Below, piece after piece: positions 1 through 43,594 of a DNA stretch of 43,594 nt. The position numbers were made by a program, and so were the translations under genes. Source of the DNA: a bacterium (GTDB taxonomy: Bacteria; Patescibacteriota; Patescibacteriia; JAACEG01); assembly GCA_030641665.1 (NCBI GenBank), contig DAOWHA010000002.1, forward strand, positions 1 through 43,594, written 5' to 3'. Numbering within the stretch: the stretch's first letter is position 1; each line of letters begins with the position of its first letter. The notes under the pieces are model-generated. The model was given only the letters and a program-made list of their open reading frames with translations, did no database searches and was not told where the DNA came from.

Positions 1-684
1 AAAAGATCGCAAACCGCATTCTTGCGCTTCGCCAGCCAGCTCTTGATCAAAATTTAATAACTGCTCATAATCCATTTTTTCCAAAATAGAGATTAATTTT
101 TTATCAAACACTTTGCCTTTGGCTGAATATTCAGCAGGCGCTTCTTTGGTTAAACAATGCGACAGATCGCCGGAAGCGATTAAAGCAATCCTTTTATTGC
201 TTCTTGTGATAACTTGCTTTAAATACTTGCCAAACTCAAAATGCTCCTGATATCCTAAAAACGAATATGCTATCGGAACAATTTTCACTTGCGGAATATT
301 TTTAGCTAAATAATAAAGCGGGACTAAAATTCCATGATCTAAAGACGGATCGCTAATCAAAGAAATCGGCAATTCAGGCGTTTCCGCCCTTATTTTAATC
401 TTATTTATAAAACTAATATCTGATTCAAATTCAAATTTAGCGTCTAAATCGCCAAAATTTTTAAAATCTCCATGATAACTACCGCTAACCTGTATGGTAA
501 AAAAATCGGCGTTAATTAGTCCGTGCGGAGAAATAATAATAATTGTATCGGGCTGAGCCGCGTAAAGCCTGCCTGCCAAAGACTCCATCGCCTCTTTTGT
601 CTTGGTAATCTGATTGATATTATCTTTGCCAATGCTCGGAATCAATATTGGCGGATGAGGCGTTATCGCCGCGAATACTAACAT
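1..684 (-). CDS. LigB/Memo-like protein (AmmeMemoRadiSam protein B-like, class III extradiol dioxygenase fold), 3' end outside window
   Basis: Manual translation (not in ORF track): MLVFAAITPHPPILIPSIGKDN...PDTIIIISPHG...DHGILVPLY...ECGLRSF; frame open to base 1. Confidence 0.8.
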   Translation of the reverse strand, partial: MLVFAAITPHPPILIPSIGKDNINQITKTKEAMESLAGRLYAAQPDTIIIISPHGLINADFFTIQVSGSYHGDFKNFGDLDAKFEFESDISFINKIKIRAETPELPISLISDPSLDHGILVPLYYLAKNIPQVKIVPIAYSFLGYQEHFEFGKYLKQVITRSNKRIALIASGDLSHCLTKEAPAEYSAKGKVFDKKLISILEKMDYEQLLNFDQELAGEAQECGLRSF

Positions 685-715
685 AAAATTTTGTTATTTA
701 CTTTTTAATGCTTTT

Positions 716-743
716 ATTATATCAAACAGCGAATTAGTGTCAA
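716..743 (-). promoter_or_regulatory. sigma70-type promoter for the LigB/Memo-like gene
   Basis: Minus strand TTGACA-16 nt-TATAAT about 30 nt upstream of ATG 684. Confidence 0.7.
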
Positions 744-750
744 CGCAAAA

Positions 751-3700
751 TTAATTTTCCTTGCCAATCCACGGATCAAATTCAACATTATCGCTTACAG
801 GGCAATAATCGTTGCCGTTTGGATTTAATTCTGGATGAAACGGACCGCTTTCATCGCCCCACCAATTATTAATCGCGTTAATAGTTGAAGACGCTGACTT
901 ATTTATAATGCCGCCATACATATCTTTAATGCTGCTAGAAAAATGATTATCAAAAATCCGAGAATTAGAAATTTTAAAATCTGGATTGCCTTTAATAACT
1001 TTTATTCCGATACGATGATTTTTAATAATAGAATTGGTTATATTGATAATAGAATTACCGTTTATAACTTTTATGCCTGAATAATTATTTTTAATCGTAG
1101 AATTATGAATATAAACCTCTGATTTATCGCCTTTAATCTCTATCCCTGTATTATTATTTGAAATAGTAGAATTATTTATATTCGCCTTTCCATTATTGGC
1201 AACTATGGCGCCGGGTGTTTGAAAAGTAATCATCATCGCAGCTATACAAACATCATGGGCGCAAGTGCCTTTATAATAACCTGTATAATTGATAATTGCA
1301 TAATCCATCCATAGGATCCCGCCTCCCGAAATAATAATCGCTCCCCAGTCTCCATATTTAGGATCTCCGTTTGAGCCTTCAATATTGCCTCCTTTTTCAT
1401 TGTCATTATAAGAAGTAAAAATAATATATTGCCCGGGCAAACCATTTGCTATTAATTCTCCTTTTATATTTAATCCTGCATTCTTGTCAAATTTTATAAC
1501 GACTCCAGGCTCAATAGTCAAAATTTCACCTTCCTTAACTGTTAAAAATGAATTCCTAATGCAATAAGGGCTGCTGCTTGAGGTTAAAATTTGGGTAAAA
1601 ATTTTTCCGTCTCCGTCTAACGGAATATTGCGGCAGGCAACAACGCTGTTTAAAGTTCTCTCGCTTATCTGATTTGACAATCCATATAATGTTTCGCTGT
1701 TAAAAACTTTTATCGCAAAACAATATTCAGTATCTTTTATTAAATTTTTAATTTCATATTCTATCTCTTGATTATGGTAAATTATTTCCAGATGCTTGCT
1801 TTCAGCGCTATCCCATTCAGCCAGCATATCGCATTCTCCGATTTTTTCCTTATAGCGCAAATCATAATAAGCGTCTTCTGTAAAATCTATGCCCGTCGGT
1901 TTTGTCCAGTATAATTTAATTGATTTAGAAGAAGTAAAAGCGAACTGCGCGGTTAAATCGCTGATTATGATATTATTATTTACAATTTTTGTTTCAACTT
2001 TATCGCTCCATTCACCGGTATTTCCCGCTTTATCTGCCGCGCGGACTTGAAAATAGACAGTATTCCAGTCATTAACGCTGAAATTAAAAATTGTACTTGT
2101 GCTGGTTGTCGCGATTATCCAATCCTGCCATTCGCCGCTATTAATTTTATATTGCAAATCAAAACTTTCTATTCCGCTAACGATTGTTGAACTCGCATTT
2201 GCATCATCGCCGCTCCAATTAACGGTAAATCCTGTTTTATTATAATCATTTTTTAAGTTATCTATGGTTGAACTCGGCGCTGTCGCGTCAACAATCCAAT
2301 AATGAATTATTGAACTGCTGACATTGCCTGCTTGATCAATTCCTTTAACTTCCAAACTGTGCGTATCTTCGGATAAACCGCTAATTGTGGAACTGGCAGA
2401 GCAGGCTTGCCAATCTTCGCTGTCTAATTTTCGTTGAAAAATAATATTGTCTTCGTTTGCCGCTATCTCAAAATACGCTTCCGTGGAACTTGAAAAATAT
2501 GGAGGGCTGCTGATTATGCTCACGGTCGGCGCGATAGTGTCTAAAATCGGAATAATCTCCCATTCATATTCGGGAGGACTGTCTTCAATGTTTCCTGCTA
2601 AATCCGCTGCTTTTACTCTGAAAATATTCAGCCCTAAATCCAAATTATCGTATTCAAGAGGAGAAAAACAGATCTGCCACTCTCCGCTGTTCAATTGGCA
2701 ATTAAAAACAGCCTCCTCAGAAGCTGAAAATTCGAATTCAGCAATATTAAAATTGCTTGGATTGTTCGGGTTTTTAGTTATTGTCGTAATTGGCGAGACA
2801 GAATCGCCGCCTCCTCCTCCGAAAAAGACAAAATTGCTCGGTTTAACTTGCGCCGCCTGTTCGTTCGGATTGCTCTCTTTATTGGCAAATTCAGCGTTTG
2901 GATCGCCGCCAATCTGAATTTTTTCATCTTTTTTGCCTGTTTTTTCAACAACTTTTTTATCACAGACTCCGGAAAACAGCCCGCGGCTGTTCTGTTCCGC
3001 TGAATTATAAGCGAGCTGTATGCTGTCTTTTCGCATTTCGTCAATCATAACAGGACAATTTTTCCAGCCCGGCTGGCAAAAAAAAGTTTCTGCTAATCCC
3101 TCAAGCGCTAATCGTTCATTTATAAACATATCTCCTGAATAAACATATCTTAACAGCCGCCCGTATCTATCCTTGTCTGCTCCGGAATCTTTAACGAGTT
3201 TTAATTCTCCTATTTCCAAAAGCTGGATATTCCTTATTCTCGCAACCCACGCCAAGCATTCATCGTCTTGCGGTCCGGGTTTTCCTAATTCTGGCGTATC
3301 AATGCCGATATACCGCACTTTTTCACCAGAGGTTAAAACGATGGTGTCTCCGTCTATCACATAATCAACTGTTGTTTTACTCTGATTTTCAACCTGTTTT
3401 TCCTCTTTTTTGATTAAAGCGCTCGGTTTTTTCGCGGCTTGAGCAATATTATCTTGCTTTTTCTCCTCTTTAACATATTTATTTTTATTATCAATCTGCT
3501 GCGGCTCAACTGAATTATCCGCGATAATAACTGGCTCCGGCTTGCTTTCGTCTTTTTCAGCCGCGGACAGCACTTTTCCGCCTGAATTTTCAGGTTTGCC
3601 CGGCTCTTTTGAAGTTTTTTCGCTCTTTAATGTTATTTTAGCGGCTCCCGCGATCGCTTTCTTTGTCGCGTCCGCTATAATTTCTCTTCCTGATTCAACA

Positions 3701-4152
3701 ACAAGCGCGCTGTAAATAAACGCTTCTTTTGCCGTGTTAAAAGCGTCTACCAATGTTTTAGATGCTATTTTTCTGCTAACGAAAAAAGTGTCGCCCCAAG
3801 TATATTTTACTCTGTCAAACTGATTTTTTGACAGCCCATTTTTAAACTTGCTCCAAACGCTTAATTTTTTCTGCGCGCTTTTCTCTTTGTCAATTTTTTC
3901 AAATTCTTTAATAAAATAATCTATCGCGCCAGCGCTATATCCAACTGCCTGCGGATAAAGCATATTCCAATAGTCAAGATTAAGTTTAAGATCGTCATTA
4001 TATTTAAAAATTGGCTTAATAGAACTATCATCAATAATACAAACTTTATAATTTGACCCATTAAGTTTTTTTACTAAATATTTTATTTTTAAATTATTAA
4101 ACTCTTCTTCTACTATTTGATAATTTTCTACATTTCTAATATCTATCCTCAA
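751..4152 (-). CDS. Large modular surface protein: thermonuclease (SNase) domain, Ig/FN3-like repeats, C-terminal right-handed beta-helix; probably 5'-truncated by IS30
   Basis: VIDGDT...VRYIGIDTPE...DRYGRLLRYV SNase motifs; DTIAPTV/DATAPSS Ig-like repeats; TIEPGVVIKF...I(S/K)NN beta-helix repeats; the TTG start lies inside the IS left end and there is no signal peptide. Confidence 0.75.
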   Translation of the reverse strand: MRIDIRNVENYQIVEEEFNNLKIKYLVKKLNGSNYKVCIIDDSSIKPIFKYNDDLKLNLDYWNMLYPQAVGYSAGAIDYFIKEFEKIDKEKSAQKKLSVWSKFKNGLSKNQFDRVKYTWGDTFFVSRKIASKTLVDAFNTAKEAFIYSALVVESGREIIADATKKAIAGAAKITLKSEKTSKEPGKPENSGGKVLSAAEKDESKPEPVIIADNSVEPQQIDNKNKYVKEEKKQDNIAQAAKKPSALIKKEEKQVENQSKTTVDYVIDGDTIVLTSGEKVRYIGIDTPELGKPGPQDDECLAWVARIRNIQLLEIGELKLVKDSGADKDRYGRLLRYVYSGDMFINERLALEGLAETFFCQPGWKNCPVMIDEMRKDSIQLAYNSAEQNSRGLFSGVCDKKVVEKTGKKDEKIQIGGDPNAEFANKESNPNEQAAQVKPSNFVFFGGGGGDSVSPITTITKNPNNPSNFNIAEFEFSASEEAVFNCQLNSGEWQICFSPLEYDNLDLGLNIFRVKAADLAGNIEDSPPEYEWEIIPILDTIAPTVSIISSPPYFSSSTEAYFEIAANEDNIIFQRKLDSEDWQACSASSTISGLSEDTHSLEVKGIDQAGNVSSSIIHYWIVDATAPSSTIDNLKNDYNKTGFTVNWSGDDANASSTIVSGIESFDLQYKINSGEWQDWIIATTSTSTIFNFSVNDWNTVYFQVRAADKAGNTGEWSDKVETKIVNNNIIISDLTAQFAFTSSKSIKLYWTKPTGIDFTEDAYYDLRYKEKIGECDMLAEWDSAESKHLEIIYHNQEIEYEIKNLIKDTEYCFAIKVFNSETLYGLSNQISERTLNSVVACRNIPLDGDGKIFTQILTSSSSPYCIRNSFLTVKEGEILTIEPGVVIKFDKNAGLNIKGELIANGLPGQYIIFTSYNDNEKGGNIEGSNGDPKYGDWGAIIISGGGILWMDYAIINYTGYYKGTCAHDVCIAAMMITFQTPGAIVANNGKANINNSTISNNNTGIEIKGDKSEVYIHNSTIKNNYSGIKVINGNSIINITNSIIKNHRIGIKVIKGNPDFKISNSRIFDNHFSSSIKDMYGGIINKSASSTINAINNWWGDESGPFHPELNPNGNDYCPVSDNVEFDPWIGKEN

Positions 4153-5232
4153 TTCAATTTAGAAGCGCAACTTTAAGTGCTATACTTAAAGTTATATGTC
4201 TAAAAAATACAAACACCTTAACCAAAAAGATCGCGACCGAATCTTTGAGTTGTTAAGGATGGGTAAAACCCAAAAAGATATTGGAAACATCATCGGTCGG
4301 CATAAATCAACTATTAGCCGCGAGTTAAACAGAAACAAGCATAAAAAACTTAAAACTTATCTTCCAGACAGCGCAGAAAAGAAAGCGGTTAAAAGAAAAA
4401 TTAAAGGTCGAAAGAGAAGTTATCTTGAAAAAGATTTTAAATTGCGAGAGTATGTCATTGAAAAACTTAAAGATGACTGGTCTCCTAAACAGATTGAAGG
4501 CAGGGTCAAAACAGAAATTGGAAAGTATATAAATTACGAAAGCATCTATCAATATATTTACAGTTTAGCAGGAAGAAAACAAAATTTAAAGCATTTTTTA
4601 AAAAAATCGCATAGAATCAGACGAAAAAAGAACAACAGGAAAATCAATAAAAGCAGAATTCTTAATCGCATTGATATTGATTTAAGGTCTAAAATAGTGG
4701 AAAAACGGAAGCAATTCGGGCATTGGGAGGGCGACAGCATGGCGTTTCAAGCTCATAAGCAACAATTAGCGACACAGACACAGAACGCAAAAGCAGGTTA
4801 ACGGTAATCCTGCGCCCGAAAGATAAAACGGCTAAATCCAAAAGTGAAATCATCAATAAATATTTCAAACGATTCCCGATTGAAGCGCGAAAAACAATGA
4901 CTTTTGACAACGGGCTGGAATTCGCGGATCATCAGGCGATAACAAAATCCATCGGAACTAAAATATTTTTCGCAAAACCTTATTCTTCGTGGCAAAGAGG
5001 AAGCAACGAGAACGGCAACGGATTGATCCGCTGGTATCTTCCGAGAAACACAGATTTAAACTCCTTAACAGATGAGCAACTTAATGCTATTATGGAATTA
5101 ATAAATAATCGTCCGAAAAAATGCCTCGGGTTTAAAACTCCTAATGAAATATTTTTAAATGAAATGAGCAAAATTTATAAATCAAAGCCTAATTTATTTA
5201 ACAGTTCGGTTGCACTTAGAAGTTGAATGTAG
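4148..5232 (+). mobile_element. IS30-family insertion sequence (~1085 bp)
   Basis: Imperfect 24-bp terminal inverted repeats: 4148-4171 CTCAATTCAATTTAGAAGCGCAAC versus reverse complement of 5209-5232 CTACATTCAACTTCTAAGTGCAAC (18/24 match), enclosing an IS30 transposase. Confidence 0.9.
4196..5226 (+). pseudogene. IS30 transposase split by a +2 frameshift near 4781
   Basis: HTH RHKSTISRELNRN; DDE motifs WEGDS / TFDNGLEF / WQRGSNENGNGLIR lie in two frames; removing CA at 4781-4782 restores LATQTERKSRLTVILRPKDKT. Confidence 0.85.
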
Positions 5233-5340
5233 CATTGGTGTCAATGAAAAAAACTCGCCCGCGGTTTGCGAGACGAGCCTTTAATTTTTGTGATTTTTAT
5301 CCGCCCAAGGCGGACTATGAAACTATCAAGAAATTTTGAA

Positions 5341-5586
5341 TTATTGATGATTATTTATGTCAAAAACTACTAAAATATCATTATCAAGATATGCTAATGC
5401 CCGAAATTGCCTATTTATTCTAAAATACCAAATTCCATCTTCTTTTGGTTTTCTTTTTTTGAAATCAGTTAAATAAAAACCGCCTGCTAAAAGAAAATTT
5501 TTAGCTTTTTTATACTGCCTTAATAAGTTTCTTTTTTCTAAATATAAAACGACTTCCTTCCTTTCAACTATTCTGATTATTTTCAT
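5341..5586 (-). CDS. RelE/ParE-superfamily-like toxin of a type II TA pair
   Basis: 81-aa basic protein with FKKRKP...WYFRINRQFRAL; 4-nt ATGA overlap with upstream small gene. Confidence 0.6.
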   Translation of the reverse strand: MKIIRIVERKEVVLYLEKRNLLRQYKKAKNFLLAGGFYLTDFKKRKPKEDGIWYFRINRQFRALAYLDNDILVVFDINNHQ

Positions 5587-5783
5587 ATATTCACAAAATG
5601 TGATTGATCTAATTTTTTAGTTTCGCTTATTTTTCTCTTCATTTTAAGTGTTGTTTCTTTGTCGTCTAATTCCATTAATTTCGTAAAATAAAAATGTTTT
5701 TCCAAGTAATCTTTAAAATCTAAAATATTTTCAAATTTAGATTTTTTAATTTTAATATTTTCTTTAAATGTAATTGTAGTCAT
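5583..5783 (-). CDS. Putative antitoxin (66 aa)
   Basis: Small gene translationally coupled upstream of the RelE-like gene. Confidence 0.55.
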   Translation of the reverse strand: MTTITFKENIKIKKSKFENILDFKDYLEKHFYFTKLMELDDKETTLKMKRKISETKKLDQSHFVNI

Positions 5784-5809
5784 ATTTTTTTAATTATTTC
5801 TTATATTGC

Positions 5810-5839
5810 CTATTATATCAAATCAGCAGTTGGTGTCAA
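5810..5839 (-). promoter_or_regulatory. sigma70 promoter of the TA operon
   Basis: Minus strand TTGACA-ccaactgctgatttga-TATAAT (16-nt spacer). Confidence 0.75.
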
Positions 5840-5961
5840 TGAAAACGAATCATGAATTAGGAATTAAGGAAACATTAAACAAAATTTAATTCTTGACTAA
5901 TTTCGCGGTCGCGCGCGTCGCTAAAAAATTAAAAATAGGAAAAAATATAAAAATAGGAAAA

Positions 5962-6139
5962 AGTTGACAAGATTGCGCGGTCGCATAATTTCGTCAACTA
6001 TTTTTATTCTTTTTATTTTATTTAATTTTTTGATTTTTAATCTTTTCTGATTTTTCTTTTTTTAATTTTTTTCTTTTTCTGGTTTAATATTAATTATTCA
6101 GAGTTGACGAGATTGTGCGGTCGCATAATTTCGTCAACT
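5962..6139. repeat. Two copies of a 38-bp imperfect palindrome (5962-5999, 6102-6139) flanking a T-rich tract
   Basis: AGTTGAC(A/G)AGATTG(C/T)GCG-GT-CGCATAATTTCGTCAACT twice, 36/38 identical. Confidence 0.85.
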
Positions 6140-6300
6140 CTTTATTTTTTATCTAAAAACAAAACCCCACCCCAACTTAAAAAACTGAGACGGGGAATTT
6201 TTTTGCGATTTTTATTTCTGCTAGATAGGCGTATCGCAATATGTCCCTACATTTATTTATTTAAATATTGCTCTATCTGTTCGCTTTTATATCCAGCTTT

Positions 6301-6846
6301 TTACATTTTCTCTAATTTCTTTAATATTTCAATGTCCTCTCCTCCTGTTTTTTGGAATTCAATATAATATTTCCAAGCGCTATCTTTGTCTTGCAGGATA
6401 ATATAATTTTTTGTTAAAAACAGATATGTATTTGAATATTGTCCTTTAAAATTTTTGATAATTTCTAAATAATGATTATTTGCTTCTTCGCAGTCTTTCT
6501 TATATTCGTAAATTTTTGCGAGGTTATTATGATAAAGATATAGAACTGTCCCCTGTTTTTCGTAAGGATAACTTTTGTAAATTTCTATTGATTTATCAGT
6601 ATTTCCTAAATACCTGTGAGCCCTTGCCAACTCAATATAATAATCAAAATTAGAGTTGTCTTCCTGAATTTTATCGCTCCATTTTTTAATATTATCTAAA
6701 TTTTTTATGACTTCTTCCTGATTTATTCCAGCTTTTTGCATATAATATTTTATTCTGCTTTTCTCAATAATATCAAAATAAAAAACCGCAGACAAAATAG
6801 CGACAACAATTAAAAATCCTAATAAAAATAATGCTTTCTTTTTCAT
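6301..6846 (-). CDS. Membrane-anchored TPR-like protein
   Basis: N-terminal hydrophobic helix; TPR-like helices (YIELARAHRYLGNTDKSIEIY, HNNLAKIYE). Confidence 0.65.
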   Translation of the reverse strand: MKKKALFLLGFLIVVAILSAVFYFDIIEKSRIKYYMQKAGINQEEVIKNLDNIKKWSDKIQEDNSNFDYYIELARAHRYLGNTDKSIEIYKSYPYEKQGTVLYLYHNNLAKIYEYKKDCEEANNHYLEIIKNFKGQYSNTYLFLTKNYIILQDKDSAWKYYIEFQKTGGEDIEILKKLEKM

Positions 6847-7033
6847 AATAAATTAAATTAATGTTTATAAACCTGTTCCAAATATAACAAATCTATTTAA
6901 AATTTTCAATACTAAAAACGGATAAAAAATTCTCAAACAAAAAACCCCGCTGCGGTTTTTACACCGCAACGGGGAATTTTTTACGATTTTGATCCACCCA
7001 AGGCGGAATAAAAGCTATCGCGAAACTTTGAGA

Positions 7034-7579
7034 TTATAAATATTTTATAAATTTTTCAATATCTTCTTTTATTAATAATCTTGTAATATTAGCATTCTTC
7101 ATTACGCCATAACTTGGTTGATGGGCAAATCCAATATATTCCACTTTTTTACCTAAACTCTTAACTTTCTTTATCGCTGGCACTAAATCTGTGTCAGATG
7201 ATATTAACACTGCTTCATCATAATAATTTTCATAAGCTCCTACAAGCAAATCAACTGCCATTTGAACATCTACGCCTTTTTCGTGATATTTGCCATTATT
7301 TTGCATTAAGTGACCTTTTTTAATAATAAAATTTCTTTTCAAATTATTAAATAACTTTCTTTGATTATTCCTAAGCGACATCCCTTTCTTATCTCTATTG
7401 TTCTTTGCCCTAATTATTCCGACATAATATCTTAATGACATTATTTTTCTATCTCTTGCTAAAAATTTACAAAAATTAAAATAATTAAAATTAATTGTAT
7501 TTTTTATATTAAGTTCCTTGTCTTTTAATTTAAAATATAAATTTCCGCCGTCAATATAAACTGCGACTTTTTTTATCAT
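7034..7579 (-). CDS. NYN-domain (LabA/DUF88, PIN-like) ribonuclease
   Basis: VYIDGGNLY, EKGVDVQMAVDL, LISSDTDLVP motifs; start moved to ATG 7579 because the longer ORF start lies inside a hairpin. Confidence 0.9.
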   Translation of the reverse strand: MIKKVAVYIDGGNLYFKLKDKELNIKNTINFNYFNFCKFLARDRKIMSLRYYVGIIRAKNNRDKKGMSLRNNQRKLFNNLKRNFIIKKGHLMQNNGKYHEKGVDVQMAVDLLVGAYENYYDEAVLISSDTDLVPAIKKVKSLGKKVEYIGFAHQPSYGVMKNANITRLLIKEDIEKFIKYL

Positions 7580-7589
7580 AACATTATTT

Positions 7590-7638
7590 AAAAAACCCAC
7601 CGGGGTTCCTCTGAAAAACAGAGGAACCAAGAGTGGGT
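7590..7638 (-). terminator. Terminator-like hairpin directly upstream of the NYN start
   Basis: Perfect 10-bp stem GGTTCCTCTG/CAGAGGAACC, outer ACCCAC/GTGGGT stem, then a U-run ending about 10 nt before the ATG. Confidence 0.7.
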
Positions 7639-7695
7639 GGTTTTAGCGAAAATAAGGAAGTTCATCCATATTATTTTCTTATTTCTAATATTATT

Positions 7696-7723
7696 ATATT
7701 AACATAAATAAAAAGTATGTCAA
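7696..7723 (-). promoter_or_regulatory. Promoter of the NYN leader
   Basis: TTGACA-tactttttatttatgt-TAATAT; nearly the same as the promoters at 23899 and 24086. Confidence 0.65.
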
Positions 7724-7886
7724 ATAAAAACCCCGCTCCGATGTTATATCGGAGCGAAAAATTTTGCCCAAGAGTTTACGAATAAAAAATTAATGCTGAT
7801 AAAAAAAGGCTCGCCCGCAATTTGCGGAACGAGCCTTTAATCTTTGCGATTTTGAAAGCTATCGCGAAACTTTGAAATTCAGATAA

Positions 7887-10800
7887 TTATCGGCTTATTG
7901 AGGAATAACTTGTTGGAATTACATCAAGATAATTTGAGTTAATTCTCAAAGTTGATGTAATACTGCCGTCATTCCAAATAATAGCGTAATTATCATCTTC
8001 GTTTGCAGCCGATGTTGTCTTAATCAAATGAGCACTTCCAGATTCTGCTTCAGCGCCTGCGTCATCAGACAATCTAGCAATAATAGAATCGTATTGCGCA
8101 GATCCACTTACTGTTCCCTGAATAACATAAGTTACAGTCTGTCCAGCAGGAATAGTATCCACTAACACGCTAGCAGATCCATCGTCTGTCTTTACTAACT
8201 GAACATCAACGGTTTCAGAAGCGCTTGTTCCGCTCCCTACTGTTAATGTTCCAGTCGTAGAAGCATTATCTATCTGGATTACATCTGTTAAAGCGGTGCT
8301 CATATCAGATTTATCATACAATTCTACATTGGTAATCTGCAAATTAGAAGTAGTGGCATTATCAGTTAAAATCATATTGGAGTTAACACCATACAATTTA
8401 ACATCATAACCAGCGTCAGCTGTAATGCTGAATTCTAATAGAGTTTTAGTTCCATCGGTTAAAGTTGCAGAAGCTGGACCGACAAAAGCAATAGTTGGCT
8501 TAGTTCTGAAAATTCTATGATCTGAACCAGTTAAATTGCTATGACCAGTTACTGAACCGCCAGAAGCAGGATTTTCATCAACTCCTGAACCGCTAGTTAC
8601 TCTAAATGTGTCAGTGGAGTTTAACCTTAAATCAATATCTATAGTATTTCCAGCCGTAGCGCCAGTCGTGACACTATTAAGATTTCCTTTTGTGGTTAAT
8701 ACGGCAGTTGCGTCTTTTGAAACATACATAGTCATTCCAGTAAAGGTTACCACATCATTAGCGAAATAACCTGTCTGGGTTCTTGTTCCAGTTTCTGTTG
8801 GGTAAGAAATTTCCAAAGATCCAAAGTTAGCGCCAGCAGTTGTGCTAAATGTTAATTTCTCAACATTAAACGATTCGTATTGTGAAGTGAAATCAAACTT
8901 GCTCATTATATTGCCAGTTGTTGCGGCAACCATTACATCGGCGGCAGGAGTGTCAGCGTTAGCTGTAATAGTCAATGTTCCGCTTGTTAATAAATCAATT
9001 TCAACATCAGAAGCATCGGTTGAAGTTGCAGGAGCAGTATCGTTTAATGTAATGTCAGTGCTATCCCAATCAGCTGAGCCAGTTGTCGCTCCGTCTTCAT
9101 CATAAACAGTTACAGTTGAGCCTTCGCTGTCAGTAGCTGTTACATTAGAAGTTGTATCAAGAGTAGCAGATCCGACTAAATCAAGTTTAACAGCATCAGT
9201 AGCCGCTAAGCTTCCTGAAACATCAATTTTAGCAATAACTTTATAACTATCACCAGCAGCAATATCAATATCCAAACCATCAAATTGAACACTTGCAGTT
9301 TTTCCAGTAGCAGCCGTTAAACTCTTCTTTACTCCACCAGTTAAAAGAACATCGCTTTGATCATACAAAGCAACAGCGCCAATAACATCTTCGGCTTCAC
9401 CAACAAGAGCAGTAGCTAATAAAGTTATAGAACTAATATTTACATCGTCCGCTCCGCCAGCTGTGAATATAATACCTAATGCTTCAACATCAGTAGCGCC
9501 TTTCACAGCGTCGGTAGACGCAGGTGTAGCAGCTAAAGCTGTTTTCAACAAAGGCGTAGCAACTGTCATTCTTTCACCAATAATGTGAGTTGATGGAACC
9601 ATAGTAGTAACACTATTACCTTCGGAATCTTCAATAACAGGTGCAACACAAGTTGCGCCATTTGAATCTCCTGCGGCAGTAGCAACATCAAGTTCAAACC
9701 AATTTCCAGAAACTGCATCACTATGAACATCAGCAGTAACCGCTAAACTTAATGTCTCTCCCGCGTTAACTTCAAAGTCATCGCTAAAATCTATTTTAAC
9801 ATAAGCAAGACTTGCATGAGTAGCATCATGCGGACCACTTAAGGTGGCGCCGGTAGAAACATTCTTAATTCTAATGTCATCAAGTAAATTCAATGCTGTA
9901 TAACTATTTGCCAATACGGCTAAATCCAAATCTTTAATAGTAATGTCGCTAACAGAAGTGATTGCGAAATTCAATAAAACAACATCATTTCCGCCATCTT
10001 TAATATCGCTAGCTACAGGGCCATTATCAGCGAAAGTAACATCTCCGCCTTGAACAGTTACAGCGTCGCCTACTCCCTTAGAATCAATAACTCTTAATCC
10101 ATAGCCGAAAGTACCACCAACGGCGTAAACATCAACTGATTCATAAACATCTAAACTAATAGTATTAGTTGGAGTAACTTTAGCACCGATATCACATTTA
10201 ATATCAAAATGCTTAGTTAAACCATCGTCAATGGTATAAGGCGAATTAAATTCAAATGATACATATTTTCCATCTTTAATTCCGTCTGCAACCTTAGTAT
10301 TAGCTTGATACATTTCAAAATTATCCAAATAAGCCATATCAGCAGTTCCAACCTGTTTCATCATTATTCTGTAAATAGTTGCTTTTTCAGTATTAGCCTG
10401 AATTGAAAACTTTTCAACTATAACTCCTTGATCGCCTAATGTTGGATTTGAAGCTGAACTTCCAGCTTGTAAAGTAACATTACCCTCAGTTTGTGCTGAA
10501 TAACTCATTGTATTTCCTGAAACAGGAAAAGAACCATTAATAGCAGCTCCGTCAGCTACAATATCAGAAGCAGCAGCGATTTTAAGCGCATGGTTTCCAG
10601 AAACTCCATCAGCACCCATTCCCCAAATGCTTAAAACTTTAGTAGAACCTTCTGGAATTTCGTAATTGATATTATTAAATTCAGCTATATTATCAGATGA
10701 ACTAATAGACTTACTTGATGTTAATCTATTTATTCCTTCATATAAATAAACTGAACTAATATCAGAAGCACTACCAACACCCTGTCTTGTTATTTTAATG

Positions 10801-11627
10801 CTCTGAATAGTCACAGCTCCATCACTTGAAGCAGTGAAACTATATTTTGCAAATTCAGCAAATGACCGATCAACAATAATTGCACTTCCAGGAGTGTCGC
10901 TCGCTAAAGCAACAGTTAATCCTGTTCCAGCAGTTGGAGTAGTTGAAGCTCCGCCGTCTACATTTGCGGAATCTTCTTTTGCTATAACACCTGAACCATC
11001 AGAATAGGTTAAAGTGTCAGCGATAGTAGTAATATCAGCATCCTTAAAACGGTTAGCAGTAAAAGCATCGCCAGTAATAGCGCGCTTTAAACCGCCCTCA
11101 ATTAAATAAACCGTAGAAGCGCCAGTATACTTTACTAAAGCGCCATCAGGATGAACATCGCTTGAAACAGCGTCGCCAGCAGAATAATTAACCCAAAAAG
11201 ACTCTGGGATATCAATAATTCTTGAAGCCCAGTCAGCACCATATAAAGTTACAGCGCGAGTCTCTGAATCAACATGCTGTAAAACTCCTCCAGTGGAGAC
11301 AGCATAAGTTTTAGGGTCAGTATCAATTTTCACTAACTTAGTGCCGGGGCGAACAGTTGCGTTGCCGCCAATTGAAATAGCAGCTAACTCAGCGTCTGTA
11401 ATAGTTTTAACAGCAGAAAAGTCGCCATACCAAGACATATAAGTTGACTCAGTAGGGAAAACATATCTCTTGCCGTCATCACCGTAATAATATACAGCCG
11501 CTCCGCTTGCCTTAATCAAATCGCCAGCAGATAAAGTAGCTGCAAAAGCAACTCCCATAGCCGCGAAACCGAATGACCAGCACACGATTGCGAAAATCAT
11601 TGAACTGACAAAAATTTTCTTAAACAT
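7887..11627 (-). CDS. S-layer-like secreted protein (1246 aa)
   Basis: Signal peptide; N-terminal GDLIKASG..VYY..DGKRYVFP domain; A/T/S/D/G-rich beta-sandwich-like repeats. Confidence 0.75.
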   Translation of the reverse strand: MFKKIFVSSMIFAIVCWSFGFAAMGVAFAATLSAGDLIKASGAAVYYYGDDGKRYVFPTESTYMSWYGDFSAVKTITDAELAAISIGGNATVRPGTKLVKIDTDPKTYAVSTGGVLQHVDSETRAVTLYGADWASRIIDIPESFWVNYSAGDAVSSDVHPDGALVKYTGASTVYLIEGGLKRAITGDAFTANRFKDADITTIADTLTYSDGSGVIAKEDSANVDGGASTTPTAGTGLTVALASDTPGSAIIVDRSFAEFAKYSFTASSDGAVTIQSIKITRQGVGSASDISSVYLYEGINRLTSSKSISSSDNIAEFNNINYEIPEGSTKVLSIWGMGADGVSGNHALKIAAASDIVADGAAINGSFPVSGNTMSYSAQTEGNVTLQAGSSASNPTLGDQGVIVEKFSIQANTEKATIYRIMMKQVGTADMAYLDNFEMYQANTKVADGIKDGKYVSFEFNSPYTIDDGLTKHFDIKCDIGAKVTPTNTISLDVYESVDVYAVGGTFGYGLRVIDSKGVGDAVTVQGGDVTFADNGPVASDIKDGGNDVVLLNFAITSVSDITIKDLDLAVLANSYTALNLLDDIRIKNVSTGATLSGPHDATHASLAYVKIDFSDDFEVNAGETLSLAVTADVHSDAVSGNWFELDVATAAGDSNGATCVAPVIEDSEGNSVTTMVPSTHIIGERMTVATPLLKTALAATPASTDAVKGATDVEALGIIFTAGGADDVNISSITLLATALVGEAEDVIGAVALYDQSDVLLTGGVKKSLTAATGKTASVQFDGLDIDIAAGDSYKVIAKIDVSGSLAATDAVKLDLVGSATLDTTSNVTATDSEGSTVTVYDEDGATTGSADWDSTDITLNDTAPATSTDASDVEIDLLTSGTLTITANADTPAADVMVAATTGNIMSKFDFTSQYESFNVEKLTFSTTAGANFGSLEISYPTETGTRTQTGYFANDVVTFTGMTMYVSKDATAVLTTKGNLNSVTTGATAGNTIDIDLRLNSTDTFRVTSGSGVDENPASGGSVTGHSNLTGSDHRIFRTKPTIAFVGPASATLTDGTKTLLEFSITADAGYDVKLYGVNSNMILTDNATTSNLQITNVELYDKSDMSTALTDVIQIDNASTTGTLTVGSGTSASETVDVQLVKTDDGSASVLVDTIPAGQTVTYVIQGTVSGSAQYDSIIARLSDDAGAEAESGSAHLIKTTSAANEDDNYAIIWNDGSITSTLRINSNYLDVIPTSYSSISR

Positions 11628-11776
11628 AAATTAAATTTCTATTTGCCAATCATCTGTAGTCACTTTAATAGACAAGTCTATTAAGTAATTAACTGTTGAT
11701 TGACTTAAAATATTTAAATCCACTTCCGGCATTTCTGCCTCGACCTTTACGGGAAAGCGGTGATTTAATAAAATTA

Positions 11777-12304
11777 CAAAGATACAAGGATACAAGAAAC
11801 AAGGATATCACCCTAACGGGTGACCACCCGTTAGGGTGGCAAACAAATTTCAAATAACAAACAATCTTTTAATTATTATTCTTTTTTATAGTTTTACTGA
11901 TTATTGCTGATAAAATATTCTTTAATTCTCTTGCTTCTTGTTTTATTTCTTCCATTCTTGACTTTAATTCAGGATTGGCTTCTTCGATTAATTCTAACCA
12001 GTGTATTGTTTCTTTTGCTTCTTTTCTTGATATTTTTAATCTATGGATAAAATCTTTTTTGCCAAGAGCATCATTTGCTTCGCGATAATTAGCTCCAACC
12101 GAACCAGCCGATCCAACAATTTGTCCAATAAGACGATTATTCATTGAATTTCTCTGTAATACTTTACATAATCGTATTACTCGTTTGGCGAATTCCGTTG
12201 TTCTATTCTCTAAATCGTATTTTGGCTTATCCATACTATTTTGAATTTGTGATTTGATTATTGTGATTTGTTTGTTTCCTTGTTTCTTGTCTCTTGTTAT
12301 CTTG
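11777..12304. repeat. Inverted arms of degenerate 7-mer repeats enclosing the four-helix-bundle gene
   Basis: ACAAGAAACAAGGA 11792-11805 is the reverse complement of 12277-12290; CAAACAAAT 11840-11848 is the reverse complement of 12266-12274. Confidence 0.8.
11869..12234 (-). CDS. Four-helix-bundle protein (23S rRNA IVP-like family)
   Basis: YDLENRT.EFAKRVI, QIVGSAGSVGANYREA, F.HRLKISRKEAKET.HWL. Confidence 0.9.
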   Translation of the reverse strand: MDKPKYDLENRTTEFAKRVIRLCKVLQRNSMNNRLIGQIVGSAGSVGANYREANDALGKKDFIHRLKISRKEAKETIHWLELIEEANPELKSRMEEIKQEARELKNILSAIISKTIKKNNN

Positions 12305-12307
12305 TTT

Positions 12308-13354
12308 TTATTCTATCTCTTCTGTTGTTGTCGCAATATCTTCTACGGTTGTAGTTGCAACTTCTTCTTCTGCCACAACTTCTTCTCCTAAAACCTTGCC
12401 AGTCGTTGTCGCGGCATCTTCTTTAATAATTTCTGTTTCAGAACTGGTCGTCGCCATTATTTCGCATATTTCGCCTAAACAATCAGTTATATCGCTGTCT
12501 GAGTCGCTATCCTCGCTATCTAAAATCTCCGCGCTCTCTTTTACCATTATTAAAGCCGCCACAAGGCGGTTGTCAGCCAAGCTCTCTTTTGCTTCATCTA
12601 ATTTAACAAGAGCCTCTTCTCCTATTTCACCTTTTTCTTCAGCTTTTTGAACAGCTTGCTCTATTTTCACTCCTACTTTTTCAGCTACTTCCTTGTCCGC
12701 GCTGTCCGCAGCCATCACCTCTAAAGCGCTGAAATTAACTTTATCAACAACTGCTATCGCTTTTTTTATATCTGTTTTAGCGCCTTTTTTCGCTAATTTT
12801 TTTTCTGTTTTATTAAGAATAACTTGGAAATCGTCTGTTTTGTCTTCAATCTTTTTCGCATGCTCAGGGCTGATATTCTCTTCTACAGTAGTAAAATCTT
12901 TATGAAAATTCTCCAAAGCCAGCTTTATCCTGTCATCGCGCTCAACTGACACCGCGTTATTCAATTCTTGTATTCTTTTATCAATTATCTCCAATCGCAG
13001 ATCTGATTTTTTTTCTTGGTTCACAACCAAAGCGATCTGCAATTTTTCACTGCCTCTTTTTAAAGCATAGAAAAAATCCCCAGGCATGCTGGAATCTGCC
13101 TTAACTTTCATAACCCCTCCGCCGCCGACTAATAAAAAAACAATGATCAGAGTGCCGATCGGCTCTCTTGCAAAAGAATGAATATCGCTGAAAAAAGATT
13201 TTGTTAAATATAAAAATTCAGCCCATCGATTAAACTTGATAGGAGACTCTTCGTTCGCGATGCGAGCCAAAAGTTCCTTTTTAGTTCTCTCTTTCCACTG
13301 TGTGGAAGGCTGAATTTTATCCAATTTATTCAATTGTTTGATTAGATTTTTCAT
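12308..13354 (-). CDS. DUF5667-domain membrane protein (anti-sigma-like)
   Basis: Single TM helix followed by SMPGDFFYALKRGSEKLQ; acidic Thr-rich tail. Confidence 0.75.
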   Translation of the reverse strand: MKNLIKQLNKLDKIQPSTQWKERTKKELLARIANEESPIKFNRWAEFLYLTKSFFSDIHSFAREPIGTLIIVFLLVGGGGVMKVKADSSMPGDFFYALKRGSEKLQIALVVNQEKKSDLRLEIIDKRIQELNNAVSVERDDRIKLALENFHKDFTTVEENISPEHAKKIEDKTDDFQVILNKTEKKLAKKGAKTDIKKAIAVVDKVNFSALEVMAADSADKEVAEKVGVKIEQAVQKAEEKGEIGEEALVKLDEAKESLADNRLVAALIMVKESAEILDSEDSDSDSDITDCLGEICEIMATTSSETEIIKEDAATTTGKVLGEEVVAEEEVATTTVEDIATTTEEIE

Positions 13355-13401
13355 GACTGTATAAATTTTGTGTTCAATAAATTTTATACTTCTATAATAG
13401 A

Positions 13402-13428
13402 AGACGACAAAGACGGGAAAGTGTTACA
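13402..13428 (-). promoter_or_regulatory. ECF-sigma-type promoter
   Basis: TGTAAC-16 nt-CGTCT on the minus strand, about 48 nt upstream of the DUF5667 start. Confidence 0.55.
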
Positions 13429-13457
13429 CCTATATAATTTTAACTTTAAAATTCCAT

Positions 13458-13678
13458 GTCTTTGCGAGGAATGAAGTGCAGCGATAGCGGAACGAAATGA
13501 CGAAGCCACACCTAACGGGTGGTCACCCGATAGGGCGACAATCTCATTACTGGACGAAAAAAATCTTTAATTATAATTCTATTCACTCAGTAATGAGATT
13601 GCTTCATCGCTCTCTCTTCCCCGCCTAAATTTTTGTTTCACAAAAACTTAGGCGGGTCGTTCGGCTCCTCGCAAAGAC
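13458..13678. repeat. Palindromic REP/RPE-like element, copy A (two nested inserts)
   Basis: GTCTTTGCGAGGA...GAAGC..CAATCTC-loop-GAGATTGCTTC...TCCTCGCAAAGAC. Confidence 0.9.
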
Positions 13679-13752
13679 AGGAGGGTTAAAATTTAGCAAA
13701 TAATTTAAAATTTAATAATTGATTGTCAAGTTGGTAATTGCAAATTGCAAAT

Positions 13753-14928
13753 TTATATTTTTATTCCTTTCGCTATCTTTCTAATTTTCTCAACTATCGG
13801 CGGCAAAACTTTCAATAAATAATCAATCTCTTTCTTTGTTGTCTGCCTGCCTATAGTTACGCGCAAACTGCTATGGGCTGAAATATGCGGCAAGCCGATC
13901 GCCAATAATACATGCGACGGATACAGATCGCCTGAAGCGCAAGCCGATCCTGTTGAAACGGCTATCCCTTTCGCTTTAAGCGACATTAAAACGCTTTCGC
14001 CTTCGGCTTTTTTAAAACTGAAGTTAATATTATTTTGCAAACGATTTTTTCTGTCTCCGTTTAATCTCGCCGCAGGAATTTTTTTTAAAATATTATCAAT
14101 CAGATAGTCGCTTAACCTCTCAATTTCGCTGTTTTTCTGTTGATATTTTCCAATCAATTCAATCGCTTTGCCAAGCCCGGCAATAGCGGGAACATTCAGC
14201 GTGCCGGCGCGCAGCCCTTTTTCCTGATGCCCGCCATGCATAAAAGGGGTTATCGGCGTCCCTTTTCTGACATATAAAACCCCGATGCCTTTGGGACCGT
14301 AAATTTTATGCCCTGACAGCGAAAGCAGGTCGATATTCAATTTTTCAACATCGCAATCTAAATAATTAACCGCTTGCGCCGCGTCAGTGTGAAAAAACGG
14401 AAAAATTCGCTTATTTTGCTTTCTAATTTTTTTAATCATCCTGCCTATTTTGCCAATCGGCTGAATTGTCCCGATTTCGTTATTGGCATACATTACGGAT
14501 ACTAAAATAGTCTTTTTAGTAATTGCTTTTTCTATATCGCTGATTTTCACAATTCCATTTTTTAACGGCTTAATATAAGTTATTTTAAATCCCTGTTTTG
14601 CCAAATATTCCGCTGTCGCTAAAATGCACGGATGCTCAATTTCGGTTGTGATAATATGATTGCCGCGCCTTTTTAGCGCTTGCGCGACGCCTTTTAACGC
14701 CCAATTATTGCTTTCCGTGGCTCCGCTTGTAAAAAAAACCTCTTTGCAATCGCAATTTAAAAAAGCGGCGGCCTGTTTTCTTGCTTTGCGGATGCCCTGT
14801 TTTGCTTCCTGTCCGAAACTATGCAGAGAGTTCGGATTGCCGAATTTTTCGCAAAAATAAGGCAGCATCTCCTTTAAAACCTTTTTGTCGCACGGCGTAG
14901 TAGCCGCGTTGTCTAAATATATAGTCAT
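13753..14928 (-). CDS. iscS: Cysteine desulfurase (IscS/NifS)
   Basis: IYLDNAATT, HTDAAQA, SGHKIYGPKG (PLP lysine), STGSAC (catalytic Cys). Confidence 0.95.
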   Translation of the reverse strand: MTIYLDNAATTPCDKKVLKEMLPYFCEKFGNPNSLHSFGQEAKQGIRKARKQAAAFLNCDCKEVFFTSGATESNNWALKGVAQALKRRGNHIITTEIEHPCILATAEYLAKQGFKITYIKPLKNGIVKISDIEKAITKKTILVSVMYANNEIGTIQPIGKIGRMIKKIRKQNKRIFPFFHTDAAQAVNYLDCDVEKLNIDLLSLSGHKIYGPKGIGVLYVRKGTPITPFMHGGHQEKGLRAGTLNVPAIAGLGKAIELIGKYQQKNSEIERLSDYLIDNILKKIPAARLNGDRKNRLQNNINFSFKKAEGESVLMSLKAKGIAVSTGSACASGDLYPSHVLLAIGLPHISAHSSLRVTIGRQTTKKEIDYLLKVLPPIVEKIRKIAKGIKI

Positions 14929-14963
14929 AAATTTACAATTTCAAATTTCAAATTTCAAATTTT

Positions 14964-16574
14964 TTATTTTTGCTCTTTCCTGTATTTTTCCAAAAACGGT
15001 GTTAATTTTCTTTTTGGAATTTTTATGTTTTTTAATCTCTCTTTAATCTCTTTGTCGCTTAATTGAACGCTTAATTTTCTGTTCGGAATATCTATCTCTA
15101 TTATATCGCCGTCCTGAATAATGCCGATCGCGCCGCCTTTATGCGCTTCTGGCTCAATATGCCCGACGCAAGCGCCGCGGGTTCCGCCTGAAAATCTTCC
15201 GTCTGTCAATAGCGCTGTTTTAATCCCAGCGCCTGAAATCGCCGCGGTTGGCGTGAGCATTTCTGGCATTCCAGGAGCGCCGGCAGGACCCATAAAATTT
15301 ATTACAACAACATCGCCATCTTTGATAATTCTATTTTTTACGGCATCTAAAACGGCTTTTTCCGAATTAAAAACTTTAGCTGGACCTGTAAATTCCATCA
15401 TATCTTGCTCAACTGCTGTTTGTTTTATTACTGACGCTTCAGCAATATTCCCTTTTAAAACAGCGATTCCTCCCTCTTTATAAAACGGATTATCAAGCGG
15501 CTTGATAACTTCATCGTCTAAAACTTCTGCTGATTCCGCGATCTCTTTAATATTTTTATTATTTACTGTTAATGAGTCTTTTAAAAATTCTTTTAACCTA
15601 TGTAAAACCGCCGGAATTCCACCCGCTTTGTCCAAATCTTCCATAAAATACGGTCCTGACGGGCGAATATGGCAGATATTCGGAATTTTGCGCGCTAAAT
15701 TGTCAAATAAGCTTAAATGCAAATCAATTCCAGCTTCTTCCGCAATCGCTGGCAAATGCAACGCGGTGTTTGTTGATCCGCCTATCGCCATATCAACCAA
15801 AACTGCGTTATAAAAAGCGCTTTTTGCCATTATATCTCTCGGTTTGATATTTTCTTTTGCTAATTCAACCGCGCGCCTGCCTGTCTGATATGCCTGTTCT
15901 AATTTTTTATCATCAACAGCTAAGGTTGCGGCGCAGTTAGTTAATGACATTCCTAATGTCTCGGCCATACAAGCCATTGAATTGGCGGTAAAAAGCCCGG
16001 CGCAGCTGCCAGCCCCGGGACAAGAAGCGCATTCAATCTTTTTTGCCTCTTCTTCTGAAATTTTACCGGCGCGCAGCTGCCCGACTGCTTCAAAATCTGA
16101 AATTATATCCATTTTTTTATCGCCTTCGACGCCAGCTTTCATCGGACCGCCAGTCAAAATAATCGCTGGCAAATTCAATCTTCCTGCCGCCATCAGCATC
16201 CCTGGGGTAATTTTATCGCAATTTGTCACGCCGACCCATCCGTCTAAAGAATGCGAAAGCGCCATTATTTCAATATTGTCCGCGATATGATCGCGGCTTG
16301 GCAAAGAGAGCCGCATTTCAACAAACATCGCGATTCCGTCGCAAACGCCAGGGACGCCCCATTCCAATGGAACTCCGCCAGCGTCCTTAATTCCTCTTTT
16401 AACCTCTTTGGTCAGTCTGTTTAGATGAATATGCCCAGGAACAATGTCGTTAAACGAATTTGCCACGCCGATAAACGGCTTTTCAAAATCCTCGTCTGTC
16501 AATCCGCTTGCTCTTAAAAGCGCGCGATGAGGCATTGTCTCAACCCCTTTTTTTAATTTTTCAGATGGAAACAT
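14964..16574 (-). CDS. ilvD: Dihydroxy-acid dehydratase
   Basis: PGHIHL, VCDGIAM, NCDKITPGM, GGSTNTALHL, LTDGRFSGGTRG; start trimmed to ATG 16574 because the longer ORF runs into repeat copy B. Confidence 0.95.
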   Translation of the reverse strand: MFPSEKLKKGVETMPHRALLRASGLTDEDFEKPFIGVANSFNDIVPGHIHLNRLTKEVKRGIKDAGGVPLEWGVPGVCDGIAMFVEMRLSLPSRDHIADNIEIMALSHSLDGWVGVTNCDKITPGMLMAAGRLNLPAIILTGGPMKAGVEGDKKMDIISDFEAVGQLRAGKISEEEAKKIECASCPGAGSCAGLFTANSMACMAETLGMSLTNCAATLAVDDKKLEQAYQTGRRAVELAKENIKPRDIMAKSAFYNAVLVDMAIGGSTNTALHLPAIAEEAGIDLHLSLFDNLARKIPNICHIRPSGPYFMEDLDKAGGIPAVLHRLKEFLKDSLTVNNKNIKEIAESAEVLDDEVIKPLDNPFYKEGGIAVLKGNIAEASVIKQTAVEQDMMEFTGPAKVFNSEKAVLDAVKNRIIKDGDVVVINFMGPAGAPGMPEMLTPTAAISGAGIKTALLTDGRFSGGTRGACVGHIEPEAHKGGAIGIIQDGDIIEIDIPNRKLSVQLSDKEIKERLKNIKIPKRKLTPFLEKYRKEQK

Positions 16575-16630
16575 AAAAATAAATTTAAAAAGTAAAAACG
16601 AAAAAGTAAAAACGATATTTTTTACTTTCT

Positions 16631-16768
16631 GTCTTTGCGAGGAGTGAATGGAGCGATAGCGGAATGAGCGACGAAGCAATCCCATTACTGGACGAAAAAA
16701 TCTTTAATTATAACTCTATTCGCTCAGTAATGAGATTGCTTCGTCGGCTGTCGCCTCCTCGCAAAGAC
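16631..16768. repeat. Palindromic REP/RPE-like element, copy B
   Basis: Same termini GTCTTTGCGAGGAG/CTCCTCGCAAAGAC; loop nearly identical to copy A. Confidence 0.9.
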
Positions 16769-16850
16769 AGTGGCGGAAAATTTCTCGCAAAAACAAATAG
16801 AAAATAATTTTTATTTTTTAGTTGTCGTTTTTATTTTTTCATTTTTCATT

Positions 16851-17864
16851 TTAAATTATCGTTGTCCAGCTAAATTTATCATCTTCATCTCCGTATTGAA
16901 TCGCGTGCAGCCTGTTGTATAATTTAGTGGAAATCGGTCCGGGTTTGCCGTCTTTGCAAAATTCATAGGTTTTTCCTGTTCCGTTGTCAACGATTTTTTT
17001 AATCGGACTGATCACCGCGGCTGTTCCGCAAGACCCTGCTTCGTCAAATTCAGCCAATTCTTCAACTCTAATTTTCCGCTGTTCAACTTTCATTCCCATA
17101 TTTTCGGATAGCCGCATTAAACTTTTATTAGTAATAGACGCTAAAATAGACTTTGATTTCGGCGTAATATATGTATTGCCTTTTATCGCGAAAAAATTCG
17201 CCGGACCGCATTCGTCAATATATTTTTTCTCTTTCGGATCAAGAAACATCACGGAATGATAACCCTGTTTTTCCGCTTTAATCAAGGACTTAAAACTCGC
17301 GGCATAATTTCCGCCTGCTTTAATATGCCCTACGCCCAGAGGCGCGGCTCGGTCGCGGTCGCGGTCAATTAAAATATCTATCGGATTAAACCCGAGCAGA
17401 TAAGGTCCGACAGGATTTACAAAGACTAAAAATAAGTATTCTTTTGTCGGGTGCAGCCCGAGCTGCGCGCCACTCCCGATTAAAAGCGGACGAATATATA
17501 AAGACGCGCCAGAATTATAAGGCGGAATAAATTTTTTATTCAACTCAATCGCGCTAAAAACCGCTTGTTTAAAAATCTCGCGCGGAATTTCTGGCATAAA
17601 AATTTCTTCAGCTGAGCGATTTAGTCTTTTCGCGTTCTCTTCCCAGCGGAATATTCTTATTTTTCCGTCTTTTCCGCAAAACGCTTTCATTCCTTCAAAC
17701 GCCTCCTGCCCGTAATGCAAACACCCTGCCGCGATATGCATTTGCAGATATTCAGAATCTGATTTTTCAATCTTGCCCCATTTGCCATCCTTAAAATAAC
17801 AGCGGATGTTATAATCTGTTTTATGGTAAGCAAACGGCAAATTTTCCCAATCTAAATTCGGCAT
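16851..17864 (-). CDS. ilvE: Branched-chain amino acid aminotransferase
   Basis: LHYGQEAFEGMKA, LYIRPLLIG, KAGGNYAAS, ECGPANFF, CGTAAVISP. Confidence 0.95.
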   Translation of the reverse strand: MPNLDWENLPFAYHKTDYNIRCYFKDGKWGKIEKSDSEYLQMHIAAGCLHYGQEAFEGMKAFCGKDGKIRIFRWEENAKRLNRSAEEIFMPEIPREIFKQAVFSAIELNKKFIPPYNSGASLYIRPLLIGSGAQLGLHPTKEYLFLVFVNPVGPYLLGFNPIDILIDRDRDRAAPLGVGHIKAGGNYAASFKSLIKAEKQGYHSVMFLDPKEKKYIDECGPANFFAIKGNTYITPKSKSILASITNKSLMRLSENMGMKVEQRKIRVEELAEFDEAGSCGTAAVISPIKKIVDNGTGKTYEFCKDGKPGPISTKLYNRLHAIQYGDEDDKFSWTTII

Positions 17865-17904
17865 AATATAAAATTATCTTGAATTATAAAATAAAAATTC
17901 CGCT

Positions 17905-18063
17905 GTCTTTGCGAGGAATGAAGTGGAGCGATAGCGGAACGAAATGACGAAGCAATCTCATTACTAACCTCACAAACGATAAGTCATAAATGGTTTATTC
18001 GCTCAGTAATGAGATTGCTTCGTCGCTCTCTCTCACTGCGTTCATTCGGCTCCTCGCAAAGAC
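17905..18063. repeat. Palindromic REP/RPE-like element, copy C (in the ilvE 5' region)
   Basis: Same termini and inner GAAGCAATCTC/GAGATTGCTTC arms. Confidence 0.9.
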
Positions 18064-18120
18064 AGTGTTACACAAAGACATTTCTTGATTTAATAAAATT
18101 TCTTAATATCTTTTATTTTA

Positions 18121-18149
18121 ACTTTACTAAAATTACATTGAATTGTCAA
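18121..18149 (-). promoter_or_regulatory. Candidate promoter of ilvE-ilvD-iscS
   Basis: TTGACA-17 nt-TAAAGT directly after a GCAGAACACCTGC+U-run terminator. Confidence 0.55.
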
Positions 18150-18266
18150 TTTTAAAAAATAAAAAAAGCAGGTGTTCTGCTTCTTATTTTTCTTTAAAAA
18201 ATGGTTTGAGGAAAGATTGGACTTGACTTGTGGCCAATCTTTCCTCGTTTTCCTATTTAGCGGGAT

Positions 18267-18446
18267 CTATCCGCTAAAAACAGGAATCATGCTCCGAGGT
18301 TCGTCTTTATCGCGAACTTCGGTGCAAATTATCTTAGATTCGTCTGAAATGGCTGGGTCATCTGAATCATCGGTAATGGCTGGGTCATCAGATAGTGGAA
18401 ATTCAACTGCGTACTTTGTCTCAATGGGATGTGGATTTTTCGGCAT
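18267..18446 (-). CDS. Small acidic hypothetical protein (59 aa, below the ORF-track cutoff)
   Basis: AGGAG six nt before ATG; MPKNPHPIETKYAVEFPLSDDPAITDDSDDPAISDES... Confidence 0.45.
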   Translation of the reverse strand: MPKNPHPIETKYAVEFPLSDDPAITDDSDDPAISDESKIICTEVRDKDEPRSMIPVFSG

Positions 18447-18617
18447 TTTTTTCTCCTTTTCTTTTTTTTGCTCCGCAAATCATTTTGCGGAACATTAATT
18501 ATTGATTAAATCGTTCGCGATTCAAATAATTAAATTGCCAGCGATTTAACCAATAAAAAAAGTTGTGGAAGGAAAAACGCTGGTTAGCGCTTTTCCTTCC
18601 AAAAAGCGGGATCTCCG

Positions 18618-18806
18618 CTATTTAGGCGAAAATTTCATTTCTGAATCTTCCGGAATAAATTCCCGCAAAATTCCTACAGCTGTCGGATGTCCGCCAGACT
18701 GGCGGCACTTTTTGTTAAAATTTTCTTCGCCCTCTTTATTGATGAGGGCTAAAATAACCACATGGTATTGCCTGATTTTTTCAATTTCCATTTCATCGAA
18801 TTTCAT
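18618..18806 (-). CDS. Small hypothetical protein (62 aa)
   Basis: AGGAG just upstream of ATG; followed by the same TAGCGG..TCCCGCT motif as the 59-aa ORF. Confidence 0.45.
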   Translation of the reverse strand: MKFDEMEIEKIRQYHVVILALINKEGEENFNKKCRQSGGHPTAVGILREFIPEDSEMKFSPK

Positions 18807-18892
18807 CTTTTCTCCTTTTTTTGAAAATTAATATTTTCTACCCGCTGCTGACGGCTTTTATACTTTCTCTGTGGACAAAATTTTCCCTTATT

Positions 18893-19065
18893 GTCTTTGC
18901 GAAGAGGCGATAGCCGACGCGGCAATCCGATTACTGAGCGGACAAATCTTTAATCATAACTTCATTTACTTGGTAATGGGATTGTCGCCCTATCGGGTAA
19001 CCCACCCGTTAGGTGTGGCTTCGTCGCACCTCACTCGCTACGCTCGTTCAGCTCCTCGCAAAGAC
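18893..19065. repeat. Palindromic REP/RPE-like element, copy D (nested insert, opposite orientation to A)
   Basis: GTCTTTGCGA...CTCCTCGCAAAGAC with internal CGCCCTATCGGGTAACCCACCCGTTAGGTGTG. Confidence 0.85.
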
Positions 19066-19131
19066 AGTTGGTTAAACCATTAATAGCGGATAGAAAATTA
19101 TATTGTAAAGAGCGCGCTCCCCCTTTTCCCT

Positions 19132-19156
19132 AAAAAACCGCCCTTTCAGGCGGCTT
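19132..19156 (-). terminator. Intrinsic terminator
   Basis: GCCGCCT-GAAA-GGGCGGT followed by U6 on the minus strand. Confidence 0.7.
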
Positions 19157-19425
19157 ATTTTTTTATTTTATTATTTTTAAAGCCGCCTAAAATTTATCGC
19201 AAAATAAAAACCCCGCAATATAAATTGCTTTGACTTTTAAAATTAAATTTTGGCTTGCTTTATTCATAATGAATTTAGTATAACAGACAATAAACCGTTG
19301 TCAAGAAAAAATCATAAAAAACGAGTGTACCAGACAGACCTCGCCACGGCATCCGTCGTGGCACCATGTCGGATGACAGGGCGAACCCGCCTCCGATGTG
19401 TCTACGGAGCCACTATATTTATTTG

Positions 19426-19498
19426 TGGACCAGACAGGACTCGAACCCGCCACCTCCTCGGTGCAAGCGAGGCGCTCTACCAGATGAGCTACTGGCCC
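19426..19498 (-). tRNA. tRNA-Ala(TGC)
   Basis: Cloverleaf GGGCCAG...TAGCTCATCTGGTAGAGC, anticodon loop CT-TGC-AC, GGTTCGAGTCC T-arm. Confidence 0.95.
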
Positions 19499-19518
19499 AT
19501 ATCACAATACAATTAATG

Positions 19519-19590
19519 AGCGGGCGAGCGGAATCGAACCGCCATTTCTACCTTGGCAAGGTAATATAATAACCATTATACGACGCCCGC
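19519..19590 (-). tRNA. tRNA-Gly(GCC)
   Basis: GCGGGCG/CGCCCGC acceptor stem, TT-GCC-AA anticodon loop, GGTTCGATTCC. Confidence 0.95.
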
Positions 19591-19670
19591 TGAAAAAAAT
19601 ACAAGGACACAAGATACAATAACCAAACAAATCCCAAGATACAAATTCGAAATTCCAAACTAATTGCAAA

Positions 19671-21056
19671 TTATTTTTTCTTGTTGTCTTTCTTCTTGCT
19701 TTCTTTTTTCTTTGCTTTCTTCTCGGTCTTCTCTTTTTTCTTTTCGCTTTTTTCTTTCTTGTCTTCTTTCTTTTTGCCGATCAACTCTTTCTTTTCGCTT
19801 TTTTTGTCTTTTTTGTCCTCGCCTTTTTTCGCGCTGTCTTTTTTGTCTTCTTTTTTTACTTTGCCCTTTTTATCTTTTTTATCTTTTTTATCTTTTTTTT
19901 CGCTCTTTTTTTCCGATTTTTTCTCTTTCTCTTCTTTCTTGTCTTTCTCGCCCTTTTTCGCTTTTCCTTCTTTTGCCGCTTTAGCTGACAATCCAAGCCT
20001 ATGCTCGTCAGGTTCAATAGATAAAATTTTGAATTTCATCTTATCGCCTATTTTAATTCTGTCTTTTAGTTCATTAATGCTGCCGTCTGTCACTTCTGAA
20101 ATATGAGCCAAGCCGTGTATATATTTATCAAGTTCCACAAATAGCCCAAAAGGATTGATTTTCAAAATCTTGCAATCCACTATGTCTCCGACTTTATATT
20201 TATCTCCGACATTCTTCCATGGATCCTTAAGCAGCCTTTTAATGGATAAAAATATTTTAGTTCCGTCCATTTCTATAATCTGCGCCTTAACCTTGTCGCC
20301 AGTTTTGATTAAATCTTCAGGCTTGTCAATTCTCTGCCAGGCAATTTCTGAAATATGGATAAGCCCTTCTGAATTGTCAAACTTTATAAAAGCGCCAAAA
20401 TTAGTAGTTGAAGAAATCACGCCGTTTATATTATCTCCGATCTTATATTTAGAAAGCTCTTCTTTCTGTGATTCCTGAAATATGCGCTTTTCAGAAACAA
20501 TCAATCTGTTTTCGCTTTCATCTAAATCAATAATCTCCACAGTCAAATCCAATCCTATGAATGATTTTAGTTTTTCTAAAATTTTATGCTTGTCTCCGCC
20601 TGAAACGCGCGGATAATGCTCTGGCGCTAATTGTGAAACAGGGAGAAAACCTTTTGTCCGACCGACCAATACAAGCAATCCGCCTTTATTCGCTTCAATA
20701 ACTTTAACTTCTATTTTTTCACTTTTCTCGCAAAGTTCGGCAAGCCGCTTCCACGCTTTTTGATGCCCGGCTTTTCTTAATGAAAGTTCCATTTCGCCTT
20801 TTTCATTTTCCAATTCTAAAACAGTGGCGCTCACGACATCTCCGACTTTTACTTTGGAATATTCGCCAGACTCGTCAATAAGCTCCCAGCCCCTCACCAT
20901 CCCTGTCGTAACGCCTTCAATGTCTATGTGCATCTCTTTCTTGCTAACGCTCACAACTTCGCCTTTTATAATATCGCCGACATTCGGCAATTGAATTAAA
21001 TTGTCTTCCAATATTTTTTTAAAACTTGAACCGTTTTTTGCAGTATCGCTAACCAT
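19671..21056 (-). CDS. rpsA: S1 RNA-binding domain protein (ribosomal protein S1) with a K/D/E-rich tail
   Basis: Four S1 repeats (ANKGGLLV..GFLP.SQL, FGAFI..EGLIHISEI, FGLFVEL..GLAHISE). Confidence 0.9.
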   Translation of the reverse strand: MVSDTAKNGSSFKKILEDNLIQLPNVGDIIKGEVVSVSKKEMHIDIEGVTTGMVRGWELIDESGEYSKVKVGDVVSATVLELENEKGEMELSLRKAGHQKAWKRLAELCEKSEKIEVKVIEANKGGLLVLVGRTKGFLPVSQLAPEHYPRVSGGDKHKILEKLKSFIGLDLTVEIIDLDESENRLIVSEKRIFQESQKEELSKYKIGDNINGVISSTTNFGAFIKFDNSEGLIHISEIAWQRIDKPEDLIKTGDKVKAQIIEMDGTKIFLSIKRLLKDPWKNVGDKYKVGDIVDCKILKINPFGLFVELDKYIHGLAHISEVTDGSINELKDRIKIGDKMKFKILSIEPDEHRLGLSAKAAKEGKAKKGEKDKKEEKEKKSEKKSEKKDKKDKKDKKGKVKKEDKKDSAKKGEDKKDKKSEKKELIGKKKEDKKEKSEKKKEKTEKKAKKKESKKKDNKKK

Positions 21057-21197
21057 AAATTAAAAAAACTTAAAATAATAATTTTAAGCGTTAAGTTAAA
21101 TAAATAAAACTATTAAATGATAAATCTATTTGTAAATATAATAAAAATCTATTTTTTTGTCAATCATCGCTACTTTTTGTTAAAATTATTTTCTTGC

Positions 21198-21992
21198 TCA
21201 TTTCAAATTTTTTAAACTTTTTAAAAACTTTTCCGCTTCTTTAAACTCTTGTCCGCGCTTAGCGGAATTATAAGCATTTAAAACCGCGCTTCCTATAACG
21301 GCGATTTCAGCGTCTCCTTTTAATGTTTGAATATGCTTCTTTTCTGAAATGCCAAAACCGATCGCGATCGGAATCTTAAAATATTTTCTTATTTTTTTCA
21401 AATTCGCGCTTAAATTTTTATCCAATGAATTTTTTTGCCCTGTTATCCCTTTTCTTCCGACAAAATAAAGAAATCCTTCAGCGATTTTCGCGTTTTTTTT
21501 CATCCTCTCGGTTGTGCTTGCTGGAGATAAAACTCTGATTAAAATCAGATCATTCTCTTTAGCATATTTTATAAAATACTCGCTGTTCTCTTCTTCTAAT
21601 GGAATATCTGGAAATATCAAGCCGCTGCATCCCGCTTTTCGCGCGTCTTTGCAAAACTTTTCAACGCCATAATTAAAAACAGTATTAAAATAGCCCATAA
21701 AAATCAACGGGATATCAACTTTTTCTGACATCTTTTTCATTAAACCAAAACAGTCTTTTACTCTGATTCCATTATCTAACGCTGTCTGGTTCGCTTGCAT
21801 AATAGTCGGTCCGTCTGCAACAGGATCAGAAAATGGAATTTGCAACTCAATAAAATCAACGCCGCAATCAGCCATTGTCTGAATAAATTTTTCACTTTCG
21901 CTCAAATTCGGATACCCGCAAACAATATGCGCCATAATCCCGACGCGATTTTCTCGCCTAATTTTTTCTAATTGTAAATTTATCTTATTCAT
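21198..21992 (-). CDS. trpA: Tryptophan synthase alpha chain
   Basis: IELQIPFSDPVADGPTI, LIFPDIP, GITG, IGFGIS. Confidence 0.95.
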   Translation of the reverse strand: MNKINLQLEKIRRENRVGIMAHIVCGYPNLSESEKFIQTMADCGVDFIELQIPFSDPVADGPTIMQANQTALDNGIRVKDCFGLMKKMSEKVDIPLIFMGYFNTVFNYGVEKFCKDARKAGCSGLIFPDIPLEEENSEYFIKYAKENDLILIRVLSPASTTERMKKNAKIAEGFLYFVGRKGITGQKNSLDKNLSANLKKIRKYFKIPIAIGFGISEKKHIQTLKGDAEIAVIGSAVLNAYNSAKRGQEFKEAEKFLKSLKNLK

Positions 21993-22626
21993 TATTTTTT
22001 AATAATTTTCTAAATTTTTCAGCTTTTTTAAATACTAACGGCAATGGCGCGCAATAATTGTCGTTTTCTTTTAAATATAATTTTAATTCATCGGGAGAAA
22101 GCCATTTAAAATCAATTACTTCTTTGTCTTTAAAATTTATTTTTATTGTTGGAGTGATAATAAATCCTAATCCTACCCATTCATTGTTTGTAGATGTTTT
22201 ATAATGAAATTTATCAAATATAAAACCTATTGGCTTAATTAATTTATTTTTTAATTTTATAAATTCTTTTTTTGATTTGCACATTTTAATTTTTATTCCG
22301 ATTTCTTCTTCGGTTTCTTTGGCTAAATTTTCATTAAAATCAAGCGGTCGAAAAAATCCATTTTCTTTAATATAACAATTATGACCAGCCGCACCCATAT
22401 CCCATTTTCCAGCGCTATATTTATCATGCTTTTTTGGATTTTTTAATTGAATCCCATATTTATTAGAAAAAGGATAAAAAATCATTGACCAAGTGCTATA
22501 ATGCGTTAACACCGCTCTTGCTCCTTCTGTATGAGCGTGTTTTTTTGAAATTGGTCCGATAATATTACCTTTTGAATCACAATGAATAATATATTCGATG
22601 TCATTCCTTAAAATATTTTTAATCAT
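21985..22626 (-). CDS. Nudix hydrolase (IDI-like) between trpB and trpA
   Basis: WDMGAAGH, NLAKETEEEIGI Nudix box, EVIDFKW; 8-nt overlap with trpA. Confidence 0.7.
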   Translation of the reverse strand: MIKNILRNDIEYIIHCDSKGNIIGPISKKHAHTEGARAVLTHYSTWSMIFYPFSNKYGIQLKNPKKHDKYSAGKWDMGAAGHNCYIKENGFFRPLDFNENLAKETEEEIGIKIKMCKSKKEFIKLKNKLIKPIGFIFDKFHYKTSTNNEWVGLGFIITPTIKINFKDKEVIDFKWLSPDELKLYLKENDNYCAPLPLVFKKAEKFRKLLKNNE

Positions 22627-22642
22627 AAAAATTTTTTAAAAA

Positions 22643-23905
22643 TTAAATCTTGCTCTTTAAAAACTCTTTCCATTTTTTGTCACCGAGCGCTTCCGCTAAA
22701 ATAAAAATATCTTTGTCTCCTCGTCCGGATAAATTCACGACTACTGTTTTGTTTTTGCTTAATTTCGGCGCTGTTTTTATAACTTCAGCGATTGCGTGCG
22801 CAGATTCCAGCGCTGGAATAATCCCTTCTGTTTTTGCCAGCAATTTAAAAGCAGTTAAAACCTCTTTATCAGTCGCGTATTTATACTCCACCCTTCCTTT
22901 TTTAAAAAGCAGTCCGTGTTCAGGTCCAATACCAGCGTAATCCAGCCCCGCTGAAATACTGTGCGTTTTTTCCACCTGCCCGTCGCTGTCTTGCAAAAAG
23001 TAAGATTTGTATCCTTCAACCACGCCTTTTTTGATATTTTTCTGCAGCCTTGCCGCGTGTTCGCCTATTTTCGCTATGCCCTTGCCTCCCGCTTCTACGC
23101 CGATCAACTTCACGCTTTTGTCTTTTAAATACGGGTTAAAAATCCCGATGGCGTTGCTTCCGCCGCCGACACAGGCGATAATATAATCCGGCTTTTTAAT
23201 GTTATAAATATTTTTCAGTTGCTCCTTGACTTCCAATCCTACAATCGTCTGAAAATCCCTAACCATTGAAGGATACGGATGCGGACCAAGCGCGGAACCG
23301 AGCAGATAATAGGTGTCATCAACATTTGTGATCCAATCCTGCATGGTCGCCGTGACTGCGTCCTTTAATCTTTGCGTTCCATGAAACACTTGGATAACTT
23401 CCGCGCCCAGCTGTTCCATCCAAAAAACATTAGGCCTATGACGATCGTAGTCCACTTTGCCCATAAAAACAGAGCATTTAAATCCGAATTTCGCCGCCAC
23501 GGTCGCGGTTGCTAATCCGTGCTGTCCCGCGCCAGTCTCCGCGATAATCCTTTTCTTGCCCATTCTTTTCGCTAACAGCGCCTGCCCTAAAGAGTGGTTT
23601 ATCTTGTGCGCGCCAGTATGGTTTAAGCCCTCGTTTTTAATAAAAATTTTCGCTCCGCGCAAATGCTCGGTTAAATTTTTGGCAAAATAGAGCGGTGTTG
23701 GGCGGCCATCGTAATTCTGATACAGATCCATTAAATCTTTTTGAAACCGCTTGTCTTTTTTCGCTTTACTGTAAGCTGCTTCTAATTCTTCCAGCGCAGG
23801 AATCAGCATCTCTGGCGCGTACCTGCCGCCAAAATCGTTAAAATGCCCGTTTATGTCAGCATCATATTCGGTTTTGATAAAAATATTAGTAGAATCTCTT
23901 GACAT
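22643..23905 (-). CDS. trpB: Tryptophan synthase beta chain
   Basis: HTGAHKINH, ETGAGQHG, CVGGGSNAIG, SAGLDYAG, NLSGRGDKD. Confidence 0.97.
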   Translation of the reverse strand: MSRDSTNIFIKTEYDADINGHFNDFGGRYAPEMLIPALEELEAAYSKAKKDKRFQKDLMDLYQNYDGRPTPLYFAKNLTEHLRGAKIFIKNEGLNHTGAHKINHSLGQALLAKRMGKKRIIAETGAGQHGLATATVAAKFGFKCSVFMGKVDYDRHRPNVFWMEQLGAEVIQVFHGTQRLKDAVTATMQDWITNVDDTYYLLGSALGPHPYPSMVRDFQTIVGLEVKEQLKNIYNIKKPDYIIACVGGGSNAIGIFNPYLKDKSVKLIGVEAGGKGIAKIGEHAARLQKNIKKGVVEGYKSYFLQDSDGQVEKTHSISAGLDYAGIGPEHGLLFKKGRVEYKYATDKEVLTAFKLLAKTEGIIPALESAHAIAEVIKTAPKLSKNKTVVVNLSGRGDKDIFILAEALGDKKWKEFLKSKI

Positions 23906-24075
23906 ATTTTTTATTTATGATAATATATTTTGTAATGATACGAGGGTGGATGTTTATTAACAATCAAAAAACTGATCTGTTTGTATTCACCCCATCCTCG
24001 TATCTTTATTTGCTCTTTCGGGAAATCGTTCTAAACGGTTTCCCTTATTTTTTTGCTTTAAAATATGTCAAAAAT
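23899..24075 (+). ncRNA. Putative small-RNA unit 1 (promoter, stem-loop, terminator)
   Basis: TTGACA-16-TAATAT at 23899-23926; 9-bp stem 23937-45/23996-24004; terminator 24020-44 plus U-run. Confidence 0.45.
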
Positions 24076-24085
24076 CGAATTTTGC

Positions 24086-24260
24086 TTGACATATTTTTTA
24101 TTTATGATAATATTTAAGTATTCATTTCTTCTTCCTTTTTGTTAAGAAGGGGTAAATTTAAAAAGATAAAATCTTTTTACACTTTCTATTGCTCTTTATG
24201 CTAATGGAGATAGGCATCAGTTCTATCTCCTTTTCTTTTTGCCTAAAAATATGTCAAAAT
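24086..24260 (+). ncRNA. Putative small-RNA unit 2
   Basis: Identical promoter at 24086-24113; CTTCTT/AAGAAG hairpin; terminator GGAGATAG/CTATCTCC 24206-30 plus U-run. Confidence 0.45.
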
Positions 24261-24269
24261 AAATCTTGC

Positions 24270-24425
24270 TTGACATATTTTTTATTTGTATTAGTGTATT
24301 AATCATAAAGGGAGGGGTCAGAAAAATCAAAAAAATAGCTTTTTTTTAAAAATGGATTTTTACGCCCTCCCTAAAAAAACAAGTTACGAGAAGACAAAAG
24401 TCTTCTCTTTTTTTTGATTATAAAA
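24270..24425 (+). ncRNA. Putative small-RNA unit 3
   Basis: TTGACA-16-TAGTGT at 24270-97; AGGGAGGG/CCCTCCCT stem 24309-16/24365-72; terminator GAGAAGAC/GTCTTCTC 24388-24407 plus U-run. Confidence 0.45.
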
Positions 24426-24430
24426 TAGTT

Positions 24431-24565
24431 GTCTTTGCGAGGAGGCGAGCGAATGAAATGAGCGAGATGCGACGAAGCAATCTCATTAATTAAGCACGGT
24501 ACCTGAACAACGAGATTGCTTCGTCGCACTTCTCTCGCTACGCTCGTTCGCCTCCTCGCAAAGAC
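24431..24565. repeat. Palindromic REP/RPE-like element, copy E (overlaps the trpF 3' end)
   Basis: Same termini; supplies the last codons (SLRGGERA) and stop of trpF. Confidence 0.9.
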
Positions 24566-25200
24566 AGAATAAACTTTTTCATTTTTGCTTTACTTTTTTT
24601 ACCCGGATATTTTTCAATTCCGCTTGCGGCATCTATTATAGCAGGATTTAATTTTTTAACATACTCTTGAACATTTTCAGGATTTAATCCGCCAGCTAAA
24701 ATCAGCTGGTATTTTTTTTTCTGTAAAATTTTAAACAGTTCAAAATCCTGAAAATTATACTGTTTGCGTTTTGCGCTAATTTTATCCTCAGCGCTGGATG
24801 CGTCTATTAAAAATTTATCAATCTTGCCTCTGAATTTTTCAATTTCACTTAATGATTTTTTTAAATCGCCTGTTAGCTTAAACGCTTTCCAAACTTCAAT
24901 CTGTTTTTTATATTTATCGCAAAATTCAGGTGTTTCATCTCCGTGAAACTGTAAAATGCCGACTAATCCGCTTGTTAATAGCATATCTATTTTTTTCTCT
25001 GGCATATTCACGACAACTGCAACTATTTTAAAACGCTTTTTTTCTTCTTTAATATTCTGAACTATATTTATAAATTTTTCAATAGAAACGCTTCGCGGGC
25101 TTTTTGGAAAATCGACCACAAAACCGAGATAATCAATGTTTAAACTAATGGCATCTCGCGCGTCTTCTAAATTTGTTATTCCGCAAAATTTAATTTTCAT
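24538..25200 (-). CDS. trpF: Phosphoribosylanthranilate isomerase
   Basis: KIKFCGIT, SPRSV, LQFHGDETP, ILAGGLNPENV, DAASGIE. Confidence 0.92.
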   Translation of the reverse strand: MKIKFCGITNLEDARDAISLNIDYLGFVVDFPKSPRSVSIEKFINIVQNIKEEKKRFKIVAVVVNMPEKKIDMLLTSGLVGILQFHGDETPEFCDKYKKQIEVWKAFKLTGDLKKSLSEIEKFRGKIDKFLIDASSAEDKISAKRKQYNFQDFELFKILQKKKYQLILAGGLNPENVQEYVKKLNPAIIDAASGIEKYPGKKSKAKMKKFILSLRGGERA

Positions 25201-25201
25201 A

Positions 25202-26614
25202 TTATTTAATAGGTCTATTATATTTTATCATAATTCCAAAAATCAGCCAAAAAAATAAAATTCCAAAATGCATGCTCCACAGCCAATGATCAAAAAACGC
25301 TATTATTAATAATGACAGGAAGGTAAAAAAAATAAAATTCAAATTTTTAAAATTTAAAAGTCTAATCGCTGAAATTAAAGCCGCGCAAAACAACAAAAAA
25401 CCGATTATGCCCAATTCCGCTAAAATAAGCAGATAAACATTATGAACCGGCTGAAAATGCCATGCCGGATATTTTTTATCTATTTTATGATAATTCGCCA
25501 AAGTGTAGTTTCCAACCCCAGTTCCAAGTATTAAATTATCTTTGATTAAATTTTTCGCCTGTTCCGTATAATCCGCCCGCTCTTCCATTGATTTTATTTC
25601 CAGTCGGTCGCTGATTTTAACACGCGCTAAAAACGGCTCTTGAAAAACCGTAAAAAATATTCCTGTTATTCCTGCTGAAATAATAAATATTTTGATTAAA
25701 TTTAAAATTTCATATTTTCGCTTTCTGATTATTTCCAATAAAAAAATAGCCGCCAAACTTATTGTTAGCGCAAGCCAAGCGCTTCGCGAAAAAGAAACTA
25801 ACAGGGCTGAAAATTGCAAACAATACGCCAATAATAATGAAAGGCGGATTAAAAGCGTTTTATAATTTTGCTGAATCCTGTTTTGAATTTTCAAATACAA
25901 GCCTGTTGTAAAAATCAGACAGATTATTAAATATCCTCCTAAAATATTCGGGTGCTGAAAAGACCCATAAGCGCGAAGCCATCGCCGCAGCGGTGTTTGA
26001 ACTACGGAAACGCCTAATTCCTGCGCGTCATAAAAACTCATCCCGAGCCAGCTGCTGGCAAACGACACTTGCTGAAAAAATTGCCACAAAGCCAAACCGC
26101 TCTGCATAACAGCTGCGGCAATAAACGCGATAAACAGCTTTTGCCAGTTGAAGCGAATGTTAAGCAATAAAAAAAACAGTGCGATCGCTTCAGCGATTTT
26201 AACGGCTGAATACAGGGTTAAAATCCCATCCGCTGACCAAAAAATTGACAAAAAAGAAAAAACAATTAGTGATAAAATTAAAATAAATAATTTTATACGC
26301 GATAAAACAGCTTTATTGCGATAACAATGGGATTGCTTCGTCGCATCTCTCTCACTGCGTTCGTTCGCGCTCCTCGCAAAGACAGTTTTTAATATTTTTT
26401 TGTAATTCTCTTTAATCCTCAGCCGTCTATTTACGGCAATAAACAAAACAAAAAGAGTAATCAACAAAATGTCAATCGCATAAAAACAGATTGTCCCGTA
26501 CTCCCATTTTGCCCCGTTTATAAAAACTTCCCGCAATTTATAACTTGTCTGCCAAGGAAGCAAAAAAACGAAAAAATACAATCCGTATTCTAATAATTTT
26601 TGAAGTCTAAACAT
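25202..26614 (-). CDS. O-antigen ligase family (Wzy_C) membrane protein
   Basis: Multiple TM helices; RAYGSFQHPNILGG, SFSRSAW, LGTGVGNY, PVHNVYLLILAELG. Confidence 0.85.
   Translation of the reverse strand: MFRLQKLLEYGLYFFVFLLPWQTSYKLREVFINGAKWEYGTICFYAIDILLITLFVLFIAVNRRLRIKENYKKILKTVFARSANERSERDATKQSHCYRNKAVLSRIKLFILILSLIVFSFLSIFWSADGILTLYSAVKIAEAIALFFLLLNIRFNWQKLFIAFIAAAVMQSGLALWQFFQQVSFASSWLGMSFYDAQELGVSVVQTPLRRWLRAYGSFQHPNILGGYLIICLIFTTGLYLKIQNRIQQNYKTLLIRLSLLLAYCLQFSALLVSFSRSAWLALTISLAAIFLLEIIRKRKYEILNLIKIFIISAGITGIFFTVFQEPFLARVKISDRLEIKSMEERADYTEQAKNLIKDNLILGTGVGNYTLANYHKIDKKYPAWHFQPVHNVYLLILAELGIIGFLLFCAALISAIRLLNFKNLNFIFFTFLSLLIIAFFDHWLWSMHFGILFFWLIFGIMIKYNRPIK
26326..26383. repeat. 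Single arm of the palindromic repeat, in frame inside the O-antigen ligase gene
   Basis: Minus strand GTCTTTGCGAGGAGCGCGAACGAACGCAGTGAGAGAGATGCGACGAAGCAATCCCATTG encodes VFARSANERSERDATKQSH. Confidence 0.85.
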
Positions 26615-27518
26615 ATTTTTTAAAAAATTTATCCCTGTAATGCTCTCTTCTGTCGTTGCTGTGGAATTTTAGCATTTTATCATTGATGATTACCCGCGTA
26701 TCTCTGTTTGCCATTGCGCGCAATTTTGGAGATAAAATTTTTAACTGAATTTTTTTTGCCAATCTTTCTAAAAAATCAAAATTATACAAAAAAGACAGCG
26801 ACGACATAAAAGTAATTCTCTGCTTTTTATCTAAGATTATCGGCTGAAAATTCGGCAAATGTTTTTTTATCCAACTGTTCGCGGATCTGAATTTTTCATA
26901 AATTTTATCTTTATTATAAATCGGAAAAATTGTTGCGAGCCAATAATAAAAATAGATGTCGTTTTTATCTAACGCGATATTTTTCAAATCTAAATTATCC
27001 TCGCTGATAAAAAAAGTCAGGCAAATTTTATCTTTTATATTTTTCTCTGTCGGACGCAATCCGAACAGCTGGCAAATTCCAGCGCAAATCATTCTTGTGA
27101 GCCAAATCCGATTTTTTTTTGTAATAATAAACAGGTCAATATCGCTATTTTTTCTCGCGTTATTGCTCGGCATAAAATTCACAACAGCCGCCATTTTAAT
27201 AAAAGAAAAAATAGTAAATATCCTGATTGCGAATTTCGCTTTTCTAAATTTTTTAATGCTTTGCGAATTTCGCTTTTCGCGGATTTTAATAATCTCCTTG
27301 CGTCCGCGCAAAAAATAAAAGTTATTTTTCTTTTCTATTTTATCGCTTAAAATTCCGCTTGCTAAAATTTTTTTAATATTTTCTAAACCGCAATCATCGC
27401 TGTTAAATCCGTCTTGAAAATAACAAAATCGCCAAATCTCATTTTCCGTAAGCGGATAATCAAACAGATCAAAAAAAACAACAGACGAAATTATCGCTTT
27501 TTGTAAAACTATTGACAT
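26607..27518 (-). CDS. Pol-beta-like nucleotidyltransferase-family protein
   Basis: FDLFDYPLT N-terminus; NNARKNSDIDLFII; KICLTFFISED. Confidence 0.6.
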   Translation of the reverse strand: MSIVLQKAIISSVVFFDLFDYPLTENEIWRFCYFQDGFNSDDCGLENIKKILASGILSDKIEKKNNFYFLRGRKEIIKIREKRNSQSIKKFRKAKFAIRIFTIFSFIKMAAVVNFMPSNNARKNSDIDLFIITKKNRIWLTRMICAGICQLFGLRPTEKNIKDKICLTFFISEDNLDLKNIALDKNDIYFYYWLATIFPIYNKDKIYEKFRSANSWIKKHLPNFQPIILDKKQRITFMSSLSFLYNFDFLERLAKKIQLKILSPKLRAMANRDTRVIINDKMLKFHSNDRREHYRDKFFKKYV

Positions 27519-27680
27519 ATTTTTTATTTATAGTTTAATAATCATATACCTCCCAAGCAACGGAGGTTCAGGTATTAACCTCTCCTATGCGCGAGGAGAG
27601 AACCCCCATATCTACACAGCAATTAGTAGCCAAAAAACGGGCGAAAAGGCGAAAGATGTAGATATTGGGGGATTTTTTTT
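27512..27680 (+). ncRNA. Putative small-RNA (or 24-aa peptide) unit 4
   Basis: TTGACA-16-TTTAAT; hairpins 27548-67 and 27580-600; terminal stem 27603-16/27657-71 plus U-run; ORF 27587-27661 MREERTPISTQQLVAKKRAKRRKM. Confidence 0.4.
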
Positions 27681-27692
27681 GAAAAATAAACT

Positions 27693-27858
27693 GTCTTTGC
27701 GAGGAGCTGAATAAGCGTAGCGAGTGAGGCGCGACGAAGCAATCTCGTTAATAGACAAACAAAATTATAATTATAGATTTGTTCGCTTAGTAATGGGATT
27801 GCTTCGCTCCGTTGCACTCCGCTCGCAAAGACAGAATATTATAATTCCTCGCAAAGAC
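27693..27858. repeat. Palindromic REP/RPE-like element, copy F (27693-27832), plus a duplicated right end (27847-27858)
   Basis: Same termini; extra CCTCGCAAAGAC 14 nt downstream. Confidence 0.9.
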
Positions 27859-27893
27859 AGAAATAAAAAAACTCCGCTAATAAAAAAATTGAT

Positions 27894-28937
27894 TTATTCC
27901 GCCTTCGGTCTGTCTATTTCCAGCGCTTCTACTTTCGGCTCGCCGCCTGCTATTTTCACAACATCCTTGTCAACCTTTTTAAATTCTTTATACGCGCTGT
28001 TATAATGGCTCACAGTCACGCCCAAACTGTTCCCCATCTTTTTCATATAATCCTCGTAGCTTTTAAGATGCCTTCCTAAAAATTCAACTCTTTTCCTAAT
28101 CTCTTTCGCGCCCTCTTCTATCTGAAGCGCGTTCAGCCCTTGCAAGACCATCTGCAGATAAGCGTAAAAAGAGGTTGGGGAGGTAATCACAACATGCTTG
28201 TCGCGAAAAGCGTATTCAATCAAATCGCGCGTGTTCACTTTAACCGCGCCGACTTGATTGACTAACAGATCATAATAAATTCCTTCGGCTGGAATAAACA
28301 TAAAGGCGAAATCCATTGTATTTTTATGCGGCTTGATATATTTGGCTGTTTCGTCAATCCTCTTTTTTAGATCCAGCTTAAACTCTTTTTCAAGTTTTTC
28401 CCGCTGTGTTTTGTCTTTTTCAGCCACGATGCGGTTGTAATTTTCTAAAGAAAATTTTGAATCTATCGGGATTATTTTATCCTTTACGAATACCGCGGCA
28501 TCGACAATATCGCCGTCGCCAAAATCATATTGCATTTTATAAGTCGCTGGCGGCAGAACATTTTTTAAAATCAGTTCCAATTGATACTCGCCAAAAATCC
28601 CGCGCTGCTTTGGATTTTTCAAAATATCCTCTAAATTCCTCAATGGCGCTTTTAAATCTAAAACCTGCTTTGAGGTGTCGTCAAGTTTTGTCAGTTTTTC
28701 AGTAATATCTGTAATGATTTTAGCGCTCTGATTAAACTGCCCTTGCATCATTTTTGTTGATTCGTTAAGGCGGCTGTCTAAAACTTTGCTAATTTCGTTT
28801 ATCTGATTTTGTAAAAGCGTCAAGCTTTGGTCGTCTTTTTTGCTTTCATTCAACTCTTTAAATTTTTTATTAAAAAAATAAAAAACAGCGGCAAAACCGA
28901 CGACTAAAACTAAAATTAAAACTATTTGATTATCCAT
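27894..28937 (-). CDS. rmuC: DNA recombination protein RmuC
   Basis: NPKQRGIFGEYQLE, IPIDSKFSLENY, FAFMFIPAEGIY, TSPTSF. Confidence 0.9.
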   Translation of the reverse strand: MDNQIVLILVLVVGFAAVFYFFNKKFKELNESKKDDQSLTLLQNQINEISKVLDSRLNESTKMMQGQFNQSAKIITDITEKLTKLDDTSKQVLDLKAPLRNLEDILKNPKQRGIFGEYQLELILKNVLPPATYKMQYDFGDGDIVDAAVFVKDKIIPIDSKFSLENYNRIVAEKDKTQREKLEKEFKLDLKKRIDETAKYIKPHKNTMDFAFMFIPAEGIYYDLLVNQVGAVKVNTRDLIEYAFRDKHVVITSPTSFYAYLQMVLQGLNALQIEEGAKEIRKRVEFLGRHLKSYEDYMKKMGNSLGVTVSHYNSAYKEFKKVDKDVVKIAGGEPKVEALEIDRPKAE

Positions 28938-29286
28938 ATTTTAAAATTTAAAAACTAAAAATGAAAAAATAAAAACAACATTTAAAAATTAAAATGTATT
29001 ATTTTTAATTTTATAAGAAAACCATGAATAAAGCAAATTTTCCTTTACAAAAACGATATAATATGCTTAAATTACTATAAAAAAATGAAAACAAAAAAAG
29101 GGGGGTGGGAATGAAAAAAAATGAAAAAAAAAGATAGAAGATCAAAAAGAAAAAGAAGATCAAAAAAAAGAAAATCAACTGCTGATAGAATTTTATCAGT
29201 TACAATTTTTTCATTTTTATTAAAAAAAGGGGGGTAATATGATCACGATATAAAAACCCGACGGATAAATAACGCTTCCGTCGGGT

Positions 29287-30012
29287 TTATCTTTTAATTT
29301 TTGCTAATATAATGACAAACTCGCCTTTTTGGGCTTTATTGCTCTCTTTTATCTCTTTTAATATATCATTTACATCGCCGCGATAGATAATTTCGTGCAT
29401 TTTTGTAATTTCACGGCAGACTATTATTTTAAGATTAAAATCTTTGTCGTCTTGTTTTTTCCGTTCAATCAATAAATTCAGTTCCTCTAAAAATTTAATA
29501 ATTCTATGCTTGGATTCATAAACAACTGCTGTAATCTCGCTGCTTATAATTTTTACTAAAAATTTCTGCCTCCCTTTTTTGTGCGGCGGAAAACCCAAAA
29601 AAACAAACTTGTCGGCGTGAACGCCAGCGATAGATAGTGCTGCAATAATCGCTGACGGTCCTGGAATCGGCTCTATTTTTATCTCTCTGCCAAATCTGTT
29701 TACTGCGGCTTCAACTAATTTTCCGCCAGGATCTGATATTACTGGCGTGCCAGCGTCTGAAACTAACGCTAAATTCCTACCTTGCGACAGAAGGTCCAAA
29801 ATATAATTTATTTTTTTCAGATCAGAATGCTGATGGCAAGAAATAGTTGAAGTCTTGATTTCATAACGAGACAACAGTTTGCCAGTAACACGAGTATCTT
29901 CACACAAAACAAAATCAGCCCTTTTTAAAATTTTAAGGGCTCTTAAAGTTATGTCTTCTAAATTTCCTATTGGCGTCGCGACAACATATAAAATTCCGAT
30001 TTTGCCGTCCAT
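29287..30012 (-). CDS. rsmI: 16S rRNA C1402 2'-O-methyltransferase
   Basis: LYVVATPIGNLEDITLRAL, CEDTR, VSDAGTPVISDPG, REITKMHE. Confidence 0.95.
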   Translation of the reverse strand: MDGKIGILYVVATPIGNLEDITLRALKILKRADFVLCEDTRVTGKLLSRYEIKTSTISCHQHSDLKKINYILDLLSQGRNLALVSDAGTPVISDPGGKLVEAAVNRFGREIKIEPIPGPSAIIAALSIAGVHADKFVFLGFPPHKKGRQKFLVKIISSEITAVVYESKHRIIKFLEELNLLIERKKQDDKDFNLKIIVCREITKMHEIIYRGDVNDILKEIKESNKAQKGEFVIILAKIKR

Positions 30013-30017
30013 CTATT

Positions 30018-30308
30018 TTAATTTTTAACGCTATCTTTAATAACGCTCACGATTTTTGTCTTTTTAAAGCTTCCGTCGTATTTTTTAAGCGTTTTTGTGA
30101 AAAATTTTACTTTCCCTTCAATAACGGAAAAAATCGTATGGTCTTTGCCAAGCATAACATTTTCTCCAAGATGAAATTTTGTTCCGCGCTGGCGTATAAT
30201 AATAGATCCTGATTTCGCAAACTGCCCGTCATGCAACTTAACGCCTAATCGCTGCGATGCTGAATCGCGAAGATTACTCGCGGTTCCGCCCGCTTTTCTA
30301 TGAGCCAT
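30018..30308 (-). CDS. rpmA: 50S ribosomal protein L27
   Basis: [28 protein letters not shown]. Confidence 0.97.
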
Positions 30309-30410
30309 ATATTTTTATATTAAAATTAATTTGATGCTTAATTATTATAAACATAACAAATATTCCAATTTTGTCAACTCACCCATCAAATCCGATGAGT
30401 ATTTTATTAG

Positions 30411-30482
30411 TAGCCCTAAGGGGAATTGAACCCCTGTTTCCAGGATGAAAACCTGATGTCCTAACCACTAGACGATAGGGCC
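30411..30482 (-). tRNA. tRNA-Glu(TTC)
   Basis: GGCCCTA/TAGGGCT acceptor stem, TT-TTC-AT anticodon loop, GGTTCAATTCC. Confidence 0.95.
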
Positions 30483-30603
30483 AAAATATTTTCCAGTCTT
30501 TTTAGCAAATTTTCTTTTTTGCATGAATTACGCTTTAATTCATATTCTCTTTAAATAAGATTACTTTATGGCATAAATCACTATTTGTCAATATTAAACC
30601 TAT

Positions 30604-30764
30604 TAGACTTGTTGCGTAATAACTTTTTACTGCGATTTACATATTTTGGTCAAATTTTCCAAAAATTTTAACGCCTATATGTCTATATAAACTTATAAAA
30701 TTTTTGAAAAATTTGCCACAAAATCTAAAAATCTCGCTACAAAATTTATTACGCAACAAGTCTA
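30604..30764. mobile_element. MITE-like element (161 bp) with perfect 19-bp terminal inverted repeats
   Basis: TAGACTTGTTGCGTAATAA 30604-22 is the reverse complement of 30746-64; interior also partly palindromic; no ORF. Confidence 0.6.
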
Positions 30765-30777
30765 TTAAAAATAATAA

Positions 30778-31443
30778 TCATAAAATCTTTTTAAATATTA
30801 AGTCTTTAATAATAGTAAATCCATCGGAAAATTTTTGCCCGTACTTATTATAGATAATTTTTATCGGAACTTCCTGATATTTTAATCCTTTCTTTTTAAT
30901 TTCTGATATTATTTCCGTGGCGTGCGCCATTCTGTCCTGCGTAATTCTAATTTTTCTCGCGGCATCAGCGGAAAATGCCCTTAACCCGTTATGTGCGTCG
31001 CTCAACTTTAAACCTGTAAAAAACCTATTAAACATTATGGCGGGCTTTAAAATAAAATATTTTTTAGTAAACGGAATTTTATTGCTGTCATCTAAAAATC
31101 TTGACCCCAGCGCGGCATCAGCACTGCCGAGCATTATCGGTTCAATTAATTTATCTATATCTTCAGCGCGATGCTGTCCGTCAGCGTCAAAATGAACTAT
31201 GATATCCGCTCTGTTTTTTAAAGCATATTCGTTTCCTGTCTGCAGGGCGGCTCCTTGTCCGCGATTGACAATGTGGCGCAAAACAGCAACGCCTGTTTTT
31301 CGCGCCTCTTGAAATGTGCCGTCTTGCGAGCAATCATCAATTACGGCTAATTCCGCGCGAGGCATTCTGTTTTTAAGATTATTAATAACTGCTGCTATAT
31401 TTTTTTCCTCATTAAACGCTGGAATAATAATAAAAATTCTCAT
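30778..31443 (-). CDS. Glycosyltransferase family 2 (DPM-synthase-like)
   Basis: IIIPAFNEE, VIDDCSQD, NRGQGAAL, HFDADGQH; start trimmed to MRIFIIIP at 31443. Confidence 0.9.
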   Translation of the reverse strand: MRIFIIIPAFNEEKNIAAVINNLKNRMPRAELAVIDDCSQDGTFQEARKTGVAVLRHIVNRGQGAALQTGNEYALKNRADIIVHFDADGQHRAEDIDKLIEPIMLGSADAALGSRFLDDSNKIPFTKKYFILKPAIMFNRFFTGLKLSDAHNGLRAFSADAARKIRITQDRMAHATEIISEIKKKGLKYQEVPIKIIYNKYGQKFSDGFTIIKDLIFKKIL

Positions 31444-31665
31444 ATAAATTAGATCTACCGCATAATAAATTGCCCCGTTATCCAACGGGATAAACTCCGC
31501 GAGATTTTCAGATTTTGAGGCATAATTTTTCAAACAATTTTCGTAGAGACGGGTTTCAAACCCCTCACTACAAATATATAGGCGTTATCCCCCTCTCGCG
31601 AGAAAGGGGATGGAAAATTTGACCAAAATATGTAAATCGCAGTAGTAAATTATTATGCAGTAGGT

Positions 31666-32697
31666 CTATTGATCTGCTTTTCGCGGACGATTATTAAACC
31701 CTAATAAAGATTTACTCACTTTTAGATAACTGATAGTTTTATCTAATCCTGCTTCCAACAAAACAACTGGCTCCCACCCTAAATGATCTTTTGCGTATTC
31801 TATATTAGGAATATGCGAAATATGCGCTCCTTTTTCCCGCTGCTTAAAAACAATCTGGGATTTTGAATCTGTGCTGGAGATCACTTTCTTGGCAACTTTA
31901 ATAATTGGCAAATCCTCGGGGTTTCCTAAATTAATGGGGCCAAATTCATTAGATTTCATCATTTTAATTATTCCATTAACTAAATCATCAATATAGCAAT
32001 AAGAATTTCTTACATTTTGGTCTCCTTCAATAATAATATCCTTGTCCTCCATTGCCTGAGCGACAAAACTGGAAATCGTCCTCCCGTCTGTCAATTTCAT
32101 CCTTGGACCGTAAGTAGTAAACGCTCTAAGAATTTTAGCATCCAAATCGTATTGGTTTCTGTAATTATAAACAAGACTTTCTCCAAATCTTTTTCCTTCA
32201 AGATAACAATTATGATAACCGAGCGGATCCGATTGTCCGACATAACTTTCTTTCAGTTCCTCGCCAGGCATTGCTTTGCCGTAAATAACCGAACTTGATA
32301 AAAACAAAAATTTAGCTTTATATTTTAACGCCAAATCTAACATTGCCTTAGTGCCTATTGAACTTGTTAATAAAACATCCACGCCTAATTCATTAAACTT
32401 GCTTGGAGACGCCGGACATGCCAAATGATAAATTTCCTGCAGCCCTTGCCACCTGAATTTGAATTTTTTCAATTCAGGCAATTTCTCCAAATCTATCGGA
32501 ATATTAATATCATGCTTAATAAATTCAAAGTTCGGATGCCGTAATAAAAAATCTATATTTTTTTCTTTTCCTGTTGAAAAATTATCAATACAGATAACTT
32601 TGTTTTCTTTTACTAAATGATCGCACAGATGCGAGCCGATAAAACCAGCTCCGCCCGTTACTAAAATAATTTTTTGCTTAAAAGTTTGTTTTAACAT
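31666..32697 (-). CDS. NAD-dependent epimerase/dehydratase (UDP-glucuronate decarboxylase-like)
   Basis: LVTGGAGFIGSHL, YHLACPASP, YLEGKR, TYGPRM, CYIDDLV. Confidence 0.88.
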   Translation of the reverse strand: MLKQTFKQKIILVTGGAGFIGSHLCDHLVKENKVICIDNFSTGKEKNIDFLLRHPNFEFIKHDINIPIDLEKLPELKKFKFRWQGLQEIYHLACPASPSKFNELGVDVLLTSSIGTKAMLDLALKYKAKFLFLSSSVIYGKAMPGEELKESYVGQSDPLGYHNCYLEGKRFGESLVYNYRNQYDLDAKILRAFTTYGPRMKLTDGRTISSFVAQAMEDKDIIIEGDQNVRNSYCYIDDLVNGIIKMMKSNEFGPINLGNPEDLPIIKVAKKVISSTDSKSQIVFKQREKGAHISHIPNIEYAKDHLGWEPVVLLEAGLDKTISYLKVSKSLLGFNNRPRKADQ

Positions 32698-33032
32698 AAA
32701 TTTTAAAATTATAACTATAAATTAACATTAAACTCTTTAACGATTCTTGTTATAGCATATATCAAATTTTAATTTCTCCTATATTGCCTTTGTTTACAAA
32801 TACTATTTAAAAAATCAATATTTAAATTTATTTAATCTATAATCATATTAACAAAAAATAATCGCTTCGTAAATAAAAAAACTGGAAGTTCTTGGTAATT
32901 CCCGCTAAAAATTAAATTAATATCTCTTAAAAATTATTAGTGAAATCAAACGCTCTGAGTTAAAATAAACGAATTTTAAACTAAAAAACCGCCCTGTTTT
33001 TAGGGCGATTTTTTATTCTTTCCGATATATAT

Positions 33033-34481
33033 CTATAAAGATGATGTATCAAAATATTGCTCTGTGCTAGTGCTGATGGCAATATTATTTGATTTGTCCT
33101 CTGCTTCAATTATGAAAAAATACCTAGTTGATGTAGCCATGCCAGTCAACTCTACTGATTGAGAAGGCAAAAAACTATCGGCAGGAATAACTTCTATGAT
33201 TCCTGGATCTAAAATCGTATCTATTGATCCAGTCGCGTAACCAACTCTGCCTATAGCATCTTCATCTGTTTCCCAGCTAATCGTAGCTGTTGAAGAACTT
33301 GTACTAGTTGAAATTTCAGAAATAACAGGGGCGGTAATGTCTGGCAATTCTAATGTAGTAAAGGTCTCTTCGCCTGATACTGCCTGATTATAACTATCAT
33401 CCGTTGACTTAACAATATAGTGATAAGTAGTTTCAGGCGTAAGACCTTCAAGGACAATCGCGTGAGATGTAGCCATGGTATTATTTATCTCTGTAGTTGT
33501 CGCAGTTGTTGTTGAAATGCTTTCTAAAGCATATACCATCTCGCTATTGCTGGCTTCATCTGTTGTCCAACTGATTGTGGCTGTGGAAGTGCTCGTATCT
33601 GCTGAAATTCCAGAAATATTTGGGGCTATAGTGTCCGGCGTTTCGCCATTATCGCCTTCGCAAGATCCAATATAGTCACCATTCTTTATATGAGCCCTTA
33701 AAGCAGACACACTAATTGTAATGGTGTGGGCATTAGCCGGATTTCCTTTTGGAATATGGCAAATTGTTACTTTCTTACTAAGATTATTATTTGCTGTGTC
33801 AAGGCATTGATCTATATAATCATCGCCAATATTATCTTTTACCATATTTCGGCGCTGCAGTCTTTTTTGAATCTTATTAATTGTTCCTTTTAAATTGCCG
33901 CAAAGTTTTTGATTTGCAGTTTGAATTTCACTTCTTATCTGCTTTTTAGCTTTTAGCCCTAAATTACAACTGATAGAATCCGTCTCCCATTCCTCGTTTT
34001 CTATCTCATATTCGGACTCACTTTCAATAGGATCGCCTATATTATAATTTGTAAAAAGTGAATTATCCACATCATCCACTAATAAACTCCAATTTTTTCC
34101 ATACAAGAATTGCGCCAAAGCCTCTGTTTTTATCCAGCGCAATGAACCATTATTGCTAACTGCGTAGACTTTTGGATCAGTCTGAATTTTTACCATTAAA
34201 ACTCCTGGCTTATAACGCACATTGCCGCCTAAATGATAAAGGGCTAACTCGTCATCATCAATTTCTACCACATTGCTGAAATCATCAAACCAACTGTAAA
34301 AAGTGCTGCTGTTTGGAAAAACATAGCGTTTATTATTTTCAGCGTAATAATAAACTGTTTGGCTGTTTTTTCCCTTAATTAGCATTCCTGCTGAAAGATC
34401 GGTTTTTGATGAAGTATTTGCTACTCCAACTGTAGTAAAAACTAAACTAAAAGCGAAAAATGTAAAAATTAATTTTTTCAT
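33033..34481 (-). CDS. Secreted protein: S-layer-type N-domain, KVTICH module, FN3-like repeats
   Basis: Signal peptide; GMLIKG..VYYYAENNKRYVFP; KVTICHIPKGNPANAHTITI; ATISWTTDE-type repeats. Confidence 0.7.
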   Translation of the reverse strand: MKKLIFTFFAFSLVFTTVGVANTSSKTDLSAGMLIKGKNSQTVYYYAENNKRYVFPNSSTFYSWFDDFSNVVEIDDDELALYHLGGNVRYKPGVLMVKIQTDPKVYAVSNNGSLRWIKTEALAQFLYGKNWSLLVDDVDNSLFTNYNIGDPIESESEYEIENEEWETDSISCNLGLKAKKQIRSEIQTANQKLCGNLKGTINKIQKRLQRRNMVKDNIGDDYIDQCLDTANNNLSKKVTICHIPKGNPANAHTITISVSALRAHIKNGDYIGSCEGDNGETPDTIAPNISGISADTSTSTATISWTTDEASNSEMVYALESISTTTATTTEINNTMATSHAIVLEGLTPETTYHYIVKSTDDSYNQAVSGEETFTTLELPDITAPVISEISTSTSSSTATISWETDEDAIGRVGYATGSIDTILDPGIIEVIPADSFLPSQSVELTGMATSTRYFFIIEAEDKSNNIAISTSTEQYFDTSSL

Positions 34482-34629
34482 ACTTTTACTATTTTAATTA
34501 AATTAAATATATTTTCATTTTACAACTTTTATTTTTAAATTGCAAGCAAAAAACCTTAAATATTTGCTTTTAAAAAATAATTAAATAATAATCCGAAATC
34601 CGACATCTGAAATCCGATGTCCGAAATAG

Positions 34630-34713
34630 CGGAGAGTGCGAGATTCGAACTCGCGTGGGGATTAACCCGCTTGCTTTCCAAGCAAGTGCCATAGGCCTCT
34701 AGGCGAACTCTCC
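34630..34713 (-). tRNA. tRNA-Ser(GGA)
   Basis: GGAGAGT/ACTCTCC acceptor stem, TT-GGA-AA anticodon loop, long variable arm, GAGTTCGAATCTC. Confidence 0.93.
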
Positions 34714-34718
34714 AAAAT

Positions 34719-35927
34719 TTAAAAATCTAAATATTTTTTTCCTTTTAATTCGTCTGGAAAATATTCTTGCTCCTCTTTATAATTAAAATCAGGAGAATAT
34801 TTGTAATCCTTGCCATAACCTAAATTTTTCATCAATTTTGTCGGCGCGTTCTTAATATGAATCGGAACGGGAAGCCCGCCGTATTTTTTTACATCATCGG
34901 TTGCTTTTTGGTACGCTTGATAAAGTTCGGCGCTCTTTTTGCTTTTTGCCAAATATACAACCGCTTGCGCGAGATTAACCGAGCATTCTGGCATTCCGAT
35001 AAAATGGCAGGCTTGGTAAACGGCTACGGCTTGATTAAGTGCGAGCGAATTTGCGATTCCGATATCCTCCGAGGCAAACCGAACTAATCGGCGCGCGATA
35101 TAGAGCGGATCTTCTCCGCATTCCAGCATTCTTGCCAGCCAATACAGCGCCGCATCCGCGTCGCTGCCGCGCATTGATTTATGCAGAGCGGAAATAATAT
35201 TATAATGCTCTTCTCCGTTTTTGTCATAATTGATAAATTTTTGCAGCGCTTCTTTTATTATTTCATTGTCTATCTTTGTTGACATTTTAACAGAAAACTC
35301 TAAAGCGTTTAAAGCGGTTCGCGCGTCTCCGCCAGACATTTCAGCAAGAAATTTTAAGCATCCTTTTTCAATTTTTATTTTTAATTTTCCCAAACCGCCG
35401 ACTTCATTTTTTAAAGCGATTTTTAAAATTTCTTCTATATTCCCTGCTGTTAATTTTTCTAAAACAAAAACTCGGCATCGCGACAGCAAAGCGTTGTTAA
35501 TTTCAAAACTCGGATTTTCCGTTGTAGCGCCGATTAAAATAATTGTTCCGTTTTCCACATACGGAAGCAAAATATCCTGCTGGGATTTATTAAAGCGGTG
35601 TATCTCGTCAATGAATAAAATTGTTTTTTGGCTGTCGTATTTTCTTTCTTCAGCATTTTTTATCTCTTTTCTTAAATCCTTTACGCCGCTTGAAGTCGCG
35701 CTTAATTTTATAAATTTTCCTTTTGTAATTTTGGCGATTATGGAAGCCAAGGTTGTTTTCCCTGATCCTGGCGGTCCCCAAAAAATCATTGATGGGACAG
35801 AGTCGGATTCAATTGTTTTCCTTAAAATCTTCCCTTTCCGCAAAAGTTTTTCCTGCCCGACAAAACCGGCAAGCGTTTTAGGTCGCATCCTGTCCGCCAG
35901 CGGAATATTGTAATGTTGGTATTTCAT
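34719..35927 (-). CDS. rarA: Replication-associated recombination protein A (MgsA/RarA)
   Basis: PLADRMRP, WGPPGSGKTT, FIDEIHRFNK, ISALHKSMRGSD, ASEDIG. Confidence 0.95.
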   Translation of the reverse strand: MKYQHYNIPLADRMRPKTLAGFVGQEKLLRKGKILRKTIESDSVPSMIFWGPPGSGKTTLASIIAKITKGKFIKLSATSSGVKDLRKEIKNAEERKYDSQKTILFIDEIHRFNKSQQDILLPYVENGTIILIGATTENPSFEINNALLSRCRVFVLEKLTAGNIEEILKIALKNEVGGLGKLKIKIEKGCLKFLAEMSGGDARTALNALEFSVKMSTKIDNEIIKEALQKFINYDKNGEEHYNIISALHKSMRGSDADAALYWLARMLECGEDPLYIARRLVRFASEDIGIANSLALNQAVAVYQACHFIGMPECSVNLAQAVVYLAKSKKSAELYQAYQKATDDVKKYGGLPVPIHIKNAPTKLMKNLGYGKDYKYSPDFNYKEEQEYFPDELKGKKYLDF

Positions 35928-35930
35928 TTA

Positions 35931-36515
35931 TTAAAATTTTAACGCGTTAATTCCCATATCTTTTAACGCGCAATAAATCTTACTAATCGGCAAGCCAATT
36001 ATAGAATAAAAATCTCCGTTAACACTTTTAATTAAGACAGCTGCTTTGTCTTGCAGTCCATAGCCGCCAGCCTTATCTGAAAATTCGCCCGTATCAAGAT
36101 AATCCTCTATCTCTCCGTTGTTTAAGTTTCTAAATTTAACTTTTGCTTCGCCAAAATCATTAATGATTATTTTATTTTTTGTATTAATAATAGCAAAACC
36201 GCTTATGGCTTTATGCTCTTTTCCTGAAAACTCTTGCAATATTTTTTTTGCTTCCTTCCTATTTTTAGGTTTGCCGATAAATTTATTTTTATAAATTATA
36301 AAAGAATCAGCGCCTATAATAATAGCATCTCTATAATAATTCGCCACTTCTTCTGCTTTTTTTAATGCTAAAAATTTTGCTAATTCGTATGGATTGCTGC
36401 GCGCGCGCATATCTTCTTCATATTTACTCTCTCTAATTTCAAAACGCAAGCCCATCTGTTTTAATAACTGTTTTCGCCTAAACGATTTTGACGCTAAAAT
36501 TATTTTTTGCCGCAT
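35931..36515 (-). CDS. maf: Maf nucleoside triphosphate pyrophosphatase
   Basis: ILASKSFRRKQLL, IIGADS, DKAGGYGLQ, IIGLP. Confidence 0.93.
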   Translation of the reverse strand: MRQKIILASKSFRRKQLLKQMGLRFEIRESKYEEDMRARSNPYELAKFLALKKAEEVANYYRDAIIIGADSFIIYKNKFIGKPKNRKEAKKILQEFSGKEHKAISGFAIINTKNKIIINDFGEAKVKFRNLNNGEIEDYLDTGEFSDKAGGYGLQDKAAVLIKSVNGDFYSIIGLPISKIYCALKDMGINALKF

Positions 36516-36580
36516 ATTATATTATTTTATCTTTATATTTATATACTATTATATCAACAAATAAATGTAAAGATAATGTA

Positions 36581-36866
36581 TTAGTCCGCCTCATATTTAT
36601 ATCCGCTGTCCTTGTGCGTCTTCCGCCAAAGATATAAAATTGATTGTTTGGCTCCAAAAGCGTCTTTTGTCGCTTTAAAGCCGTATTTTCTCCAAAATTG
36701 GAGGATTTTCAATCTTTGTTTTGCCTATTTTGTGATCATATTATTAGGATTAAAATGTTTTAATCCGTAATTATATACAATTTTGCAAAACCGTTGCAAT
36801 GCTTATATTTGAATCCTATTTGCATATAATTCCGTCTATTTGTATTCCAATATGTGAGTGAACTTA
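36581..36866 (-). pseudogene. Transposase 5' remnant (probably IS481/IS3-like HTH) with one element end
   Basis: Decayed frame MQIGFKYKHCNGFAKLY/NYGLKHFNPNNMITK*AKQRLKILQFWRKYGFKATKDAFGAKQSILYLWRK with a 2-nt insertion and in-frame TAG at 36725-27; end-like TGTATTCCAATATGTGAGTGAACTTA at 36841-66. Family assignment is from recall. Confidence 0.55.
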
Positions 36867-36874
36867 TTCAGCGC

Positions 36875-36902
36875 TTGCATTTTTTTTATATGCGTGTATA
36901 AT
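36875..36902 (+). promoter_or_regulatory. Promoter of secE-nusG-rplK
   Basis: TTGCAT-16-TATAAT with an extended TG. Confidence 0.65.
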
Positions 36903-36951
36903 AGAAATAAATTATTAAAGGACCGAAAGGTCTTTTTTTAGATAACTTAAT

Positions 36952-37152
36952 ATGAATATTAAAAATAACAGATTGATAAATTATTTCTTGGAAGCGAAAG
37001 AGGAAATTAAAAAAGTTACATGGCTGCCCATGGATAAAACAATGAAACTTACGGTTGTTGTTATTTTAGCAAGTTTGGCAACAGCGGTATTTTTAGGATT
37101 GGTAGATTTTTCACTTTTTAAATTTATTGAAAAGTTAATAACAATATTTTAA
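36952..37152 (+). CDS. secE: Preprotein translocase SecE
   Basis: EEIKKVTW motif, one TM helix, upstream of nusG. Confidence 0.92.
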   Translation: MNIKNNRLINYFLEAKEEIKKVTWLPMDKTMKLTVVVILASLATAVFLGLVDFSLFKFIEKLITIF

Positions 37153-37155
37153 ATT

Positions 37156-37698
37156 ATGCCTAAGCAAATCTCACAAGGCAAACGATGGTATGTGGTTCAC
37201 ACTTATTCAGGATACGAAGAAAATGTTGCCAATAATTTAAAACAGCGAATTGAATCTTTGGGAATGGAAGATAAGATTTTCAATATCTTAATTCCGACTG
37301 AAAAAAAAATTAAGATAAAAAACGGAAAAAGGAAAACAATAACTGAAAAAATTTTTCCAGGATATGTTTTAGTGGAAATGGTTGTAACTGACGAATCTTG
37401 GTATGTTGTGAGGAATACTCCAAATATAACAGGATTTATCGGATCAGGAACAACTCCAGTGCCGCTATCGGAAACGGAAATCAAAGGTCTTCAAAAAAGA
37501 ATGGGCGTGGAGGAGCCAAAATTCAAAATTGATTTTATTGCGAACGATCCTGTTAAAATAATTGACGGTCCGTTTAAAAATTTTGAAGGCAAAATTTCGG
37601 AAATTGATGAAAAACGCGGAAAAATCAAAGTTTTAGTCTCAATGTTCGGTCGCGAAACGCCAGTAGAATTAGACTCGCTGCAAGCTAAAAAATTATAA
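37156..37698 (+). CDS. nusG: Transcription termination/antitermination factor NusG
   Basis: [37 protein letters not shown]. Confidence 0.97.
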
Positions 37699-37712
37699 TA
37701 ACTAAACAAAAT

Positions 37713-38135
37713 ATGGCTAAAAAAGTAAAAACAATTATAAAACTGCAAATTCCAGCCGGACAAGCAAATCCGGCTCCGCCTATCGGTCCTGCTTTAGGGC
37801 AGCACGGCTTGAATATTTCCGAATTTTGCCAAAAATTCAATGCCGCGACTCAGGGAAAAAGCGGAGACATAACACCATGCGAAATTACAGTCTATGAAGA
37901 CAGGAGTTATGATTTTATTCTGAAAACTCCGCCAGCAGCGGAACTGTTAAAAAAAGCCGCTGGAATTAAAAAAGGTTCTGGCAAGGCGCTGGTTGATAAG
38001 GTCGGAAAAGTAAGCAATGATCAAATCAGGAAGATCGCCGAAACTAAAATGCCTGACTTGAACGCAAACGACATTGACGCCGCGATGAATATTATTAAAG
38101 GAACCGCGAGGCAGATGGGAATAGAGGTTGAGTAG
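37713..38135 (+). CDS. rplK: 50S ribosomal protein L11
   Basis: [34 protein letters not shown]. Confidence 0.98.
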
Positions 38136-38194
38136 AAAATCTAAAAATTTAATTAAAAATTTTAAATAAAATAATCAAATAAGGGGGATGTAAA

Positions 38195-38413
38195 ATGTCA
38201 ATAAAAACAAAGGCAAGAATAATTATTATATTTTCTTTCTTAATAGGAACTTTTTCAATTTTTAATTATTTTTTCCCAATAAATTCTATAATAAAATATG
38301 TTGGGAATCGGGAACTTTTACTTCCAATCGCTTTGATATTCTTTTTCGTTTCTACTATGTTTGTAGTAGTATGGAAATTAGACTACGGGGATTATCCATG
38401 GTCATGCTTATAA
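38195..38413 (+). CDS. Small two-TM hypothetical protein between rplK and rplA
   Basis: AAGGGGG upstream; two hydrophobic helices; followed by a GGGGCGAAAT/ATTTCGCCCC hairpin. Confidence 0.5.
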   Translation: MSIKTKARIIIIFSFLIGTFSIFNYFFPINSIIKYVGNRELLLPIALIFFFVSTMFVVVWKLDYGDYPWSCL

Positions 38414-38493
38414 AAAAGCAGGGGCGAAATTGATAAATTTAAAAATTGATTTCGCCCCGCAACTATTTTTAATTATTGCATTTTATATAATTT

Positions 38494-38713
38494 GTGGGAG
38501 GTGAATTAATTCGTAATTACAAAATGTCTTTACGAGGAGCTGAACGAGCGTAGCAAGTGAGATGCGACGAAATAATCTCGTTAATAACGCAAAAATTATA
38601 ATCATAGATTTGTTCACTCAGTAATGAGATTGCTTCGCTCCGTTGCACTCCGCTCGCAAAGACAACTGGACTTAGCATTTAGTAATTCGTAATTAATTCA
38701 TCGCTCGCACCAC
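38494..38713 (+). promoter_or_regulatory. Ribosomal protein L1-binding leader with an expanded stem
   Basis: GUGG-GAG-[GUGAAUUAAU...AUUAAUUCAU]-CG-CUCGC-A-CCAC ending 9 nt before rplA; matches the known L1 operator layout. Confidence 0.6.
38526..38663. repeat. Palindromic REP/RPE-like element, copy G
   Basis: GTCTTTACGAGGAG...GCTCGCAAAGAC; close to copy F. Confidence 0.9.
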
Positions 38714-38722
38714 GAAAAAAAT

Positions 38723-39403
38723 ATGACGAAAAAAAAAGAAAAAGTTAAATTAGAGTTTGATAAAACAAAAACTTATCCGATAGAAGAAGCAATTAAATTA
38801 ATGAAAAAAACTTCTAAAGTCAAATTTGACGCTTCAGTGGAAATTCATTTTCGCTTAGGAATTGATCCTAAAAAAAATGATCAGCAAATTCGCTCAACCG
38901 TTGTCTTGCCGCACAGTTCAGGCAAAAAGAAAATAATCGCTGCTTTTGTTTTGCCAGATCAAGAAAAAGAAGCAAAAGACGCCGGAGCGGAAATAGTGGG
39001 CGGAGAAGAACTGATCAAAAAAATCAAGGACACAAAAAAGATAGATTTTGAAATTGCCGTCGCAACCCCCAAGATGATGAAATTATTAGCGCCAATAGCG
39101 AAAATTTTAGGTCCGCGCGGACTAATGCCTTCACCGAAAAACGAAACAATCGCGACGGATTTAAAAAAGACGATTAGCGAACTGCGAAAAGGGAAAATCG
39201 CTTTTAAAAACGATGATACTGGAAATATCCATCAGGTAATAGGAAAAATTTCAAATAACGAAAAAGATCTTGCTGAAAATTATCAAACATTTTTAGACGC
39301 TTTAAATAAAGCAAAATCTCCAGCGACAAAAGGAGACTATATTAAAAATATAACGATCTGTTCATCTATGGGTCCGGGAATAAAAGTTGAAATACAAAAA
39401 TAA
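38723..39403 (+). CDS. rplA: 50S ribosomal protein L1
   Basis: KFDASVE, LGIDP, ILGPRGLMPSPK, SSMGPG. Confidence 0.98.
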   Translation: MTKKKEKVKLEFDKTKTYPIEEAIKLMKKTSKVKFDASVEIHFRLGIDPKKNDQQIRSTVVLPHSSGKKKIIAAFVLPDQEKEAKDAGAEIVGGEELIKKIKDTKKIDFEIAVATPKMMKLLAPIAKILGPRGLMPSPKNETIATDLKKTISELRKGKIAFKNDDTGNIHQVIGKISNNEKDLAENYQTFLDALNKAKSPATKGDYIKNITICSSMGPGIKVEIQK

Positions 39404-39418
39404 AAAGTATTAAAATGA

Positions 39419-39445
39419 AAAAAGCGGCATTAAACCGCTTTTTTT
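39419..39445 (+). terminator. Intrinsic terminator after rplA
   Basis: AAAAAGCGG-cattaaa-CCGCTTTTTTT. Confidence 0.75.
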
Positions 39446-39494
39446 GATGTTGAATTTTTAACCGCTTATGCTACAATAAAAATATTACATTTAA

Positions 39495-41552
<2,058 letters not shown>

Positions 41553-41556
41553 ATTT

Positions 41557-42558
41557 ATGATAAAAAAAATAATCTTTGCAATTTTGGCAATTATAATACT
41601 CTCTTGGGCTTATTTTGCCTACACTGTTTTTATTCCTTATAAAAATTTTACGCCGCGAACAATAGAGATAATTAAAGGCCAAGGGGTTAACGAGATAAGC
41701 GCTAATTTAAAAAAACAAAAAATTATCAGCAGTGATTTTATTTTAAAAATTTATTTATGGTTGTCAAAAAATGAAGGAAAAATAAAAGCAGGGACATACG
41801 ATTTTAAAAAACCTATAAGTATTAAAGAATTGTCAACAATTTTAATTTCTGGAATTAAGCAAAAAAATGAAATGGAAATCAAAATCATTGAAGGGTGGAA
41901 TATTGCTGGAATTGCGAATTATTTAGATAATAATGATATTGTTTTAAAAAACGACTTTATCGCTTCTGCGCAAAACAACGAACATTTAACGGAAAAATTC
42001 AATTTTTTTAAAAACACGCCAACAAATATCAGTTTGGAAGGCTATCTGTTTCCAGACACTTACAAAATTTTTAAAAACGCGGACGCGGACGATATAATTA
42101 AAAAAATGCTGGATAATTTTGACAAAAAACTTACTGAAAAAATGCGAACTGATATTACAGAACAAAAAAAGACGATTTATAAAATTATTACGATGGCGTC
42201 AATTATTGAAAAAGAGGTTAGGGGCGAAGAAGATATGAAAATCGTTTCGGGAATTTTTTGGGACAGAATAAAAAATGGACAGCCGCTGCAGTCCTGCGCC
42301 ACTATCGGTTATATTCTTGGCGAAAATAAAAAACAATATTCCTTTGAAGACACTCTAATTGATTCGCCTTATAATACTTATCTGAACGCGGGCTTGCCTC
42401 CCGGTCCGATCTGTAATCCAGGACTGCGCGCGATTAACGCAGCTATCTATCCGCAATTCACGGATTACAATTATTTTTTATCAAAGCCGAACGGAGAAAC
42501 CGTCTTTTCAAAAACCTACACTGAGCACAATCTAAACAAATCAAAATACCTGCGCTAG
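41557..42558 (+). CDS. mltG: Endolytic transglycosylase MltG
   Basis: LEGYLFPDTY, MASIIEKE, SPYNTY..GLPPGPICNPG. Confidence 0.93.
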   Translation: MIKKIIFAILAIIILSWAYFAYTVFIPYKNFTPRTIEIIKGQGVNEISANLKKQKIISSDFILKIYLWLSKNEGKIKAGTYDFKKPISIKELSTILISGIKQKNEMEIKIIEGWNIAGIANYLDNNDIVLKNDFIASAQNNEHLTEKFNFFKNTPTNISLEGYLFPDTYKIFKNADADDIIKKMLDNFDKKLTEKMRTDITEQKKTIYKIITMASIIEKEVRGEEDMKIVSGIFWDRIKNGQPLQSCATIGYILGENKKQYSFEDTLIDSPYNTYLNAGLPPGPICNPGLRAINAAIYPQFTDYNYFLSKPNGETVFSKTYTEHNLNKSKYLR

Positions 42559-42569
42559 CAGGTATTTTA

Positions 42570-42992
42570 TTATCCGACAAAAAATTTTATAACTAGCGTG
42601 ATAATCGTTCCGAATAGCATTCCGCCGATAACCTCTTTTGGCTTATGCCCTACTCTTGTGTTTAAAATAGGAATATTTATATCTATCTTTTCCGCTATCT
42701 TTTTAATAACTTTTGAATGACGCGAAATTTCCTGCCGCGCGCCTAATGCGTCTCTTGCTACCACTATCATAAAAATCAGCCAAATCGCAAAATAGGTTGA
42801 GTCAATCCCCTCTTTTAAAAAAATCAAGATTCCAATAGACGAAACAAAAGCAGTATGCCCTGACGGCATTCCTCCATATTTTCCAAAAATATTAATTAAA
42901 TTTAAATTGTATTTAATTCCATCGGTTGCCAGTTTTAATATCTGCGCCAAGATAACAACTATGATTGGAATTATAATTAATTCATAAGGCAT
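42570..42992 (-). CDS. Divergent PAP2 family (DUF212) membrane protein
   Basis: GGMPSGHTA, VARDALGAR, RVGHKPKEVIGG. Confidence 0.88.
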   Translation of the reverse strand: MPYELIIIPIIVVILAQILKLATDGIKYNLNLINIFGKYGGMPSGHTAFVSSIGILIFLKEGIDSTYFAIWLIFMIVVARDALGARQEISRHSKVIKKIAEKIDINIPILNTRVGHKPKEVIGGMLFGTIITLVIKFFVG

Positions 42993-42995
42993 AAG

Positions 42996-43594
42996 TTATA
43001 TTTTAAGATGATGATGAATTTGCGTATTATGGCTAACAGGAATATAATTAACTTTGCGGATACATATTATAGAAATAATCAAAACAGCCATAGAAATTAA
43101 GCAGAGTAACATATTTTGATTTATAAAATCTGTATTTGCGGCTTGCAGTTGAGCGTATTCGCCAGCTATCTTCGGATATTGAATGCCGCTGTTAGTCTGC
43201 GGCTGATCAATCAATAAGCTGGCTGCTTTGTATGGCGCGCGATTTTCAACAGCCGCTAAAACTATTTTATCAATTCTATTGTTCTTCTTTTGAAAATAAA
43301 GCAAGTTGACATTTTTATAATTCAAGCAATTTGGCAGAACCGCAATTTTCTCTTCACTGTCTTTTTTTATTATATCATTAAAATTAAGCGTTGTTAATTG
43401 CGGCGCGATATTTTTCTGTCTCCCAAACATTTGAACTGTAATAATAGTCGGCTGATTTTTAAATATTGCCTCTTTTGACACGATCGCTATATCCGTATAA
43501 TCTAAACTTAAAATATTTTTTCTATGGCTTTCACTGTTCATCCACGCCTCAATAACGGCTTCGGCTGTAATAAAATCCATAGCTAAATTCTCCC
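42996..43594 (-). CDS. CAP (SCP) domain protein, 5' end outside window
   Basis: (G)ENLAMDF...AWMNSESHRKNIL; C-terminal TM helix; frame open to the window edge. Confidence 0.85.
   Translation of the reverse strand, partial: ENLAMDFITAEAVIEAWMNSESHRKNILSLDYTDIAIVSKEAIFKNQPTIITVQMFGRQKNIAPQLTTLNFNDIIKKDSEEKIAVLPNCLNYKNVNLLYFQKKNNRIDKIVLAAVENRAPYKAASLLIDQPQTNSGIQYPKIAGEYAQLQAANTDFINQNMLLCLISMAVLIISIICIRKVNYIPVSHNTQIHHHLKI

What the first reader, a model, noticed from the sequence alone, without database searches (positions are those of the whole stretch)
7034..7723. NYN RNase laid out like a type III (RNA-antitoxin) toxin-antitoxin locus
Seen: promoter (7696-7723), ~50-nt leader, strong hairpin with U-run (7590-7638), then the NYN start. 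Established: ToxIN-type and AbiF-type systems use promoter, short RNA, terminator, RNase gene. Inference: the ~100-nt leader may be an RNA antitoxin for a PIN-like NYN nuclease, a nuclease family I do not know as a type III toxin. The promoter is almost identical to those of the small-RNA units at 23.9-24.4 kb.
Basis: partly seen in the sequence, partly recalled or inferred. Interest (0 to 1): 0.62.

Follow-up and report, generated by a model that had tools for sequence, protein, structure and literature searches.

The report
Conserved leader RNA before NYN nuclease
A small RNA-cutting enzyme gene (NYN family) in this ultra-small bacterium sits behind a strong promoter and a conserved RNA hairpin that looks like a stop signal, a layout kept in essentially every relative examined and absent from the RNA databases and papers I could search; the hairpin most likely keeps the nuclease in check, but that is untested.

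Summary
A near-consensus promoter (7723-7696) is followed by a ~50-nt leader, a -28 kcal/mol hairpin plus U6 (7638-7590), and 11 nt later the ATG (7579) of a 181-aa NYN/PF01936 protein with an intact active site.

The layout is conserved. All intact orthologues examined across Patescibacteria (about 45 protein-anchored loci) have promoter, 5' tail RCUAAAAC, hairpin and U-run. Another 58 were found RNA-first in metagenome contigs.

The hairpin resembles the local A-tract/U-tract terminators but has one extra hallmark. A pyrimidine-pyrimidine or C·A mismatch lies 7 bp above the stem base in 38/38 aligned leaders. Only 3/70 strong hairpin-plus-U-run sites genome-wide have that shape.

It has no Rfam match, and I found no paper describing it.

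It is not a classical type III toxin-antitoxin system: there are no tandem repeats, and the fold is NYN, not ToxN. The closest published layout is AbiF/RCd22.

My best reading (about 0.4) is that the leader is the nuclease's dedicated control RNA, acting as attenuator and probable NYN ligand. A purely cis attenuator is the main rival. The promoter's likeness to the 23.9-24.4 kb units only reflects the genome's general strong-promoter consensus. Nothing here tests toxicity or RNA-protein binding.

The parts
7696..7723 (-). Sigma-70-type promoter: TTGACA (7723-7718), 16-nt spacer preceded by TG, TAATAT (7701-7696). Predicted transcription start near 7689.
   Evidence: 10/12 match. Exact TTGACA is kept in 24/28 class-level orthologues and in 48/66 unique metagenome leaders.
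7648..7689 (-). 5' extension of the leader (about 42 nt, with a small AU hairpin at 7678-7648). It is specific to a subset of relatives (L001-L003, L031, L183). Most relatives start 7-8 nt before the CUAAAAC tail.
   Evidence: Fold. Comparison of upstream regions. Spacing statistics.
7639..7647 (-). Conserved single-stranded tail GCUAAAACC directly 5' of the hairpin (A-tract).
   Evidence: Alignments A1 and A3: CTAAaacC is conserved. In 52/62 short-leader loci it lies 7-8 nt after the -10 hexamer. Ordinary terminators of the class also carry an A-tract here.
7590..7638 (-). Leader hairpin (7638-7595; 7-bp GC lower stem, internal loop, 10-bp upper stem) plus U-run (to 7590). It has the shape of an intrinsic terminator and carries the family's conserved non-Watson-Crick interruption 7 bp above the base.
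   Evidence: -28.1 kcal/mol. Covariation: 83.8% of cells paired, 11/14 pairs with double changes. CM R1 scores 46.4 bits here and 24 bits for the next hit in the genome. The mismatch column is never Watson-Crick in 38/38 leaders, against 3/70 background hairpins with that shape.
7034..7579 (-). NYN (PF01936, LabA/DUF88-like) nuclease gene, 181 aa, ATG at 7579, stop at 7036-7034. Catalytic D10, N13, D104, D131 are invariant in both alignments; D129 and E100 are invariant in the 28 orthologues and at least 90% conserved in the second set.
   Evidence: AlphaFold pLDDT 91. Best structural matches are 2QIP and the MARF1 NYN domain. PADLOC HEC-09, E = 1.8e-21.
6945..6974 (-). Intrinsic terminator closing the cassette (perfect 12-bp stem plus U6).
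7011..7035 (.). Right copy of a 25-nt direct repeat (3' box) bracketing the cassette.
   Evidence: D2, 96% identity to 7855-7879. The 20-nt core occurs only at these two places in the 1.01-Mb genome.
7855..7879 (.). Left copy of the 25-nt direct repeat, just after the stop codon of the upstream surface-protein gene.
   Evidence: The adjoining terminator and -35 region are also duplicated (D1, D3, D4).

Best explanation
The region 7011-7879 is a self-contained accessory cassette. A strong constitutive promoter fires directly into a dedicated leader RNA whose 3' part is a terminator-shaped hairpin.

Most transcripts should end there, giving an RNA of about 100 nt here and about 50 nt in most relatives. 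Only read-through transcripts carry the NYN ribonuclease reading frame, which starts 11 nt after the U-run.

I propose that the leader is the nuclease's own control RNA with two roles:
- It throttles NYN synthesis in cis by premature termination.
- Through its conserved tail and its conserved mismatch 7 bp above the stem base, it is recognised by the NYN protein. The abundant short RNA would then buffer or neutralise the enzyme, in the manner shown for RCd22 and AbiF in Clostridioides difficile and, more loosely, for type III antitoxins.

What is shown: the anatomy, its conservation and covariation, its specificity to NYN genes, and the intact catalytic site. What is inferred: termination in vivo, NYN toxicity, and NYN-RNA binding.
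For: 1. Every intact orthologue examined keeps promoter, tail, hairpin and U-run.
- 28 loci from 401 genomes of the class.
- 12 of 14 independent Patescibacteria loci (Saccharibacteria, Kuenen-, Gottesman-, Nomura- and Paceibacteria). The other two are NYN pseudogenes, one with the leader intact and one with its 5' arm.
- 3 further contigs.

2. The stem shows compensatory changes: 11 of 14 pairs change on both sides, and 83.8% of cells are paired against 67% in shuffles.

3. The covariance model finds one strong copy in this genome (46 bits, next 24). In 401 genomes every hit above 35.4 bits lies in front of an NYN gene, though the model was trained on those leaders.

4. An RNA-first pattern scan of metagenome contigs gave 80 loci.
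- 58 of 77 assessable loci have the orthologous NYN gene next.
- 4 have NYN remnants.
- 2 have NYN-domain proteins only 23% identical to this one. That is far more than chance for a domain present 4 times in this genome.

5. The mismatch column is non-Watson-Crick in 38/38 leaders (C·C in 23). Only 3/70 strong hairpin-plus-U4 sites genome-wide have 6-7 bp followed by a 1x1 loop, and 22/70 are perfect stems.

6. An exact TTGACA -35 is kept in 24/28 and 48/66 leaders, and the -10 to tail spacing is fixed at 7-8 nt in 52/62. This is hard to explain if only low expression were wanted.

7. No protein partner is conserved and neighbours vary.

8. The distribution is patchy, about 10% of genomes, and the protein resembles the defence candidate HEC-09.

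9. There is a published precedent for a non-repeat leader RNA with a terminator that acts in cis and in trans on a toxin: PMC12373285.
Against: - No experiment or usable RNA-seq bears on it.
- The hairpin with its A-tract and U-tract is otherwise built like ordinary gene-end terminators of this class, which score 33-35 bits with the model.
- The same leader type occasionally precedes non-NYN genes: a solo PemK gene, a 23S_rRNA_IVP protein, a Translin-family protein and two unknown proteins. It can therefore serve, or at least survive, as a generic 5' module.
- No orphan copies in the 401 genomes and no copies in viral contigs were found.
- The leader has no tandem repeats.
- HEC-09, the nearest tested relative, gave no phage defence (10.1101/2024.01.29.577857).
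Confidence: 0.4

Rival explanations
1. Pure cis attenuator or insulator. The hairpin is simply a strong intrinsic terminator placed between promoter and gene so that a potentially harmful nuclease is made only at a trickle, or only when termination is relieved. It would also block read-through from whatever host gene the cassette has landed in. The short RNA has no function of its own and NYN does not recognise it.
For: - The hairpin has the canonical terminator shape with an A-tract and a U-tract like ordinary terminators of the class.
- The module is also found before PemK, IVP, Translin-family and unknown genes.
- There are no orphan or phage copies.
- Cassettes sit inside or next to transcribed host genes: wzt fragment, tRNA, surface-protein gene.
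- The U-run is short, with a median of 4 uninterrupted U, which fits partial termination.
Against: - It does not explain the mismatch kept at a fixed height in 38/38 leaders against about 4% in background hairpins.
- It does not explain selection for a consensus -35 and a fixed start-to-hairpin spacing.
- It does not explain why two NYN families only 23% identical to this one carry the same leader.
- A weak promoter would give low expression more simply.
- There is no room for an alternative antiterminator fold in the short-leader forms.
Confidence: 0.3
2. Autoregulatory operator. NYN is not a toxin but an RNase that binds or cuts the hairpin region of its own mRNA leader to hold its level constant, as RNase III, RNase E and PNPase do with hairpins in their own 5' untranslated regions (from general knowledge). 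The terminated short RNA would be a by-product.
For: - The leader-NYN linkage is tight and both co-diverge.
- The conserved mismatch and tail could be a recognition or cleavage site.
- The hairpin ends 8-50 nt before the start codon, where a bound protein could block initiation.
Against: - A patchy, cassette-like distribution in about 10% of genomes, with flanking repeats, is not what a homeostatic housekeeping RNase shows.
- The conserved U-run is not needed for an operator.
- The operon-embedded NYN paralogues of this genome lack the leader.
Confidence: 0.2
3. DNA-level element. The hairpin acts as a recombination or attachment site at the 5' boundary of small mobile cassettes (integron attC-like or transposon-end-like). 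Its link with NYN would reflect only which cassettes are common.
For: - The leader lies at cassette junctions. In L101 a wzt 5' fragment, promoter and hairpin are duplicated before two different genes.
- Different genes follow the same leader type.
- Direct repeats bracket the cassette here.
Against: - The flanks CTAAAAC and GTTTTT do not fit the attC core sites RYYYAAC and GTTRRRY (checked by eye against the consensus from general knowledge).
- The element is always co-oriented with a consensus promoter at a fixed 7-8 nt spacing and is followed by a U-run. These are features of a transcript.
- The repeats that bracket the cassette in this window lie elsewhere (7011-7035 and 7855-7879), not at the hairpin.
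Confidence: 0.05

Closest known systems
AbiF_Cd / RCd22 of Clostridioides difficile prophage phi027 (abiF motif, Rfam RF03085; PLoS Genet 2025, PMC12373285)
   Same: A SigA-type promoter drives a structured non-coding leader that ends in a Rho-independent terminator. The toxin gene is co-transcribed only by read-through and there is no separate promoter. In that system the RNA represses in cis (17-fold) and neutralises the protein in trans by direct binding. The layout here is the same.
   Different: The protein there is Abi_2/AbiD/F (HEPN-like, Cas13-related), not NYN. RCd22 carries two abiF motifs upstream of the terminator, whereas here the conserved element is the terminator-shaped hairpin itself with a short tail. 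No abiF or other Rfam match was found here. Nothing is shown experimentally for NYN.
Classical type III toxin-antitoxin / abortive-infection systems (ToxIN, CptIN, TenpIN)
   Same: The order is promoter, RNA, terminator, then endoribonuclease gene, and the terminator sets the RNA:protein ratio (from general knowledge of these systems).
   Different: Those antitoxins are tandem arrays of 34-45-nt repeats cut by the toxin into pseudoknot units. Here there is a single non-repeated hairpin. Those toxins share the ToxN/AbiQ fold, whereas this is an NYN/PIN-like metal-dependent nuclease.
HEC-09, an NYN-domain defence candidate embedded in Hma systems (Payne et al., bioRxiv 10.1101/2024.01.29.577857)
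   Same: It is a single-gene NYN protein of similar size. This protein matches the PADLOC HEC-09 model at E = 1.8e-21 over residues 3-147.
   Different: HEC-09 gave no protection against the phages tested, and no leader RNA is mentioned. I could not inspect its upstream region.
LabA-like NYN proteins (PF01936; structure 2QIP, VPA0982 of Vibrio parahaemolyticus) and the MARF1 NYN domain (5YAA)
   Same: The fold is the same (Foldseek E = 8e-10 and 5e-6) and the acidic active-site residues are conserved.
   Different: The function of the bacterial members is unknown. I found no description of an associated leader RNA.

Membership tests
NYN domain nucleases (Pfam PF01936, LabA/DUF88-like) | Significant match to the family profile over the whole domain | tested here: met
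   E = 2.3e-22, 80.5 bits against a cut-off of 24.2; residues 4-154 against profile positions 1-128 of 145.
NYN domain nucleases (Pfam PF01936, LabA/DUF88-like) | PIN-like alpha/beta fold with a conserved acidic metal-binding pocket | tested here: met
   Model pLDDT 91. Top structural matches are 2QIP and the MARF1 NYN domain. D10, N13, E100, D104, D129 and D131 are invariant in 28 orthologues; in a second set of 26, D10, N13, D104 and D131 are invariant and E100 and D129 at least 90% conserved.
Type III toxin-antitoxin systems (ToxIN/CptIN/TenpIN) | RNA antitoxin made of tandem direct repeats (about 34-45 nt units) | tested here: not met
   The only repeat in 7500-7900 is a low-complexity TATTATAT run with score 31. 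Each of the roughly 45 related loci has a single hairpin.
Type III toxin-antitoxin systems (ToxIN/CptIN/TenpIN) | Toxin of the ToxN/AbiQ endoribonuclease fold | tested here: not met
   NYN/PIN-like fold.
Type III toxin-antitoxin systems (ToxIN/CptIN/TenpIN) | Promoter, then RNA, then intrinsic terminator, then toxin gene with no promoter of its own | tested here: met
   Only 11 nt separate the U-run from the ATG.
Type III toxin-antitoxin systems (ToxIN/CptIN/TenpIN) | Toxin is growth-inhibitory, and the RNA binds and neutralises it and is processed by it | not testable with these tools
AbiF/RCd22-type leader-RNA-controlled toxins | abiF RNA motif (RF03085) in the leader and an Abi_2 family protein | tested here: not met
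   No RF03085 match even at E <= 10. The protein is NYN. Only the layout is shared.
Intrinsic (Rho-independent) terminator used as a 5' attenuator | GC-rich stem directly followed by a U-run, downstream of a promoter and upstream of the reading frame | tested here: met
   7-bp GC lower stem abutting U6, -28.1 kcal/mol. The same holds in all relatives. Termination itself was not measured.
Intrinsic (Rho-independent) terminator used as a 5' attenuator | Alternative antiterminator structure or ligand-binding aptamer (riboswitch, T-box or leader-peptide type) | tested here: not met
   In short-leader relatives only 8-10 nt precede the stem. No leader peptide is conserved: the 8-codon frame here has a premature stop in L002 and is absent in L004. 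There is no Rfam match.
Integron attC recombination sites | Core sites RYYYAAC and GTTRRRY at the base of an imperfect hairpin at the cassette 3' end | tested here: not met
   The flanks are CTAAAAC and GTTTTTW, read from alignment A3 and compared by eye with the consensus from general knowledge. The element follows a promoter at fixed spacing.

The most novel reading that the evidence does not exclude
The NYN leader hairpin and the NYN nuclease form an undescribed, widespread class of RNA-protein toxin-antitoxin-like or abortive-infection module. A single non-repeated hairpin would serve at once as the transcription terminator that sets its own excess over the nuclease mRNA and as the specific RNA ligand that holds a PIN-like metallonuclease inactive until transcription of the host is shut off. 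Recognition would go through the conserved pyrimidine-pyrimidine mismatch and the 5' tail.
Probability: 0.2. Interest if true: 0.8.

Novelty: new variant of a known kind. Interest (0 to 1): 0.6.

Why it matters
NYN/LabA-like proteins are among the commonest uncharacterised predicted RNases in bacteria. In candidate-phyla-radiation (CPR) genomes they travel as tiny solo cassettes.

A dedicated, conserved leader RNA gives a concrete and testable handle on how such a nuclease is kept harmless. It would also add a PIN-like enzyme family to the short list of protein toxins controlled by RNA (ToxN-type, AbiF).

The element is absent from Rfam 15 and could be added as a family. It would also help annotation, because gene callers currently extend the NYN reading frame into the hairpin (TTG at 7630).

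If instead it is only an attenuator, it is still a clear natural example of a 'strong promoter plus terminator' gate on an accessory nuclease gene.

Tried and rejected
- **Rfam:** gathering thresholds on the whole window gave only four tRNAs. E-value mode on 7500-7900 gave only chance-level hits.

- **RNA evidence:**
  - Only DNA runs from cold-seep metagenomes hold the window.
  - One biogas RNA run holds contigs of a 93-95% relative of L183. These span the promoter, leader and 5' part of NYN and include DNA upstream of the promoter, so they say nothing about a short RNA.

- **Phage copies:** a pattern scan of viral contigs found none. The phage collection held only one distant NYN hit.

- **'No ribosome-binding site' as a control feature:** rejected. 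SD-like motifs precede only 7% of ORFs of at least 150 aa genome-wide and 2/28 NYN orthologues, so this is normal here. My first window for that count was wrong and was corrected.

- **Leader peptide:** the 8-codon frame MDELPYFR in the leader is not conserved.

- **Promoter identity with the 23.9-24.4 kb units as a functional link:** rejected as generic.

- **Terminators downstream of orthologous NYN genes as a control set:** too few were found. I replaced this with a genome-wide set.

- **Genome-wide scan for promoter-plus-terminator units:** the output was noisy. It showed a few other such units, but none similar to this one.

- **Whether the PemK family generally carries this leader:** it does not. 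Contexts vary.

- **Literature:** I found no paper linking NYN to type III systems, leader RNAs or structured RNA motifs.

Full report
**Observation**

On the minus strand the window reads as follows.
- TTGACA at 7723-7718, a 16-nt spacer with TG before the second hexamer, then TAATAT at 7701-7696.
- A leader of about 50 nt.
- The tail GCUAAAACC at 7647-7639.
- A hairpin at 7638-7595 with a 7-bp GC lower stem, a 3x2 internal loop, a 10-bp upper stem and a U5 loop.
- A U-run to 7590, then 10 more bases, then ATG at 7579.

The 121-nt leader folds at -40.3 kcal/mol with z = -6.0 against shuffles. The hairpin alone is -28.1 kcal/mol.

The mechanical ORF list starts the frame at a TTG inside the hairpin (7630). 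The Pfam NYN profile, however, begins at residue 4 of the ATG-7579 protein (E = 2.3e-22), and all orthologues start there. The gene ends at 7034 and is followed by its own terminator at 6974-6945.

**The promoter likeness**

The 28-nt promoter matches the units at 23899 and 24086 in 26/28 positions. The same motif, with 5 or fewer mismatches, occurs 15 times in the 1.01-Mb genome. It lies in front of a tRNA, ordinary protein genes with strong Shine-Dalgarno sites, and other RNA-like units. It is the organism's strong-promoter consensus and not a special link.

**Conservation**

The genome belongs to Patescibacteria; its genus-mate is titled 'Patescibacteria group bacterium'. The genome is 34% G+C.

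- In 401 genomes of the class, 42 carry a homologue at E <= 1e-12. The distribution is patchy, usually one copy per genome.
- I extracted the upstream regions of 28 loci at 30-90% protein identity. All show TTGACA-N16-18-TAnnnT, a short gap, a tail (RCUAAAAC in the nearer clade; UAUGAUC, UUAAUCCC or UUAACC in more distant clades), a GC-rich hairpin with a tetraloop, a U-run, and the ATG 8-50 nt later.
- Fourteen independent loci from Saccharibacteria, Kuenen-, Gottesman-, Nomura- and Paceibacteria show the same. Two of them are NYN pseudogenes: one has the leader intact, and in the other a deletion fuses the hairpin's 5' arm to codon 39.
- Three contigs fetched through protein clusters agree.
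- The NYN paralogues of this genome that sit inside operons lack the element.
- Distant plasmid-borne NYN genes of Carboxydocella, Leptospira and Alkalihalophilus also have a promoter, a structured leader and a hairpin with a U-rich tail. The sequences there are unrelated.

**Structure and specificity of the RNA**

- On a MAFFT alignment of 26 leaders, 83.8% of cells in the proposed 14-pair helix are paired, against 67% in shuffles and 38-50% when the 3' partners are slid by 1-3 columns. Eleven pairs change on both sides.
- A covariance model (R1) finds one strong copy in the own genome: 46.4 bits, with the next hit at 24.3 bits.
- In 401 genomes every hit above 35.4 bits precedes an NYN gene. 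That is by construction for the training loci.
- The 33-35-bit hits are ordinary gene-end terminators with an A-tract and a U-tract. The leader hairpin is therefore built like the local terminators.
- On loci not used for training, R1 hits 10 of 14 directly upstream of NYN.

One feature sets it apart from ordinary terminators. In the model-based alignment of 38 leaders, the column pair 7 bp above the stem base is never Watson-Crick: C·C 23, C·A 6, C·U 5, U·C 2, U·U 2. Among 70 strong hairpin-plus-U4 sites in this genome, only 3 have 6-7 pairs followed by a 1x1 loop, and 22 are perfect stems. In this window the interruption is a 3x2 loop at the same height.

**RNA-first test**

A degenerate pattern for tail plus stem found 112 stretches in metagenome contigs, of which 80 were returned. 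Of 77 loci with enough downstream sequence:
- 58 have the orthologous NYN gene next.
- 4 have NYN remnants.
- 2 have PF01936 proteins only 23% identical to this one.
- The rest are eight near-identical contigs with a 23S_rRNA_IVP protein, one Translin-family protein, three contigs with unknown proteins (two distinct contexts) and one alaS without a promoter.

In one contig (L101) a second, slightly degraded copy of the leader precedes a solo PemK gene. Both copies are preceded by a duplicated 5' fragment of the neighbouring wzt gene. PemK homologues in general do not carry the leader.

Across 66 unique leaders:
- The -35 is an exact TTGACA in 48.
- The -10 hexamer ends 7-8 nt before the tail in 52 of 62.
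- The uninterrupted U-run has a median of 4.

About a fifth lack a -35 within 45 nt of the tail and may be of the long-leader form seen in this window; L183 is an example.

**The protein**

D10, N13, D104 and D131 are invariant in both alignments (28 and 26 sequences). E100 and D129 are invariant in the first and at least 90% conserved in the second. The AlphaFold model (pLDDT 91) matches 2QIP and the MARF1 NYN domain. PADLOC places it with HEC-09 (E = 1.8e-21). HEC-09 is a single-gene NYN defence candidate that gave no protection in the one published test. No neighbouring protein is conserved.

**The cassette**

A 25-nt direct repeat (7011-7035 and 7855-7879) brackets the unit, and its core occurs nowhere else in the genome. 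The adjoining terminator and -35 region are also duplicated. In L004 partial tRNA copies flank the unit. The gene therefore travels as a small accessory cassette.

**Mechanism**

What is shown:
- A consensus promoter fires into a terminator-shaped hairpin that is specific to, and co-inherited with, NYN genes.
- The hairpin carries a conserved non-canonical interruption.
- There is no room for an alternative antiterminator fold in the short forms.
- The enzyme's active site is intact.

From this I infer the following.
- Most transcripts stop at the U-run, so a short RNA is in excess over NYN mRNA.
- The conserved tail and mismatch mark a protein recognition site. NYN is the only candidate that is always present.

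My best reading (0.4) is a leader RNA that controls NYN in cis by attenuation and probably also by binding it, as shown for RCd22 and AbiF (PMC12373285).

The rivals are:
- A pure cis attenuator or insulator (0.3). It is favoured by the terminator-like build, the non-NYN contexts and the lack of orphan or phage copies.
- An autoregulatory operator of a non-toxic RNase (0.2).
- A DNA-level recombination site (0.05).

**Comparison and novelty**

It fails two defining features of classical type III systems: repeats and the ToxN fold. It also lacks the abiF motif. It therefore works like those systems at most and is not a member.

I found no Rfam family and no paper describing an NYN leader RNA. 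Earlier notes of this scan report the same pairing in other genomes. I used them as leads only. One of them led me to the AbiF paper, and another had its toxin-antitoxin reading later re-rated at 6/100, which tempers my odds.

I class it as a new variant of a known kind, namely leader-RNA-gated toxin-like genes, with interest 0.6.

Noticed in passing
window 23899-24420 (+): Three tandem units, each with the strong consensus promoter, a structured RNA of 60-130 nt and a terminator. No ORF and no Rfam match. They lie in the gap between two minus-strand genes.
   Followed up: partly
window 24423-24563: A long, nearly perfect inverted repeat with arms of about 55 bp, directly after the third small-RNA-like unit and overlapping the 3' end of the gene at 24538-25200.
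   Followed up: no
window 27512-27890 (+): The same strong promoter is followed by about 370 nt without an ORF between two minus-strand genes. A structured, GC-richer start suggests an unannotated RNA. No Rfam match at E <= 1 apart from chance-level miRNA hits.
   Followed up: partly
window 6918-7035 and 7708-7879: The 3' box, terminator and -35 region after the surface-protein gene are repeated after the NYN gene (pieces at 71-96% identity). The intergenic spacers of this cassette array therefore share ancestry.
   Followed up: partly
L101 5760-7480: The NYN gene and a solo PemK/MazF-like gene are each preceded by a duplicated 5' fragment of the adjacent wzt ABC-transporter gene plus promoter plus leader hairpin. 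A sister contig (L102) has only the NYN unit. This looks like serial insertion at one site in the 5' part of wzt.
   Followed up: partly
L004 (G012:C2) flanks of the NYN gene: An approximately 80-nt partial copy of a tRNA gene lies upstream of the cassette, and the full tRNA lies downstream. This is an integration-scar pattern without an integrase in the unit.
   Followed up: no
G000 C25:21194, C18:12182, C24:12894: A recurring hairpin, GGTTCCATAGTCC...GGCTGTGGAACC plus a U-run, lies downstream of promoter-like sites at three places in the genome. It may be another small RNA or repeat family.
   Followed up: no
G000 C1:251-604 and 31 other genomes of the class: PemK/MazF-like genes occur in about 8% of class genomes, mostly without a recognisable upstream antitoxin gene. 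Some directly follow a hairpin plus U-run.
   Followed up: partly
whole genome G000: Shine-Dalgarno-like 4-mers precede only about 7% of ORFs of at least 150 aa (crude first-ATG rule), although a few genes behind the strong promoter have perfect AAGGAGG sites.
   Followed up: partly
window 4196-5226 (+) and 5341-5783 (-): A transposase-like gene with an HTH_38 domain is split into two frames (4196-4801 and 4897-5226). Next to it is a small two-gene pair with an overlapping stop and start behind a perfect consensus promoter at 5839-5812. Neither small protein has a Pfam match.
   Followed up: no

What the first reader, a model, noticed from the sequence alone, without database searches (positions are those of the whole stretch)
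23899..24425. Tandem array of three promoter/variable RNA/terminator cassettes antisense inside the trp locus
Seen: units start at 23899, 24086 and 24270 (187 and 184 bp apart). Each has TTGACA-tattttttattt..-TA(A/G)T(A/G)T, a unique ~100-nt body with a purine-rich SD-like tract locked in a stem (GAGG/CCTC, AAGAAG/CTTCTT, AGGGAGGG/CCCTCCCT), and a + strand intrinsic terminator. Junctions are conserved as an 11-bp inverted repeat AAATATGTCAA-N12/14-TTGACATATTT and differ by a 2-bp indel, arguing against coding constraint. The first -35 overlaps the trpB start codon. Inference: an undescribed small-RNA cassette array (constant boundaries, variable cargo), possibly orphan RNA antitoxins/decoys for the NYN-type RNase with the same promoter, or trans-acting sRNAs.
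Basis: partly seen in the sequence, partly recalled or inferred. Interest (0 to 1): 0.75.

Follow-up and report, generated by a model that had tools for sequence, protein, structure and literature searches.

The report
Three tandem antisense small-RNA genes

Summary
Units start at 23899, 24086 and 24270 (+). Each has a near-consensus sigma-70 promoter, a hairpin body of about 110-120 nt with no sequence similarity to the others, and a one-directional intrinsic terminator. The array fills a 630-bp gap between trpF and trpB, both on the minus strand.

Comparative data give most of the answer:
- A sister species (TrpB 93-94% identical) has one unit there, orthologous to U3. Its promoter again overlaps the trpB ATG, and both hairpins show compensatory changes, while trpB fourfold sites are 52% diverged.
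- More distant relatives have no unit and a tight trpF-trpB junction.

So this is a selected, lineage-specific antisense transcription unit that expanded to three copies.

The "constant boundary" is a promoter type common in AT-rich Patescibacteria; in relatives it also drives protein-coding genes. Its reverse complement reads as an SD-less start context (AAAAAATATGTCAA), which trpB and a 303-aa gene have adopted as their start codon.

The "SD-like lock" idea fails: none of 33 genes has an SD. The NYN link is only a shared promoter; that unit is a conserved NYN leader.

Function is inferred, not shown: cis-antisense pairing or transcriptional interference on trpB is most likely. No RNA data were available.

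The parts
22643..23905 (-). trpB (tryptophan synthase beta). Its ATG (23903-23905) lies inside the U1 -35 motif TTGACAT.
   Evidence: PF00291
23899..23926 (+). U1 promoter: TTGACA, 16-nt spacer, TG-a-TAATAT
23932..24054 (+). U1 predicted RNA, about 122 nt. Long hairpin at 23932-24009; terminator stem at 24020-24044 with a T-run to 24054.
   Evidence: z = -8.2
24055..24085 (.). Junction 1-2. It contains AAAATATGTCAA (24060-24071), which is inverted relative to the next -35.
24086..24113 (+). U2 promoter, identical to the U1 promoter over 29 nt
24119..24240 (+). U2 predicted RNA, about 121 nt. Hairpins at 24133-24152 and 24159-24179; terminator at 24206-24230 with a T-run.
   Evidence: z = -2.4
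24241..24269 (.). Junction 2-3, with AAAAATATGTCAA at 24245-24257
24270..24297 (+). U3 promoter: same -35 and spacer, but a degenerate -10 (TAGTGT)
24303..24416 (+). U3 predicted RNA, about 112 nt. Hairpin GGGAGGG/CCCTCCC at 24309-24372; terminator at 24388-24407 with a T-run. It is the ortholog of the single unit in the sister species.
   Evidence: (z = 18.6)
24430..24566 (.). Palindromic MITE-like repeat (ends TGTCTTTGCGAGGAG) inserted just after U3. It overwrites the last roughly 10 codons of trpF.
24538..25200 (-). trpF (PRAI)
27512..27680 (+). U4, a fourth unit with the same -35 and spacer. Its -35 overlaps the ATG of the 303-aa ORF 26607-27518 (-). It has three hairpins, the last a terminator. 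An ortholog exists in the sister species.
7591..7723 (-). U5: the same promoter (1 mismatch) followed by a leader and terminator, ending 11 nt before the NYN start codon. This is a conserved NYN leader.
7034..7579 (-). NYN-domain protein gene

Best explanation
The array is three independent short transcription units, best read as small non-coding RNA genes of about 110-125 nt, on the strand antisense to the trpF-trpB-nudix-trpA genes.

Each unit has a near-consensus housekeeping promoter (TTGACA, a T-rich 16-nt spacer, extended -10), one or two stable hairpins, and a one-directional intrinsic terminator that stops transcription before the next unit or before trpF.

Origin. The ancestral state, kept in the sister species, is one unit (the U3 type) placed divergently against trpB. 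Its -35 supplies the new trpB start codon. In the window's species two further units (U1, U2) now sit between U3 and trpB. U1 and U2 share a homologous terminator-to-promoter junction and so probably arose by local duplication or promoter-to-promoter recombination.

Mechanism (inferred, not shown). No good trpB-strand promoter lies in the gap, so trpB is probably read through from trpF. In that case the + strand RNAs are perfectly complementary to the trpF-trpB intercistronic mRNA, and the strong + promoters fire head-on into that transcription. Together they would set or uncouple trpB-trpA expression, through antisense pairing and processing and through transcriptional interference.

U4 has the same topology, lying between rmuC and the 303-aa gene, in both species.
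For: Anatomy:
- Promoters and terminators lie in register, and the terminators work in one direction only. Their reverse complements lack adjacent T-runs.
- The folds are significantly stable.

Selection:
- The sister-species loci L117 and L118 carry one orthologous unit (z = 18.6), while trpB fourfold sites are 52% diverged.
- The -35 plus spacer is identical over 20 nt.
- The terminator stem GAGAAGAC/GTCTTCTC becomes GAGGAGAC/GTCTCCTC.
- The hairpin GGGAGGG/CCCTCCC becomes GGAGGG/CCCTCC. Both arms change together.
- The rest of the gap is not conserved.
- U4 and its sister ortholog keep the promoter position and terminator but carry different inner hairpins at the same places.

Lineage-specific gain:
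- Relatives with 81-87% TrpB identity have trpF and trpB overlapping or at most 85 bp apart (L001 has no trpF; trpC-trpB gap about 148 bp), with an ordinary promoter and a TrpB that starts MKNIFIK. The window species and its sister start MSR..NIFIK.

Likely read-through:
- There is no strong trpB-strand promoter in the gap.

No coding signal:
- The candidate sORFs are not conserved between the window and the sister species.

Stability within the species:
- The array is 100% identical in three independent assemblies of the same species.
Against: - There is no transcript evidence of any kind.
- U1 and U2 have no ortholog to test for constraint, so they could be recent neutral duplicates.
- The U3 -10 is degenerate in the window.
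- Co-transcription of trpF and trpB is assumed.
- Trans targets cannot be excluded or predicted from 43 kb.
- The U4 -10 (TTTAAT in the window, TTTACT in the sister) lacks the canonical A at position 2.
- Only two or three sequences support each compensatory change.
Confidence: 0.5

Rival explanations
1. Trans-acting regulatory sRNAs. Each RNA is made for its own sake and pairs with mRNAs elsewhere through its single-stranded linker or loop. The trp location would be incidental, simply a permissive intergenic site.
For: - The units are stand-alone promoter/terminator units of typical sRNA size.
- U1 and U2 share a single-stranded linker ATTGCTCTTT between hairpin and terminator.
- The U3 linker CCTAAAAAAACAA is identical in the sister species.
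- Tandem sRNA genes are well known (PMC4211561).
Against: - The complement of the linker is not enriched in the window: 12 matches against 10.9 expected.
- The bodies share no seed.
- Two independent loci (trpB and the 303-aa gene) show the same precise placement against the start codon of a downstream cistron, in two species. That argues that position matters.
Confidence: 0.22
2. By-product containment. The A-rich SD-less start region of a gene reads, on the opposite strand, as a -35 plus T-rich spacer, which creates a strong spurious divergent promoter. The hairpins and terminator would then be selected only to stop that transcription before it runs antisense into the upstream gene. The RNAs themselves would have no function, and U1 and U2 would be neutral duplicates.
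For: - The reverse complement of the promoter is the genome's typical start context.
- The ATG within the motif is used by trpB and by the 303-aa gene.
- The same promoter type is generic in the clade.
- The terminators are the best-conserved part of U4.
Against: - The non-terminator hairpin of U3 is conserved, with a compensatory indel.
- U2, U3 and U5 carry the motif without any divergent gene.
- Three perfect extended -10 elements would be easy to lose if the promoters were harmful.
Confidence: 0.15
3. Mobile or recombining RNA cassette system, or RNA decoys/antitoxins for the NYN RNase. The constant junction would be a recombination site that lets diverse RNA cargos accumulate, or the RNAs would titrate the NYN nuclease expressed from the same promoter.
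For: - There is a sharp boundary between the constant part (about 75 nt, 90-100% identical) and the variable transcribed part in U1 versus U2.
- The number of units differs between species.
- U1 and U2 are flanked by 12-13-nt inverted repeats.
- The NYN gene carries the same promoter and hits a candidate defence model (HEC-09).
Against: - No integrase or transposase lies within about 10 kb.
- There are no near-identical full-length copies and no target-site duplications.
- The motif was found in no relative beyond the species pair in the genome, metagenome and viral scans, apart from generic promoters.
- The NYN leader is conserved with unrelated promoter spacers in relatives.
- NYN homologs are near-ubiquitous in Patescibacteria: 1603 hits.
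- The array lies 16 kb from the NYN gene.
Confidence: 0.07

Closest known systems
Cis-encoded antisense sRNAs opposite an intercistronic region, for example E. coli GadY at gadX-gadW
   Same: A short, independently promoted and terminated RNA is encoded opposite the spacer between two co-oriented cistrons. It is perfectly complementary to the polycistronic mRNA and is expected to direct processing or differential expression of the flanking genes.
   Different: Here there are three unrelated RNAs in tandem. The -35 overlaps the downstream cistron's start codon. The organism lacks SD-dependent initiation. No expression or processing data exist.
Tandem 'sibling' sRNAs: OmrA/OmrB, PrrF1/PrrF2, AbcR1/AbcR2, csRNAs (review PMC4211561)
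   Same: Several sRNA genes lie head-to-tail, each with its own promoter and intrinsic terminator. They are thought to arise by local duplication. OmrA and OmrB also keep conserved ends with a divergent centre.
   Different: Sibling sRNAs are more than 65-80% identical or share seed regions. Here the transcribed bodies cannot be aligned, and only the non-transcribed promoter and junction are shared.
Inherently bidirectional or divergent promoters in AT-rich DNA (Warman et al. 2021, from my own knowledge)
   Same: An AT-rich promoter sequence carries signals on both strands, and divergent short transcripts are produced next to gene starts.
   Different: In this case the opposite-strand signal is a translation start (ATG plus an A-rich leader), not a second -10. 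In addition, the divergent transcript has conserved hairpins and a dedicated terminator.
Type III toxin-antitoxin loci (ToxIN-like)
   Same: For U5 only: a promoter, a structured RNA and a terminator are followed by a nuclease gene that must be expressed by read-through.
   Different: There are no tandem RNA repeats. The nuclease is a NYN domain protein, not ToxN/AbiQ. The trp array is not adjacent to any nuclease gene.

Membership tests
Sibling sRNA family (tandem paralogous sRNAs) | Each copy has its own promoter and Rho-independent terminator | tested here: met
   Consensus scans and folds. This is prediction only; there is no transcript evidence.
Sibling sRNA family (tandem paralogous sRNAs) | High sequence identity or a shared seed among the RNA bodies (more than 65% in described cases; PMC4211561) | tested here: not met
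   Pairwise alignment against shuffles gives z = 1.35-2.9 for U1/U2/U3. Only a 10-nt linker and the junction are shared between U1 and U2.
Cis-antisense RNA to an operon mRNA | The RNA is encoded opposite a transcribed region of the target mRNA | tested here: inconclusive
   The units lie between the co-oriented trpF and trpB genes, and no good trpB-strand promoter lies in the gap. Co-transcription itself is not shown.
Cis-antisense RNA to an operon mRNA | The antisense transcript is detectable and affects the level or processing of the target | not testable with these tools
   No RNA-seq data or genetics are available for this uncultured organism.
Integron gene-cassette array | An adjacent intI tyrosine recombinase with attI | tested here: not met
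   The called genes within about 10 kb have no integrase domains.
Integron gene-cassette array | attC sites (57-141-bp imperfect palindromes) at cassette ends, with promoterless ORF cargo | tested here: not met
   The junction repeat is 11-13 nt and is itself the -35. The cargos are non-coding, and each has its own promoter.
MITE | Terminal inverted repeats flanking the element | tested here: inconclusive
   U1 and U2 are bounded by TTGACATATTTT...AAAATATGTCAA. U3, U4, U5 and both sister-species units lack the right arm.
MITE | Many near-identical copies, and target-site duplications | tested here: not met
   The bodies are unrelated. No target-site duplications are seen in the flanks. No copies occur in other loci.
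Type III toxin-antitoxin (ToxIN/CptIN/TenpIN) | Tandem direct repeats of antitoxin RNA immediately upstream of the toxin gene, separated from it by a terminator | tested here: not met
   The trp array has no downstream co-oriented gene. U5 has a terminator before the NYN gene but no internal repeats.
Type III toxin-antitoxin (ToxIN/CptIN/TenpIN) | A toxin of the ToxN/AbiQ-type endoribonuclease fold | tested here: not met
   The gene is a PF01936 NYN domain protein. Its PADLOC hits are NYN and HEC-09 only.
Any Rfam family | A score at or above the family's gathering threshold | tested here: not met
   Searches returned only sub-threshold chance hits.

The most novel reading that the evidence does not exclude
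The invariant promoter block (-35 plus T-rich spacer, whose reverse complement is an SD-less start site) doubles as a recombination handle. Through it, unrelated structured-RNA modules would be captured and stacked in front of genes. This would be a promoter-mediated 'RNA cassette' mechanism in CPR bacteria that both rewires the start codon of the neighbouring gene and builds arrays of diverse antisense or trans RNAs.
Probability: 0.07. Interest if true: 0.8.

Novelty: new member of a known kind. Interest (0 to 1): 0.42.

Why it matters
Almost nothing is known about non-coding RNA or gene regulation in Patescibacteria (CPR). These bacteria have tiny genomes and few transcription factors, and this lineage has no Shine-Dalgarno-based initiation.

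This locus offers three things:
- A conserved, structurally constrained antisense unit wedged into a truncated trp operon.
- A clear evolutionary series of 0, 1 and 3 units across related species.
- A case where a promoter's -35 became the start codon of the divergent gene.

It gives a concrete, testable handle on antisense or interference-based operon control in CPR. It also shows how one AT-rich sequence can serve as a promoter on one strand and a translation start on the other. If the RNAs turn out to be inert by-products, the locus is still a useful example of containing spurious transcription.

Tried and rejected
1. Rfam, at gathering thresholds and in permissive mode, on all five units: nothing.
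2. Scan of viral contigs with the 20-mer promoter: 17 single hits, all lacking the -10 and terminator context, so chance.
3. Scan of metagenome contigs with a 28-nt degenerate promoter pattern: 16 hits, none from the same lineage. They are strong promoters of unrelated AT-rich organisms, for example upstream of 5S rRNA and of AbrB-like antitoxin genes. The motif is therefore not a family marker.
4. The motif is absent from 80 TrpB-anchored loci from GTDB species representatives.
5. Exact-protein look-up of the window's TrpB translation failed, but the cluster representative P0001 retrieved contigs of the same species.
6. Small ORFs:
   - The 72-aa and 55-aa + strand ORFs through U1 run across the terminator and the next promoter.
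   - The U3 21-aa ORF is frame-broken in the sister species.
   - The junction micro-ORFs (MSSKIRF..., MSSKIYF..., MSK*) are not conserved.
   All were rejected as coding.
7. SD sequestration was rejected because the genome is SD-less.
8. Minus-strand terminator function of the hairpins was rejected, because no T-run follows their reverse complements. The partial exception is U3, with a T-run 8 nt away.
9. Search for a seed target of the shared U1/U2 linker: no enrichment.
10. BLAST of the unit bodies against all fetched loci: only self hits and orthologs.
11. Extending the genome with two more look-ups gave almost no new sequence.
12. Derivation of the junction from the reverse complement of the trpB 5' codons is suggestive (a shared ATATTTTTA; repeat D4) but not significant, and was left open.
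Full report
**What is there**

The window is 35% GC and comes from an uncultured Patescibacteria (Parcubacteria/Moranbacteria-like) bacterium. trpB (22643-23905) and trpF (24538-25200) both lie on the minus strand and are separated by about 630 bp.

On the + strand of that gap there are three units, starting at 23899, 24086 and 24270.

| Unit | Promoter | Predicted RNA | Terminator stem | Fold z-score |
|---|---|---|---|---|
| U1 | TTGACA-16-TGaTAATAT | about 122 nt | 24020-24044 | -8.2 |
| U2 | identical to U1 over 29 nt | about 121 nt | 24206-24230 | -2.4 |
| U3 | same -35 and spacer, weaker -10 (TAGTGT) | about 112 nt | 24388-24407 | -5.1 |

- Promoter and terminator calls come, the folds.
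- Each terminator stem is followed by a T-run.
- The reverse complements of the terminators are not followed by T-runs, so they work for + strand transcription only.
- The first -35 (TTGACAT) contains the reverse complement of the trpB ATG.

**The family within the window**

The same 18-mer occurs twice more.
- At 27512 (+) is U4. Its -35 overlaps the ATG of the 303-aa ORF 26607-27518, and it is followed by three hairpins, the last a terminator.
- At 7723 (-) is U5, with one mismatch. A hairpin and a strong terminator follow, ending 11 nt before the start codon of an NYN-domain gene.

Other good TTGACA promoters in the window have unrelated spacers. The five bodies cannot be aligned with one another. 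No Rfam family matches any of them.

**Comparative genomics: the trp locus**

- Contigs of the same species from three independent assemblies carry a 100% identical array.
- A sister species (TrpB 93-94% identical; L117 = GCA_034660735.1, and L118) has a 273-bp trpF-trpB gap with one unit.
  - Its promoter, CTTGACATATTTTTTATTTATGATAAAAAT, again overlaps the trpB ATG.
  - Its body is orthologous to the window's U3 (z = 18.6; alignments).
  - Between the two species, trpB fourfold-degenerate sites differ at 52%, and the rest of the gap is not conserved. The unit is therefore under purifying selection.
  - Both hairpins show paired changes. The terminator stem GAGAAGAC/GTCTTCTC becomes GAGGAGAC/GTCTCCTC. 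The first hairpin GGGAGGG/CCCTCCC becomes GGAGGG/CCCTCC. Independent folds give the same architecture.
- Relatives with 87% TrpB identity (L125, L126) and 81-84% identity (L001-L004) have no unit.
  - In L002-L004 trpF and trpB overlap or are at most 27 bp apart; in L125 the gap is 85 bp. L001 has no trpF (trpC-trpB gap about 148 bp).
  - Where a gap exists (L125, L126), it holds an ordinary TTGCAA-N-TATAAT promoter on the trpB strand.
  - Their TrpB starts MKNIFIK. In the window species and its sister it starts MSR(D/N)xxNIFIK, using the ATG inside the -35 motif.

The likely history is that a unit was acquired upstream of trpB in the common ancestor of the two species and supplied a new start codon. 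The locus then either expanded to three units in the window's species or contracted in the sister.

U1 and U2 share a homologous 3' junction. The T-run, the sequence GCYTWAAAATATGTCAAAA and the promoter are 90-100% identical. Their terminator stems are equal in length and position but differ at five base pairs, all compensated. The transcribed bodies are otherwise unrelated.

**Comparative genomics: U4**

U4 also has a sister ortholog.
- Its promoter block is TTAACATATTTTATTTTTATGATTTACT, and it overlaps the ATG of the 305-aa gene.
- The terminator is conserved.
- The two inner hairpins are replaced by different hairpins at the same positions.
- That locus abuts an assembly gap (a run of N) in L117, so it should be read with some care.

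**What the constant boundary is**

It is a promoter type, not a cassette-specific site.
- In a relative, L128 at 1071, the identical 20-mer plus TGaTATTAT sits about 30 nt upstream of a 135-aa protein gene.
- A close variant precedes an AbrB-like antitoxin gene in L127, L104 and L105.
- The metagenome scan with a 28-nt pattern returned only unrelated AT-rich organisms, in which the motif sits in ordinary promoter positions, for example before 5S rRNA.
- Its reverse complement, ATAAATAAAAAATATGTCAA, is a perfect example of this genome's start context. All 33 ORFs examined have A/T-rich upstream regions without any GGAGG-like SD.

This explains three things:
- why trpB and the 303-aa gene could adopt the ATG within the motif;
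- why the junction looks palindromic (AAAATATGTCAA on one strand, TTGACATATTTT on the other);
The purine arm is 5' in U1 and U3 and 3' in U2 and U4.

**The NYN link**

U5 is a leader of the NYN gene.
- In relatives whose NYN proteins are 82-84% identical, the same TAAAACCACCCACTCT...GGTGGGTTTTTT terminator lies directly before the NYN ATG. The promoters there have unrelated spacers.
- A 65%-identical homolog again has an A-tract / hairpin / T-tract about 25 nt before its ATG.
- NYN homologs are very common in Patescibacteria: 1603 hits at E below 1e-20.

U5 is therefore a candidate attenuator of a conserved gene. It shares only its promoter with the trp array, which lies 16 kb away. I see no evidence for a decoy or antitoxin relationship.

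**Mechanism**

Shown by sequence and comparison:
- promoter-like and terminator-like signals in register;
- stable hairpins;
- purifying and compensatory evolution for U3 and U4;
- lineage-specific gain;
- no coding signal.

Inferred:
- The units are transcribed.
- trpB is read through from trpF, because no good trpB-strand promoter exists in the gap.
- The RNAs are therefore antisense to the intercistronic mRNA, and the strong promoters fire head-on into operon transcription.

The same topology holds for U4 between rmuC and the 303-aa gene. In both loci, and in both species, the unit starts exactly at the 5' edge of the downstream cistron and stops before the upstream one. That makes a position-dependent (cis) role the best guess.

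Trans-acting sRNAs, and mere containment of a spurious divergent promoter, remain serious rivals. A recombining cassette system or an NYN decoy is unlikely.

**Verdict**

This is a real, selected set of previously undescribed small transcription units in a CPR bacterium. I classify it as new members of a known kind (antisense or small RNA genes). Interest is moderate.

Noticed in passing
window 13457-13679, 16630-16795, 17904-18064, 18892-19066, 24430-24566, 27692-27859, 38525-38664: A palindromic MITE-like repeat of about 125-225 bp with ends TGTCTTTGCGAGGAG / CTCCTCGCAAAGACA. Its end motif matches 17 times against 0.8 expected. Copies sit directly after the terminators of U3 and U4, and both are absent from the corresponding sites in the sister species (U4 site and trpF-trpB gap).
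   Followed up: partly
window 24538-24566 (trpF 3' end) and 26290-26384 (inside ORF 25202-26614): The repeat has been absorbed into coding sequence. It rewrites the last roughly 10 residues of TrpF (...FILSLRGGERA* against ...LLRNIFKI* in the sister species). It also adds an in-frame 26-aa insertion (ARSANERSERDATKQSHCYRNKAVLS) to the Wzy_C/O-antigen-ligase-like protein, which the sister ortholog (78% identical) lacks.
   Followed up: yes
window 7580-7695 (-); L127 222-338; L128 1605-1715; L132 800-880: A conserved leader precedes NYN-domain genes: an A-tract, a long hairpin with an ACCCACC/GGTGGGT base, and a T-run, 10-25 nt before the ATG. It is present in relatives down to 65% protein identity and has no Rfam match. 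It is a candidate attenuator or autoregulatory element of a widespread Patescibacteria nuclease gene.
   Followed up: partly
whole window (33 ORF starts): No Shine-Dalgarno-like sequence occurs upstream of any ORF. The start contexts are A/T-rich (…AAAAAT ATG…), which implies SD-independent initiation in this lineage.
   Followed up: partly
window 21198-25200; L002-L004; L117 11238-11847: The trp cluster here is reduced and rearranged. The order is Wzy_C gene, trpF, (array), trpB, a NUDIX-like 213-aa gene, trpA, with no trpE/G/D/C upstream. Moranbacteria relatives keep trpG-D-C-F-B-A. The sister species additionally has a HigB / HTH_3 toxin-antitoxin pair inserted between trpB and the NUDIX-like gene.
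   Followed up: partly
L098, L104, L105, L111, L128 at 1071, L127 at 2232: The same 20-28-nt promoter string (TTGACATATTTTTTATTTRTG.TAT.AT) recurs upstream of unrelated genes in unrelated AT-rich organisms, including 5S rRNA and AbrB-like antitoxin genes. This suggests a convergent 'optimal' promoter with a T-tract spacer.
   Followed up: partly
L117 6686-6766: An assembly gap (81 N) has the same roughly 35-nt sequence duplicated on both sides, within the 5' end of the 305-aa gene next to the U4 ortholog. This is a scaffolding artefact to keep in mind when using that record.
   Followed up: no
window 5800-6200 and 700-745 (-): There are perfect 12/12 promoters with an extended -10 at 5839 (-) and 743 (-), and strong convergent terminators at 6100-6141 (+) and 6195-6165 (-), in a roughly 1-kb stretch with few genes. 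This region may hold further small transcription units.
   Followed up: no
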